A DNA stretch of 62,712 nucleotides, filler included, from Asterionella formosa (GCA_002256025.1; 8 parts of 8 records of this genome joined end to end with filler, not necessarily neighbours in it), one strand, 5' to 3'; shown: positions 1-62,712, numbered from the whole stretch's first letter. Numbers and translations: made by a program. Notes: generated by a model not told the origin, from the sequence alone.

Positions 1-15
1 AACCATGCCAGGGAT

Positions 16-2298
16 ATGTATCGTATGTACAATCCAGTAACCAGTAAAGTGGTTGAAACAAGAGATATTTATGCTTGGGCAGACATAACGAATGCTACCA
101 ACGATATCAGATTGACTATGAGTGAAATTTATGACCCTGAGTTGATTTTGGAGGAGTCAGAACCTCCAGAAGTGATTGAAGAACCTGATGAGGATAGTCC
201 TCCTATCCAAATAATCCCCACATATGAGGATGAATTGGCAGAATCCACATCAAACCTAGATTTTCCATTGTCTGGAGCAGGGAGGATGTATGAGGAGGAA
301 AAGAAAACTTTTGACGAAAAAGACTCAAGAATTGAGCAAGAAAATGAAGAGGATGATGAAGAAAGGAGTGATGAGTCAAATTCGATGCAGACAGATGACA
401 GTGATGTTGATGACTTGCCAGAAGTTTATACAAGAACAAATTCTCCAGAAATGGAAATGTATGGAGCAGATGATATTACTGTGGAAGCTGGTGAGCAAGC
501 TGAGAGACCACAACACAATTCGACAAGGTTGAAAAATGAAATGAAACGGCTGGGAATTGAAGTGCCAATCATGATTGAAGATGAAGAAATTGGAATAAGA
601 ACACGAAGTAAGACGGATCAAGTGGCATTCAATGCAACACTAGTGTCAGATCCTGGAGAACCTAAGACATTTCGGAAAGCCATGGATGGTAAAAACCGTG
701 ACAAGTGGGAACCATCAGCAAGAGCAGAAATCAATATTTTTTTATCAAGAGATGCATGGCATAAGTTTCCAAGGGAAAATTTGAAGGATCGTAAGCCCAT
801 ACCTGTGAAATGGATATTCAAGGTGAAGGAGGAACAAGATGGTTCAAAAAGGTTCAAGAGCAGGATTGTGCTGAAGGGCTATGTGATGGTCCAGGAGTGG
901 ACTACACGGAGTCTTCTTTGCCGGTCACAACAGATACAATAGTCAGGACAGCAATTGCTATGGCTTTATATCGCCAGAATGAAGAATGGACAATTGAGAT
1001 GATAGACATCGAAGCAGCATTCTTAAATGCAGAACTTGAATCAGATAGGCCAGTGCATGCAGAATGGCCAGAAGGCATGGAGGAACTTGGATTTATCACA
1101 GAAGAAGAAAAGAAGGAGTTTTGCATCAAACTGACAAGAGCCATGTATGGTGGAGTCGATGTCCCAAGACTTTTTATGAAGACACTGTCCAAATACTTAA
1201 CAAAGGAAATGAAGATGACTCAGAGCTTGGTGGATCCATGTTTATATTACTGGAAGAGTAAAGTGGATGAAGTCATTCTGATGGCTGTGGTTCATGTTGA
1301 TGACGTTTTATTGATTGGTAGAAAGACAAAAATTGAAAACTTCAAGTTGGAAATACAGAAGAGGTTTAATATTTCGGATTTGGGAAGATTGAAGAAGCAT
1401 CTTGGCGTTTGGTATGAATGGAAAACTGATAAAAATGGTGAAATCTACATTGTGGGTTGTATGACAAAGTTGGAGGATGAAATTGTTGAGTCATTCGAAA
1501 ATATAATTGGGAAGAATGTTAAGGAGACAGAGACACCAGGATATCCAAACATGTTTCTCAGGAAGAATCAAGGAGAACCAGTAAAAATGTCGGAATATCT
1601 TTCGATGGTTGGAAAAGTAATGTATTTGATGACAAAGTTGGCACCAGATTTGGCAAACCCTGCACGAGAGTTGGCACAACATCTGTCAAACCCAGGCAAG
1701 GAGCACTGGAAAGCACTTGAAAGACTGGTTGGACACATTAAAGCAAGATACTATGATGGGTTGACATATCGGAGCCCAAAGGAGCTGAGGCCTATATCAT
1801 TTGTGGACTCAGACTATGCAAAGAATATTGATAACAGGAAGAGCGTTTTGTCTGGTCTACATACAATCGGTGTTACATTGGTGAACTGGGAGTCAAAGAC
1901 ACAACATGTAGTTACATTGTCAAGGACAGAAGCGGAGTATATCAGTTTTGGCAAAAGGAGCATGTGAGAACAAGTTCATATCCATGCTACTTGAAGAAGT
2001 GATGCAATATCCAAAAGAGGAGAAATTGGTTGGGCGTGTATACAAAGACAATTTAGGAGCTATCTATTTGGTAAAGAACCAACATGTGGGTGCACGGACA
2101 AAACATATTGATGTCAGGGCACATTTCATCCGAGAACTTGAAGATCAAGGATATTTGATGGTACATTTTGTACGATCAGAAGAGAACTCAGCTGACATAG
2201 GAAGCAAGAACTGTCCAGAGAAGTTGCACACAAAGCACGCAGCAAGGATAAGAAATGGGAATCTTGAATGTTGGAGGGAGGATGTTGAGGATAAATGA
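16..2298 (+). pseudogene. Copia pol (RT-RNase H) broken by two frameshifts (~890 and ~1948)
   Basis: Three overlapping ORFs (16-942, 810-1967, 1948-2298) join into one continuous RT/RNase H. Both shifts fall in short homopolymers and could be sequencing errors. Confidence 0.88.
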
Positions 2299-2789
2299 CT
2301 ACCGGTACTGTTAGCACACAGTAGTATATCTAGTACTGCAATGACTGCACAGTCTGCACGACCGACAGTCATGGTGAGGAATTCCATGGAACAAGAAGGT
2401 CAGTTCAAGAAAATATATGTGGGATTCGTAAATGGAATAGCAATTCCTACAGAGCAAGTCCAACATGCGAGATTAAATGATTAGACTGAGACGATTAGAA
2501 TTGCAAATCGTATGAAGTCGACCAATGAGAAAGAGTGGATTGAGGTGAAGAACAAATCCAAGAAAGTAAGATTCGTGAAACAAGATCAATTTGGTCAGAC
2601 TAAGTAATTTGGCAGGATTGATAGAATTTGGTAAGATTGATAGAAAAAGTTATCTGAAGTAATCACAACATTGAAAGAGATTAATCTAAAAGTAGATTAA
2701 AGTGTTGTCGAAAACTAGCTAGTGGAGAACTAGTAGTTCTTGACACTAGACGTGTAAGTACTATCAAGGAGATCTGGAACATCTCAACA
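2283..2789 (+). repeat. 3' LTR of Copia element 1 (507 bp)
   Basis: Starts TGTTGAG right after the polypurine tract and ends CTCAACA, a perfect 7-bp inverted terminus. Confidence 0.8.
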
Positions 2790-3599
2790 AACCAGCACCA
2801 TGTTGATTGGGCTCCATTTGTTCCCTTTGCTTCCCTTCTGTGCCTTGTGTTTTGCAACATGGCATGAGGACCATGTTCATTGTGCCAATCAGAAACCAAA
2901 CTACAAAACATGTGACATCAAACTTTCAGTTGTTTGGATGATACTATTTTTCATTGGTGATGGCAGAATCATCACCATGTGGGCACAGGATTCCGGCCAA
3001 TGTCCTCTTTCACTACATGAACCAACAATACAACATTGAAAGCAAGATGCTATTAACTACACAAACATTGATAACATACATGAACAAGTGCTACCCTTCA
3101 ATGTCCTATGATCCCAATAGAATCACCATTCCAAGTGGCGCAGAGATGGATTTCTATAAAGCCAATTGTAAAGTCAAGATCATCCATTACAAACTATTTT
3201 TCTTTTCTGAGAATGGTTCTCCTGTTCCTTTGTTTCCCAAGAACAGTAATGTCGCTTCTTTTCTTAATAATAGCCTTGCAAAGCGACTATTAGCTAGAGG
3301 GTTCAAGGCAAATTCGAACTGGAGAGGTGATGGATAATATTGAAGTAGGATCAGCCATTCAACAAAACAACAAGCAAAGTGTTGTGATTGTTGGAGAAGG
3401 TGAAGCAATATTCAAAAAATTCTTGTCGAATTTCAAGATGTGGACAGGTCCCAATTGCAAGGGACCCCTACAAATCTAAATTTGAGGGTGCCAGAGTAAT
3501 GATCAGTTCATGTATCACTTGAGAACATAGCTTGATAGCAGAGAAATCAATGACAATATTCTTAAAATGGTCGATGCCAATAGACTTGGAGCAAGTTAT

Positions 3600-3900
3600 G
3601 CAGATGAGGAAGCTGCAATTGATGTACATGGGACTAAAACGAAGAAGCCATTTGCCAAAAAATTCTTCATTCTTGGTCTACTTTGATTATGGAGAAAATT
3701 GGGATGGCTACTGGAATTAAAATCACATGGTGTGTCAATTTGAAGAAACAATTGATTTACTAAAATTGATGCACCCAAACTATAATTTTGTTTATCTATT
3801 TTACTATTCAAGTGGACACAGTAAACATAGACCTGATGGATTGAGTTCAATCAGGATGAAAAAACCTTTGGTGGAAAAAGGTTCCCCATGCAATCTACAA
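3600..3900 (+). pseudogene. Degenerate DDE-type (IS630/Tc1-mariner-like) transposase fragment
   Basis: Reads YFDYGENWDGYWN*NHMVCQFEETIDLLKLMHPNYNFVYLFYYSSGHSKHRPDGL, resembling the GYW...FLFDxSxxH segment of eukaryotic IS630-like transposases; contains stops. Confidence 0.5.
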
Positions 3901-4114
3901 TCATTGAACAAGAAACAGGATTCCTTGGCCAGTGTAGGAAGTTTCTTGTGTACATTTTCGAGGATTGGGAACTAGCAGTCATTGAAATATATAGGCTTCA
4001 CTAAGAAACAAAGCCCACTACTTCAAAATTTAGTATCTCCTGGTGAATTAAATAGGGTGTGGGAACAAATTCTGCAGCTCGAATATGTGGATATCTCTTC
4101 TGCATGTATCATGA

Positions 4115-7100
4115 CTAGACAAGCCATCCTGGGGGCGCATACGATCCACCATGCATGGGTGAACGCACCGTGGACAGTTCCAAAACTCCTTCGCCGAATG
4201 GTGCAGAATTGTTGCGTTGAATCTGATTGAGGGTAGGTAGTGATCCTTGGTCACCCTTGTCGAGCAGTCGCATACAATAGGCCTTGGTTGCATTTCCAAA
4301 ATCAGAAGCATCCAATGAGGACACTAAGTTGCCTGAACCAGGAATGTGCGCTTCCACAGCGGACAACGGAGTGTTGTAGTACATCTCAAAGGCCAAAACG
4401 AACCAGACAATAGTGGAAACAAGAGACACAGACGCGCCTGGTCCGAAGGAACATGTATTGCGTTGGCATACATGACCCTGGAAGAACAAAAATGTCAATC
4501 CTTGGCACGTCCCCGCTAGGCCGCTCACGACAACGGCAAGCAACCATGCAGATCTTGATGCTTGGCCAAGAATCAAATAGACCCACAAGTTTGCCAAAGA
4601 AAAGCTCCCCAATATCATGGCAGAAACCCCACATATACGCGGAATCAAGGGAGCATCATACGTATAAACTGTATCGTAGCTTGTACAGAACGGAAAACCT
4701 TGAAACGACGACTCAAGAGTAGAGTACTTCCACATGCCATAGTGAAGATCAAAGGTGCTTTCTCCTACTGTTACCTCTGCCGAAACAAAATGGCAGGAAG
4801 ACTGAACGAAATAGCTACCTAGGAGGCCAAATGAAAAACCAAGGAGTCCAAAGCACAAAAGTTGAGCGACGCGGACACGCTTTCTTGACATTGTCGTTGA
4901 AAGAATATACGCGTCGTCGTCTTCATTGATGCGACGCATTGGACTTCCGGTTCCTGTAAAATGAACAAAACTTGGGGTTAGCATTGAGGGTTTGGTTTCG
5001 TTTGGGCATTATCGCTGTGCAGTACTCACTTGAATCATATGCAGTATACAATTTTGTGTGAGAATTGGGACTGTCTGAGACATCAGCCATTCGAGACCGC
5101 GTTCTCGCTGCTAACACTTCAGGGACACGCAATCCGCGTCTAGGGGAGACTTCTGGTGAATCAGTCCAACTGTCCAATGTTCTATCAGTCGTTGCAACAG
5201 TCGTACTGTAGTCAGTCGTACACGAATAGCCTGACAGTGTGGTCGAAATTTGAGGTGGCATGTAACCCCTCGTTCGTGATGCCTCATTTGTCCAGCTGAA
5301 GTCATGACTATAGCTTGAATCGAATGCGTCGCTAGACTGTGGTACGGTTGAAAGAGATTTTTGGCTCAGTGGAGACACTGGAGCTTTTCCAACAAAAAAA
5401 TTCTTTGGCTGGCGATCAACACTTTCCAAGGCTGAGGAAGCCACCCCTAACATGGCCGGAACAATATCCCTGTGGATGGACGAAACAGTCATATCGGAAG
5501 CCGGCATCGAGCCCTGATCTCGGTCTTGTTGCGGCTGCTGAGTTTGAAGTATTGGTTCAGCAACGTCGGTTACTATCATGGCCTGATCCCGGGCTTGTTG
5601 CGGCTGCTGAGATTGAAGTGTTGACTTAGCAACGTTGGTCACTATAGTGGCCTGATCGCGGTCTTGTTGTGGCTGCTGATCTTGAAGTATTGGTTCAACA
5701 ACGTCAGTCACTACTTTGAGCATGGGTGACGGGGTGAGTATCCCGGATTCAATCTTCTGTATTCCTTGTGCCTTCATTGCTTCAGACGAATGGACTGGTG
5801 GAAATCCACTAATCGTGGTCAAGGAGGATTCCTTGGATTTGTCCTGTGGAATCTGATTAAGTGTTTGCAACGGCAGGTTTACATCGTCTGATGAAAAGCT
5901 AGGATCGATGAGCCATGGATTCACATTCCGGTCTGTGGACGCCATGGAATCGACGGCTTTTAAAGTAGTCACCAAAAGGGCTGAGTCTGGTCTAGGATTC
6001 GCCTCCCTCGTTGGTTCTTGCTCGCTAGAAAAAGAATGTGCACCTTCCGGTTCAACGGAATAAGCAATTTTCAAATACTCCTCCGCAGATAGTGTTGGGC
6101 GAATCTTGCGTTGAGTATCTTCTGAAGAAGTGAAAGAAACCATGGGCTCCGGTTCTGATTCATATTCCCTATTGGATGGCCGATAAGTGTATTGTTTTGA
6201 TTCGTCGTCGTCGGTGGAAGGCAAAAACGATACAATTGGCTCTGGCTCCGAAATAGACATTGCTAGCCCTGGATTATCGCCGTTGATAGAGGACATATAA
6301 GGGTCTGATTCCGTAATCACAAGTCGTTGAGACGAAATATGCCCTATGGTATCAAAGGATCGCGTTGGCCCAGTCTTGTAAAGTGAAATTGACGATGTCC
6401 CAGCCATGATTGAAGGAGCCGAACTCAAGTCGCCTTCATCAAAGAATAAAGCCAACCCCGGTTTGTCTTCATTGTCGTGTGAAGTAATAGGATTTGACTC
6501 TTCATTCAAAAGTGGTTGTGGTTGAGGCGGCTTCGACTCGGCCGCCGACTCAATTTTGGTAGGAGGTGAAGTTATAGGACTTCTTTCCTTATTATTCATA
6601 AATGGATGACGCGCATTGGAATCTATTTTTTCAGTGGATGAATGTGCACCCGATTGATCTTCATATTGTGGTGATGTCTCCGAGTCTGATACCGTATTCA
6701 TCACTGGTTGCGGGGAATGAATTTCATGGAAATGCACCACGGGCCCCGGCTCATCTTCAGTATGAATTGATTTATCAGGCTCTGGTAGAATAGAAATGAT
6801 TTGTGGAGGCGCTTTCGCCTGTTTTTCGTCATATTCTGACCCTGTTTCGCCTACCATTTGAGGCGGTTCATCAAGATCTGATTCCTGACAAAAAGTCGCA
6901 GGGATAGCTATTGTGGTATCCACCAAGATTTGTTCTGGTCTAAGTTGTTCCCCTGATTCGAGGGGTCCCTTGTCTAATATTCCCTTCTTCTTTTTGACTC
7001 TTCGGACCTTCTTTCCGTCTGCTCTCACGTACACATCGGCTGAGGCAACACTGGAAAAGTCGTCAGTGCTGTCAAAGGACGCGAATCCCGATGAGACACT

Positions 7101-7367
7101 GGATGCCCCGGAAGGGCGACGCTTTACTCGTCGAACCAACTTTCCATCTTTTCGGACGTATAGATCACCTCCCACGGACATCCCATCTTCCCCGCGTACT
7201 TTTAAGGCTGATCTTGGGTCAACTGGAGGCCGTAGGAGTGTTGGAGTCGAGGGCAATACTCTTGGCGTATCATTAACTGCTAGAGAAGGAAGCAACGTTG
7301 CTTCTTTCCTACTAGCGAGGTCTTCCTGTATTTCGTCTTCCAGTGTAGATGCAGTATTGCTGCTCAT
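4115..7367 (-). CDS. ~1058-aa protein: long disordered Ser/Pro/Glu-rich N-terminus plus a C-terminal 4-TM (claudin/LHFPL-like) domain; one intron at 4954-5029
   Basis: ORFs 4923-7472 and 4115-4984 join in frame through a 76-nt intron (GTGAGT donor at 5029, GCTAAC branch site, TTTTACAG acceptor at 4954, phase 1). First ATG at 7367; four hydrophobic segments with a YGMW motif and Cys pairs. Confidence 0.75.
5512..5712 (-). repeat. Coding 63-bp (21-aa) tandem repeat, 3 copies
   Basis: Unit VTDVxEPILQxQQPQQDRDQA repeated three times. Confidence 0.85.
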
Positions 7368-7770
7368 GGTGCAGAGGTGTACAAGCACAAGCGATGGAGC
7401 AGACTCAAACGCCCTAGCTACCGATACATTCAATAAACGATGTACTGGTACTCTATTTCGTTTACTTCGCACAGAAGTCGTTTCTTGGCTGATCTTTGTT
7501 TTTGTCCTTGGATCAGATATTCAACCCCGTATTTGTAACATTAAAATCGCCAGCAGGGTGCCTAGCCGGCCACGTCGTGTTACTGCTCCGAACACCGGTC
7601 AAAGTGGGAGTATCCGGATTTTACGGAGAAATGACAGGTCACAGAGTTCATTTTTTCATATACATCGCCAATTACATTTCGCCGTGAGAAGCCTTTTTTA
7701 GCGGATGAGGCGAGCAGGCGCTGACATGGGCACCAGCAAGTTGCGGTAATTTTGCATTTTATGTCCATAT

Positions 7771-7870
7771 NNNNNNNNNNNNNNNNNNNNNNNNNNNNNN
7801 NNNNNNNNNNNNNNTTAATTAATTAANNNNNNNNNNNNNNNNNNNNNNNNNNNNNNNNNNNNNNNNNNNN
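7771..7870. other. Artificial contig linker N44-TTAATTAATTAA-N44 (also at 15641-15740, 23511-23610, 31375-31474, 39221-39320, 47066-47165, 54893-54992)
   Basis: Identical 100-nt spacer with stops in all six frames; the segments between linkers measure 7770, 7770, 7770, 7764, 7746, 7745, 7727 and 7720 nt. Confidence 0.97.
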
Positions 7871-8148
7871 AAAACAATTTTTTCTATTTCTCATTTGATG
7901 CTACTTATTACATCGAATTTCATACTTTGGTTGCTCCAAACATCATGTTCAATTTTCATTGATGTTGCATGTTACAATCATTCTCGTGTGTTTTACGCTT
8001 GTTGTACCATCTCCATGCATATTACCGTTATTTTGGTTGTCATGCTAAAATCGGCAATTTTATTGCCGAAAAATTCGATGTGCCCCATATTGCCCCTAAA
8101 TAAAAATTACTTAAGAAATTACTTAGAGACTAAAAATTACTTAGAAGT
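7871..8148. repeat. Dispersed repeat, copy 1 (probable transposon end); copy 2 at ~21031-21308
   Basis: Alignable over ~280 bp with 21031-21308. Both end in three AATTACT motifs and similarity stops sharply after CTTAGAAG. Confidence 0.8.
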
Positions 8149-8488
8149 ACCCGAATGGCAAGACGATAGCTGGAGCGGGAATTGCTCGAGGTGTCCTCAT
8201 CAGTCATGCAATGATTTTACACAAGATACATCCTTTATTCTACTACTGTATATGAGTTTATGTAAAGATGGTATCTAATTTATTCACTTTTTATACATAA
8301 ATTCAATTATCCCAAAAGCCCTTTCTTCATCACCATACCGGAATATTACTTAAAATGTGTGTATGATATAATGCATCCTAACACAAATACATATATACAC
8401 ATAGATGACGGACAAAATTTCCGGTATGACTGAATGAATTTTGGACCTTGCATGTAGAATTGAACGACATGAGATGGAAGCGAAACTA

Positions 8489-8867
8489 TGTTGAAAGGTC
8501 TCGTACTCCTTCCCGTCTGACGGGTTCCTCTTACGTAGAACTTACCTGCTATACCACTAGTATTGTTATCTTCTTTCTGCTGCTAGCCTTCGTGCTAGTT
8601 TTCGCTATTGACCTTACTCTGTCAATTCTCACTGTTTCTTAATTATAAGATTAAACTAAAACTAAGTTTCAATCCCATTCATCACACTTTGAGAAACTGT
8701 TCTTCGTGTTCCCTTTTCGTTGATGTAAACCTTCTTCTGATTGATCTAAGACATCAATCTCGTTAGCAAGCTTCTTGACATGGGAACGCACAATTTGACT
8801 CATTGGACTATAGTCGAGTCCACAGTCCTTGTGACTCATTATAGCCATTGATGCTATATTCTTGACA
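8489..8867 (-). repeat. 3' LTR of Copia element 2
   Basis: Direct repeat of 12953-13331 with 4 mismatches seen; adjacent to the PPT. Confidence 0.95.
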
Positions 8868-11800
8868 TCCTCCTCGTTACCATGTTCAAGAAGTTCTAAA
8901 ATTGTACCACTCAGCACAGGTCCAGATAACCTTGTAAAAATCTGCTCTTTGACATTCTTCGTCAAAATGTCTGCTGGATTGTTTTCTGATCTTAGAAAAA
9001 CAATATGCAACTCACCCTCATCTATCATGTTCTTGACATGATGAAACTTAATATCAATGTGTTTTGTTCTTGTTCCAAGTTGTTGATTCTTCGCTGTGAA
9101 TATTGCACCTGTATTATCCTCATGTAAAATGCTTGGTAGGATATTTTTACCACCTGTCACTTCGTTGAGTAACATTGCAATAAATTTAATCTCTTGAGCA
9201 CATTGCGACATTGCAACGTATTCTGCTTCTGTGCTTGATAGCGTAACGGATGACTGGCCCTTTGATTGCCAACTGATCAACGCACCACCAATGGTAACCA
9301 GAAAACCCGTAGTACTTTTTCGGCTTACCTTATTAGCAGCCCAGTCACTATCAACATATGCAATAACCCGTAATTCCTTAGGTTTTTGAATCTTGAGAAC
9401 TCTGTCCAATTTGCTTGATAAGAATCCAACAACTCGTGAAATTCCATCATCCACGTAGTTTGCCAACAGCCCTTCAATTTGTCCATCGTTGTTACGGTAG
9501 ATAAACAACATTGGGTCTATTTCGCTTTTCGTTATACCTGTCTTACTGGTGACGCATTTCGCGAATGTCTTGGACCAGCATCTTGGAGCTTGTACAATTC
9601 CATACATAGCCTTAATTAATTTGCAGATATATATATTCTGATCGATCCCTGTCAATCCTTCTGGGGGCTCAATATAAATGTCTTCGTCGACGTCAGCATT
9701 TAAAAACGCTGCTTCAACGTCAATTGCTTCCGCTATCCAACCATAGTACAAAGTAACAGTCAGAACAGTCTTTATTGTAGCATCACTTGCAACAGGAGCG
9801 AATGTTTCAGTAAAATCAACTCCCGGGATCTGTTCATATCCCTTCACAACCAACCGTGCCTTGTATACTGTCTTTCCGGTTATCACGTCCTCCTTAATAC
9901 GGAAGACCCATCTTGTCTTAAGAGCTCTCTTGTTCACGTCATTTCTCTTAACTATTTTCCACACTCCTCTTGCTTGAAATTTTTCAAATTCTTTCTTTAT
10001 AGCTTTCATCCACTCTTTACGATCAGGTCTTACCATTGCCTCATTATAACTATTTGGTAAACCTGGGTCCAATGCAAGACTTGCATTGAATACGAAATTT
10101 ACTTCAGTTTCCTTATTCGAAGAAGCTTCCTCCTCAATCACATTTGGTAGTGAAGTGTCTGGAGTGAATTTAACATTTTTAGTTGGATTATACGATGAGT
10201 CCAACTTCTTCATTTCTCGTTCCAACTTTGCCTGTTGCTTCAAAACATTTCTCTTTTCTAGGTCAGAAATTTCATCACTCCTTGAGGTAGATTTTCCTTT
10301 TTCAGTGTCTGCGGTTGATTTATCATTGTCGTCGTCATCTTCCTTGTTGTCTGAAACATCTGGTAGTAAATCTTCATTCTAGAAATCATCATCTAATCCA
10401 TCATTATTGACTTCAGCTTCTGGTTGAATTGTTACTTTCTCTTTAGCATTGTCCTTGTAGATTTTTCCTAGTCTGTCCGTAGGTGCGTTTGTTCCATGCC
10501 ACTCACTCCACTTAACATCGCGTGTATTGATTACAGTGTTAGTCTCATGATTATACATACGATACGTATCTTGGGAGTGGTCCTCCGAATAACCCAAAAA
10601 GACACACTTGAAAGAACGTGCGTCTAATTTCTTAATGCCGTGTCTTGCAGTAACCCAGCCTACGCGCCCAAATTGCTTGTATAACTTGTAGGGCCTTCTT
10701 CTTGGATTCATTTCGCCGTAGAACATGTCGTCGGGACTTCTTTTAGTTACTGAATTAACTGTGTTGATTGTTAAACGTGTAGCTGTATGTACCGCCTCTG
10801 CCCATAAGCCCTTGGTACTCCTCATCTGTTAGTTTTGCACTTAGCATCATTGCTAGTGCCCTCTGTCGCACAATGACAAAACCGCGTTCCACTACACCAT
10901 TGTGTTGTGGAGTCTGCGGGGCAGTAAATTCCATTTTTATGCCGCGATTTTCACATACCTTTCTCAATTGTTTAGTATTCTCGCCTGCGTCATCGCAACG
11001 GACATACTTTGTCTTGTGACCGGCTCCGGCTAAACTTGATAGTAAAACTTCAATGACTGTTCCGATATCGCTCTTCTTTTTAATGAAATAGCTCCAGCGC
11101 TTTCTTGTGTAGTCGTCCACTGCCATGACCCAGTACTGATTGCAAACAGCGGATTTCGCGTAGGGTCCGCTGATGTCCACAAACAGTCTCTCTCCAGGTA
11201 CCATCGATTTTTCTTGCGTTGTTTTTGGGACGGCTCGTGCTTTCGCTTTCGCTACCGCACAGCCTGCGCACACTGTCATGATGCCGCTCAACTTCCATCC
11301 AAATAATTTCGCTGTGTCGTGCAAACATTTCTTGCCCACATGACCAAGCATCGCATGTGCTTCATTGATATCGACAATCACATAATTATTTTCAAACTCA
11401 CCATTTTGATTATTCCATTTGTTCTTTCCTTTGTTCGTTTTCTTTGCTTCAACTTTCGTCCAATCGTTTTCGTTGTAGTCGTCGATCGATTGTTGTGTCG
11501 TGTTCTCTTGTAGTTGATCGACTTCCATCACCGTTTGCTTGATGATCGGATTACCTTCGACATGATACATTGCTCCAAGCTTTCGAGTTTTGTCTCTTTT
11601 GCAGGTCAGAAAGCCGCTCTTGTTTCGTATCGTCATCCTATCATCCTCGAAGATCACTTGATTACCCTTGTCGATCATTCTAGAGACACTGATGATGTTC
11701 TGCTTGAACTCCGGTGCATAAAGCACATCGGTGAGTTTCAAGCGTTTTCCTTCGTCCGTAGTCGTCAGGATCACGGTACCAGAGACAGTTGATACTATCT

Positions 11801-12911
11801 CAGTTCCATTCCCTACCACGACCGTTTCACTCACTTGTTTCTTGTCTTCCATCATGCGCACATCCATGCAGATGTGAACGGTAGCACCGCTGTCTAACAA
11901 CCAGCGATTTCTGACGTCACGAGCGAGGTTGACTTCCTCGTTGTAACTAATTTCGATGCACGTGTCGACGAACATTCCTTGCTGGGTAGATGTAGTCGTG
12001 TTGTTCTCTTCGTTTTTATTATTCTTAGATGCACTGTTACTGGTGCACTCACTTGCGTAGTGTCCCATGCGTTGGCACTTGAAACACTTAATCGTCTTCC
12101 TCTTTTCTTTCTGCTCAGGAGTGAGCTCCTTCTTGTCGGCACTATTGCCCTTGCTGCGACATTCAGCCGCCTTGTGGCCATACTTGCCACACTTACGACA
12201 GTCACCTTTGAACTTCCCTTTCGTGTAGAAGGCCTGTTCACTATTGTTCTTGTTAGTCGTTTTGACGTCATCCCGGACATATAGATCGTAGTAGTCCCGG
12301 ATGTCTGTCTTAATCTCTTCGACCGTTAGCGTGTTGCGCGCCAGGCCGAACCTTCCTACTACCAAACTCTTGTAGCATTCTGGTAGGTTGTTGATCATGT
12401 GTGCCACATAGGCACCATCCGAAACGGCGGAGCTCGTATTGCCCAATCGTTCCCGGATTCGATCCAACTCCACATACCAGCTGTCGGGGTTCTCGTTTTC
12501 CCCTAGAGTGCACTTCGTTCATTGGTGGGACAAGGCAATGACATTCGCCATGTTGCCTGACTCATACTTAGAAATGAGCTTGTCCCATGCTTCTTTAGCA
12601 TTGCCGTTAGGAAGCTCGGGACTTCTTGCATTATTTACGTGTCCGAATGGCCCACTCTGGCATGCCATTATCAGACTTGCGTAAGCAACTGTGTTGCTCC
12701 TTCGGATGCGTCTCTCGTCAGCATCCGACAACATGATCGTATCGCCCTTTAGGTCTTTCTCTCCTCTTGGTAGTTCGTCACCGTTAAGTATTCCTTGAAA
12801 GTTCTTGTAGCACGTGTATGCGAGAAGCTTCGCTTTCCACATGTGCCATTTAGCATCTTGCCCATCGAATGTCGGCAACCTTGCTGTCATGTCTTTGTCA
12901 CTTCCCATCAT
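8669..12911 (-). pseudogene. Copia gag-pol with TGA at 12519-12521, a frameshift near 10810, TAG at 10379-10381 and an in-frame RT deletion near 9440
   Basis: ORFs 12519-12935, 10755-12473, 10379-10825 and 8669-10243 are collinear parts of one polyprotein. Confidence 0.92.
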
Positions 12912-12952
12912 TCCTGAGTAGCCTGTGGCCTTCAAAGCTGTGCTTTATAGTG

Positions 12953-13331
12953 TGTTAAAAGGTCTCATACTCCTTCCTGTCTAACGGGTTCCTCTTACGT
13001 AGAACTTACCTGCTATACCACTAGTATTGTTATCTTCTTTCTGCTGCTAGCCTTCGTGCTAGTTTTCGCTATTGACCTTACTCTGTCAATTCTCACTGTT
13101 TCTTAATTATAAGATTAAACTAAAACTAAGTTTCAATCCCATTCATCACACTTTGAGAAACTGTTCTTCGTGTTCCCTTTTCGTTGATGTAAACCTTCTT
13201 CTGATTGATCTAAGACATCAATCTCGTTAGCAAGCTTCTTGACATGGGAACGCACAATTTGACTCATTGGACTATAGTCGAGTCCACAGTCCTTGTGACT
13301 CATTATAGCCATTGATGCTATATTCTTGACA
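12953..13331 (-). repeat. 5' LTR of Copia element 2
   Basis: Direct repeat of 8489-8867; gag ATG lies ~41 nt downstream. Confidence 0.95.
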
Positions 13332-13455
13332 AAACTATTGTTTCCAGTAAAAAAAGGGCAGGACTCTAGAATTATAAACACGACCACAACAAAGAAAAAG
13401 GCGTATTGAAAACACACGTGCGAGATTAAACAACGAGAACAAATCAACCTTGGCG

Positions 13456-14150
13456 ATGAATATCGCCCCTAATTTTGTCGCCCCTACCCACCTTAAGCAT
13501 AAGCTGCAATTGCGAGCGAGTTTGGCGAACGAGTAGAGTACCATAAGAGTGGATTCTGTCCGTCTCATCCAGACATTCAGCTTCACAGAAAGAATCTGTT
13601 TGGAGTTTGGAAGACTGTGCGAGACAGCTGCCCTAAATGCGATCGTCTGAATACCCAAGGGGCTACTGCTCCAGCGACTCCAATGCCTCAGGAGTCTCCT
13701 TCTTTGCCAGCAACCCAAATTCAAACCACTTCAAGTTCGTCTCCGATTGTTGCAATTCTTTCAAAGATGCATATGAATGAACGGAATGCTGACATTCAAA
13801 TAAAAGGTTGTGATGAACTTTGGGACTTGGCTGTGAATGAAGACAACAGGGTGACGATTGCTGAAGCAGGAGGTATCACTACGATTCTGTGTGCAATGAA
13901 GACTCATTCCTCCAATGCTACTGTGCAAGAGAATGGATGTTGGGCACTTTGGTACTTGGCTGCTAATGACAAGAACGAGGTGACGATTGCTGAAGCAGGA
14001 GGTATCACTACTATTCTATCTGCAATGAAGACTCATTCCTCAAATGCTACTGCTCAATACTTAAGTTGTTTAGCACTTGGGCTCTTGGCTGTTAATGAAA
14101 ACAACAGGGTGACGATATCCAATGCTGGTGGAAAAGCCGTAGCTAATTGA
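13456..14150 (+). pseudogene. Armadillo-repeat protein with an N-terminal Cys/His motif (CPSHP...WK...CPKC); 5' end disrupted
   Basis: Near-identical 126-bp (42-aa) ARM repeats (LAVNEDNRVTIAEAGGITTIL..MKTHSSNATVQ), about 2.5 copies. The upstream ATG at 13456 is out of frame and TAA codons lie near 13494-13502. Confidence 0.65.
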
Positions 14151-14312
14151 GTCTGCTATGACGAACATGGTGAAGGTTAGTGATTTTCGGTATAAGTTAT
14201 AGTGAAGATCACCTTCACGGCGTTCTACCGGACGATTGTAAATATCTAGTGCTAGCTTGTAGTAGCTCTCTACCAAAGGCTAATCTTTTAAATGTTGCCA
14301 CGACTCTACACC

Positions 14313-14702
14313 CTAGACGTTGACAATAGGCTTTTTCAATTGCTTCTTGGTTAAAAATAGAGGCACTAGCGATTTCAGGATCATCGACAATCTCAGCTTT
14401 GAATAGTGATTCAGGTTCCAGCTGCTCAAGTTCATATTAGACGAATCGTTGTTGCCATCTTGAGGAGGCATGATAACTGCGGCTTTCTTCTGTTGGTCTT
14501 CTACTTTCACCTCCTCTGCAAACGGAGTTTCTTTGCTGGATCCAACATACTTCTTCTTGGCATCTTGAGGGGGCATTGCTCCTGCCAAATCCTCCGATGC
14601 AGTTGCTGCCATCTCTTCCTCCTTTGCTTCTTCTGCAAACCGATGAGCATAGAGGCTAGCACCATGATCTTTCTTCTTGTTATTGTTGTTGCTTGATGAC
14701 AT
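14313..14702 (-). CDS. Short hypothetical low-complexity protein or gene fragment
   Basis: ORF from MSSSNNNN with internal duplicated FAEE.K.E and MPPQD segments; no domain recognised. Confidence 0.3.
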   Translation of the reverse strand: MSSSNNNNKKKDHGASLYAHRFAEEAKEEEMAATASEDLAGAMPPQDAKKKYVGSSKETPFAEEVKVEDQQKKAAVIMPPQDGNNDSSNMNLSSWNLNHYSKLRLSMILKSLVPLFLTKKQLKKPIVNV

Positions 14703-16975
14703 GCTGGTCTTGTTGTGAATGATATCAAAAAGACGACGAGCGACGAGAGAAAACAATTTATAATCCTTTACGAATATGTGTTCTACAGATCTAAACGGTG
14801 CCGAAAGACATAAAGTACGCACTCCCAATATGGCCTGCTTGATAAAAAAGAAAAGAAGATTGAACGTACCGGTAAAAATTTTTTAGACCAGCCATGACAA
14901 TAATTCACCGAGGGGGAGCATGTCAAGATCTTTTGTATTAGCAGGTACCGTACAACCTGTTTGCTCATTCATGTCTTGCTTGATTCTTCAATAGCAGGCA
15001 CGTGCAACAATGAACTACCGTAAAACCTGGTGTCTCGTACCCCTCAATGTACACAGCCACGACTGATTTTACATAGAGGGGAGTACGAGACATTGGACCT
15101 TTTTTGATAATCCAACACTGCGAGCAAACCGACTTCGCCACCGTTTTCTCCATAGTCTAAAACGTAAATAGCAACATTAAAAGATATATTGTTGTAGGTT
15201 CAAACAGTTTCTATCATCACTAGAATTTCTATTTTTGGGCACCGGTGCACCCGAGTTTTGTGATGGCATCAATAGTAATTCCTAGTGTGTGTACGCATTT
15301 GGACCTAATCCTACAACTGTACTAACTTGTGTAGACTCTACGACTTGGATAGTGATGGAAATTAATATAAGCCAACCACATCACTTATATGATTGGGCGC
15401 GCTCTGATAAAAAAATTTATTATATCATGTGTGTATTATAACACAAATTATTCTGGTGATCTGCTACATAATATCGTCCTTGCGCTCTGATAATAGAGAT
15501 ATTTTAGATTACTTCTCTGACATTATATATATTTTTAACTTTAATTTTCAACAGTTAAATTTTCATATCGATGCATCCTCTTGTATGCTATGCCGCCTCT
15601 TGTTCATTATATGCATGAGTTCTATATATTCATCATCGTCNNNNNNNNNNNNNNNNNNNNNNNNNNNNNNNNNNNNNNNNNNNNTTAATTAATTAANNNN
15701 NNNNNNNNNNNNNNNNNNNNNNNNNNNNNNNNNNNNNNNNTTCTTTCTGTTCTTGCTGATGGACTCGAACTGTCGACCTCTGGTTTTCATGTTCTTCCTC
15801 GTACCACTTGTACTAACGAGCCCGCTACCATGTTGAAATATATGGCGCTACTCTAGCGCGCTCCAGTACTGCCCTGGAATGACCGGTCAAGATCTTTCTC
15901 ACGCCGCTCGTCTGCAGATTCTTCTGCTATATAAATCCTGTCTATTTCCGTTTAGACATTCCTCAGACTACCTAGTCTTCGGACACCTGTCGACATCAAC
16001 AGCCTAACAGACACATTCTGACACCCCCCCCCTCCCCCCTTTGTGATAGCTATACATATGTTTCAAGGTTTAAGTCTATCGGGTTGGTTGCCAGAACGTG
16101 TGAGGTTATCTGGTTGCTTAGAGGCTAGTAACAGTCGTTGGATTGTAATGGGTTAAAACAACAATAACAGGGGATCTCATGCTGTGCAAACCAACCAAAT
16201 TTTACACGTTGGTACCTTCCGGGTTATGCAGAGTAGATTTCGAGCTGGAATAATAAATTGAAGTGCATTTTGATTGCGCACATGCAGTAGTGCTTACACC
16301 ATTTTAATAAATGGAAATCATGCTCATTCATGCTATATATAAATTTGCGCATGTTCCACACCTTCATTTGATTTTTTGTGATCATAAATTTGCCTTTACC
16401 ACCTTTGTCATCCTTGAAATAGTTGTGTTGAGCTCTGGAAATGCTGCAAATGCAATGAATGGGGTCTCGACTCTTGCTCCCTTGTAATCTGTACGCTTTA
16501 TGACATTCATCATCGAAAATATGGAAGGGACAAGAAACCTTGTTCAATGCTTTCTTGAAGCCTTCTTGAGGGTTTGTGCCTCTCAGACGAACCAGCAACG
16601 GGTGAGGGCCCATGAACAATTTTTCCTTCAGATCTTTCTTGTACTGTTGGATTCTTGGATGATTAATTCATGGTGGACTTGATTCCATTATTTGTTTGTC
16701 GAATGGGCCACTGCTTCCTCAGTGTTCAGGTTGGTTTGGGAGCTGTGAGTGGGTTCCCAGCACTGTTCTGGTAGCTGCTATATTGGCTTAAGAGCGAAGG
16801 TCAAAAGAATGGGGGTGTAATTTATATTTTTCAATTAAATTGCAAGAACCAGAACAATAAGAAAGATATGAACTCTTTGTCAGTAGCAGCAATCCTTCAC
16901 TTGTTTCACACTTTTGACAACCTAATCCAACATTAGCATCTCTATGAAGAGGCCATCAAGGTTCTTGAAATCTGC

Positions 16976-18110
16976 TACTTTTGAATAGGACAATCCAATA
17001 CTTATTGACAACTGCTCAATAACATGCATTACAAACAATGCAAATATAATTGGATACCAAAGATATTCAGGCCAGGGTAATTGGAAATGGAGGATCAATA
17101 AGCTGCACGAATGGAACATTGAAGATGTTCAAGGAACGACGTCATGCCAATTCAAAATTAAGGATATTCCATGCCCATGATGCAAACTGCCAAGAAGATT
17201 GTTTTCATCACAACATCGAGCAAAATCCACAAATGATAATTCTGAACACATCAAGGGAACATGGCCAGTCATTGACCTATGATGACCAAATTGAGGTACA
17301 ATTGTAGCAACAACAAGTTTCAAAAGACTACATTAATCCTTGATTCAATCACTAATGAAAAAAACTAATGTGGCAAGATTTCAATCAGCACTGGGTTTTA
17401 ATAGGTTTATATCTTGTTGATTCAACCAGCGACAAGTCATGTACTGCTTTGATGCAAATTTGGTGTCTGATGATGAGCAGTCACAGACATTGGATACCAA
17501 AGATAAAGGTTGTGAAACACCCTCTGCAAATGAGATTCCACCATTGCTCATACACACACTGACCCGAATCTATCAAAAAGAACTGGTCCCCATGTGATTA
17601 ATTTCCACGATGAAGAGATTATAAAGAAACTAACAGTGTTCTGGAACATCAACTTAATCCAACAGCACTACCACTCCGATTACATTAGCAAATGTCTCAT
17701 CTGCCCTTCAGCTCACTTGGATTAATGGTTGAAATCGGTCATCTCCCATCTTCGATTAATGGTTGAAATCGGTCATCTCCCATGAAAGATAATGGAATGT
17801 CCGATCCCAAAGTGTATATACTATAGCATGCATGTTTGGAAAAGTAACCAGAAGACCATGGAGATCCAAGTCAACGGAAGTGCAAAAATCAAGCAAGGTA
17901 ATAATGCAACCAGGACAATGTACCAGTTGATCAATTAAAGGTCCCCCACACCTGGTTTTGTTGCCCAACTCAAAGGCAGTCCACCAACACTTAATATCAA
18001 TATTTGTGGATCATGACAATTTTATGAGTAAGTTCATTTGCAACCAATATGGTCATCAGATGATAGATACCAATAAGGCAAAGAAAGTCTTAAGTATGCG
18101 TTTTTTAAAT
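16976..18110 (+). pseudogene. Highly degenerate Copia pol relic (protease to integrase) of a different lineage (CoDi-I-like)
   Basis: Fragments ILIDNCSITCITNN (~17000), MSHLPF (~17692), ACMFGKVTRRPWRSK (~17826), QPGQC..DQL..PTPGFVAQLKG..IFVDH (17907-18015); many stops and frameshifts. Confidence 0.65.
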
Positions 18111-18549
18111 TATGCTCATTTGCAACCAACATTGTCTGCAGATGATACGATCATTTAGGCAAAGAAATCTATTGAGAAGTTTGCTGATGTTTCTTGTTTG
18201 ACCTTGATCTGTTCCTGCAACATATCTAAGCACGCTACAGTTTGGACCCAAGCTTCAAACTCATCGAAAAACATAAAGGCAAGCATCATTTTGTCAGGTT
18301 GTCATTTTGTGATCCATGCCAGCATATAGAGGCACATGAAATGAGTAATCTGTTCTTGTGATGTTGGCCTGCTGCGAAAATACGCATATTTGTACACCAA
18401 CCCTTGGCCTCTTTTTTATTTGTTGTCCTCAACTCCATCCTCCAAAATGCTTGGAAATATGTTGGAGAGCTTCAATACTGTACCTTGTGTTGAGTTGACC
18501 TTGTTTGTAGCTACTGCTTGCCTTTGGCACAGATTTCTCAAGTGAAACC

Positions 18550-18700
18550 ATTTTACACTCTTCCGGAGAATGTATAGTCCAAGCCTCTTGTGTTTTGGGC
18601 ACTAATGATAAGTTTTGCTGTCAACCTTCTTGGTCCTGGGTTTATTACTCTAAGGATGTTTCTCCTTCCAGATCCACTTCACGTTGCCATCCGTCCCCTT
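18550..18700 (-). pseudogene. Degenerate Copia gag zinc-finger relic
   Basis: Minus strand reads KWIWKEKHP*..KVDSKTYH*CPKHK / AWTIHSPEECK, matching the WCxxHxxWxxHxxxxC gag finger of diatom Copia elements. Confidence 0.55.
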
Positions 18701-19084
18701 AACTTCTTCTTGTTCTCCATGGGTTTGAGGAACTTAGCAGGTCAATGTTCCTGTCTTTTCCAAGCATTTACATCAGCAGTTACTAGCGCAATAATGCGCG
18801 CATCAACTTTCGTGGTGGTTTGCCACCCAATGCCCTGCCTCAACAAGGGATTTTTATTTGTTAAGAGCTACCTATCATTGAAGTAATCTTGTTGCCTATT
18901 CATGTACTCTGTATAAAGACTTGGTCCTCAACTACCAAGTATGACATCAACATATTTGTCAGTACATTTTCAGCATCCATCGCATCACCTCTTGCTTGCA
19001 TGCCTTGGATTTCGAGTTTGACATAGTCGTTATAACTTTCAATTTTATACTCCAATCAAATAATATCATACATGTGTCGCATAC

Positions 19085-19390
19085 CACCACCTCGGATATG
19101 TCACTCCACATGCTTGGGTTTGGTGCGCCTTCGAAAGTCATGCATAACGCTAGGAGTGCCATGTCCTCAATGATTACTATCGCTTGTGATGCCGTGGTGT
19201 CTGATGTATGTAGAAGCCGGTATGCCGCTTTGAAATCTAATTTTGTCATTAGAATGCGTGTGCCTGGATCAGTTCTGCGTAGGTCCACTATGTAGTGGAT
19301 GAATCTCCGTAGCGCCGTACTGTACCCTCTCTTTTCTGGTATAGTTGCAACACACTCAGCAACTAATCTGGCTTGATCCATGCCCTTCAA
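19085..19390 (-). pseudogene. Reverse-transcriptase fragment of a DIRS/Ngaro-like (tyrosine-recombinase) retrotransposon
   Basis: RILMTKLDFKAAYR...LALCMTFEGAPNPSMWSDISE resembles RT motifs KxDxxxAYR and RLxFGxxxxPxxW; the YxDD segment is absent. Confidence 0.6.
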
Positions 19391-21030
19391 AGAAGCCCTC
19401 TGTAGAAGCTATATACATTTTCTACGTGCGACGATTCAGGTTACGGGTACATTGTGAGAAAGAACTCAAGGTATGTACTTTTCCTGTGTACTGCCTAATA
19501 CACCATACTGGTGATTCATTATGCACATGTACCAGTGATTTTTTGTGCATACTACTATGTAATAACTCATGTGCATCTTTTTCTAAATTGCTTCTCATAA
19601 ACTTGGCACTAAGAACCGACCACGCAAGCTAGGGCTAGCAAACAAGGCAGCAGAGCACAAGAAGGGACACTACTTTGGTAAAGGCTACTGTACTACTACT
19701 ACTACTACGAGGCTGTTGTAGACTTAGCTACAGATGCAGATATGGATATGGATAATGCTGGTCATTGCACTTCCCATGGGGAGAGGACAAAAAGTATGAT
19801 TTCTTCCCTCATCAACTACAGTGTTTCACTTCCTAAAAATCATTCTTGACAAATCCAGACATGGATCAGCTGAAATGAATTCCAGGTAACAGCTGTCATC
19901 AAAGGAAATGCAGCATCAAACACAGCTTGCAGTTTTCGAAGAGTTTGAAACCAACGAGCGAGTATCAGCTTCCAATTCCCGAAATATATTCTTCCAAACT
20001 TGCATTTGTTTCTCCTTCTGGTGATGTCAAACCAGTTGTTATTCCAATTCCTTCTGATCGCTCATCCTATCGTTGATTGTAATGCTGATTTGTCCTCTGC
20101 ACCTCCTCCTGATGCCCTGGCTCCAGTCCACTACTACTATTCCCATCTGCCACACCAAACTCCTGAACACATATACTACCATTCTGGTCTGCTGCCTCAT
20201 CCTGCACATCATCCAATCAACCATTCCGCCGTCCCCCTCCCTCCTCCCCAGCTCAACACTGGTCATAGTACTTTCATCCTCAGCCGATGCCACCACAAAA
20301 AATTTACACTCCAATGCTCCTCCTTGTCGTCCTCAAGGATATCATCTCATCATCACCATCCGCTGCCTCCTCCAGGGCGGCCAGTCAACCACCACCAGTC
20401 TACTACCACCAGCCAGCCGACGTCAACCCCCGCACCCACCTCCACCACAAAATCACCATCAACCAATGATACATTCAATTACCCCAGCTCCTCCTCCATT
20501 TTGAAAAGTTTATTTTTGTGTTGAGATGATGGAAAAACAGAGTGTAAGTTTTTGATGACGTTGACGTTGAAAATATTTTTTGTTGATCTTTTTCTCACCC
20601 AATCTATGTTCCTTGTTTCCTTTTCTCTTCATTTGCTGCCTTTCTACTACTACGAGTTCTACCTATCAATATTCAGCTAGACGGAATTGATTGGTGTGCT
20701 GGAAGATTTTGCTCGCTCAGAATGGAATGGAATAGAATGATCAGGGTTGTTTGGGGGTGGGAGGAATGCTGACTATGGGCAGAAGCACTCCTGGCTGCTT
20801 GTTGAGCTTGTGTCAGGCTACTACAGCTACTAGCTATGTGCATGGTTGTAGTAGCAACCAGATCATATATGCTACATAACAATGCAGATCTCAATTGGGT
20901 TCAGCTTTTTTCTTCCTTTCTACAATTTTTCGGTGATCAATTGTGTGATGGAAAGTCAATGTTGCCTGTGTAAGTGCTACAATGCATGTGTCTCCACTGA
21001 AACGCCTATTTTTTGCTTCAATTCTAACCC

Positions 21031-21308
21031 CAAAAAAACTTTTTCTATTTCTCATTTAACGCTACTTATTACATTGCGTGTCATACTTTGGTTGCTCCAA
21101 ACATCATGCTCAATTTTCATTGAAATTGTATGTTACAATCATTCTCGTGTGTTTCACGCTTGTTTGACCATGTCTAGTATATTACAATTATTCGGGCTGT
21201 CATCATGCTAAAATCGGCATTTTTAATTCCGAAAAATTCGATACGCCCATATTGCCCATAAAAAGAATTACTTAAGAAATTACTGAGAGCCAAAAAATTA
21301 CTTAGAAG
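21031..21308. repeat. Dispersed repeat, copy 2 (see 7871-8148)
   Basis: Same orientation and same sharp boundary as copy 1. Confidence 0.8.
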
Positions 21309-21342
21309 GTGGGGAATTTTAGGTTAAATCAACTGCCCCTGA

Positions 21343-21495
21343 GGGTCATTTTAGGTTGTTCCACACCTAAAATTCAGTAAATGATTGAGAATATTTTCTC
21401 GTCCTACAGACGAACCCCGGTACAAGGCTACAGACAACTTAAACTTCCTTTTCAGTTCTTGGAATTTTAGGTGCGGAAAAACCTAATAATGACTC
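21343..21495. repeat. Pair of ~33-bp imperfect inverted repeats, each an internal palindrome with an 8-bp spacer
   Basis: ATTTTAGGT-TGTTCCAC-ACCTAAAAT (21348-21373) and ATTTTAGGT-GCGGAAAA-ACCTAATAAT (21464-21490). Confidence 0.8.
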
Positions 21496-21705
21496 GCTGC
21501 TTTCGATACATTTGCGCAGAGTAAAATAGTTGATGGATCGCCTCCCGTAGGTGCTGAGAGTGTCATGAAGTCACCATGAGCCGCACTTTAGTAGGTGCTA
21601 TGATTCTGTATATATATAGAGTACTGATGATTCAATTTTTTGATTGAAATATAAGATCAGCAATTATCGTTACTCTTTCAAAGCTTTCAGATTGTTTTTT
21701 AAAGA

Positions 21706-23510
21706 ATGGACTCTACGCCCAACTTCGCTCCATGCTGCCTAGGCAATGCCTGTAAGATGATGCGCAAAGAAAGTGGCGAATTTCCTCATGCTGCAATCAG
21801 CCACCGATGTGTTTCCTGTGATGGAGCGATACATCCCCTTTGCGGAGAGACGAATTCAAATTCAAGCCTTTTGACTTGTCTCGGATGCTTCAAGCAATAT
21901 GGAAGATCATTTGAAGGCAAGGATGACTTCGAATATTTTCTGGGAGGAGGAGATTGGTTTGAGCAGCAAGTGGGATATGATACTGGCACTACAACAACAA
22001 CAATAAAACAAAGTGAGCATGATCGCTTGGTGGAAGAAACGAAGAAGAAGATGTTACCTGATGAATGTCCAAAGCTAAATAGAGCACAATCAACCGGAGA
22101 CAATAATCGGAATGAAGTTGTGAAACTAATAATGTGATTGTTACTTGGGCACAAGAATGAATCTGACAAGGAAACAAGGGATAGACAGATGAGTTTGATC
22201 AACCCAATATTATCTGGCCAGATTCATGTAGCAATCACAGACGACCAAGGAATTTCACAGAAGAAGAGGGAAGCTGCTGCAAGAGTTGTTATTAGGGAAT
22301 GGTTGGACAAGGAGAATAGTCCTGCACCCTTTGATTTTAGTGGTATGGTCTATAAGGACTACACAACATACTTGAGCTCGAATTTGAAGAATAATGGTGT
22401 GCCTTTGAAGGGAAAAGTTTATATGAACAAGCGATCAATCTTGAATAATCTGTTCAAGCGCCACAAGTTCAGGGCAAGTGACGATTTTCAGAGAATGTGG
22501 ACAAGTACATGGAAGGAGTTGTACGCGTTGTGTCAATGGCTGCACAGGAAGGCCTTGGTTCTGTGGAAATGGGCAAACGAGAAATTACTTTTGAGGTTTA
22601 CGAAAAATCGATGATATGGCTACTTGAGGAGAGGTCACACGAGGGTATTTTTGGTCGTGCTTTCATGTCATTGACTTGGAATTTGATGTGTAGGGGAGTA
22701 AATACCTGTGTGTGCTTGAAGCATCTTATGTGGAGGGCTGATGCATTTGGAATTTCATTTTCACATGTTAAGAATGACTCTGCAGGATCAAGGAACTGGC
22801 ATCCCCGCCATATTTACACAAACCCTGACAATTATCATGTGTACTGTGTGACTGCTGTTACAGAGTACCTGTTGTGCTTCCCACAGCTCTTCCAGGATGG
22901 GAATGGTATGCTATTCCCAGCAGGTCCCAAGCAAGAGGAACGATTTGGGGCTATCCTACTTCGTGTGCTAGAAAAGCACAAAGATGAGCTACTTGAACTT
23001 GGCTATGAACCTAATGACATAGGTGTACATTCCATTCGGAAAGGTGCAGGCACATATGCTTCTAGTGGTACAACTGCAGCTCCTTCAAGTGTTTCAGTCA
23101 ATAACCGGGGTGGGTGGACTTTGGGAGGTGTACGTGATGTTTATATGCTGTATGAGCGTGCTGGTGACCAGTATGTAGGTCGAATTTTGAGTGGTATGAA
23201 TGTAATATCTGCTAAGTTTGGCGCTTCTGCACCGGATTTCTTTTATCATGGTACTGTTGGTGTTCCCGAGGCAGTGGCTATTGTGAAAAAAAAACAGATG
23301 GATTTGAATCAAAAGGTTTCTACCATGTTGAAAGCATGTTTTGGAGAACTACAGGATTTAGTGTGCATCAGAAAGACACTACGGTTTGGAATAGCATCAA
23401 TGCTTCACCATTTTGATGCTGCAAATGAATTCCACACCAATTCACCACTTGCAATGTCGCCTATTTTCAGGAAACAAGAATTTATTGAATTGCGGGATTC
23501 TGTCAGAGTA
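21706..23510 (+). mobile_element. Crypton (CryptonS-like) tyrosine-recombinase DNA transposon ORF with an N-terminal Cys/His finger; one stop (22135-22137), one frameshift (~22495), truncated by the contig end
   Basis: YR catalytic residues in order: WNLMCR (R), VKND (K), GVHSIRKG (HxxR), RGGW (W), RDVY (Y), followed by RAGDQYVGR; no RT in frame. Confidence 0.85.
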
Positions 23511-23640
23511 NNNNNNNNNNNNNNNNNNNNNNNNNNNNNNNNNNNNNNNNNNNNTTAATTAATTAANNNNNNNNNNNNNNNNNNNNNNNNNNNNNNNNNN
23601 NNNNNNNNNNCAATACATATAATAAGTAAATATACATATT

Positions 23641-23771
23641 CAAAAGGGTTACTATTTAAATTATGAGGGCATTTATCAAAATTATTGGATGATCATACAA
23701 CGAAAAATTATGATCAGATGATCATAATCCTATGATGCATCAATGGAACTATGATGGTTTTTATTTGCAGA
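23641..23771. repeat. AT-rich dispersed repeat or transposon end (copy at 56611-56737; related inverted terminus at 61770)
   Basis: CAAAAGGGTTACTATTTAAATT...TTTTTATTTGCAGA is shared with 56611-56737. Confidence 0.75.
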
Positions 23772-24025
23772 CAATGTTTAGCAATCATGTTGTATATGTG
23801 GAAGTGGGCACTTACAATGGAATTCTTTGGACAGGTGATTTTAGGACTAAAAATTCCGGCATACAACTACCATTCCAATGATGACGTTTTGGCACATAAT
23901 AATTCTGATTCCGATATTTTGGCGACTGTAGAAAAGGTCGATTTTGTCGAGTTTTTGGATGACAATAGCTCAACGTTGGCTAGGTCTGAAGGCGATTTAG
24001 ATACATAGATAACTTTGAAATAGCA

Positions 24026-24181
24026 TCAGTATATAGGATCTGGTCAGAAACTGCAGAAAGGAACTTCAGTTTTTTTACAATGCCAAATAAACAGATTTCC
24101 CCCGAATTTCCGAGTCTTTTTAGAATAGTTAAAAAAAACCAAGTTACATTCTGCAGTTTCTGACCAGATCCTATATACTGA
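24026..24181. mobile_element. MITE-like element, 156 bp, with perfect 33-bp terminal inverted repeats
   Basis: TCAGTATATAGGATCTGGTCAGAAACTGCAGAA (24026-24058) and its exact reverse complement (24149-24181); no clear TSD. Confidence 0.7.
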
Positions 24182-24794
24182 CAATATATGGAGTGGACCT
24201 ACACCCCTACTTTGTATGAAGACTGTATTTAAAAATGGAAAGGTTATGTATTGGTGAAAGCTCCGTTGAGCGTTATACATATTTATTTTGTATGTGAAAA
24301 GTATGTGTTTGATTATTCTGACTTTATATTATTTTTTCAACCCTACCTCGCTTTAGGGGTTCAAATGCAGGAACCTTAATACGGTACCTACCATAGATTT
24401 AAACATGATTACCGGATTACCAGTATGCCGGTATGTATAGATCGACGCGCCATAATAAAACATAGGTATCCAAATTGAGCGGCACCAACAAAATCCTGTA
24501 ATGAAAATCATTTGAGCGCACTTTTATCATGAAATGCAATTTCATCATCTAGTGAACTTTCCCTCTAAATACACGCATGGTACCAAACCGTAGACAAAGA
24601 AAGGCCAGTGCATCTGCAATTGCGTCGAGAGCTGACGACTGATCGACGGTTCCTCTCTTCATGGCCGAAGAATCCACGTCGGATGAATGAATGGATGGAT
24701 GAATAAATGAATGGATGACTGAATGGCAAGAATTTAACTGAACAATTTACATCATTGTAGCCTTTAAACAGAGCCCGCACTCATTCAAGTCACC

Positions 24795-26383
24795 ATGCCA
24801 AATCATCCGAACAGCGGCTACGGGAGCATCCCAACCGCCGAGCTTGACACAGAGCCAGAGCGAACGAGTCCTGAATCGAAGAAGCCGCCCTCCTTCGCCG
24901 CCGCTTTGGTGTCAGTCGTCCTCATCCTGGCCCTCGTGAGCGGCGGATTGTTCTACTTGCTGCCCACAGTGGACGTCCCAGAAGAGCTCGGGCCTCCTGA
25001 GAGTGAGATTCCCTTTTATTTCCAACAGCAGCTAGTTGATCACTTTGATACGCCGGGACTGTCGGGGGCAACCAATTCGTCCACATGGTCTCAGCGCTAT
25101 TATGTCAGCAGCCAATACTTTGCCGGCCCGGGGCATCCTATTTTTGTCATTATTGGTGGAGAAGGTGAACTGACCAGCATTTTGTACCCCTTCGTGTCGG
25201 AGCACTTGGCTAAACGCTTCGAGGCATACGTGCTTCAGCCAGAGCATCGCTTCTATGGAGCATCGCAGCCGCTAGGCTCTCAGAATCACAGCAATCATGA
25301 TCTTGTTGGATACCTCTCACCGGAACAAGCCATGGCAGATGTTATTCGGTTGGTCAAACACAAGCAAGAAGAATTACATTGCTCCCCCGATCGGTGGGCT
25401 GCCAGCTACTGTCCCGTCATTACTGTGGGAGGTTCGTATCCAGGATTCCTTTCGGCCATGCTACGACTTGTCTACCCGGACGTGGTGGACATTTCATACG
25501 CATCGTCAGCTCCATTGCACTTGTATGCCCAAGAGGTCAATGCGTCGGATTATTATGAATTCGTGACAGACGTGACTGAAGAAGCAGCGCCAGGATGTGC
25601 AGCTGCGACGAAAGCGGCACTTCTAGAGGTAGTCAACTACATCAACACAGACGACGCGCACTTTAAGGAAATGGCGGCGTTGATGGGAATATGTACCGAT
25701 ACTATTCCTGCCTACATTAAAACGAAGGATATGTTTCGTGAAGAGTTAATGATGGTGGTGAGCTCGTCCTATGCAGATTTCAATATGGGATACTATCCAC
25801 CCAAAGATGAGAAAACGCAGTTGATTATGGCATGTAAGGTGTTCCAAAACACCATGTCGACCATGTTTGAGAAAATGTCTGGAATTCTCGCCGTCATTGG
25901 AGGTGGTGACGACGACCAACAAACTGGGTCCGCAAAAACAAGTAATTGCTTTGATATGATGACCTTCATACCAGCTGGTCCTCGTGCCACAATTTCCTCG
26001 TCTGATTGGTCAGGAGCAGGTTCAGGGGATACTGCCAGAAGTTGGGAGTATCAGCTTTGCGCCGACTTGATTGTCCGAACAGGCTTTTCGGAAAAGAGTA
26101 TGTTCCCTCCTCGTGAGTGGACCTTGGAGTGGTTGACTGCACACTGCCATTATCGATTTGGCATTATTCCCCAGCCGTATCGACTTGTGAATTTGTGGGG
26201 CTTCAATGACTTGGTTAGCCATGGAGCATCACGCATTTTGTTTACGAATGGACTGCATGATGGTTGGTCCATATCGTCCATTACAACAAACTTATCTGAT
26301 ACGCTCGTGGCTATCAATTTCCCTAATGGTGCACACCATTCGGATCTTTCTCATGAAGGTCCAAATGAAAATGACACTGAGAC
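24795..26383 (+). CDS. Serine peptidase family S28 (prolylcarboxypeptidase/DPP7-like) with an N-terminal membrane anchor; 3' end falls in the gap
   Basis: QLVDHF, WSQRY, GGEG, EHRFYG, nucleophile GGSYPG, ASSAP, FTNGLHDGW, GAHHSDL. Confidence 0.92.
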
Positions 26384-27147
26384 NNNNNNNNNNNNNNNNN
26401 NNNNNNNNNNNNNNNNNNNNNNNNNNNNNNNNNNNNNNNNNNNNNNNNNNNNNNNNNNNNNNNNNNNNNNNNNNNNNNNNNNNNNNNNNNNNNNNNNNNN
26501 NNNNNNNNNNNNNNNNNNNNNNNNNNNNNNNNNNNNNNNNNNNNNNNNNNNNNNNNNNNNNNNNNNNNNNNNNNNNNNNNNNNNNNNNNNNNNNNNNNNN
26601 NNNNNNNNNNNNNNNNNNNNNNNNNNNNNNNNNNNNNNNNNNNNNNNNNNNNNNNNNNNNNNNNNNNNNNNNNNNNNNNNNNNNNNNNNNNNNNNNNNNN
26701 NNNNNNNNNNNNNNNNNNNNNNNNNNNNNNNNNNNNNNNNNNNNNNNNNNNNNNNNNNNNNNNNNNNNNNNNNNNNNNNNNNNNNNNNNNNNNNNNNNNN
26801 NNNNNNNNNNNNNNNNNNNNNNNNNNNNNNNNNNNNNNNNNNNNNNNNNNNNNNNNNNNNNNNNNNNNNNNNNNNNNNNNNNNNNNNNNNNNNNNNNNNN
26901 NNNNNNNNNNNNNNNNNNNNNNNNNNNNNNNNNNNNNNNNNNNNNNNNNNNNNNNNNNNNNNNNNNNNNNNNNNNNNNNNNNNNNNNNNNNNNNNNNNNN
27001 NNNNNNNNNNNNNNNNNNNNNNNNNNNNNNNNNNNNNNNNNNNNNNNNNNNNNNNNNNNNNNNNNNNNNNNNNNNNNNNNNNNNNNNNNNNNNNNNNNNN
27101 NNNNNNNNNNNNNNNNNNNNNNNNNNNNNNNNNNNNNNNNNNNNNNN
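26384..27147. other. Scaffold gap (764 N, no linker)
   Basis: Run of N without the TTAATTAATTAA spacer. Confidence 0.95.
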
Positions 27148-30100
27148 ACTACAACAACGCGACGAGCCACTGGTACTCCCATTTTGAATCCATTGCAACG
27201 ACAACGAGTGGCTCAATTTACATCTCAAGTACTTTCCATAAAACTGAATCCCATGGAACGATTCTTTGCATCCATCTTTCGATCGTCAGTTTTACAATTG
27301 TTAGACTCTCATCGATCCACAACAGCACGGACCAAGCTACTTCAACAAATGACTCATCGAGTGGGACTGACTCCTCCTTGTAAACTGGAACAACAGCAGC
27401 ATTACAAAGCACATGCAGCAGCATTGGCATCACTTGTTTTGGAAGAGGCACGATTTATTGTTGCCGAGGCCTTGTCAACACTTATGATGGTGGTGCAACC
27501 ATTGTCTGCAGCTGGGACTGTCACTACAATGAATCATGCCAAAAACAACAACAACAACAATACCAATACCAATAACAGCATTCAAGTCACATTGTCATCC
27601 ACCAAGGGAATAACTCCTCATGATGTTTTGTTTTTTCGAAAGGCCACTGATTTTACAATAATCGAATTACAATCCATACGACCAGGAACTGTATTTGTTA
27701 TTCAACGAGAGGCAAAGAAGAATTGTTACAATACTAATAGCATGCTATTAGGAACAATCGTGACAATGACGGAACAACGGTCCTTGGAGTTTGATTTGGA
27801 TATAACAATGAATACAGCCCTGAGATCCATATCCTTAATGATATACCAAGATCAAAAAGTTACCAGTGGAGACTATGTTATTACACCATTGACAACATTG
27901 CTTACCCAAGTACGACAGTTTGAAGCATGTACAATGGGTAATTACAGTGTACCATTCTTACCAGCATTGATGGGACAAAAGGGAGCAACACATACCAAAT
28001 TTGAACTATATGATGAATTCAAAGAAACACAGCAGGATAATGAAATGGAAAGTAAGGCCCAAGGCAATGATTTTTCAAGTTTTGATTCGGACGACGATGT
28101 CAAGATCAAACCAGAACCAAAATGTGATAGCAGTGCAAATGATGACGAAGATGACTCATCCATCAACAATTATGCATCATCGTCCACTCCAGTCTGCAAT
28201 ATTGGTGATGCCGTTGAAATCTTTTCTATACCAACTCTTGATGAGACTCAAGAAAAGGCATGTCTTGCGTTTTTGAATTCAAAGCCAGCATCCATTACAC
28301 TCGTACAAGGCCCGCCAGGAACAGGTTCGTATCGTCATGTATTGTGCTAAATGCAATGCTATGCTGTGCTGTGCTGTTGTGTGCCTGTCGAAGTGAAGTA
28401 TGCTTGTCAACGACTCACACTATATCGCATTGCAAATGGCTCTTGTCAGGAAAAACTACACTGCTTGTGTCAGTGATATGTCGGAACCTTTTACAATCAA
28501 AAGGAAAAAACAGACTCATGGTATGTGCTCCCACCAACAAGGCTGTGACTGTTTTGGCAACTAGATTTTTGATTGCGTCGAGAGGGACCCCGGAATTCAA
28601 TGCTGTCATGATTGGAGACAAGGAAAAATTATTGACAGAAGACCAAACATCCTCAGGCCTAAAGAGTATATTTGTCTACTCCTACATGGAAGTTATGGTG
28701 GACGAATGGACCAGCATCCGTCGCACATTGCAAAAACATTATATGGATGTGGGAGCCCTCATTACCACAGCCAATGGTCTGGTTGCCAAACTGGACCATC
28801 AGCTCCCAAACTTGATGTACAAAAATGATATTGCGACTATTACCAGTAACATTTTACAAAAGCTTGTGGAATTGTTTTCTTGTGGTCCGACAGTGCAGAT
28901 TGGAATGGCGATCAAAAGAGATCTCTGCGAAGCAATCAATACATTGATAAAGATGTTGAAAGGGATCAATGACAGAGACATAACTTCCGAATTGCTTTCA
29001 ACTGCCCATATTATCTTTTGTACCCTGGCAAGTGCTGGAGCTGTCATGGTGAAACAAACGGACCGAATACATGACTTGATTGTGGACGAAGCAGCAGCAG
29101 CTACTGAACCTGAATTATATATCCCATTTCATTTGAAGCCTCAGCGATTGTTGGCAGTAGGAGACCCGAAACAGTTACCAGCAACAGTCATGAGTCGATT
29201 TGCAGAAAAATGTGGCCTTAACAAGAGCTTACATGAACGACTCATGTACGATTGTCAATGGCCCTACATTATGCTTAATGTGCAGTACCGTATGCGGCCG
29301 CCCATTAGCGTCTTTCCTTCCACTACATTTTATCAAGGCGAGATTCAGAATGGCCCGAATGTGACAATGCCGAACTACATGACACCAATGTCACTTCTGA
29401 AGCAAGAAGCCTATAGATTTATACAAGTAAATGGCATTGAAAATCAAAATTGTATGGGGTCCTTTCAGAACCGTGATGAGGCGAAAGTTGTTGTGAACAT
29501 TTTACTGGAACTAAGTCATATGGCTCGAGTGCAAGGAAAAGGCCCAGCATGGAGTTTGGTCGATCGCATTCGCATCATTACGTTTTATCAAGCCCAAGTA
29601 ACCCTTATCAAAAGTATGCTTCGCGTTCATGGGTTGGAATCAGTTGTTGTTTCCACCGTTGATTCAAGTCAAGGGTGTGAAGCCGATGTCGTTATTGTTA
29701 CTTTTGTCCGCAGCGTTGCCAATGGTAAGATTGGCTTCTTGGCAGACAATCGTCGATTGAATGTCGCATTAACACGTGCCAAGTTTCAATTGATTTGTGT
29801 GGGCAATGTCAAGGGTATGATGGATCTGGATGAGGCCAAAACAATCCAATCTCTTGCCAACAATGCACATTCCCGGGGGTGTATATCGTCGTATTCAACA
29901 GTCCAACATTATGGGGAGAAGGCGAAGAAGAAGAAGAAGAGTATTACAAATACGAAGAATACTAGTCAGCCACAGTCACGTCAAGCCAATCATCATGGCC
30001 CTCCCAGCCATAATTGGAACCGTATGCAGAATGCCAGTGGTAGTGGTGGTCGTGGTGGTGGTGGTGGCCGCGGTGGTAGTGGTGGTCGTGGTGGTATCAA

Positions 30101-30215
30101 ACAACATAACTCTTCGCTAGGTGGATCCATGAATCGCAAAAGGCCATCATCCTCCCAGTCCCAAGATGGCAACGTTCACAAGAAGAAGCAAGTGAAACAC
30201 GGCTCAACCACCTAA
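27148..30215 (+). CDS. Superfamily 1 Upf1/Sen1-like helicase with an RGG-rich tail; intron 28325-28449; start falls in the gap
   Basis: Splicing GTTCGT...GTCAG (125 nt) restores Walker A QGPPGTGKT. Also CAPTNKAV, DEAAA, VGDPKQLP, QYRM, TVDSSQGCE and RRLNVALTRAK. Confidence 0.9.
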
Positions 30216-30446
30216 AACGAAAACTTTTACCTTTAAACAGCAAGTAGTATGATGACGGTGCAATATTGTATCTCTAAATAATACTCAGGAGAACGATGGC
30301 CAAAAAACCAAGGTAGACTAGCAAACGAATTCAAAAAATATCGTGGCGGCACCATTAATAGATGAAAATATATTCCTATTGTGTAACTGACGTAAACTAG
30401 TATTATACATTTGATGCTTGAATTCTGAGTTAATCCTTTATAATTA

Positions 30447-31361
30447 CTACTTGATACGGGTAACTAATACTTCAATCAATAAAGTAGCATCTGTCTTGAA
30501 CAAATTCTCAAATCTTCGTTTGCCATCGTTTGTTGTTGGAAGAGGCAATTGATTTGCCTTTTTCGCAGCAAACACCATAGTGGATGGAATTTCAATCCTT
30601 CGAAGGGCTCCCTTGTGCATCCCCATCATGCCCTCTTCTAGTCCAGGAAGGATGGCTCCAGTGCCCACCGTAAATGCCAATTCATTGAAATCAGTATCTT
30701 CCTTGGTGGTAAAGTATTTTAGACCACCTGGTTCCTTCGCTGTCCGAAATGATTTGCATCGAATAGACATTTCTACGGCCACCTTGGATCCTGGTTGTAC
30801 GACGGCAGCAGCATCGCCCTGTTGCCCTGCTCGGTACTCTCGATACAAGACTCCACTTGGAAGTTCTTCATAAGGAATGTTTTCCAAATCTGTGATGGGA
30901 TTATTATTGACATTATTCTTTGCTTCAATTTGTCTCAATCGAGTGGCGATTCCTGATGCATCCCCTTCGACTGGTAGTGTCTTTAGTACATTGGGATCAA
31001 TGCCGGCGTTGGCCATGGTTGGGAATAATGTGTTCATGCACATGATTGTTGTTGCTGCAGTTGTCATTTTGAGGACATGACGACGTCGATTCTCATCATG
31101 CGATGACGACGACTCTGTTGCTGACGCTGCCAATTCACTACCACTACCACTACCACTACCACCACCACCACCACTACCACTACCACTACTAATGATTGGA
31201 ATCGCTGCTTGCTTCTTCTTCATCTTCATCGTCATGTCACACCATCTCACTCCATAATGATAAGGAGCCATCATCCTAAAGCTTTCCGTAATGGTGTAAT
31301 GACTTGATGCCATCACCAAGAGGAAGAACAGAAGAGTCGTCCTATCATGCGCAGCGACCAT
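30447..31361 (-). CDS. FKBP-type peptidyl-prolyl isomerase, predicted thylakoid lumen
   Basis: FKBP-like core (ELPSGVLYRE..G, FTVGTGAILPGLEEGMMGMHKGALRRIEIP). Signal peptide ending TES-F, transit region, twin-arginine RRRHVL, hydrophobic stretch and ANA cleavage site. Confidence 0.82.
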   Translation of the reverse strand: MVAAHDRTTLLFFLLVMASSHYTITESFRMMAPYHYGVRWCDMTMKMKKKQAAIPIISSGSGSGGGGGSGSGSGSELAASATESSSSHDENRRRHVLKMTTAATTIMCMNTLFPTMANAGIDPNVLKTLPVEGDASGIATRLRQIEAKNNVNNNPITDLENIPYEELPSGVLYREYRAGQQGDAAAVVQPGSKVAVEMSIRCKSFRTAKEPGGLKYFTTKEDTDFNELAFTVGTGAILPGLEEGMMGMHKGALRRIEIPSTMVFAAKKANQLPLPTTNDGKRRFENLFKTDATLLIEVLVTRIK

Positions 31362-31541
31362 TTTAGTGTTTTTTNNNNNNNNNNNNNNNNNNNNNNNNNN
31401 NNNNNNNNNNNNNNNNNNTTAATTAATTAANNNNNNNNNNNNNNNNNNNNNNNNNNNNNNNNNNNNNNNNNNNNCCAAGTAGACTGAGTGAACCATTCCT
31501 CTGCTTCGATATCGTCGTCCAGACACTAACTAGTCATATGT

Positions 31542-32879
31542 ATGTACAGCACCATCATGGTCGTCGCACATATTCTGAGTCCAGCCTCGCTTCCCACAGC
31601 GCAACTATCTGTCCTATCCTACAACATCCTTCTCCCCAATAGCATTGACGCATGGTGGACGTACAAGATGTACTCTCCTCCTCTCTCTGCTGATCAACAA
31701 TACATATCCTCCTGGGAGTCTCGAAGAGAAAGGCTCAAAGATCGCATCCGCCTGATCAACGCAGACATAGTTTGTCTTCAAGAAGTGTCTCCCACTTCTT
31801 TTGCCGACGACTTTAGCTTTATGGAGTCGTTGGGGTACGACGAATGTGAATTATTCAAAAAAGGACGTTTTAGACCAGCCACCTTTTGGAAATCCACAAA
31901 ATGCCAGTTAACCACAGCGGCTGTGCACAAGGATCGAACCCTATTGACTACGTTTATGATCAAGGGCGATGATAGTGACTCTGCGCCGTGGCACGTCTTG
32001 AATTGCCATTTACAAGCAGGCAAACAAGGAAATAGGAGACTTCGTCAAATAGTCGAAGGGATCAAGGCTGTGGTGACATTGAGCAAAAAGCTCAAGTCGG
32101 ACCACCGGACTCCACGCTTAGTTGTATGTGGTGATTTCAATGGTGGACCAGAATGTGGAGCAGTTCGATTCCTAGAAGATGGGTTCGTGGACGATGTATT
32201 TCGGGAAGATGGCGATGCTGTGACGACTAGTAAGAAAACTTTGCCATTTGATACACCACTAGTAGATGTCGTGGCAAGTGTCAATCGTGAACCACCCCCA
32301 ACGCTGGTGGTACCAGAATTTATAAAATCCATGGTCAAAGATGATTTGGACAATCCAAAACTATCTGATGGCATGGTCGAACGATTGTCACGAATTTATG
32401 GGAAGTTTGCAACGAATAACGGCATCATGAATACACAGGACGTGGAAGCCTGGTTGATTGCAATTAATGGGAGAGTGGGACGAGGATCCGAGTTTAGAGA
32501 AGCTGCCACCCAAATGGGATTCGTGCATGTCCCTGTCTCATCCACGAACGAAGAACATTCATCCGATGACAATCTCAAATACTCTGTCCAGCTCCCACAA
32601 GACGGTGTTCTGACGTTGGATGGATTTCTCGCCATTTATCTTAAGGAACTAGAACATGGCAAGTTCTGGGGGATTGCGCATGATTTGGCCGTGTTGAACG
32701 AGCCATTACCAGATATTGGTACGTTCACAGCGCGATACGATCGCATGTATTTCAGTGTTGCGCTCGAGCCAATCGCCGTCTTGGATACCATATGTACGGA
32801 AGCGTGCCCAAATGAAGTCGAACCATCTGATCACCTTCCTGTTGCGGCATCATTTGTTCGAAGTAACATGGGCTTGTAG
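31542..32879 (+). CDS. Endonuclease/exonuclease/phosphatase (CCR4/nocturnin/Angel-like) protein
   Basis: SYNIL, CLQEV, NCHL, CGDFN, YDRMY, PSDHLP. The start could be ATG 31557. Confidence 0.88.
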   Translation: MYSTIMVVAHILSPASLPTAQLSVLSYNILLPNSIDAWWTYKMYSPPLSADQQYISSWESRRERLKDRIRLINADIVCLQEVSPTSFADDFSFMESLGYDECELFKKGRFRPATFWKSTKCQLTTAAVHKDRTLLTTFMIKGDDSDSAPWHVLNCHLQAGKQGNRRLRQIVEGIKAVVTLSKKLKSDHRTPRLVVCGDFNGGPECGAVRFLEDGFVDDVFREDGDAVTTSKKTLPFDTPLVDVVASVNREPPPTLVVPEFIKSMVKDDLDNPKLSDGMVERLSRIYGKFATNNGIMNTQDVEAWLIAINGRVGRGSEFREAATQMGFVHVPVSSTNEEHSSDDNLKYSVQLPQDGVLTLDGFLAIYLKELEHGKFWGIAHDLAVLNEPLPDIGTFTARYDRMYFSVALEPIAVLDTICTEACPNEVEPSDHLPVAASFVRSNMGL

Positions 32880-32911
32880 ATTTTAAAGAGAGCATACTAC
32901 AGACTTTGAAT

Positions 32912-34324
32912 TTACCGTTTCTTACTCGCAGCAGAAAAGAAGGAAGATATATTCCCTTTTCGCTTAGGTCTGTGTCGTTGTTGCCCACCATGACGAGCTT
33001 TGCTCGGTCCTAGTATCTCAGCTTCGATTAACGCGCGGATGTCATCGGGCAGTTCTGCTAAGACGGTGCGATCAATATCAGCAGGCGATACGGTATCCAG
33101 CATTCTAGGAGCAACACGCTTTGTCGCCATCCACTTGTCCATAAACACGCAAGGCCTCGACCTTGACCGGGGTAAATTGGCAGCAAATGCAATTCGAGCT
33201 TCGGACCTCATGGAATAAGGAAGCTGAGAAAGAAAGCTCAAGTCCATGCCTTTGCTATCCATATGAGGCGACCGAGGTGGAGATCGCGGTTGCATAGTTA
33301 GTTGTCCCAGCGGCTCAGAGGGTGATTCCTTCGATTTAATAGGGGTAACGAATCGTTCTCCTTGCATGATTGCTTCTTCAAGGACTGAATTTCCTTGATC
33401 AAGAAAAAAAATCTCGTTAGCTTCTTTTTCGATCTGCGGTGGCGTTTTCCTTTGTAGAAAGTTCTGATTTTGTGCTGTCGTTATTGTTCCCGTTTCTCCA
33501 CTACCGGTGTACTGATGTCGATTGTCGAAATCAGTCTCCAATTCTTCTCCCGAGAATATCTCCATTTCTAAGGCGTTGATATCTTGAAGCAAATCTTCAA
33601 TGTCAGCCTGCCGATGTGCGTCGTGGATGACGGAAGTGTGATGCTTGCTATGATTGTGGCTGGTGGCCCCTTGCACATAGAATTCAACCTCAAACAATTG
33701 TTCCGTCTCGCCAAGGATGGATTCCAGGCTTTCCAACAACTCTGTTCCAAATCTCACTGCATGTTTCAGAATTGCACAGCTTCGGGGAAGTACCCAAAGT
33801 GGTAAATCTAAATTTTTTGGTGTGTTGCGTATTCTCCTACTGGTAGTTTCAGACGGGTACTGCTGTGTCATCGGCAGTACGAGGAACGAAAGATTGGATA
33901 TCGTCGTCAAGTCGAATGAGATGTTTGATGTGTCCCTATCACAGGGCATCCCATTCGGCGACGTTATTCTATGCTCGCTGTACGACGTAGTTTTGGTATC
34001 CATGTTTTGCTTATACTGGGTACCATTGTCCATGTCTTCATCTCCAACTATGAGGTCCACAAGATTGTGAAAGCCATCTTTATGAAATAGCTTATCATCA
34101 AGCTCAGGCTGAAAACTCTCGTTAGACGATCTTATCCAGCTCCCTAGTCTTGCAAGTAAATCTTTCATCTTTCTAGCAAGGAAAGAGCTCCCATGTTCTC
34201 GTAGTAGGTCTCGCGTTGCAGCCATTTGTTCAACTCTGGCACCATCCAAAACCAAAAAGGAAATCTTCACAGAAAACAGATCGGGAAGATCATTGTCGCT
34301 CTCCTCTTCCCCTAGATTTACCAT
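32912..34324 (-). CDS. Hypothetical protein with two C-terminal UBM-like motifs and a PIP-like tail
   Basis: 470-aa ORF with DLSFLSQLPYSMR, DRTVLAELPDDIRALI and terminal KGNISSFF. Confidence 0.7.
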   Translation of the reverse strand: MVNLGEEESDNDLPDLFSVKISFLVLDGARVEQMAATRDLLREHGSSFLARKMKDLLARLGSWIRSSNESFQPELDDKLFHKDGFHNLVDLIVGDEDMDNGTQYKQNMDTKTTSYSEHRITSPNGMPCDRDTSNISFDLTTISNLSFLVLPMTQQYPSETTSRRIRNTPKNLDLPLWVLPRSCAILKHAVRFGTELLESLESILGETEQLFEVEFYVQGATSHNHSKHHTSVIHDAHRQADIEDLLQDINALEMEIFSGEELETDFDNRHQYTGSGETGTITTAQNQNFLQRKTPPQIEKEANEIFFLDQGNSVLEEAIMQGERFVTPIKSKESPSEPLGQLTMQPRSPPRSPHMDSKGMDLSFLSQLPYSMRSEARIAFAANLPRSRSRPCVFMDKWMATKRVAPRMLDTVSPADIDRTVLAELPDDIRALIEAEILGPSKARHGGQQRHRPKRKGNISSFFSAASKKR

Positions 34325-35236
34325 TCAACCACAGGATGTGACGCAGAAACTACTCCCAAACTCCGACAGATCAACAATGAACTGCTTGCTGAAAAGGAGG
34401 ACCAGACGACGAGCTGAATTGGAGAATAGAAATGCCACAGTCCCTATTACCTACAGATGATACCGGTATTTCATACGATACGACAGCAATGTAGTATCGG
34501 TTCATATGATGAAGTGCATGCAAATACGTTCTTCGCCAATTTTTGATCTCGAAGCGATACCGGTACTGGTAGCTGATTTATTTTACTACCGGTAGGATGC
34601 ATTGTATTATTATTATCGACTACGTAAATATGTTTCATGCCATTAGCCGAACTACCGGTTGTAATATTTGTACGTACCGGTACTCGGAATACGTCGGATC
34701 ACATCGCTTCATGTACCGCCAGTACGTACAGGTACCGGTAGAACCAGGGTACCGGTATCCTGGTACCACTCCGCCTACCGGTACCAGATACCACCATCAT
34801 TTCGGTCATCACTGGAAACGGTGGGGGCACGTCCGAGTACATAGTATTTTATACCCACGCCCCTTGAAACCCAGGCAGAGTGTGAGCGAGAAAATTTAGG
34901 AACATCAATTGTTCTCAGGTTGTTTGTACGTGGTAGACCGAATTTTTTGGCGCGCACATGAACTATAGGCTCGATTGTTGGCACTCTATTGCTATACTCT
35001 ACTGTACCTGCAGTACAATGCGCTTCTCTATAGCATGGTAATATGCAAGAAATATTAGCTTCGTCATCAGGACTTTTCCAAAGGGAGAAATCCGTCATTA
35101 AAGAAGATATTGGGTTGCGTTAAATTGAATCCGGCATGCCTCCTTAGTATGCAACATTATCGGTTTGAACTGGGAACAGCATGTATTCACTTCCAAATAC
35201 CCATTGAACTACCTGTACGAAAGGAGCTTAATGACC

Positions 35237-35952
35237 TCATCCTTGTTTCTTAAAATCCTTCATATTCATTGTCATGATTGGCTTTCCATACACTTTTAGG
35301 CTTCCAAGGGCAGTAACATCACCACCAGCATTGTCCTCAATAAAGAAAGTTAATGACTTGACTCTCTGAAATTTGACAAACTTCAGAACAACCGCATCTG
35401 CACTCTCTCTTAGCTCTGAAGCCGTCAACTCCAAAGTCTGGGTTGGGTCAACATCGCCACAGTCTTCAAAGCCAAGGTTTTCACGGTTCACGTATAGATG
35501 GATTTTGCTGGGATTTTCTTCGGGGTTGATGCCGTTGTTGAATTCAGTAAATTTAATTGAATGAACCTTTGTATCATGAATTAATAAAGGTGAGATGTTT
35601 TGTTTTGAACAACACGATTGGTCATTGTATATAATCTAACCCCGGAGCCGTCGAAATGCCATGGAGCAGCAAGGCCGCCGAGGTTGAAACAACACCCCTT
35701 TCATCCGAGAAATATTGACCTCACCTTCACGAACTCTTGAAAGGATATGTGAAGGATCAGTTGTTCATCAGCATCACTCTTGCACCCAAGGCGAGTATCG
35801 CCAATGAACAGGTTGGTCATCGGATATCCTGCTGCTTCATTGCGAGCATAGCATTCTGACATTTCAAACTTCATAGAAAGGTCAATCATTTTGCCGTCAT
35901 CTCCAGTAGGTGGAGCACCGACTCCAGCACCGTCTTGATACACAGATCCCAT
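35237..35952 (-). CDS. PITH-domain protein (185 aa); intron 35567-35724
   Basis: KSDADEQLILHISF|VHSIKF..NPSKIHLYVN..LGFED..LKFVKFQRVKSLTFFIEDN. A phase-0 GTGAG...AAG intron joins the two ORFs in frame. Confidence 0.88.
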
Positions 35953-38434
35953 TCTATTATATAACTTGCAAAATTTATCGACCAACCAAAAACTTTGTGG
36001 AGGCCTCCGTCGCTTGATGCTAATATTTCTTGTTGATTCCTTTTTTGCGTGTGGGACATCGGACGACGTGCAATGATGCGTGATTGTTGCTTTGCTACCT
36101 GGTACCAGGTACCAGGTACCTCGGTGACCTGGTACCGGTACCAGGACTCTCTCTGTATATCATTCATTACGTGGTACCTGCAGTCTACGTGTAACTGTAC
36201 CAGGTTGTCCAAAATTGGTCTACAGACACATATGAATACCGGTATTTCATAAAAACAAATAGACTAGACGACACTAGACTACATAAATGCCAGGTACTAC
36301 CTATTACTTCACGATGACACGATGATGCGATTTCTGTATTGTCATTCTTGTTACTAGCATGGCATCTTGTTTGCATTGATGGTGTCTCACAGCATCACAA
36401 AGATTGATTGGAGGGTTTATATGGCAGCTTGCAGTTGAGAGAATTGTACTCATTCAATGATGTGGCAAATAAATGATGGCAGCAATACTTTCCTAAAGTA
36501 AATGAGATGACAAGCAGACCGGATATCATCTCTCAATCCTTGCTTTGTCCACCATAATTTCACTCAGTTGTCCACCTTCATTCCTTCAATTTCTCGTGGT
36601 CAGAAGCAGCCGCGCTAACGATGATAGCTATGAGTAATGGGATGATGTGCAAGAAAACTGGGGTCTTGGAAGTCAAGGAAATATTCTTCAAGGTGGACAT
36701 CAGCAACCAGACAAGGAACCAGCAATTGACTAAGATTTCATGCAACACTACAATCAACAGGTCAACAGGGACAAGGTAAGCAACAAAAGGTTAGTAGTTC
36801 AATGGACAACTGTACCAGCAATGCAGGAGCGGCAAATTGCGATTTACAGATGGATTGTTGGGAGATCAAACATAGGAATAGCAGTTCTTGTGCAAATAGA
36901 TCGCTCGATCAGACTGACAAGGTGCCCCAACACATACTATAGTCTTATAGTCTTTAAAAATGAATTCGTATAGTTTGACATCATTTACCCTATTTATAAG
37001 GTCACCGACACTACCAATGGAACCACCATTGTTGATCAATTGATTGATTCAGCATTGCTAGTCGTTTTCGTGGTTTATTTTGCTCAAGGCATATCTCAGT
37101 GGCCAAATTTTTCAGAATATACAAGGAGTAACGTAAAGTACTGCTTTATGTAGGAGTTTGTTTAATGGCTCAACTAAAATTTTGGTGAAAGACGTTTTAC
37201 CTATGACCGGATGGGTTGGTTTATCAAATGGATATCAAAAAGAGACACATGTATCAATTTGGAATTGGAATCAGTATTGCTGTTCTGAAGTTGTTCATAG
37301 AACTACTGGTAGATATGGCAAAATTACCGCAACTTGCTGGTACTTACTTACCTGCTCTCTCTGGTTTAAAAAGTTGCATCAATTTGCCACGACTCAAGTG
37401 CTGAGCAGCTTTTTATGTTTTTTACTTGAGGGTTGGCTTACTAAAAAAATGCGTTTTTAAAGAGTTGATTAGATGTGAGCAGTATTAACTTTGTGTCCGT
37501 AATTAAATAGTAATACTCGAATTAAATTAATCGAAACCAATTTAATATATGTATACACATTATGTGAATGTGCATATTGCAAAATGCTGGATCACATCGG
37601 CCAGCAAGTCAAATACTTGTGGGAGAACAAATAAACATGTCGCTATAATAATTATTACCGTAACAGCACAACAGTTGTTACATATACATTCTATGGTAGT
37701 TACTTTTACATTGACCATTCCAACAGTTAATTAATGGGTAAAATCACCAAAACGAGCATGCTGCAGTTTTCTTCCTTCCCATCATTGCCACTTTTGTAGT
37801 TGTGCACCCTAATCGAAGGCAAGCTGCCATTGTTCTACTGATAAATCCCTCCTTGTATGTTGTTGAGAATAGGGGGCTCGAAAAGTCGGGGCTCAGGCAT
37901 CTACATTTTGCTCAAGATGGCCATGACCAAGAATTGAACAAGCTGAAATTAATTTTTTAAAGCATAGTTGCCAATTATAAATTTTCTATATTTATATTAC
38001 ACATAGATCTGTATAGCTTGTGTGATTGCACACATTAGGGCAATTGAACTGGAGGAAGTCGTAGGAGTCAAAATGCCCCCAGAAAAATGTTAAGAATTGC
38101 TACAACTACTGGTATTTTCAACCAGAGGGACTACATCAAATGGAGTATTATTATTTTTTCACTCATTGAAAAGCAATCATCATGCTCGAATGCATTCACA
38201 AAGTCAAGTTGAGTGTAAGTCGCCAACAAAAGGGGCAAGCAATGGTCACACAGGATCTTTCATTTTTAACACTTGATATTGGCTTGCTAGCTTCTAATTC
38301 CTATTCCCCTGTAACCTTAAATCCTTTAATTTGCCAACATTTCCCTCGATTATCACGAACACTGCCATTTCTTGAAGCAAAAGAAATGTAGAAACTAGAA
38401 TACGTGTAGGCGAGCTCGCCTATTCTATATTTTT

Positions 38435-39199
38435 CTACGGGATCACAGCAGCCTCGTTTCTGAGCTTGTCAATAAGAGAATCCACATCAGCAACAGTGAT
38501 GCCTTTCTTTCTCGGGGGAGGTTCAATAACCTCCAAAACCACATTTCGAGGAGCTAAGCTTACACCCATATCTTCTGCAATCATTGTATCAACCTTCTTC
38601 TTCTTGGCCTTCATAATGTTTGGAAGCGTCGCATAACGGGGTTCGTTGAGGCGTAAGTCGCAAGTTATAACTGCAGGCAAAGAAAGAATCTTGATTGTCT
38701 CGGTGCCTGAGTCAGTCTCGCGCTCAACAACCAAGCCCACACCGTCGGGCTCAAGATTAGAAGCGAATGTCACTTGGGGCCAATTCAAAATTCCTGCGAG
38801 CATAGGGCCAGTCTGGCCACAATCGGAATCAATGCCCTGCTTGCCAAGGAGTACCAAGTCACAACCTTGCTCCTCGACTACCTTTTGAAATAGCTGAGCC
38901 ACAGCTAGTGGCTGAAGTTGCATGTAATCGGTGCGAAGGTCCGTCTGAATGTGGATCCCTCGGTCACACCCCATAGCCAGAGCAGTGCGAAGAGTTTCCG
39001 AGCACTGCTTGGGACCAATCGATACGGCGACAACTTCATCGGCAATCTTGGCTTCCTTCAATCGTACTGCCTCTTCCACGGCGATCTCACAGAAGGGGTT
39101 GATGCTCATCTTCACATTGTTAAGATCGACTGTTCCTCCTTGAACGCGAACCTTGACGGCATAGTCTACTACTCTTTTCACTCCAACAAGGATCTTCAT
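38435..39199 (-). CDS. ETFB: Electron transfer flavoprotein beta subunit
   Basis: MKILVGVKRVVDY, NPFCEIAVEEAVRLKE, LRTALAMGCD, GKQGIDSD, DLRLNEPRYATLPNIMKAKKK. Confidence 0.96.
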   Translation of the reverse strand: MKILVGVKRVVDYAVKVRVQGGTVDLNNVKMSINPFCEIAVEEAVRLKEAKIADEVVAVSIGPKQCSETLRTALAMGCDRGIHIQTDLRTDYMQLQPLAVAQLFQKVVEEQGCDLVLLGKQGIDSDCGQTGPMLAGILNWPQVTFASNLEPDGVGLVVERETDSGTETIKILSLPAVITCDLRLNEPRYATLPNIMKAKKKKVDTMIAEDMGVSLAPRNVVLEVIEPPPRKKGITVADVDSLIDKLRNEAAVIP

Positions 39200-39537
39200 A
39201 TTTGTCTGAGTTCCAGTGGGNNNNNNNNNNNNNNNNNNNNNNNNNNNNNNNNNNNNNNNNNNNNTTAATTAATTAANNNNNNNNNNNNNNNNNNNNNNNN
39301 NNNNNNNNNNNNNNNNNNNNAACTAATCCCAATTCAAGGCGACAGTAAAGGAACTCCTACGTAGCTAATAAACATACGTGCACAAAGAAAGCTCCAATAA
39401 AATGCAGAAGGTATTTGGTCCTTTCCACTTGCAACTCCCAATTCCCAAACTTCAGGTAACGAAATGTGATGATGCTTCCTGGTGGCTATCGTGGAACCTG
39501 CTGTGATATTAGAAGTGACAGGTGTGAGTGATGGAAA

Positions 39538-39538
<1 letters not shown>

Positions 39539-39580
<42 letters not shown>

Positions 39581-39583
39581 ACA
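39539..39583. repeat. (GCAACA)n microsatellite
   Basis: About 7 tandem hexamers. Confidence 0.9.
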
Positions 39584-42009
39584 AGTGAAAGAGGAAAGTC
39601 TGAGCTGCCAGTTTCCTACTATATGTATTCCTGGGCTGTCAGTGGATTGAGATACAGTGTTGCCTGGTGTACTTGTTTCAAGAATAAGATGGAAGCCATC
39701 AGTCATTGCTCGTCTGTTTTGAAGGAGATGTGACTCCTGACTATTCTTGGCATCAGGAGTAGCAAGTATGCACAGCAATGATTGAGAGCCCAGCAAGAAC
39801 TCAAATATAGTATTTGAAGAAGCAACTAACAAGTTGATGAAACTAAAGAAATGATGGATTTTTTCATGGAGAAAGCATTGATGCCAGTAGCCTTTCCATT
39901 ATGCCAAGAAATATTTGCTCTTTGGTAGGGATGAAAAGTTGGATTTATGGATGTAAGGTGGCTAAACTATTTACAAGCATCTGCAATGCCGATTATTGGT
40001 ACAACTGCCACAAAAAACGCTAGTCAAATGTGATCACCCAAATTAATTATTTGGGTGGCCTACTATGAAAAATTGGGCTACGTACATAATTTAAGGGTAT
40101 GAAACCAAATATAAAATGTGATGCATCATATAATATATATCATGATAGGAGTGAACTAAAATAGTTTCGACAACTTCCATAAATTTTTATAAACCCACAT
40201 AAATTTTGAGGCAAAGTAACAACATTTTTGTTGGCCTGATCATATAATTTCTATATCTACAGCATTGCATTCATGATTCTTACCTTGTTTCATTTATCTA
40301 CTAGATACACCATCAAATGTGCGGTTCATCACTGAATCCTATCAAGATAATAGAGAAGCATTGTTAGTCAGGTTATCGAAAGAAAAATGGTAAACGAACA
40401 AGGCAAAATAACATACCCAGAAAAGCGACAAAAAGGATGGCTTAGAAACAACCCCATTCTTGCATGAATCTTCACCGTGATTTTGGAAATGGCCCTAGTA
40501 TAGGAAACAAGGAGGTAGAAGTTTGAGAAGTAGAAGCTTGGGAAGTTAAACCAATGGCAAGAAGAAACAAAAACAACATACCAATAAGGTGCCAACTACA
40601 GGGGCTTTAAAACGACCCACATTCTTGATTGAATCTTGAATATTCAGTCATGAGAGGCTATAAATTAGAAAGGATGTAGGGGTATGAGAAGAAGAAGCTC
40701 GGAAAAGAAGAACGATTGCGTTAAACTTACCACACAGATGTTACAGAGGCCATCTTTGTCATCGTAAATTTTCCTTTCGACAAGACGATTTTTTAACAAG
40801 GATCATACTCATAGAATATTTAATTAATTGAAAATGGGCGCGGACATGGTTGCACTCATATGACATCATACTAATAGAATGTACCAGACTACCGTAGTAT
40901 AGTAAAATGAACACACTAAATACTGGCGCGGTCTGCAGTGTGGTACGAGTCTACCATGAGGACCACCAATTTACCGCCCTTCAACTACCGGTACCAGGTA
41001 CCTGGTAGTACCGGTAAGAATAATAGATACATCGGAAAATAAGGCAGTGGTGAGTATGGCTGGATTCATGTTGAGGCTACCTGGTACCAGTACCTGTATC
41101 CCCCCCCTCGTAAGCGCTACCAAGTATTTTATTTAGCTCACATGATGCTTTTTTTTAAATATACAATACACTGCAGTGAGATCGTCATGCATGATCGGCT
41201 GGAGCATCCTGCAGCATGTTTTTTAAGCCTTGACCAGGACGAAAATAGCGGAAATCTCTACGAAAACTGAGAGCGACGCTTTCCTATTCGGAACATATGT
41301 CAAGGAAAAAATAGACAATACACTCGTAAAAGAATAACTGTAATAACACTAAAATTGACGATGAAAATTAAAGTCGCCAATGGCGCCATTTTTATGTAGC
41401 TAATTTAGAAATGTACAATTGAAGATGACAATCTTTCTAAGGAATTCGACACTTTCACAGTAGCTGAAAAATGAATAATACTACGGCTATGACAATAGCA
41501 TGATGAGTTGAAGCTAAAGATGTGAAAATCGATCTTTATCAAGTGAGCATTGATTTATTGATTGTACCAGCAATATGTGTAGTCGTTGATTGCAGGTATC
41601 AGTGCCGACAAAGCAATGCATTATTCTTTGGCAGTTGATACCAAAAAAATATTTGAAAGCAGAAAAAATCATAATTGAATCGATATTGGGGACTCTTATT
41701 TTATTTATTTGGTGAAACCAGCGTAATATTGCTGCAAAGTAGCATAATTTTGCCATCATACTGTAGCAACACCTAGTTTGTCAGTGAATATTTTTGCAAA
41801 CACACATAATTATTGGTTTGATCACATAATTATTCGATAAGTGAAATAAATTTTGTTTTAGATCACATAAATTCTGGTTTGACCCAAATAAATTCCGGAA
41901 AAATTAGTATAATATTTTAGAAAAGTAGCATAAATAAGTCACTTTAGCCATACATTCGAAAAAGGACCGTAAACAGCGTCTTAGATGAAGTATTAGCTTT
42001 GTTTACCGT

Positions 42010-42950
42010 ACCTGCTATACTCTGAGTTAAACCAGTGCTCTTCCACCAGTTCACATACTCAGGAGTGGTTTTGAAGCACCCTGTCATCCATTATTGACCT
42101 GGTGTCCAGTGAGGCACCCCACCCCTTCACCTGGGTGAGGTAGTGTGAGACTTTCACTCACTAAAAACCTGTGTGCAGCCCCATTCTTGACCATTACATG
42201 GCCTGCCCTACCCATGCATTGGGGCGTTGGCCTGTGGAGGTGTGTGGGACCCCATCAAATGCCTCACTTGCATGAGGCCCCCAGGGGACCTGATTACTAT
42301 GTTAGCCCAAAGTCTAACAATGCTCATCAGGAACCTAGCAAGGGTGGTGGCCCCTGCTGGATTCCATTCCAACTGGCTACCAACCCCGTTGCATGATGAG
42401 TTTGAAACCAAAGAGTCACAGTGTTTCTGTGCTGTGAGTTCAACCACCATCCATCCATGTACCCAGCAGTTGTCATGACTCCCTCCAAGGAGCCACACCA
42501 ACTGTTGCTGGTCAAAACCAAGGGCGAAATTTGGCCATAACTTCCAAACTTTCATGATCAATTCTGCCATGTGTGGTTCAGTGCGCAAACCACACCACTG
42601 ACCACAAGTGAACACTAAGTGTTCCAGCATTTCTGGTTTGTCCATACCACAAAATGGACACTTCCTCAAATACTGTTGAAGCAATCCTACACTCAACTAT
42701 CAAAGCCAGTCCTGCTTGGTCTTTGGGCCTCCCCCCCCCAAATGCGAACATGTGAGTGGATGCTTGTCAAATCCGGCTCCCTCATACCACACTGTGCATG
42801 CCCCCTACAGACGAGTCAAGAAGTTCCACCGGATCCCACTCTCTCTCTCCAAATGCATGTTTTCACTACCTCAGCCAGTGCCTTTGGTTCCAGGCCCTGC
42901 CATCCAGCACCCAAGTACCTCTCCACAATAGAAATCTTCAATGATTAGGA
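42010..42950 (-). mobile_element. 5'-truncated, decayed non-LTR retrotransposon (LINE) 3' end
   Basis: CPFCGMDKPEMLEHLVFTC matches the C-terminal CxxC..ExxxHxxxxC knuckle of LINE ORF2. The downstream region is repeated at 56745-56888. Confidence 0.65.
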
Positions 42951-43165
42951 GTATGGGTTCTGACTAGCACTACATTTGTATCTTCAAATGCGGGTTGTTT
43001 AACTAGTATCGGTAGGCGGCGGGCGGAGCGAGCTTGCTTAAATTTTACGACCACGTTCCCGGAATCGGAACCCTGATACCAGTACTCCTATGCTTATGTT
43101 ACTGGTACATGTTCATGGTTACTATTTTCTGAAATCTAGTCCGAGTACAGTTTATTATCGGGAGC

Positions 43166-43933
43166 ATGGGCAACAGCATTGTGTTTGAAGCGGCTCCTGC
43201 GCCTGAAAATGGCGACGAAACCACTGCTAGTACGGACACTTCCACGGAAAAACTGAAACAGGCATCAGAGAATACTGGAGCCAATAGTCCCATTATATCC
43301 CAGTCGAAGGCCTACGCAGGCCTCTTTACCAAAATGAGAGATGTCAATACATCGTCCGCTGACTTTGTGAAGTATTCCAAGCGCGCTATGAGGCTATTGG
43401 CCGAAGATGCTATTGCCGAGTTTCCGTCACGTCCTGTTCAAATCAGAACTCCCTGCGGTCCTTTCGCAGGCACGCAAATGATGAACCCAAGGAACATTTG
43501 TGCTGTTTCGATCGTTCGTTCTGGAGACGCTCTGCTAGAAGCTGTTAGAGATTGCATTCCTGAGTGTGCGGTCGGTAAGATTTTGATTCAACGAGACGAA
43601 AGTAATCCAGACAAACCAGCTAAGCTATTTTACAGTAAAATGCCCCCTTCCCTAGAAGGCATGTATGTCTTGCTCTGCGACCCAATGTTAGCAACGGGTG
43701 GATCGGTTCTCTGTGCTTTGGATGTACTTGTTGTACAGTACAATATCAAGCCTCAGAATATCGTTTTTGCGAACATGATTTGTGCTCCTGAGGGACTAGA
43801 AAGAGTCTGGAAGTCATACCCTAAGGTCAAGATTGTGACAGTCTACGTTGACAAGAAACTGAATGAAGAAAAATTCATCACTCCGGGGCTAGGAGATTAT
43901 GGAGATAGATATTTTAACACCGTTTTCGAATAA
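43166..43933 (+). CDS. UPRT: Uracil phosphoribosyltransferase
   Basis: VSIVRSG, GKILIQRDE, PRPP-binding LCDPMLATGGS, PGLGDYGDRYF. Confidence 0.95.
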   Translation: MGNSIVFEAAPAPENGDETTASTDTSTEKLKQASENTGANSPIISQSKAYAGLFTKMRDVNTSSADFVKYSKRAMRLLAEDAIAEFPSRPVQIRTPCGPFAGTQMMNPRNICAVSIVRSGDALLEAVRDCIPECAVGKILIQRDESNPDKPAKLFYSKMPPSLEGMYVLLCDPMLATGGSVLCALDVLVVQYNIKPQNIVFANMICAPEGLERVWKSYPKVKIVTVYVDKKLNEEKFITPGLGDYGDRYFNTVFE

Positions 43934-43980
43934 AGAAGATCGCGAAGCTCCCATTTTTATTAATAGCGTACAATAAGTGA

Positions 43981-46876
<2,896 letters not shown>

Positions 46877-47574
46877 GGTAGCCCAGCTTTTTTGTAATGT
46901 TCAGGCGCCGCGGAGCGATCGAATATAATGATGGAAGTGTATGTAAATGCTGTCACTTCCACGCGGCATTGGATAAACTGAGACGAGCCACCCGAATTTC
47001 GTAATCAGATCCTCATTCTTGATGGAGGAGGATCCATACCAACAAGCAAGTTGAGATAATGAGAANNNNNNNNNNNNNNNNNNNNNNNNNNNNNNNNNNN
47101 NNNNNNNNNTTAATTAATTAANNNNNNNNNNNNNNNNNNNNNNNNNNNNNNNNNNNNNNNNNNNNTGGTACCGGTACCTGGTACCTTGTCGTCCTCCCTG
47201 TTTTCATCATCCGGTATCTTTATACCGTACCGGTACCAGTTGGTAGTTGCAACCAAACTTTAAGATAGGTCACAACTGCCTCTCAGCTATCCATCTCAAT
47301 CGATTGATCGATCTATCCATCCATCCATCCATCCATGGGTCAACAGATACTTCAATCAGTATTGTATTGAATGGTGGATTGAGACAAAGACGAAGAAGGT
47401 CCATTGATCTTTCTTGTTCATCAAACTGACCGCATTTTGCTCTTTTTCCATGAAAACATTCTTACAAAAAATCAACTACGAAGAATAAACTCGTGTGAAG
47501 TTTTGAATTCCTTGTTGGTCGTCGTCCTTTGTCAAAACGTAATTATCATCCGATACCAAAAGAAATATACCATC

Positions 47575-47896
47575 ATGGCACGAATTCGACAAGGACAACG
47601 ACGAATCCCCAGGAGGGGTGACAATGGACTTGTAAAAGCCATTTCACTCATTACACTTTGTTTAAGTGTATTGTTGCTATTGGGGAATGATAATGGTAAA
47701 GTTTATGAAGATTATAAATTATTGGATAAAGTGACTGAAGCCATTTCGGATCAAATGTGGATGTCTCAGACAACTACAACAAAGGATGATGTATCCAGCA
47801 TTGTCAAATTAGACAAGGATACTACAGCAGTTGTTACAGCAAGTCAATCGCCATTGCAACAAGAAGAGGATACAGTAATACCAGCTACTACTGCTA

Positions 47897-47928
<32 letters not shown>

Positions 47929-49038
47929 TCAACAATACCAACAAATGCAACTCGAATCAATGTTGCTTTTGATAAAAACTACAAGTCTCCTGAATGGATC
48001 TATGGCCCTGGAGTGACTGTTAAAATCGAACCATCGCATGGTACACACCGACCAGAGGCTGATGCAGTTTTTTGCTTTTCCAAATATCCAACCTTGCCAC
48101 TTTTGGTACGATTTGTTTCATCACTTTTACATACTGGCTATACAGGTGATATTGTTATTGCCATTTATCCAGAAATGGCAGATGATGTACGAGACTTTAT
48201 TGACTACTACACCACTGCACAACAGTTTCATTTGGTAGTGTATACTGTAGAGTTAACATGTCAAGAAATGCAACGCCGAACACGATGTATCGTCGAAAAC
48301 ATGTTCTGGTCCAAGAACACCTACTTGGTCGATTCAAGACCACATCGTGAAAAGGCTCAATTGAGATTTGAATTGTATTGGGCCTGGTCCTTGTCGTACT
48401 CGGCAGATTCAAGAATATTCTTATTGGATGCACGAGATGTGTACTTTCAAAGCAATCCATTTGTACTTTTAGACACCAGAATGAACACGTCTCTGCATGT
48501 ATTTGAAGAATGGGGTGGAAGGACCATTCAAGAGGATCGGTTGAATTCATTATGGGTACGATCTGCCCGAGGCAAGGAATGGTTGGCAACTATTGGAGAC
48601 CAACATGTGATTAATTCAGGAACAACTGTCGGGGGGAAACCGGCAATTGAAATGTACTTGCGTGCCATGGTGGCTCAATGGGATGATACACTTTGTACTA
48701 TATATGGATGTTATCAAGGTCATGTTAATATTCTGATTCATGGAGATTTTTTGCAAGGTGCACCGAATTTGACCAAGGTTGTTATTCATCCTCAAGGGAC
48801 TGGTGTGGCCAATTCTGTGGGAGCAATGGCACTGTATGCTGGAGGGTCATTGCGAGAACAAGGAGTTGTCGACAATGTGACAAATGCAATTTTGAATAAT
48901 GATGGACGTCCATCACCAGTGATACACCAATTTGATCTAGATGAAGAAATGCACTTGGTTTTCATGATTCAGCGGACGAATGAGCTTTTACTCGAATGGA
49001 ATAATACACTCATGGAGAGTCGTCAACAACAAAAATAA
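47575..49038 (+). CDS. Type II membrane glycosyltransferase-like protein
   Basis: Basic N-tail, TM helix, poly-Thr stem, LLDARDVYFQSNPF, INSGTTVG, YQGHVN, PVIHQFD. Confidence 0.7.
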
Positions 49039-49131
49039 TAGAATGATATATATATATGTATATATAAATCGCAATGTGAAATAGCAATGAAGACAAAAGT
49101 TTTTATCCACAATGTATGATGCCTCTCTCAA

Positions 49132-50127
49132 CTACGTAGCAGTAGTCACTTTTTCGACAGACACCACATAATCAAATCCCAATTTAAGTGTGCCAGTCGG
49201 TGATCGTTTGGTGGCTTCCAAGGATTGTAATTCCAAAGCATCCAACACCTCCTTCATCGATGAAGCCAACGCTGGAGTTGGGAACAGGGAAAATTTGCTT
49301 CGTCCGACATTTATTTGTCGTACAATCGTCGAATGTTTGTACACAATAGGAAACAAATGTGTTTCCAAGGGTCGAATGTCCGACAGCTGTCTAATGTGAT
49401 GTGTGATCCACTCCACTGGAAATTCTCGATAGCAACGATGTCCAGCCAACAATATACATGCATCTCTGACTTGTCTGACTTTGCAAATGACATTGGCATC
49501 ACCGTCGACCTTGTCAGGAATTGGTTCCAACCCCACAATGTACAGCCGCCCGCCTGGTTTCAGTAGGTGCAGTAACTTGGCAATCATTTCTTCTTGCTTG
49601 TACGGAGAGAACCCATCCATGGCCCCAATCAAATAGTCAGCTAAAATCGTATCGTACTGCTCTATCGGCAACGTCAGCTGACCGAACCAATTTCCCATGA
49701 CAATGGTTCCTCTGTCAAGACAGCCTAAATTCACGGCTTCCAGCTCCACATTCTTCTTCATGGTAGCATCGGCTGTAATGGCAGTGAACGATGTCAGCGT
49801 GTCCAACGTTGCCAGCCAACGAAGGGAGTGCATCCCAGTCCCAGCATCCAACACATTTCCGAACGGAAGACTCCCTTGCTGTCGCTCAATGCACCCGAAG
49901 AGAGCATCGTCCTTCCCGTAGACGAACGCTGGCGGTTGAGGAGGCTTCATGGCCATGCCGTTTGAATTGTGCAGCGGAGGAGAAAGCGGAGAAACGAGGA
50001 GCGGAAGAAGGACAAGTTGAAGTGCATGCGCAGCTATCAGGAAGAGACTGATACGGAATCGAAAGAGTGGCTGTGGGCCAGAGTGAGGAGGAGCGAAAGC
50101 GATGGAAAACGGTTCGGGCAGGATCAT
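49132..50127 (-). CDS. Class I SAM-dependent methyltransferase
   Basis: Motif I VLDAGTG, YDTILAD, LLKPGGRLYIVG; start uncertain. Confidence 0.82.
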   Translation of the reverse strand: MILPEPFSIAFAPPHSGPQPLFRFRISLFLIAAHALQLVLLPLLVSPLSPPLHNSNGMAMKPPQPPAFVYGKDDALFGCIERQQGSLPFGNVLDAGTGMHSLRWLATLDTLTSFTAITADATMKKNVELEAVNLGCLDRGTIVMGNWFGQLTLPIEQYDTILADYLIGAMDGFSPYKQEEMIAKLLHLLKPGGRLYIVGLEPIPDKVDGDANVICKVRQVRDACILLAGHRCYREFPVEWITHHIRQLSDIRPLETHLFPIVYKHSTIVRQINVGRSKFSLFPTPALASSMKEVLDALELQSLEATKRSPTGTLKLGFDYVVSVEKVTTAT

Positions 50128-50429
50128 CAAACAGGGAGCTCAAGACTGTGATGACTGTTGACGGCGGGCTGTTGTATCGTTTGGTGATGATGGTGGTTGG
50201 GTCGAGCGAGGAAAAGTACCACCGGTAGGACGGACTAACTACCTGTAATAGAAATTGTCACTGATGAAGTGATTGAACAATACGGTACCAGGTACCAGGT
50301 ACTGATCGAAGTGTTTCCGCTTCCTCATTCAGTACCGGTATACGACTAGGATTGAGCACCGGTACCGGCTCTGGTAGTATGATACCGTTTCGTAGTTCTG
50401 ATGAGTTGCATGTCATACTAATCTGGAAC

Positions 50430-50580
50430 AATCCGCGTTACGAGTGACACCACAAAAGATACCGGTATACTACCATCTACCATGTAGCGGTATGCCAATG
50501 TGAAATCCGCGTTACGAGTGACACCACAAAAGATACCGGTATACTACCATCTACCATGTAGCGGTATACCAATGTGAAAT
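50430..50580. repeat. 74-bp tandem duplication in a divergent intergenic region
   Basis: AATCCGCGTTACGAGTGAC...AATGTGA occurs twice with one mismatch. Confidence 0.92.
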
Positions 50581-50863
50581 GCACGAACAAAAACGTAGTA
50601 TCACCAGATACCCTGGTACAGGTACCTACAACACGTACTTACTTTCTGTACAACGAATTCTATGGTGAGAATAAGATTGTTTTGGCGGATTTTTTTGGAG
50701 TCCATAAAAAAGAATTCCCAATAAATATGTACGTATGTCTTTTTAGGATGATGATTATATTATATATTCACGAATAATATTTATTCATTCAATACTGCTG
50801 CTCACATCACAACAAATATGCAAACATGAGAAATAATAACAGAGTAAAATATAGTCAAACAAA

Positions 50864-51679
50864 ATGTCAGTGTTCGATCCAACAACAACAGCAACAACAA
50901 CTGCTATCCAAAGTACCATTGATGGTAGTACCAGCAACACCATCCTAAAGTGCCACTATGTCCTCGTTTGTATTTTGTCACTATTCATGTTGGTATGGAT
51001 TCTCTTGATTCCCAGTTCGTGGTTGATGGGGTATTCCAAGTGGCACGATGACATGATCTTGGCATCCATGCCTGAAACTGGGATTGTCGCACCATCGACT
51101 CTGATCAAGTATTCAAAACAAACGGCAGTACAAATGACACACATTCTACCTGGAGCCATTTGGGTGGCTGCTATTCCCTTTCAATTGCATTCCACCTTTC
51201 GAAACACTCATCGAAAGGCCCATCGGGTGACCGGGTTTATCTTTTTAGCAACATCGGTCAGTAGTATGGTGGGGCTGGCTCTTATTTGGAATCGGGGTTT
51301 GGTATATGAACATTTCTTTGACGACCTACCCGCCAGTACAGAGCCATCCACTACAGTTCCGTTGCTGTTCATGGCATTGTGGTTTAGTATGACTGCAGGA
51401 TTGGCCCTTCACAATGCTAGGAAGAAACGTTTTCAGGAACATGAACGATGGATCTATCGTCATGTGGCGTCGGGCATTTGGGTGGCACTACAACGGGTCC
51501 TACTCCTAGGACCCATGTCTATGATATATACTCAACCAGTGTCTCGTACAACGCAGCGAGCAGTCTTTGGAAACAGTGCCAGGATTGCTATAATAATATG
51601 CTTGATCCTTGCTGAATATTGTATTTATCTTCGAACAAAAATCAAAACGGAGAAATTAATAACACTCAAACAAAAATGA
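50864..51679 (+). CDS. Multi-pass membrane protein, DUF2306-like
   Basis: THILPGAIW..FQL..R..HRKAHRVTG and HERWIYRH; about 6 hydrophobic helices. Confidence 0.72.
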   Translation: MSVFDPTTTATTTAIQSTIDGSTSNTILKCHYVLVCILSLFMLVWILLIPSSWLMGYSKWHDDMILASMPETGIVAPSTLIKYSKQTAVQMTHILPGAIWVAAIPFQLHSTFRNTHRKAHRVTGFIFLATSVSSMVGLALIWNRGLVYEHFFDDLPASTEPSTTVPLLFMALWFSMTAGLALHNARKKRFQEHERWIYRHVASGIWVALQRVLLLGPMSMIYTQPVSRTTQRAVFGNSARIAIIICLILAEYCIYLRTKIKTEKLITLKQK

Positions 51680-51768
51680 GGAGTTCAATACTTTTACTGT
51701 ATCTTTAATTCCCTAATAGCTTTAAAATAATCATGTTGATATTGCAAACAGCCATGCTTCAACAGAAC

Positions 51769-54474
51769 TCAAAACATCCTTGATTGATCCGCGTGTGCCA
51801 TATAATCCCCTCTCGATGCTGGACAATACACATAATGCTCCCAGCCCTCCAACCTTGCCTTATCATCGTCATCCAAAACATCACCAGAATTCAAGATTTC
51901 TCTCCCCATTTGCGGTTCACAGTCAAAACAAACCAAGTGCTTGTCCTGATCCTTGGGAACCACTGGACATCCAGATGGTAATAACTTTTCACTCGATATT
52001 ACATCCTTCCGAATCAACATCCACATGAGTCCATTAGCTGGAAAGGACACGCTGCAGCCATTCATTCCGCATATCAACTTCACGCGTTTTGACTTTCGGC
52101 CACCAGAAACGACGGTGGATGGATCAACTTGATTCAGAGTTTTTGCATTTCCTTGGACTTTTCGGGGTCTGGCAGATTCGACACCAATCGTCGAGGCCTT
52201 GCCTTGTCGAGTCGCTGGCTTCCAGCCAGTTGGATTTTCATGTGTGTCACCTGACTTTCTTGTCTCAACCACTTCTGGCGTGTCCATTCTGGCAGATTCG
52301 ACACCAATCGTCGAGGCCTTGCGTTGTCGAGTCGCTGGCTTCAAGTTTATTGGATTTTTATGGGTATTAACTGGCTTTCTTGTCTCAATCACTTCCTGTG
52401 TTTCCAGTGTTTTTTCAACTTCGGTAGTTTCTTCGACCAGTTGAACATTGGCAGATACGACACCAATCTTCATAGAATTGCGTAGCTGTCTCGTTGGTTT
52501 CGAGAATAATGGAATTTCAACCTTTGCATTTGGCTTTCCGATCACCGTAGATTCTAACTTGTCTAAAATAGTGGTTGCTTTGTCAACTTCAGTCGTCTCG
52601 TCAGCATGTTTGGCACTGGCAGATTTGATCATTGCCTTGCGTTGCTGTGCTGCAGGCTTCAAGAATACCGGTAATGGATTTTCAATGCTCAACTGAGGCA
52701 TTTCAGATATCTTAACTGGCTTTCCGAACAGTGCCACCTCTACATTGTCCCAGTTGTCGACGTCAGTAGCTTGTTCGGTATGTTTTACCCTGGTAGATTC
52801 GAGACCAATTTTCACAGGATTGGTTTTTTTAGACATTTTCACCCTTGTTTCTGGATTTTTCTGTTCTTCATCGGAATTTTGGTCCACAGTCGCTAAATTT
52901 TCATCCACTCCCATGCCCTTCTGTTTTCCCGACCTTTCGCGCTTCTTGGACGGCTGTTTATAAAATAGGAGGGGAGAGCTCCGTCGTCGCGTTGTCTTGC
53001 TCGTATCGGGACGCGACTTAACTTCCCCAGTGGATTCCACTTGAAATGATATTGCCAACGTTCCTGGTGAACTCTTCACAGCATGCAACCAGTTTTGTGG
53101 CAACATCAAGCCATCTCCTGCCGTCAACGTAAGGCCCTCCCATCCTGCGCATTGGTCCTTAAAAGGATTAACGCCTTCAAAGATACTAGAATGTGATTCC
53201 ACGACGCGGAATTTTTCGTACAAACTGCAAACCGACGGAGATGCGTACATCATTTGCTTCATTCCCTTGAGAACAAGTAGGAAGGATGGATCTTGATCAT
53301 AATGCGTATTGCTAAGTGTCTCCTGCGTTGTACTGATGAAGGCAATTGCCTTTTGATTTGCCTTTCGCTTGACTCGCATTCCACGAGGAAGACAGCAATC
53401 ATCAAAAAAGTCCATCACAAACTGACTGGTGAGATGTGCCTTGAAGTATCCTGCTTCAATTCGAGAAGGCGCACTAGCAATGCATTGTCGAGGGTACACA
53501 ATGTCAGATTTGATCATTTCATTTGCATATTCTGGAAAGTGTAGATTGAAATATCTGGCCAAGTCTGACTCCAGTTCTAAACAAGCACGTGTCATTCTGG
53601 AAGTTATCATCAAATTTGAGTAAACAATTGGTTCCGGGGCCAAATCATGAAGGCCAGGTGGAATATGGTCCCTGAGTTTGCGAATAGCACGTGGTATGTT
53701 CCGATTCGTTTTCTTTCTAAGAGGCTGGATGATAATCAAAGGAGTGGGAGGATCATGAGTGTTGACGTGTCCAGTTCCAACTCCTTCCTTGTCAGCGTGG
53801 CTCGTCAGGACCTGATCGTTCGTTTGCTGCTGCACAGGTTCGTGAGCCGTTGCAGTTTCAGTCGCCTGATGGCAATCGCCTTCATCGACACAGCTTTTTC
53901 CAATGTCCGCTTGAGAGTAATCTAAAATAATATGCTCGAAATCTGGACTGATGCTTCCAGCTTTCGGTGAAAGGGCTCGGTCAACATCAGCCCTTGCTGA
54001 CGGCGACTTGATGCTGCTGTTGGCCCTCTCGGCTTCCGCGTTGGCGTCCTCTTCGACTTCTGATAACAAGGGAGCAACGTGATCCACGACTTCGTCAATG
54101 GCATGGTCTTCAGTGCTTGACAGTCGCCGCGGAGATTGCACAGGGGGCAGGAAAGCAGAATTGGCATTATCATTGGTCTGAACATGACAGGCATCATGTT
54201 GTGGACTGTTTTCGACGACGCTCGGTGCCTGCTGGCTCAGAAGGACCACTAGAAAGTCAATGTCGAGAGAAAACTTTTCGATGGTGCTCATGAGGATCAA
54301 ATTAGCCAGGTCTTCGTTGCTGATAATGAGCTTCTGCGGCCGGGGTAGCTTGCAGTTGACGCAGCACGCGTCCGTAAAGTCTACGCTGCTTCCGCAACCG
54401 CTGCAGTCGAACTGACGATGGCGAAGCGTCGGGGGGAGCGCACTGTTGCTTGCTATCTCTGTGGAGCCAGCCAT
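51769..54474 (-). CDS. 901-aa protein with a RanBP2-like zinc finger, JmjC/cupin domain, 40-aa repeats and a C-terminal Cys cluster
   Basis: CSGC..CVNCKLPR; THYDQDPSFLLVLKGMK...LTAGDGLMLPQNWLHAVKS; 120-bp repeats at ~52170-52400. Confidence 0.8.
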   Translation of the reverse strand: MAGSTEIASNSALPPTLRHRQFDCSGCGSSVDFTDACCVNCKLPRPQKLIISNEDLANLILMSTIEKFSLDIDFLVVLLSQQAPSVVENSPQHDACHVQTNDNANSAFLPPVQSPRRLSSTEDHAIDEVVDHVAPLLSEVEEDANAEAERANSSIKSPSARADVDRALSPKAGSISPDFEHIILDYSQADIGKSCVDEGDCHQATETATAHEPVQQQTNDQVLTSHADKEGVGTGHVNTHDPPTPLIIIQPLRKKTNRNIPRAIRKLRDHIPPGLHDLAPEPIVYSNLMITSRMTRACLELESDLARYFNLHFPEYANEMIKSDIVYPRQCIASAPSRIEAGYFKAHLTSQFVMDFFDDCCLPRGMRVKRKANQKAIAFISTTQETLSNTHYDQDPSFLLVLKGMKQMMYASPSVCSLYEKFRVVESHSSIFEGVNPFKDQCAGWEGLTLTAGDGLMLPQNWLHAVKSSPGTLAISFQVESTGEVKSRPDTSKTTRRRSSPLLFYKQPSKKRERSGKQKGMGVDENLATVDQNSDEEQKNPETRVKMSKKTNPVKIGLESTRVKHTEQATDVDNWDNVEVALFGKPVKISEMPQLSIENPLPVFLKPAAQQRKAMIKSASAKHADETTEVDKATTILDKLESTVIGKPNAKVEIPLFSKPTRQLRNSMKIGVVSANVQLVEETTEVEKTLETQEVIETRKPVNTHKNPINLKPATRQRKASTIGVESARMDTPEVVETRKSGDTHENPTGWKPATRQGKASTIGVESARPRKVQGNAKTLNQVDPSTVVSGGRKSKRVKLICGMNGCSVSFPANGLMWMLIRKDVISSEKLLPSGCPVVPKDQDKHLVCFDCEPQMGREILNSGDVLDDDDKARLEGWEHYVYCPASRGDYMAHADQSRMF

Positions 54475-56610
54475 TGGAGGATATCGCTCTTGCTAATTGC
54501 AAACAAGCAACGAAAGGTTCACAGTCAACATCACCAAGAGGTTGTGGAAGTCATTTTTCTATTTGATTTTTCACTTGTCGTCTGACTTTCCTCGTGTCGT
54601 GGTATGTACCAGGTACCAGTACTGACTGGTACTGCAGCTATGATGTAATGTGTACTAACATACAGGTAAGTCAATACCCAGTAGTTCATAACAATAGGTT
54701 ATACATACCTGAATATATTATTTTTAATTTCAAGTTTGCTAGCTACGACAATGTCAGCGTATATTATGGATGACAATTTGGTATTGGTACCTGGTACCAA
54801 AATAGGTACTTGGACGTTGAATACCGCTATATGCGCACATGCCATACTCTCAAGAGGATGTACCGGTATGATTCATACTTTTGAATAATTTTNNNNNNNN
54901 NNNNNNNNNNNNNNNNNNNNNNNNNNNNNNNNNNNNTTAATTAATTAANNNNNNNNNNNNNNNNNNNNNNNNNNNNNNNNNNNNNNNNNNNNCACATGCC
55001 GGCATCAATACAGCTATAACAAGGAAAAACGACACGATAATGAACGTGATGGCTGGTTGTTGAGGATACCGGTATGTGATATGCATCAATCCATATCACA
55101 AATCATATTATAGTGATGTTCATATCAACGCATCTGTATACTTAGATCCTATCCACCGTATAATCATACTATCATTTTAACTGTTGGTTTTTACTATATA
55201 CATTAAAAGTCGAATATATGTAGATAAGGTAACATACTTAATGATTTATTTATTTATTTTCTTTGATGTATTGATAACACTTGCGTACATATTTTATCTT
55301 ATTTTATTATCATTGTATTATTTTAACATGATCATTTTTTGAACAAAAATATATATCATAAACATTTTAAGAAATCATCACAGTTCTATGATCAATGCAT
55401 CATAGCTATGTGATATACTTTATACAATATTAGGTATCATACTTAGGTGATGTATGCATCGATGTAACCCTATCGTGATATCACATTATCCTCTTATCAA
55501 TCATTCAATGTTGATTTGGAACTTTATTCTGGCTCGTACTACAGAGTATGATATTATAACACGCACTTTAGTACCTAAGTCACTCCTGTAATGTACACAA
55601 CAGACGTACACACACGCTAATTAGGTTTAAGGCAACAGACAGTTGTTCCAACGAGCAAATGACAATATCACGGGTACCAATTGTTCCAGCGGCAGACCGC
55701 AATGATGAAGGACACTTGTGTCTCTATTGATGAGGATGACACAAACACCGACTTTTCCAGGAGCAAACAACAATGAAGAGACCCACTTGTCCCTCTATTG
55801 ATGGTAACAAAGATGCGGACAAGTTCAACATTGAATACAAGAACAACATACCAACGAAAACGAGTCGGCAGTGTGTGTACGCACACGCCAAGGAGGTTTG
55901 AGGCAACGGACAGTTCCAACAAGCAAATGATGATACGGATATTAAATATTTCCTACGAGCAAACAACAACGAAGAGAGCCACTTGCTTTCGCTCTCTTGA
56001 TGGTATCAACGATGTGGACAAGTTCAATAGTAAATACAACTACAGCATGCCAAATGCAGAAACGAGCGATATGAAAAAGAAATTGTCATCAGAATCATTC
56101 TATAACTATAGCTACGTGGACAGTAGTCTGTTACATTTTCGTATCTCCTTTTATGCTGAATCTCAATAGTAGATGTAGTATCATGTGAGAATTGAAGATG
56201 TCAATGAGAAAAAGTAGAATGTGTTTGTTTACAGGTTGATTCTTTGCGAGATTGTAATGCTGGTGGTCGACGAAACGGATTTACTATGTGCTCTGTGTGC
56301 GGAACCATTACAAGTTCGAATGATTTCTTCTCTGTAAACTCTTAATTGAATGATTATGAACAAAGGTTCACTGCACATGACAATTACTCAAAGATGTAAT
56401 GATCACTTGACCAACAATTGAACACGTTATCGCAAAAAATCATTCCACTTGTCATCGCTTGTATTTCGTTGTTGTTGCAAAAATCGGAGTGATGATGGGT
56501 GGAAATGACGAGCCAAATTACATCACTTTAGCTGGTACATTATCCTACCACGAAAATCAAATACAGGAATCTAATAGAAACAATAGATATAAAAATTAAA
56601 TATATGTAGT

Positions 56611-56737
56611 CAAAAGGGTTACTATTTAAATTACAAGGGCATTTATCAAAATTATTAGATGATATAACAAAAAATTATGATCAGATGATCACAATCCTAT
56701 GATGCATCATGGAAATATGATAGTTTTTATTTGCAGA
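56611..56737. repeat. AT-rich dispersed repeat, copy 2 (see 23641-23771)
   Basis: Direct similarity to 23641-23771. Confidence 0.75.
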
Positions 56738-56744
56738 TGTGTAC

Positions 56745-56888
56745 TGGTCAAGACTGGGGTTGCACACAGGTTTTTAGTGAGTGAAAGTCTCACACAACTT
56801 CGCCCAGATGTAGGGATGGGGTGCCTCACCAGATGCCATCACATAAATGGATTATGGGGTGCTTCAAACCACCCCTGAATAAGTGTGA
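56745..56888 (+). repeat. Second copy of the LINE 3'-UTR-like segment (reverse complement of ~42052-42193)
   Basis: Shares TGCACACAGGTTTTTAGTGAGTGAAAGTCTCACAC exactly; flanks are similar but diverged. Confidence 0.8.
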
Positions 56889-57459
56889 TGGTTAAAGAAA
56901 TCGGAACCCTCCCATGATGCCCCCCAAGCACCCCACAATAAGAACAGGGTACTAGATAGGCAAAATGGCCAGACAGATTTTCTCCTGGCACCTTGGAACA
57001 GCCAAAAAAGGCAGTTAAAATTTGCATTCATGCTAAATTTTTGTTTGGATGATGTCTGTTGCTATTTATTTTGGTGTTTGATGATGTCACGAAACCTAGC
57101 CCTAACCCCTAAATTTTGGTGGATTAGGGTTAGGGTTCCACAATAACTCCACGACCGTTTTTATTACTGGTAAATCACTACCGATAAGCGTGCTAAAGTT
57201 TTAGTTTCTGCACAATTACCGATACCGGAACTTGCTGGCACAATGTACCTGGTACCAGGTACTGTACATGATAAGTTGAATACCGGTACAAGAATTTGGT
57301 CCTCATGAGACATGGGTAACTTACAGATTTTTGTAACCACAGGAATTCTCATGTCCCCCTGCTACATCGCTTTGGTGCTGGGGTACTCCTATCGGGTATT
57401 CGTCAGCAATTACTTCGGTCAGCCATTTCCACTGATCACATCGTGTGAAAGACGACACA

Positions 57460-58041
57460 ATGAGAGTCAGTTTGATCGTTACCATGTTCATGTTTCAATT
57501 AGTCCCTTGTGTCTCTGAAAGTTCAATCATGATACCCACGACATCTGGTTGGAGCACACGCCGAACTACTCGCACCAATAGAAAGTTTTCTCAAAATTGG
57601 CTTGATTCGGCACTATTGAGCAGAGGAGGCGGGAGCGGTATGATCATGAATCCAGCAAAACCCATAACTGCCATACTTGCGAAGCTGGCAAATTATATCG
57701 GCTCGTCGAAGTCAAGATGTTGGACAGTTCTGGTTCTTGCTATGCTAAACGAAATCGCGGCAACAGCAATGACCAAGTCAGCCAGAGACACTTCAGACCC
57801 CACTAGATTGACAATCGCTATCGGTATGTACGTAGCTAGTTTATTGGGGTTCGCAACTGCACTGGCTAAAATTGATGTTAGCACTGCCTACGCATGTTGG
57901 TCAGCGACAGGGACAGCACTCGTTTCCGTCGTAGGCTTTACTTTCTTCGGCGAGGACTTCGATACCATCAAGCTGCTTTGCGTTTCCTTAATTCTTGTTG
58001 GTGTGGTTGGATTGAATCTGCGAGATGTGGCTAGTAGCTGA
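57460..58041 (+). CDS. Small multidrug resistance (SMR; EmrE/QacE-like) transporter with an N-terminal signal/transit extension
   Basis: TM1 with the conserved Glu (LAMLNEIAAT), AYACWSATG, FFGE, LILVGVVGLN; ~85-aa N-terminal extension starting with a hydrophobic signal. Confidence 0.85.
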   Translation: MRVSLIVTMFMFQLVPCVSESSIMIPTTSGWSTRRTTRTNRKFSQNWLDSALLSRGGGSGMIMNPAKPITAILAKLANYIGSSKSRCWTVLVLAMLNEIAATAMTKSARDTSDPTRLTIAIGMYVASLLGFATALAKIDVSTAYACWSATGTALVSVVGFTFFGEDFDTIKLLCVSLILVGVVGLNLRDVASS

Positions 58042-58105
58042 TGTGACTAGTAGCTTATGGACTCGATGGAAACCAATAATAATAAGTAATACAGTGCAAG
58101 AATGC

Positions 58106-58231
58106 AGTCTTAACTGCAAGCTTGCGTAAAAATGAAATTGACATGTAATACACACACAAGGTAACCATAGTCTTAATTGCAAGCTTGCGTACAAATCAAA
58201 TTGACACGTAATACACACAGGAAGTAACCAT
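58106..58231. repeat. 63-bp imperfect tandem duplication downstream of the SMR gene
   Basis: AGTCTTAA.TGCAAGCTTGCGTA...GTAACCAT occurs twice. Confidence 0.85.
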
Positions 58232-59296
58232 GCTTCTAGAAAGGACCCAAAACACATCCCCAGACATCATTGAAGACAGTAAAAAGATCTGAAAGACGCA
58301 TTCGTCCCAGTAGATCATTTTGGTGCACCACAGATGTCATGCCAATGACGACAATATCATATGGAATTGGTTCAGGGGAAGATGGCCTAGCCTCGACTCA
58401 CTGCTTTCTCCATTCAAAGCATGCCTTTCCCCCCCCCCCAAAATAATCCTCGATTCTGAAAGGGTCTAATGCCAGAGAAATTGTCTTCGGATTAATTGGA
58501 AGTATCCAAGTCGTGCAGCAACTTGCTTCCTTCATGCTTGCTCCGCATTTCAGACCCAGAAGGAGCACCGCGGGTCAATACGTTCTCTGGATCAATCATA
58601 AAGAAGTAGAGAAAGTTAGGTCCAGGTGGTTTCTTGCTTTGAAACTTGACGGAATTAGCAGCAGCAACTGGATTGAACAAGGGGTCATGAACAGTAGCTA
58701 ACCGCATTCTTGTCATCACAGTTAGCGTGCTGATCGTGAGTATTACATAAGCAACATAGGTAAGGAGAAGAGCGTGTGAGAAAGGAGTCCATCTGAGAGA
58801 AAGAGCTTGTCATGAATGTTCTTCCGTACCTTGCATCATGAGATGGATCCAAAACCTGAATTGGACACGAACTACCTGGACCTTGTTCTTCCATTTTCGA
58901 ATCTCTCGTCTTCCGTCCAATCAATCTCATTCAAGAAACTTTTGGTATTGGGGAGGGAGACCCCTCTTCAAATGACTGACACCGACTGCTGATCTTCATC
59001 GACAGGCGCGTCACCAAGTTCACCATTTGCAGAATTGCTTGCGTTCGCTTGTGGGACTGGAGGGTCATGATAATACTGTTGACTCAAAAGTCTCCCTATT
59101 ATTAATACGCATTAATGGCGGGTAATTGTTATCGCATTTCTCCGTGAATATACTGATTTTACGAAGATATGTTGAAGTGAGCTCATCTACATTGTTAGGA
59201 CTTGGAGTCAAACAAGTCAAAAGATTCGAATGAGTCAACTGATTTGAATGAGTCAACTTTGATGCACCAAGCTCTCATCAACCACACATTATACTT

Positions 59297-59612
59297 TGTT
59301 ACTCCGCCTATAATGAGCCGGATGATATAAGCTATTTTGGAAGACCGATAGTTTGAAAATGAATGATCATGGTTAAAAACCTATGATCAGTAAGCGTGAG
59401 ATAGACATGGGTCTAGTATCTATGATTGTATGTTTCTAGAAATGCAAACCGCATTTGGAGAATAGTTCATTTGTTTATTCAAACAGAACAACCTAAAACT
59501 AGATTAGTAAATTCACAATAAGAATATAGAAACGGAAAGAGAAATGAATGTCTCTATCTATAGTCTTCTTTGTCTAACAATATAGATCTATCAAAAAGGA
59601 AATACTTTAACA
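59297..59612 (+). repeat. Putative 5' LTR of Copia element 3
   Basis: 5-bp inverted termini, ending 28 nt before the gag ATG; no second LTR is available to confirm the start. Confidence 0.6.
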
Positions 59613-61769
59613 CGTTTATAAACAAACTTAAGTGTTTAACATGTCTACAGAAATGTCTGAAGAGAGCATGAGGCTCATCAAGTTTTATGGCAACAAAATG
59701 AACTGGTACCAGTGGAGCGTTAAAATGCTTGCTCTGGCGAAGGCAAGAGGCTTTCGAACGATGTACTCAAAGAACCACAATATGTGCTCTGACGAAGAGT
59801 ATAAAGTTGAGACAGACAAGGGAGTCAGGGCAATCTACGAGGCCAATGACAAGGCTTACCAGCTGCTCATCATGAGCTGCCCCGGAATAGCCTTCGGACT
59901 TGTAAATCAAGCAAAAACGAAAACGTTGATCGATGGCGATGCATACATGGCGTGGAAGAACCTCGAAGCGAGGTATGTCCCCCATTCTGTGTCGGACCTG
60001 ATCCAGCTGGCAAGCAATTTCAAAAAATGCAAGCTGAACGATAGCTCTTCTGATCCAGATGAATAGTTCATTGAGCTCGATCTAATACAAAGCAAGATGA
60101 TGGCGATTGACCCATCATTTGAGAAGAAAGAAATGGAAGTGATTGCGAATGCCATCGACAAGCTTCCAGTGGAGTACAGCGAGGTTGTTACAGTCATCGA
60201 GGGCATGACAACAATCAGCCTCAACGAATTGAAAGGCAAGATTCGAGCATTCTACAAACGAAAGCTAAAGGGCACGATGAGGACAAAGGAGATCGCCCTA
60301 TTCATGCAGAAATACAAAGGTATCTGCAAGAACTGCGGCAAACCAGGGCACAAGGCCAAGGTGTGCCAGTCGAAAACGAACACAAGCGAAACGAATGCAA
60401 ACGGAACGAACGAAAAAAATGAGATTCAGTGCTATAATTGCAATAAATATGTCGGGCATATTGCAAGAGACTGCCCAGAACCAAAACGCGCACTACGTGG
60501 TGAGAAGAAAAAAACCGGCATGTACGTCGGAATGTTCGAGGAGATTACAGGTATGGAGGCGAAGAACGCTATCCATGGTACCATGGACGTGATGCAGAAT
60601 ACTACCGAGACTCCTACTGAAGAACTCCTATGCGTGTGTTTTGTCCCTACAATGGAAGACGAATGGTACAAAGATCAATACTGCGCGTCAAGCAACGGAA
60701 CAGAGCGCTGGCTTGCGGAGACTGGGGCTACCACACACATCACTATGACTGACGAATACATGACCGAAGTCGAAAATGTCAACATCTCGGTCATTGTTGG
60801 TGACGGTAAAGAGGTGGTATGCACGAAACGAGGTGATATTCTGATTACCAATAAAACGTGCTCCATGTTACTACGCAAGGTACTCTACACTCCACACTTC
60901 CACAAGAATATCGTCAGCATCGGGTAATTTGTCAAGAACGGAGGGTGCGAGACACGCATGAAGGGATCTGAGTTGAGTCTACATCAGGAAGGGTACGAGA
61001 ACGAACTTACCTTTTCTTGTGAGGATCAAGGCGTCCTTTACTACTTCAAGGGAAAACGTACCCAACAATCCGAAACGGTCTTGTCTATCCATGACTTGAC
61101 AACAAGCCGTACACCTGATCCTACTCCAATGATTACCAAGACAGTGATGCAACTTCCTACGGCAAAACTACCAAGAAACCAACGCAAATTGACATCAACG
61201 AGGCCCACAACAAAAAGGCCACATCAGCGAGGCATCCCTTCGCGCAATGCTAAAGTCCCTCGGTATTGAACCTACGGGCAAGATTCAGTCGTGTGAAAGA
61301 TGCACATTAGATAAGGCAAAGGCCAAAGCGGTACCTAAAGTCACAACCCTCAAGGCCACTACTCCTGATGAACGATTGTACGTGGACATTTCAGGTCCCT
61401 ACAAGAAATCTTTGATTGGAAGCAACTACTGGATTCTATTTGTGGATCAGTACACAGGAAAAGCATGGAGTTATTTTGTTAACAAGAAGAGTCTTTTGGC
61501 AAACATCGCGGATGCCCTACTGACTACACTCAAGTCAGCGGGCTATGTAGTACGCTTCCTATGGTGTGACAACGCTGGTGAACACATGACCAGTCTTAGT
61601 ATCGTCTGCACCATGCAGAGTATTCAGATTGAGTATACTGCCCTCCATACTCCTCAACAGAACGGAGTCGTGGAACGAAAATTTGTGACGATACAAGACC
61701 GAGCATGCGCCTCCATGTTCAGCGCAAAATTGTCAGGCGAATACCAGGGGCTACTGTGAGCTGAGAGTG
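59297..61769 (+). mobile_element. Ty1/copia element 3: 5' LTR plus decayed gag-PR-IN, truncated within the integrase
   Basis: Probable LTR TGTTA...TAACA (59297-59612); gag ATG 59641; CKNCGKPGH and CYNCNKYVGH knuckles; PR WLAETGATTH; IN YVDISG, CDNAGE, NGVVER. Stops at 60064, 60925 and 61757, with frameshifts near 61150-61240. Confidence 0.9.
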
Positions 61770-62712
61770 CACCTGCAAATAAAAAGTATCATGCATATAG
61801 GATCAAGGGTATCATATGCTAAGTGGCACAGAATTTTTGTATATATGATAATTTTTGGATCAAAACTATGATCAAGGTATCCTATAACTATGATGATTTA
61901 TTAATATTTTACCGACCTTGAAGTATAATGATAATAAGAACATTATCATCACACAATGTATATCAACTGATCAACAACATTACTCATCATCATCATAAAC
62001 TTTCTCATATTATTTTCAATTCTCGTGATTGCCCGATGTAAATTATTACTACAACGCATCCTAAAATCAGCTCAACTCTATGCTATCAGTTCAATTGTTT
62101 CATCGTAAATCTATCGTAAACATGATCATAATTCTAATCACAAGCATTGCTCAAAATACATTGAAATGGATCGTAATTTAACTATCAAAATTAGCAATGC
62201 TATCTATTATTCTACATGCCAGCAACCCAACGTTTCTCTCTCTACTTGGCTCAATGTATATTGTTCCTGTCTCGCCCTTTTCGTCCTCTTTTCTGAATCT
62301 TGTGCCAAGCAATGCCTTACTAATGTTGCGTCTCTTTTCCTGCTGTTAGTTTCACTCTAAACTCGCCGACTATTCCGTTGTTTGATTGGTTTTATTGTCC
62401 TATGCAGTTACAGTAACAATGAGAAGGAATGATTTGTTAGCTAGACATGTTACATTGACACAACATCACGCCATTCCATTGTATCCTCGTGCTTGCTTCA
62501 CTTACCACAGACAAATCAAAGCAAGTGATGTATAAGTCTGTAATAGTAAATTGTCAGTAAATTCTTGAATAAGTAAGTTTCAGGCTGCTTTCCAATGTTG
62601 CCGAATATAACTTACCGATTCATTTTCGTTAGCTTAACTTTGAGAGAAGGTAAAGTGGCGTGTCCGTCAGTGATGTTCCATCAGAAGTGAATACATCCAA
62701 TAACAACAGCAC

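Follow-up and report, generated by a model that had tools for sequence, protein, structure and literature searches.

We tentatively suggest that, in the genome of a freshwater diatom, a short repeat upstream of a Crypton-type tyrosine recombinase (YR) gene forms the 5'-terminal cis region of the Crypton lineage, which many short copies have in common, and that the lox-shaped motifs within it are binding sites for the recombinase. This reading and one in which the repeat is a module unrelated to the Crypton fit the data nearly equally well. The sequence analysed here (the window) is 62.7 kb long and consists of eight contigs placed end to end and joined seven times, about every 7.8 kb, by the linker N44-TTAATTAATTAA-N44. 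The Crypton and the foldback unit that precedes it are both in the third contig (15741-23510). The open reading frame (ORF) of the Crypton ends at 23510 because the contig ends there, and what follows (23511-23610) is one of these artificial linkers and not biology.

The ORF (21706-23510, plus strand) is a pseudogene in the window and covers about the first 600 of ~876 residues. Pfam gave no family match for its catalytic part or for the 876-residue homologue P0001, and a profile search of PDB sequences gave no recombinase match; therefore, fold comparison was needed for identification. The structure predicted for the catalytic fragment (22482-23510; pLDDT 89.2) has a two-domain fold made up of a core-binding and a catalytic domain. 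When this model was compared with known folds, Z scores were 14.9 for Flp (235 residues aligned), 14.8 for Cre, 13-14 for Xer proteins and 13.0 for Ndc10; 81 of the 192 chains compared reached a Z score of at least 8, and the top-ranked chains were all recombinases or topoisomerases. Similarly, the model of a full-length homologue aligned with nearly the whole of Cre over ~330-380 columns (E 8.6e-4), and the model of P0001 has the YR domains followed by a small C-terminal domain. The catalytic set R71, K97, H183, R186 and Y221 (numbered in the 22482-23510 fragment) is invariant in an alignment of 47 sequences, at least 90% of which also keep W212. The spacing from this W to the catalytic Y is 9, as it is in Cre. 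Among protein-language-model neighbours, Phage_integrase or NDC10_II is found in a minority or a majority of the members. The N-terminal Cys/His region was modelled with low confidence and has a weak match to Znf_SCAND3. No reverse transcriptase (RT), RNase H or methyltransferase domain is present in the 876 residues of P0001. The recombinase family is large, with 2905 cluster representatives at E <=0.001; its full-length members have ~850-900 residues, and those with a name are all hypothetical proteins from the diatom Fragilaria crotonensis. A 40-residue N-terminal extension in one member, P0003, has no likeness to the upstream translation of the window. Altogether, the fold, the catalytic residues, the decaying multi-copy family and the lack of an RT domain support that the ORF encodes a Crypton-type YR, as a sequence-only reading of this DNA had proposed. 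In the available text of Kojima and Jurka (PMC3212892), the gene for Ndc10 (Cbf2) is traced to a Crypton, namely CryptonF.

The same reading had described this copy of the ORF as broken, and we located two lesions, i.e. a TGA codon in place of a Trp codon at 22135-22137 and the loss of 1 nt after 22484. To compare copies, Logan contigs from four public runs (X1, X2, X13 and the RNA run X12) were mapped to 20000-23510 at a likeness of at least 90%. In these four runs, both lesions are private to the window copy: most or all contigs have TGG at 22135-22137, which led us to reject a reading of TGA as Trp, and many contigs have the extra base that is deleted after 22484. A metagenome scan for relatives gave 429 pattern matches, of which four (L001-L004) were confirmed, with 95-98% DNA identity. 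L003 and L004 share another 1-nt deletion and L002 has two insertions, while L001 is intact at those places. The element is, in other words, a multi-copy, decaying, Crypton-type element. L001 and L002 extend ~350 nt past the equivalent of 23510, and the 3' end of the element lies beyond the window and all four loci.

Upstream of the ORF, the first 190 bases from 21309 contain five copies of one motif of 9-11 bases. Site 1 (ATTTTAGGT-TGTTCCAC-ACCTAAAAT, 21348-21373) is a perfect 9-8-9 palindrome and forms, together with its TC/TC flanks, the left arm of a foldback (21346-21375, plus strand). Site 2 (ATTTTAGGT-GCGGAAAA-ACCTAATAAT, 21464-21490) is of the form 9-8-10, with an imperfect right arm that has one extra base; it is an inverted copy of site 1, including the spacer, and forms the second foldback arm (21462-21493, minus strand), the outer arm being the imperfect one. 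The two sites are separated by 90 nt, and the loop between the foldback arms (21376-21461, plus strand) has 86 nt. After reverse-complementing one of them, the two spacers match at 6/8 positions. The half-site GAATTTTAGGT (21314-21324) is a third copy of the 11-mer and is outside the foldback, in the 37 nt (21309-21345, plus strand) that precede it. The foldback is followed by a Crypton-specific 5' leader (21494-21705, plus strand) and the ATG at 21706, and the sites are 216-358 nt upstream of this ATG. The leader has a TATA-like run at 21609-21618 that, judged by its letters, may be part of a promoter. On re-reading of the sequence, the coordinates and letters previously given for the sites, the half-site, the opposite orientation of the sites and the 6/8 match of the spacers were all correct, and the description of their geometry as lox-like is borne out by the 9-8-9 and 9-8-10 layouts.

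How unusual is this arrangement? The 62.7-kb window contains four exact copies of the 9-mer ATTTTAGGT, and all four are inside 157 nt (21316-21472); in shuffled sequences, the mean for the whole window was 0.69, and four copies anywhere were reached in 2 of 100 shuffles. By itself, a lone perfect 9-N(6-10)-9 palindrome is not special, with three in the window compared to 1.87 +/- 1.67 in 100 Markov simulations. Sites 1 and 2 are a 32-nt inverted pair with 90.6% identity (92% over 25 nt, with 86 nt between), i.e. a sequence of ~31 nt, spacer included, that is present twice and forms a foldback of ~150 nt. As single-stranded DNA, 21305-21500 folds with -28.4 kcal/mol (z -3.25) and with the arms paired, and none of 200 shuffles was as stable. 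Because site 2 copies site 1, there is one independent palindrome that has been inversely duplicated, plus a third arm. Thus, the non-random part is the inverse duplication together with the third arm GAATTTTAGGT. Around 21345-21493, there is no target-site duplication, and the flanks differ. Searches of viral and prokaryote collections with a 26-28-nt stretch of the unit, with a 27-nt stretch of the core of the neighbouring repeat X (see below) and by protein alignment returned nothing; 12 IMG/VR matches to the site pattern were rejected as chance palindromes with no other similarity and no YR.

The motif block begins where another repeat breaks off. This high-copy, non-coding repeat, X, is present in the window as a truncated copy (20826-21308) that stops 39 nt before the canonical tail of X does. 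Within it, 21032-21308 is 86% identical to 7871-8147 at the start of the second contig, and the sequence beyond is quite different. In run X1, the summed word depth of X is 1e5 to 1.3e6 compared to ~580 for the unique flank at 20000-20353. Contigs of X2, X12 and X13 track the window to 21307/21308 and then continue like the sequence from 8148 onward. In L004, the X tail runs for another 39 nt before it stops, directly next to the middle of a Crypton ORF, and canonical X is therefore mobile and has an end of its own. By contrast, the X copy in the window is broken after 21308, five bases before the half-site. We rejected 21309-21345 as a diverged X tail because its likeness in the alignment is only at chance level, and the X copies in the window have no arm-like sequence. 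Rfam and tRNA scans of 20000-21720 found nothing, and there is therefore no sign of a tRNA origin for X. A spurious 49-aa ORF that spans the junction of X and the unit gave no candidates when used as a query.

L003 (97.7% identical) is the only one of the four loci that reaches upstream of the ORF, and it begins at the equivalent of 21346. This locus comes from an independent assembly and has a frameshift of its own, and the order of unit, leader and ORF is the same as in the window; the paired sites are at the same position, in support of the sequence-only reading. In L003, all four arms are intact, and site 2 is unchanged relative to the window, as is nearly all of the loop. The spacer of site 1 differs from that of the window at 2/8 positions, with one further change five bases after site 1, and the spacers of sites 1 and 2 in L003 match at 7/8 positions. 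Between the window and L003, the unit differs at 3/150 nt, the leader at 9/210 nt with one 2-nt gap and the ORF at 14/961 nt; with so few differences, constraint on the unit cannot be demonstrated, and its conservation is not significant.

The abundance of the arms is out of proportion to that of the ORF. The depths given here are contig means summed over all contigs and are not copy numbers. In X1, the depth at two arm positions (21358 and 21378) is 448k and 399k, with 55 and 57 contigs having the commoner letter, while the loop (21412-21438) is at 8.4-36k and the ORF at 6.5-27k with 10-16 contigs. At the same two arm positions, the depths are 385 and 373 in X2 (loop, 101-143; ORF bins, 15-50), 27 and 41 in X13 (loop, 17-25; ORF bins, 0-11) and 76 and 99 in X12 (loop, 47; ORF bins, 20-43). 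Thus, the summed depth of the arms is ~3-30x that of the ORF across the four runs and is extreme in X1, in which it is also ~50x that of the loop. The loop itself is near the level of the ORF in X1 (8.4-11k against 6.5-27k) and at ~2-6x this level in X2, X12 and X13, and the leader is at the level of the ORF from 21534 on. At 21358 and 21378, nearly all copies in the four runs, and L003, have A and G, respectively, and the window deviates at both positions. In X1, the depth is similar on either side of 21308, where X passes into the unit. The X1 bin sums suggest that at least ~24 of the 37 nt in 21309-21345 are at the depth of the arms; with arm-level depth from about 21309-21321, a repeat family therefore begins about where X breaks. 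Because the arms exceed the ORF in depth and in contigs, the unit or its arms must occur widely without an adjacent ORF of 90% likeness. Consistently, one contig of the RNA run departs from the window sequence after 21526, and at least one copy of the unit is therefore without the Crypton leader. The sequence-only reading had held that a unit found widely apart from Crypton ORFs would speak against its proposal. The excess of the arms in all four runs goes in this direction, and it fits a MITE-like repeat and non-autonomous derivatives of a Crypton alike.

In the reading that we prefer, 21309-21497 would be a non-coding 5'-terminal block, and the Crypton's own end would be at 21308/21309, inside a copy of repeat X. 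The motifs would most likely be bound by a two-domain, Cre-like clamp, which an arm of 9-11 bp would fit. The half-site, five bases from this presumed end, would position cleavage and is the candidate core site, while each of the internal palindromes would bind a dimer and have an accessory role, either in the pairing of ends or in the regulation of the nearby promoter, comparable to that of arm-type or subterminal sites. This division of labour is assumed because the crossover in transposition must be at the end of the element. In this way, the block might take part in excision or in the formation of a circle. Many short or more diverged copies would share the terminal block, and this would explain its excess over the ORF.

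Several observations count in favor of the 5'-terminal reading. X stops at 21308 while canonical X has another 39 nt of tail, and in X1 the repeat family starts where X breaks. In L003, unit, leader and ORF follow one another as in the window, and the frameshift is a different one. Moreover, loop and leader at ORF-level depth in X1 are expected if most copies of the ORF carry the unit. A DNA transposon accompanied by non-autonomous offspring is a textbook pattern, and short repeated motifs at the ends of transposons are usually the binding sites of the mobilising enzyme. In the available text of PMC3212892, non-autonomous Cryptons that share 5' and 3' ends are described, and the lack of a target-site duplication at the unit is as expected for Cryptons (PMC3212892). 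Other observations count against this reading. An unrelated MITE or an X subfamily would explain the excess of the arms over the ORF equally well, and the similar depth across 21308 in X1 is what would be seen if X and the unit were one repeat. Canonical X is mobile, as L004 shows, and yet does not have the unit. The boundary has no TATGG, the arms have just 9-11 nt and the conservation of the unit in L003 is not significant. Finally, the 3' end of the element is outside of the sequences at hand. It is possible, though less likely than not, that all parts of the fuller version of this reading are correct, i.e. that a terminal half-site and two inverted 9-8-9 palindromes are lox-shaped binding sites at the 5' end of the Crypton and that hundreds of MITE-like derivatives have kept only this block. 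A bolder variant still would have the element integrate site-specifically into such a palindrome in an abundant repeat.

In the main alternative, the unit is a high-copy repeat of the foldback or MITE type with no relation to the Crypton, or else an alternative 3' tail found in a subfamily of X. It would have been nested in the founder of this Crypton lineage, or beside it, and carried along with it, and its arms would be the inverted ends or binding motifs of another mobilising enzyme. We regard this as a real possibility, if short of probable. The dimensions of the unit, with 32-nt inverted arms of 90.6% identity around an 86-nt loop and ~150 nt in total, suit such a repeat, as do the depth of the arms far above that of the ORF in 4/4 runs, the ~50-fold difference between arms and loop in X1 and the similar X1 depths on both sides of 21308. 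The neighbourhood is also a nest of repeats, in which X itself is found inside the Crypton ORF and canonical X moves without the unit, and the RNA-run contig that leaves the window sequence after 21526 is a copy of the unit without the Crypton leader. However, the lack of a target-site duplication around 21345-21493 and the third copy of the 11-mer outside the foldback count against a module of this type. In addition, the unit is linked to the ORF in both copies that reach the region (the window and L003), the depth of the loop tracks that of the ORF in X1, and the X copies in the window are without arm-like sequence. This alternative requires nesting to have happened twice, or else an unobserved subfamily of X.

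Less likely, and in our view improbable, is that the repeats serve the Crypton gene from upstream in regulation or through their structure, for example as binding sites for transcription factors or as a hairpin that feeds silencing by small RNAs, with no role in recombination. The sites precede the TATA-like run by 115-260 nt and the ATG by 216-358 nt, and this position would suit such a function, as would the strong foldback and the RNA-run contigs that cover the loop. However, the excess of X over the ORF is as large in the RNA run as in the DNA runs; carry-over of DNA is therefore possible, and transcription cannot be claimed from these contigs. A regulatory role also leaves the excess of the arms and the boundary at 21309 unexplained. 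That the recombinase flips the 90-nt segment between the sites as an invertible switch, a possibility raised in the sequence-only reading, is highly improbable. In its favor are the inverted full sites with near-identical asymmetric spacers (7/8 in L003) and the YR gene next to them. Against it, the segment has one orientation in both assemblies that reach the unit (the window and L003), and the 15 of 26 joints listed for the four runs include no strand change, circle or other join of element ends; these joints are weak evidence, as rare forms are lost from contigs and the X12 contig over the loop ends inside both arms. Moreover, the two spacers differ from each other, the TATA-like run is outside the flippable segment, and high-copy arms suit a repeat family better than a local switch.

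Among known systems, the element can be compared with CryptonS as described in the available text of Kojima and Jurka (2011, PMC3212892). Shared features are one long ORF for a YR whose C-terminal region is conserved, the absence of RT, a stramenopile host, a low to middling copy number with decaying copies, and no target-site duplication (PMC3212892). By the same published description, CryptonS elements have terminal direct repeats of 5-6 bp, mostly TATGG, and no inverted repeats, and the cluster of palindromic motifs found here is a difference from them (PMC3212892). TATGG is absent at and next to 21308/21309; because it is a feature of the majority of CryptonS elements in this description, its absence is not decisive.

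With Cre/loxP, Flp/FRT and XerCD/dif, the sites share inverted arms around an asymmetric 8-bp spacer, and with Cre, in particular, the protein shares the two-domain fold and, at a similar spacing, the residues R-K-H-R-W-Y. However, the arms have 9-11 bp here compared to 11-13 bp in lox, FRT and dif (PMC3212892, as far as its available text goes), and no recombination product was seen among the assembled contigs. Moreover, the sites are set back by 40-180 bp from the presumed end of the element and therefore cannot be the crossover of transposition. A parallel in layout is given by the prokaryotic YR elements with arm-type and terminal sites, such as those of lambda Int and the Int proteins of Tn916 and Tn1549. 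As in these systems, short motif copies are present in both orientations within ~200 bp of the end and beside the recombinase gene. The differences are that the element here is eukaryotic and that its N-terminal region is the Cys/His region with the low-confidence model and weak Znf_SCAND3 match. The structures 6emy and 1z1b, among others, are fold matches only in this analysis.

MITEs and foldback elements are similar to the unit in length (~150 nt), in having ~31-nt inverted arms and a strong hairpin, and in that the arms are far commoner than the coding partner; they differ from it in that the unit has no target-site duplication, each of its arms is itself palindromic, it is linked to the ORF in both copies and there is an extra half-site. 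In Starships, as described in the available text of PMC13465315, the gene for the 'Captain' YR is near the 5' end and points into the element, and some have terminal inverted repeats. The YR gene here is likewise close to the presumed 5' end and reads inward. By contrast, Starships are very large elements of fungi that carry cargo and have a YR of the DUF3435 type (PMC13465315); here, neither cargo nor a family match was found.

Of all classes of eukaryotic DNA transposons, Cryptons are understood least; it is difficult to define their ends, and the model of an excision circle is based on analogy. In the portions available of two publications, inverted repeats are said to be absent from Cryptons, and their ends are described as direct repeats of 4-6 bp or as variable and poorly conserved terminal repeats (PMC3212892, PMC13465315). 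The literature searched, including the available portions of these two, has no description of a recombinase-binding site for Cryptons. If the unit is merely a nested MITE, this would be ordinary nesting of repeats and a warning that palindromes near recombinase genes in repeat-rich genomes are not functional evidence. If, on the other hand, the motif block is the cognate set of sites, it would provide a 26-bp substrate for biochemistry, together with a corresponding gene family whose members appear to be intact. Cryptons would then have their first described set of cis-acting sites, and eukaryotes a compact recombinase-site pair that could be tested at the bench, and a high-copy short repeat in the genome of a freshwater diatom would be explained as Crypton-driven.

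Eight contigs compose the window, with near-equal lengths that fall slowly from about 7.77 to 7.72 kb, and the joints between them are linkers of the form N44-TTAATTAATTAA-N44, located at 7771-7870, 15641-15740, 23511-23610, 31375-31474, 39221-39320, 47066-47165 and 54893-54992. The cut of any feature that touches a linker is an assembly effect and not biology. On the contig following that of the Crypton, a long open frame is present at 24768-27383, and this frame is interrupted by 764 N.

Full-length relatives of the window's tyrosine recombinase have a C-terminal domain that lacks window coordinates and would fall past the contig end. In the 876-residue homologue P0001, this domain comprises residues 707-840, is confidently modelled in the predicted structure (pLDDT about 90), and contains a conserved GKFRRVP...FPK motif. 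Residues 707-840 have no match in Pfam.

Repeat X, a non-coding repeat of very high copy number, is present at 20826-21308 and 7871-8186 in the window and at 400-1095 in L004, a metagenome locus with a close relative of the window's Crypton. Directly ahead of its 39-nt tail, X carries a motif of 11-13 nt, resembling AATTACTTAGAA, that is repeated three times in direct orientation, and X has no match to tRNA or Rfam. In L004, the Crypton ORF is itself interrupted by a reverse-oriented X at the equivalent of window 22778. Within the repeat-rich stretch upstream of X, several contigs of X1 and X2, two of the four public sequencing runs aligned here, skip 107-133 nt in the region 20738-20885; therefore, either the window's copy has a short extra segment or the others have a deletion. 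On the minus strand, and thus antisense to the Crypton, an ORF fragment at 18959-19408 resembles reverse transcriptase by eye, although a Pfam search with an E-value cutoff of 0.1 gave no hit for it. This fragment may be the remnant of a decayed retroelement.

Within the Crypton ORF, the window has three extra bases at 22918, corresponding to one additional Ala, compared to the contigs of all four runs. Moreover, in the A-run at 23282-23294 (position 23286), one A fewer is present in most contigs of each of three of the four runs. The differences at 22918 and 23286 are further ones private to the window's Crypton copy.
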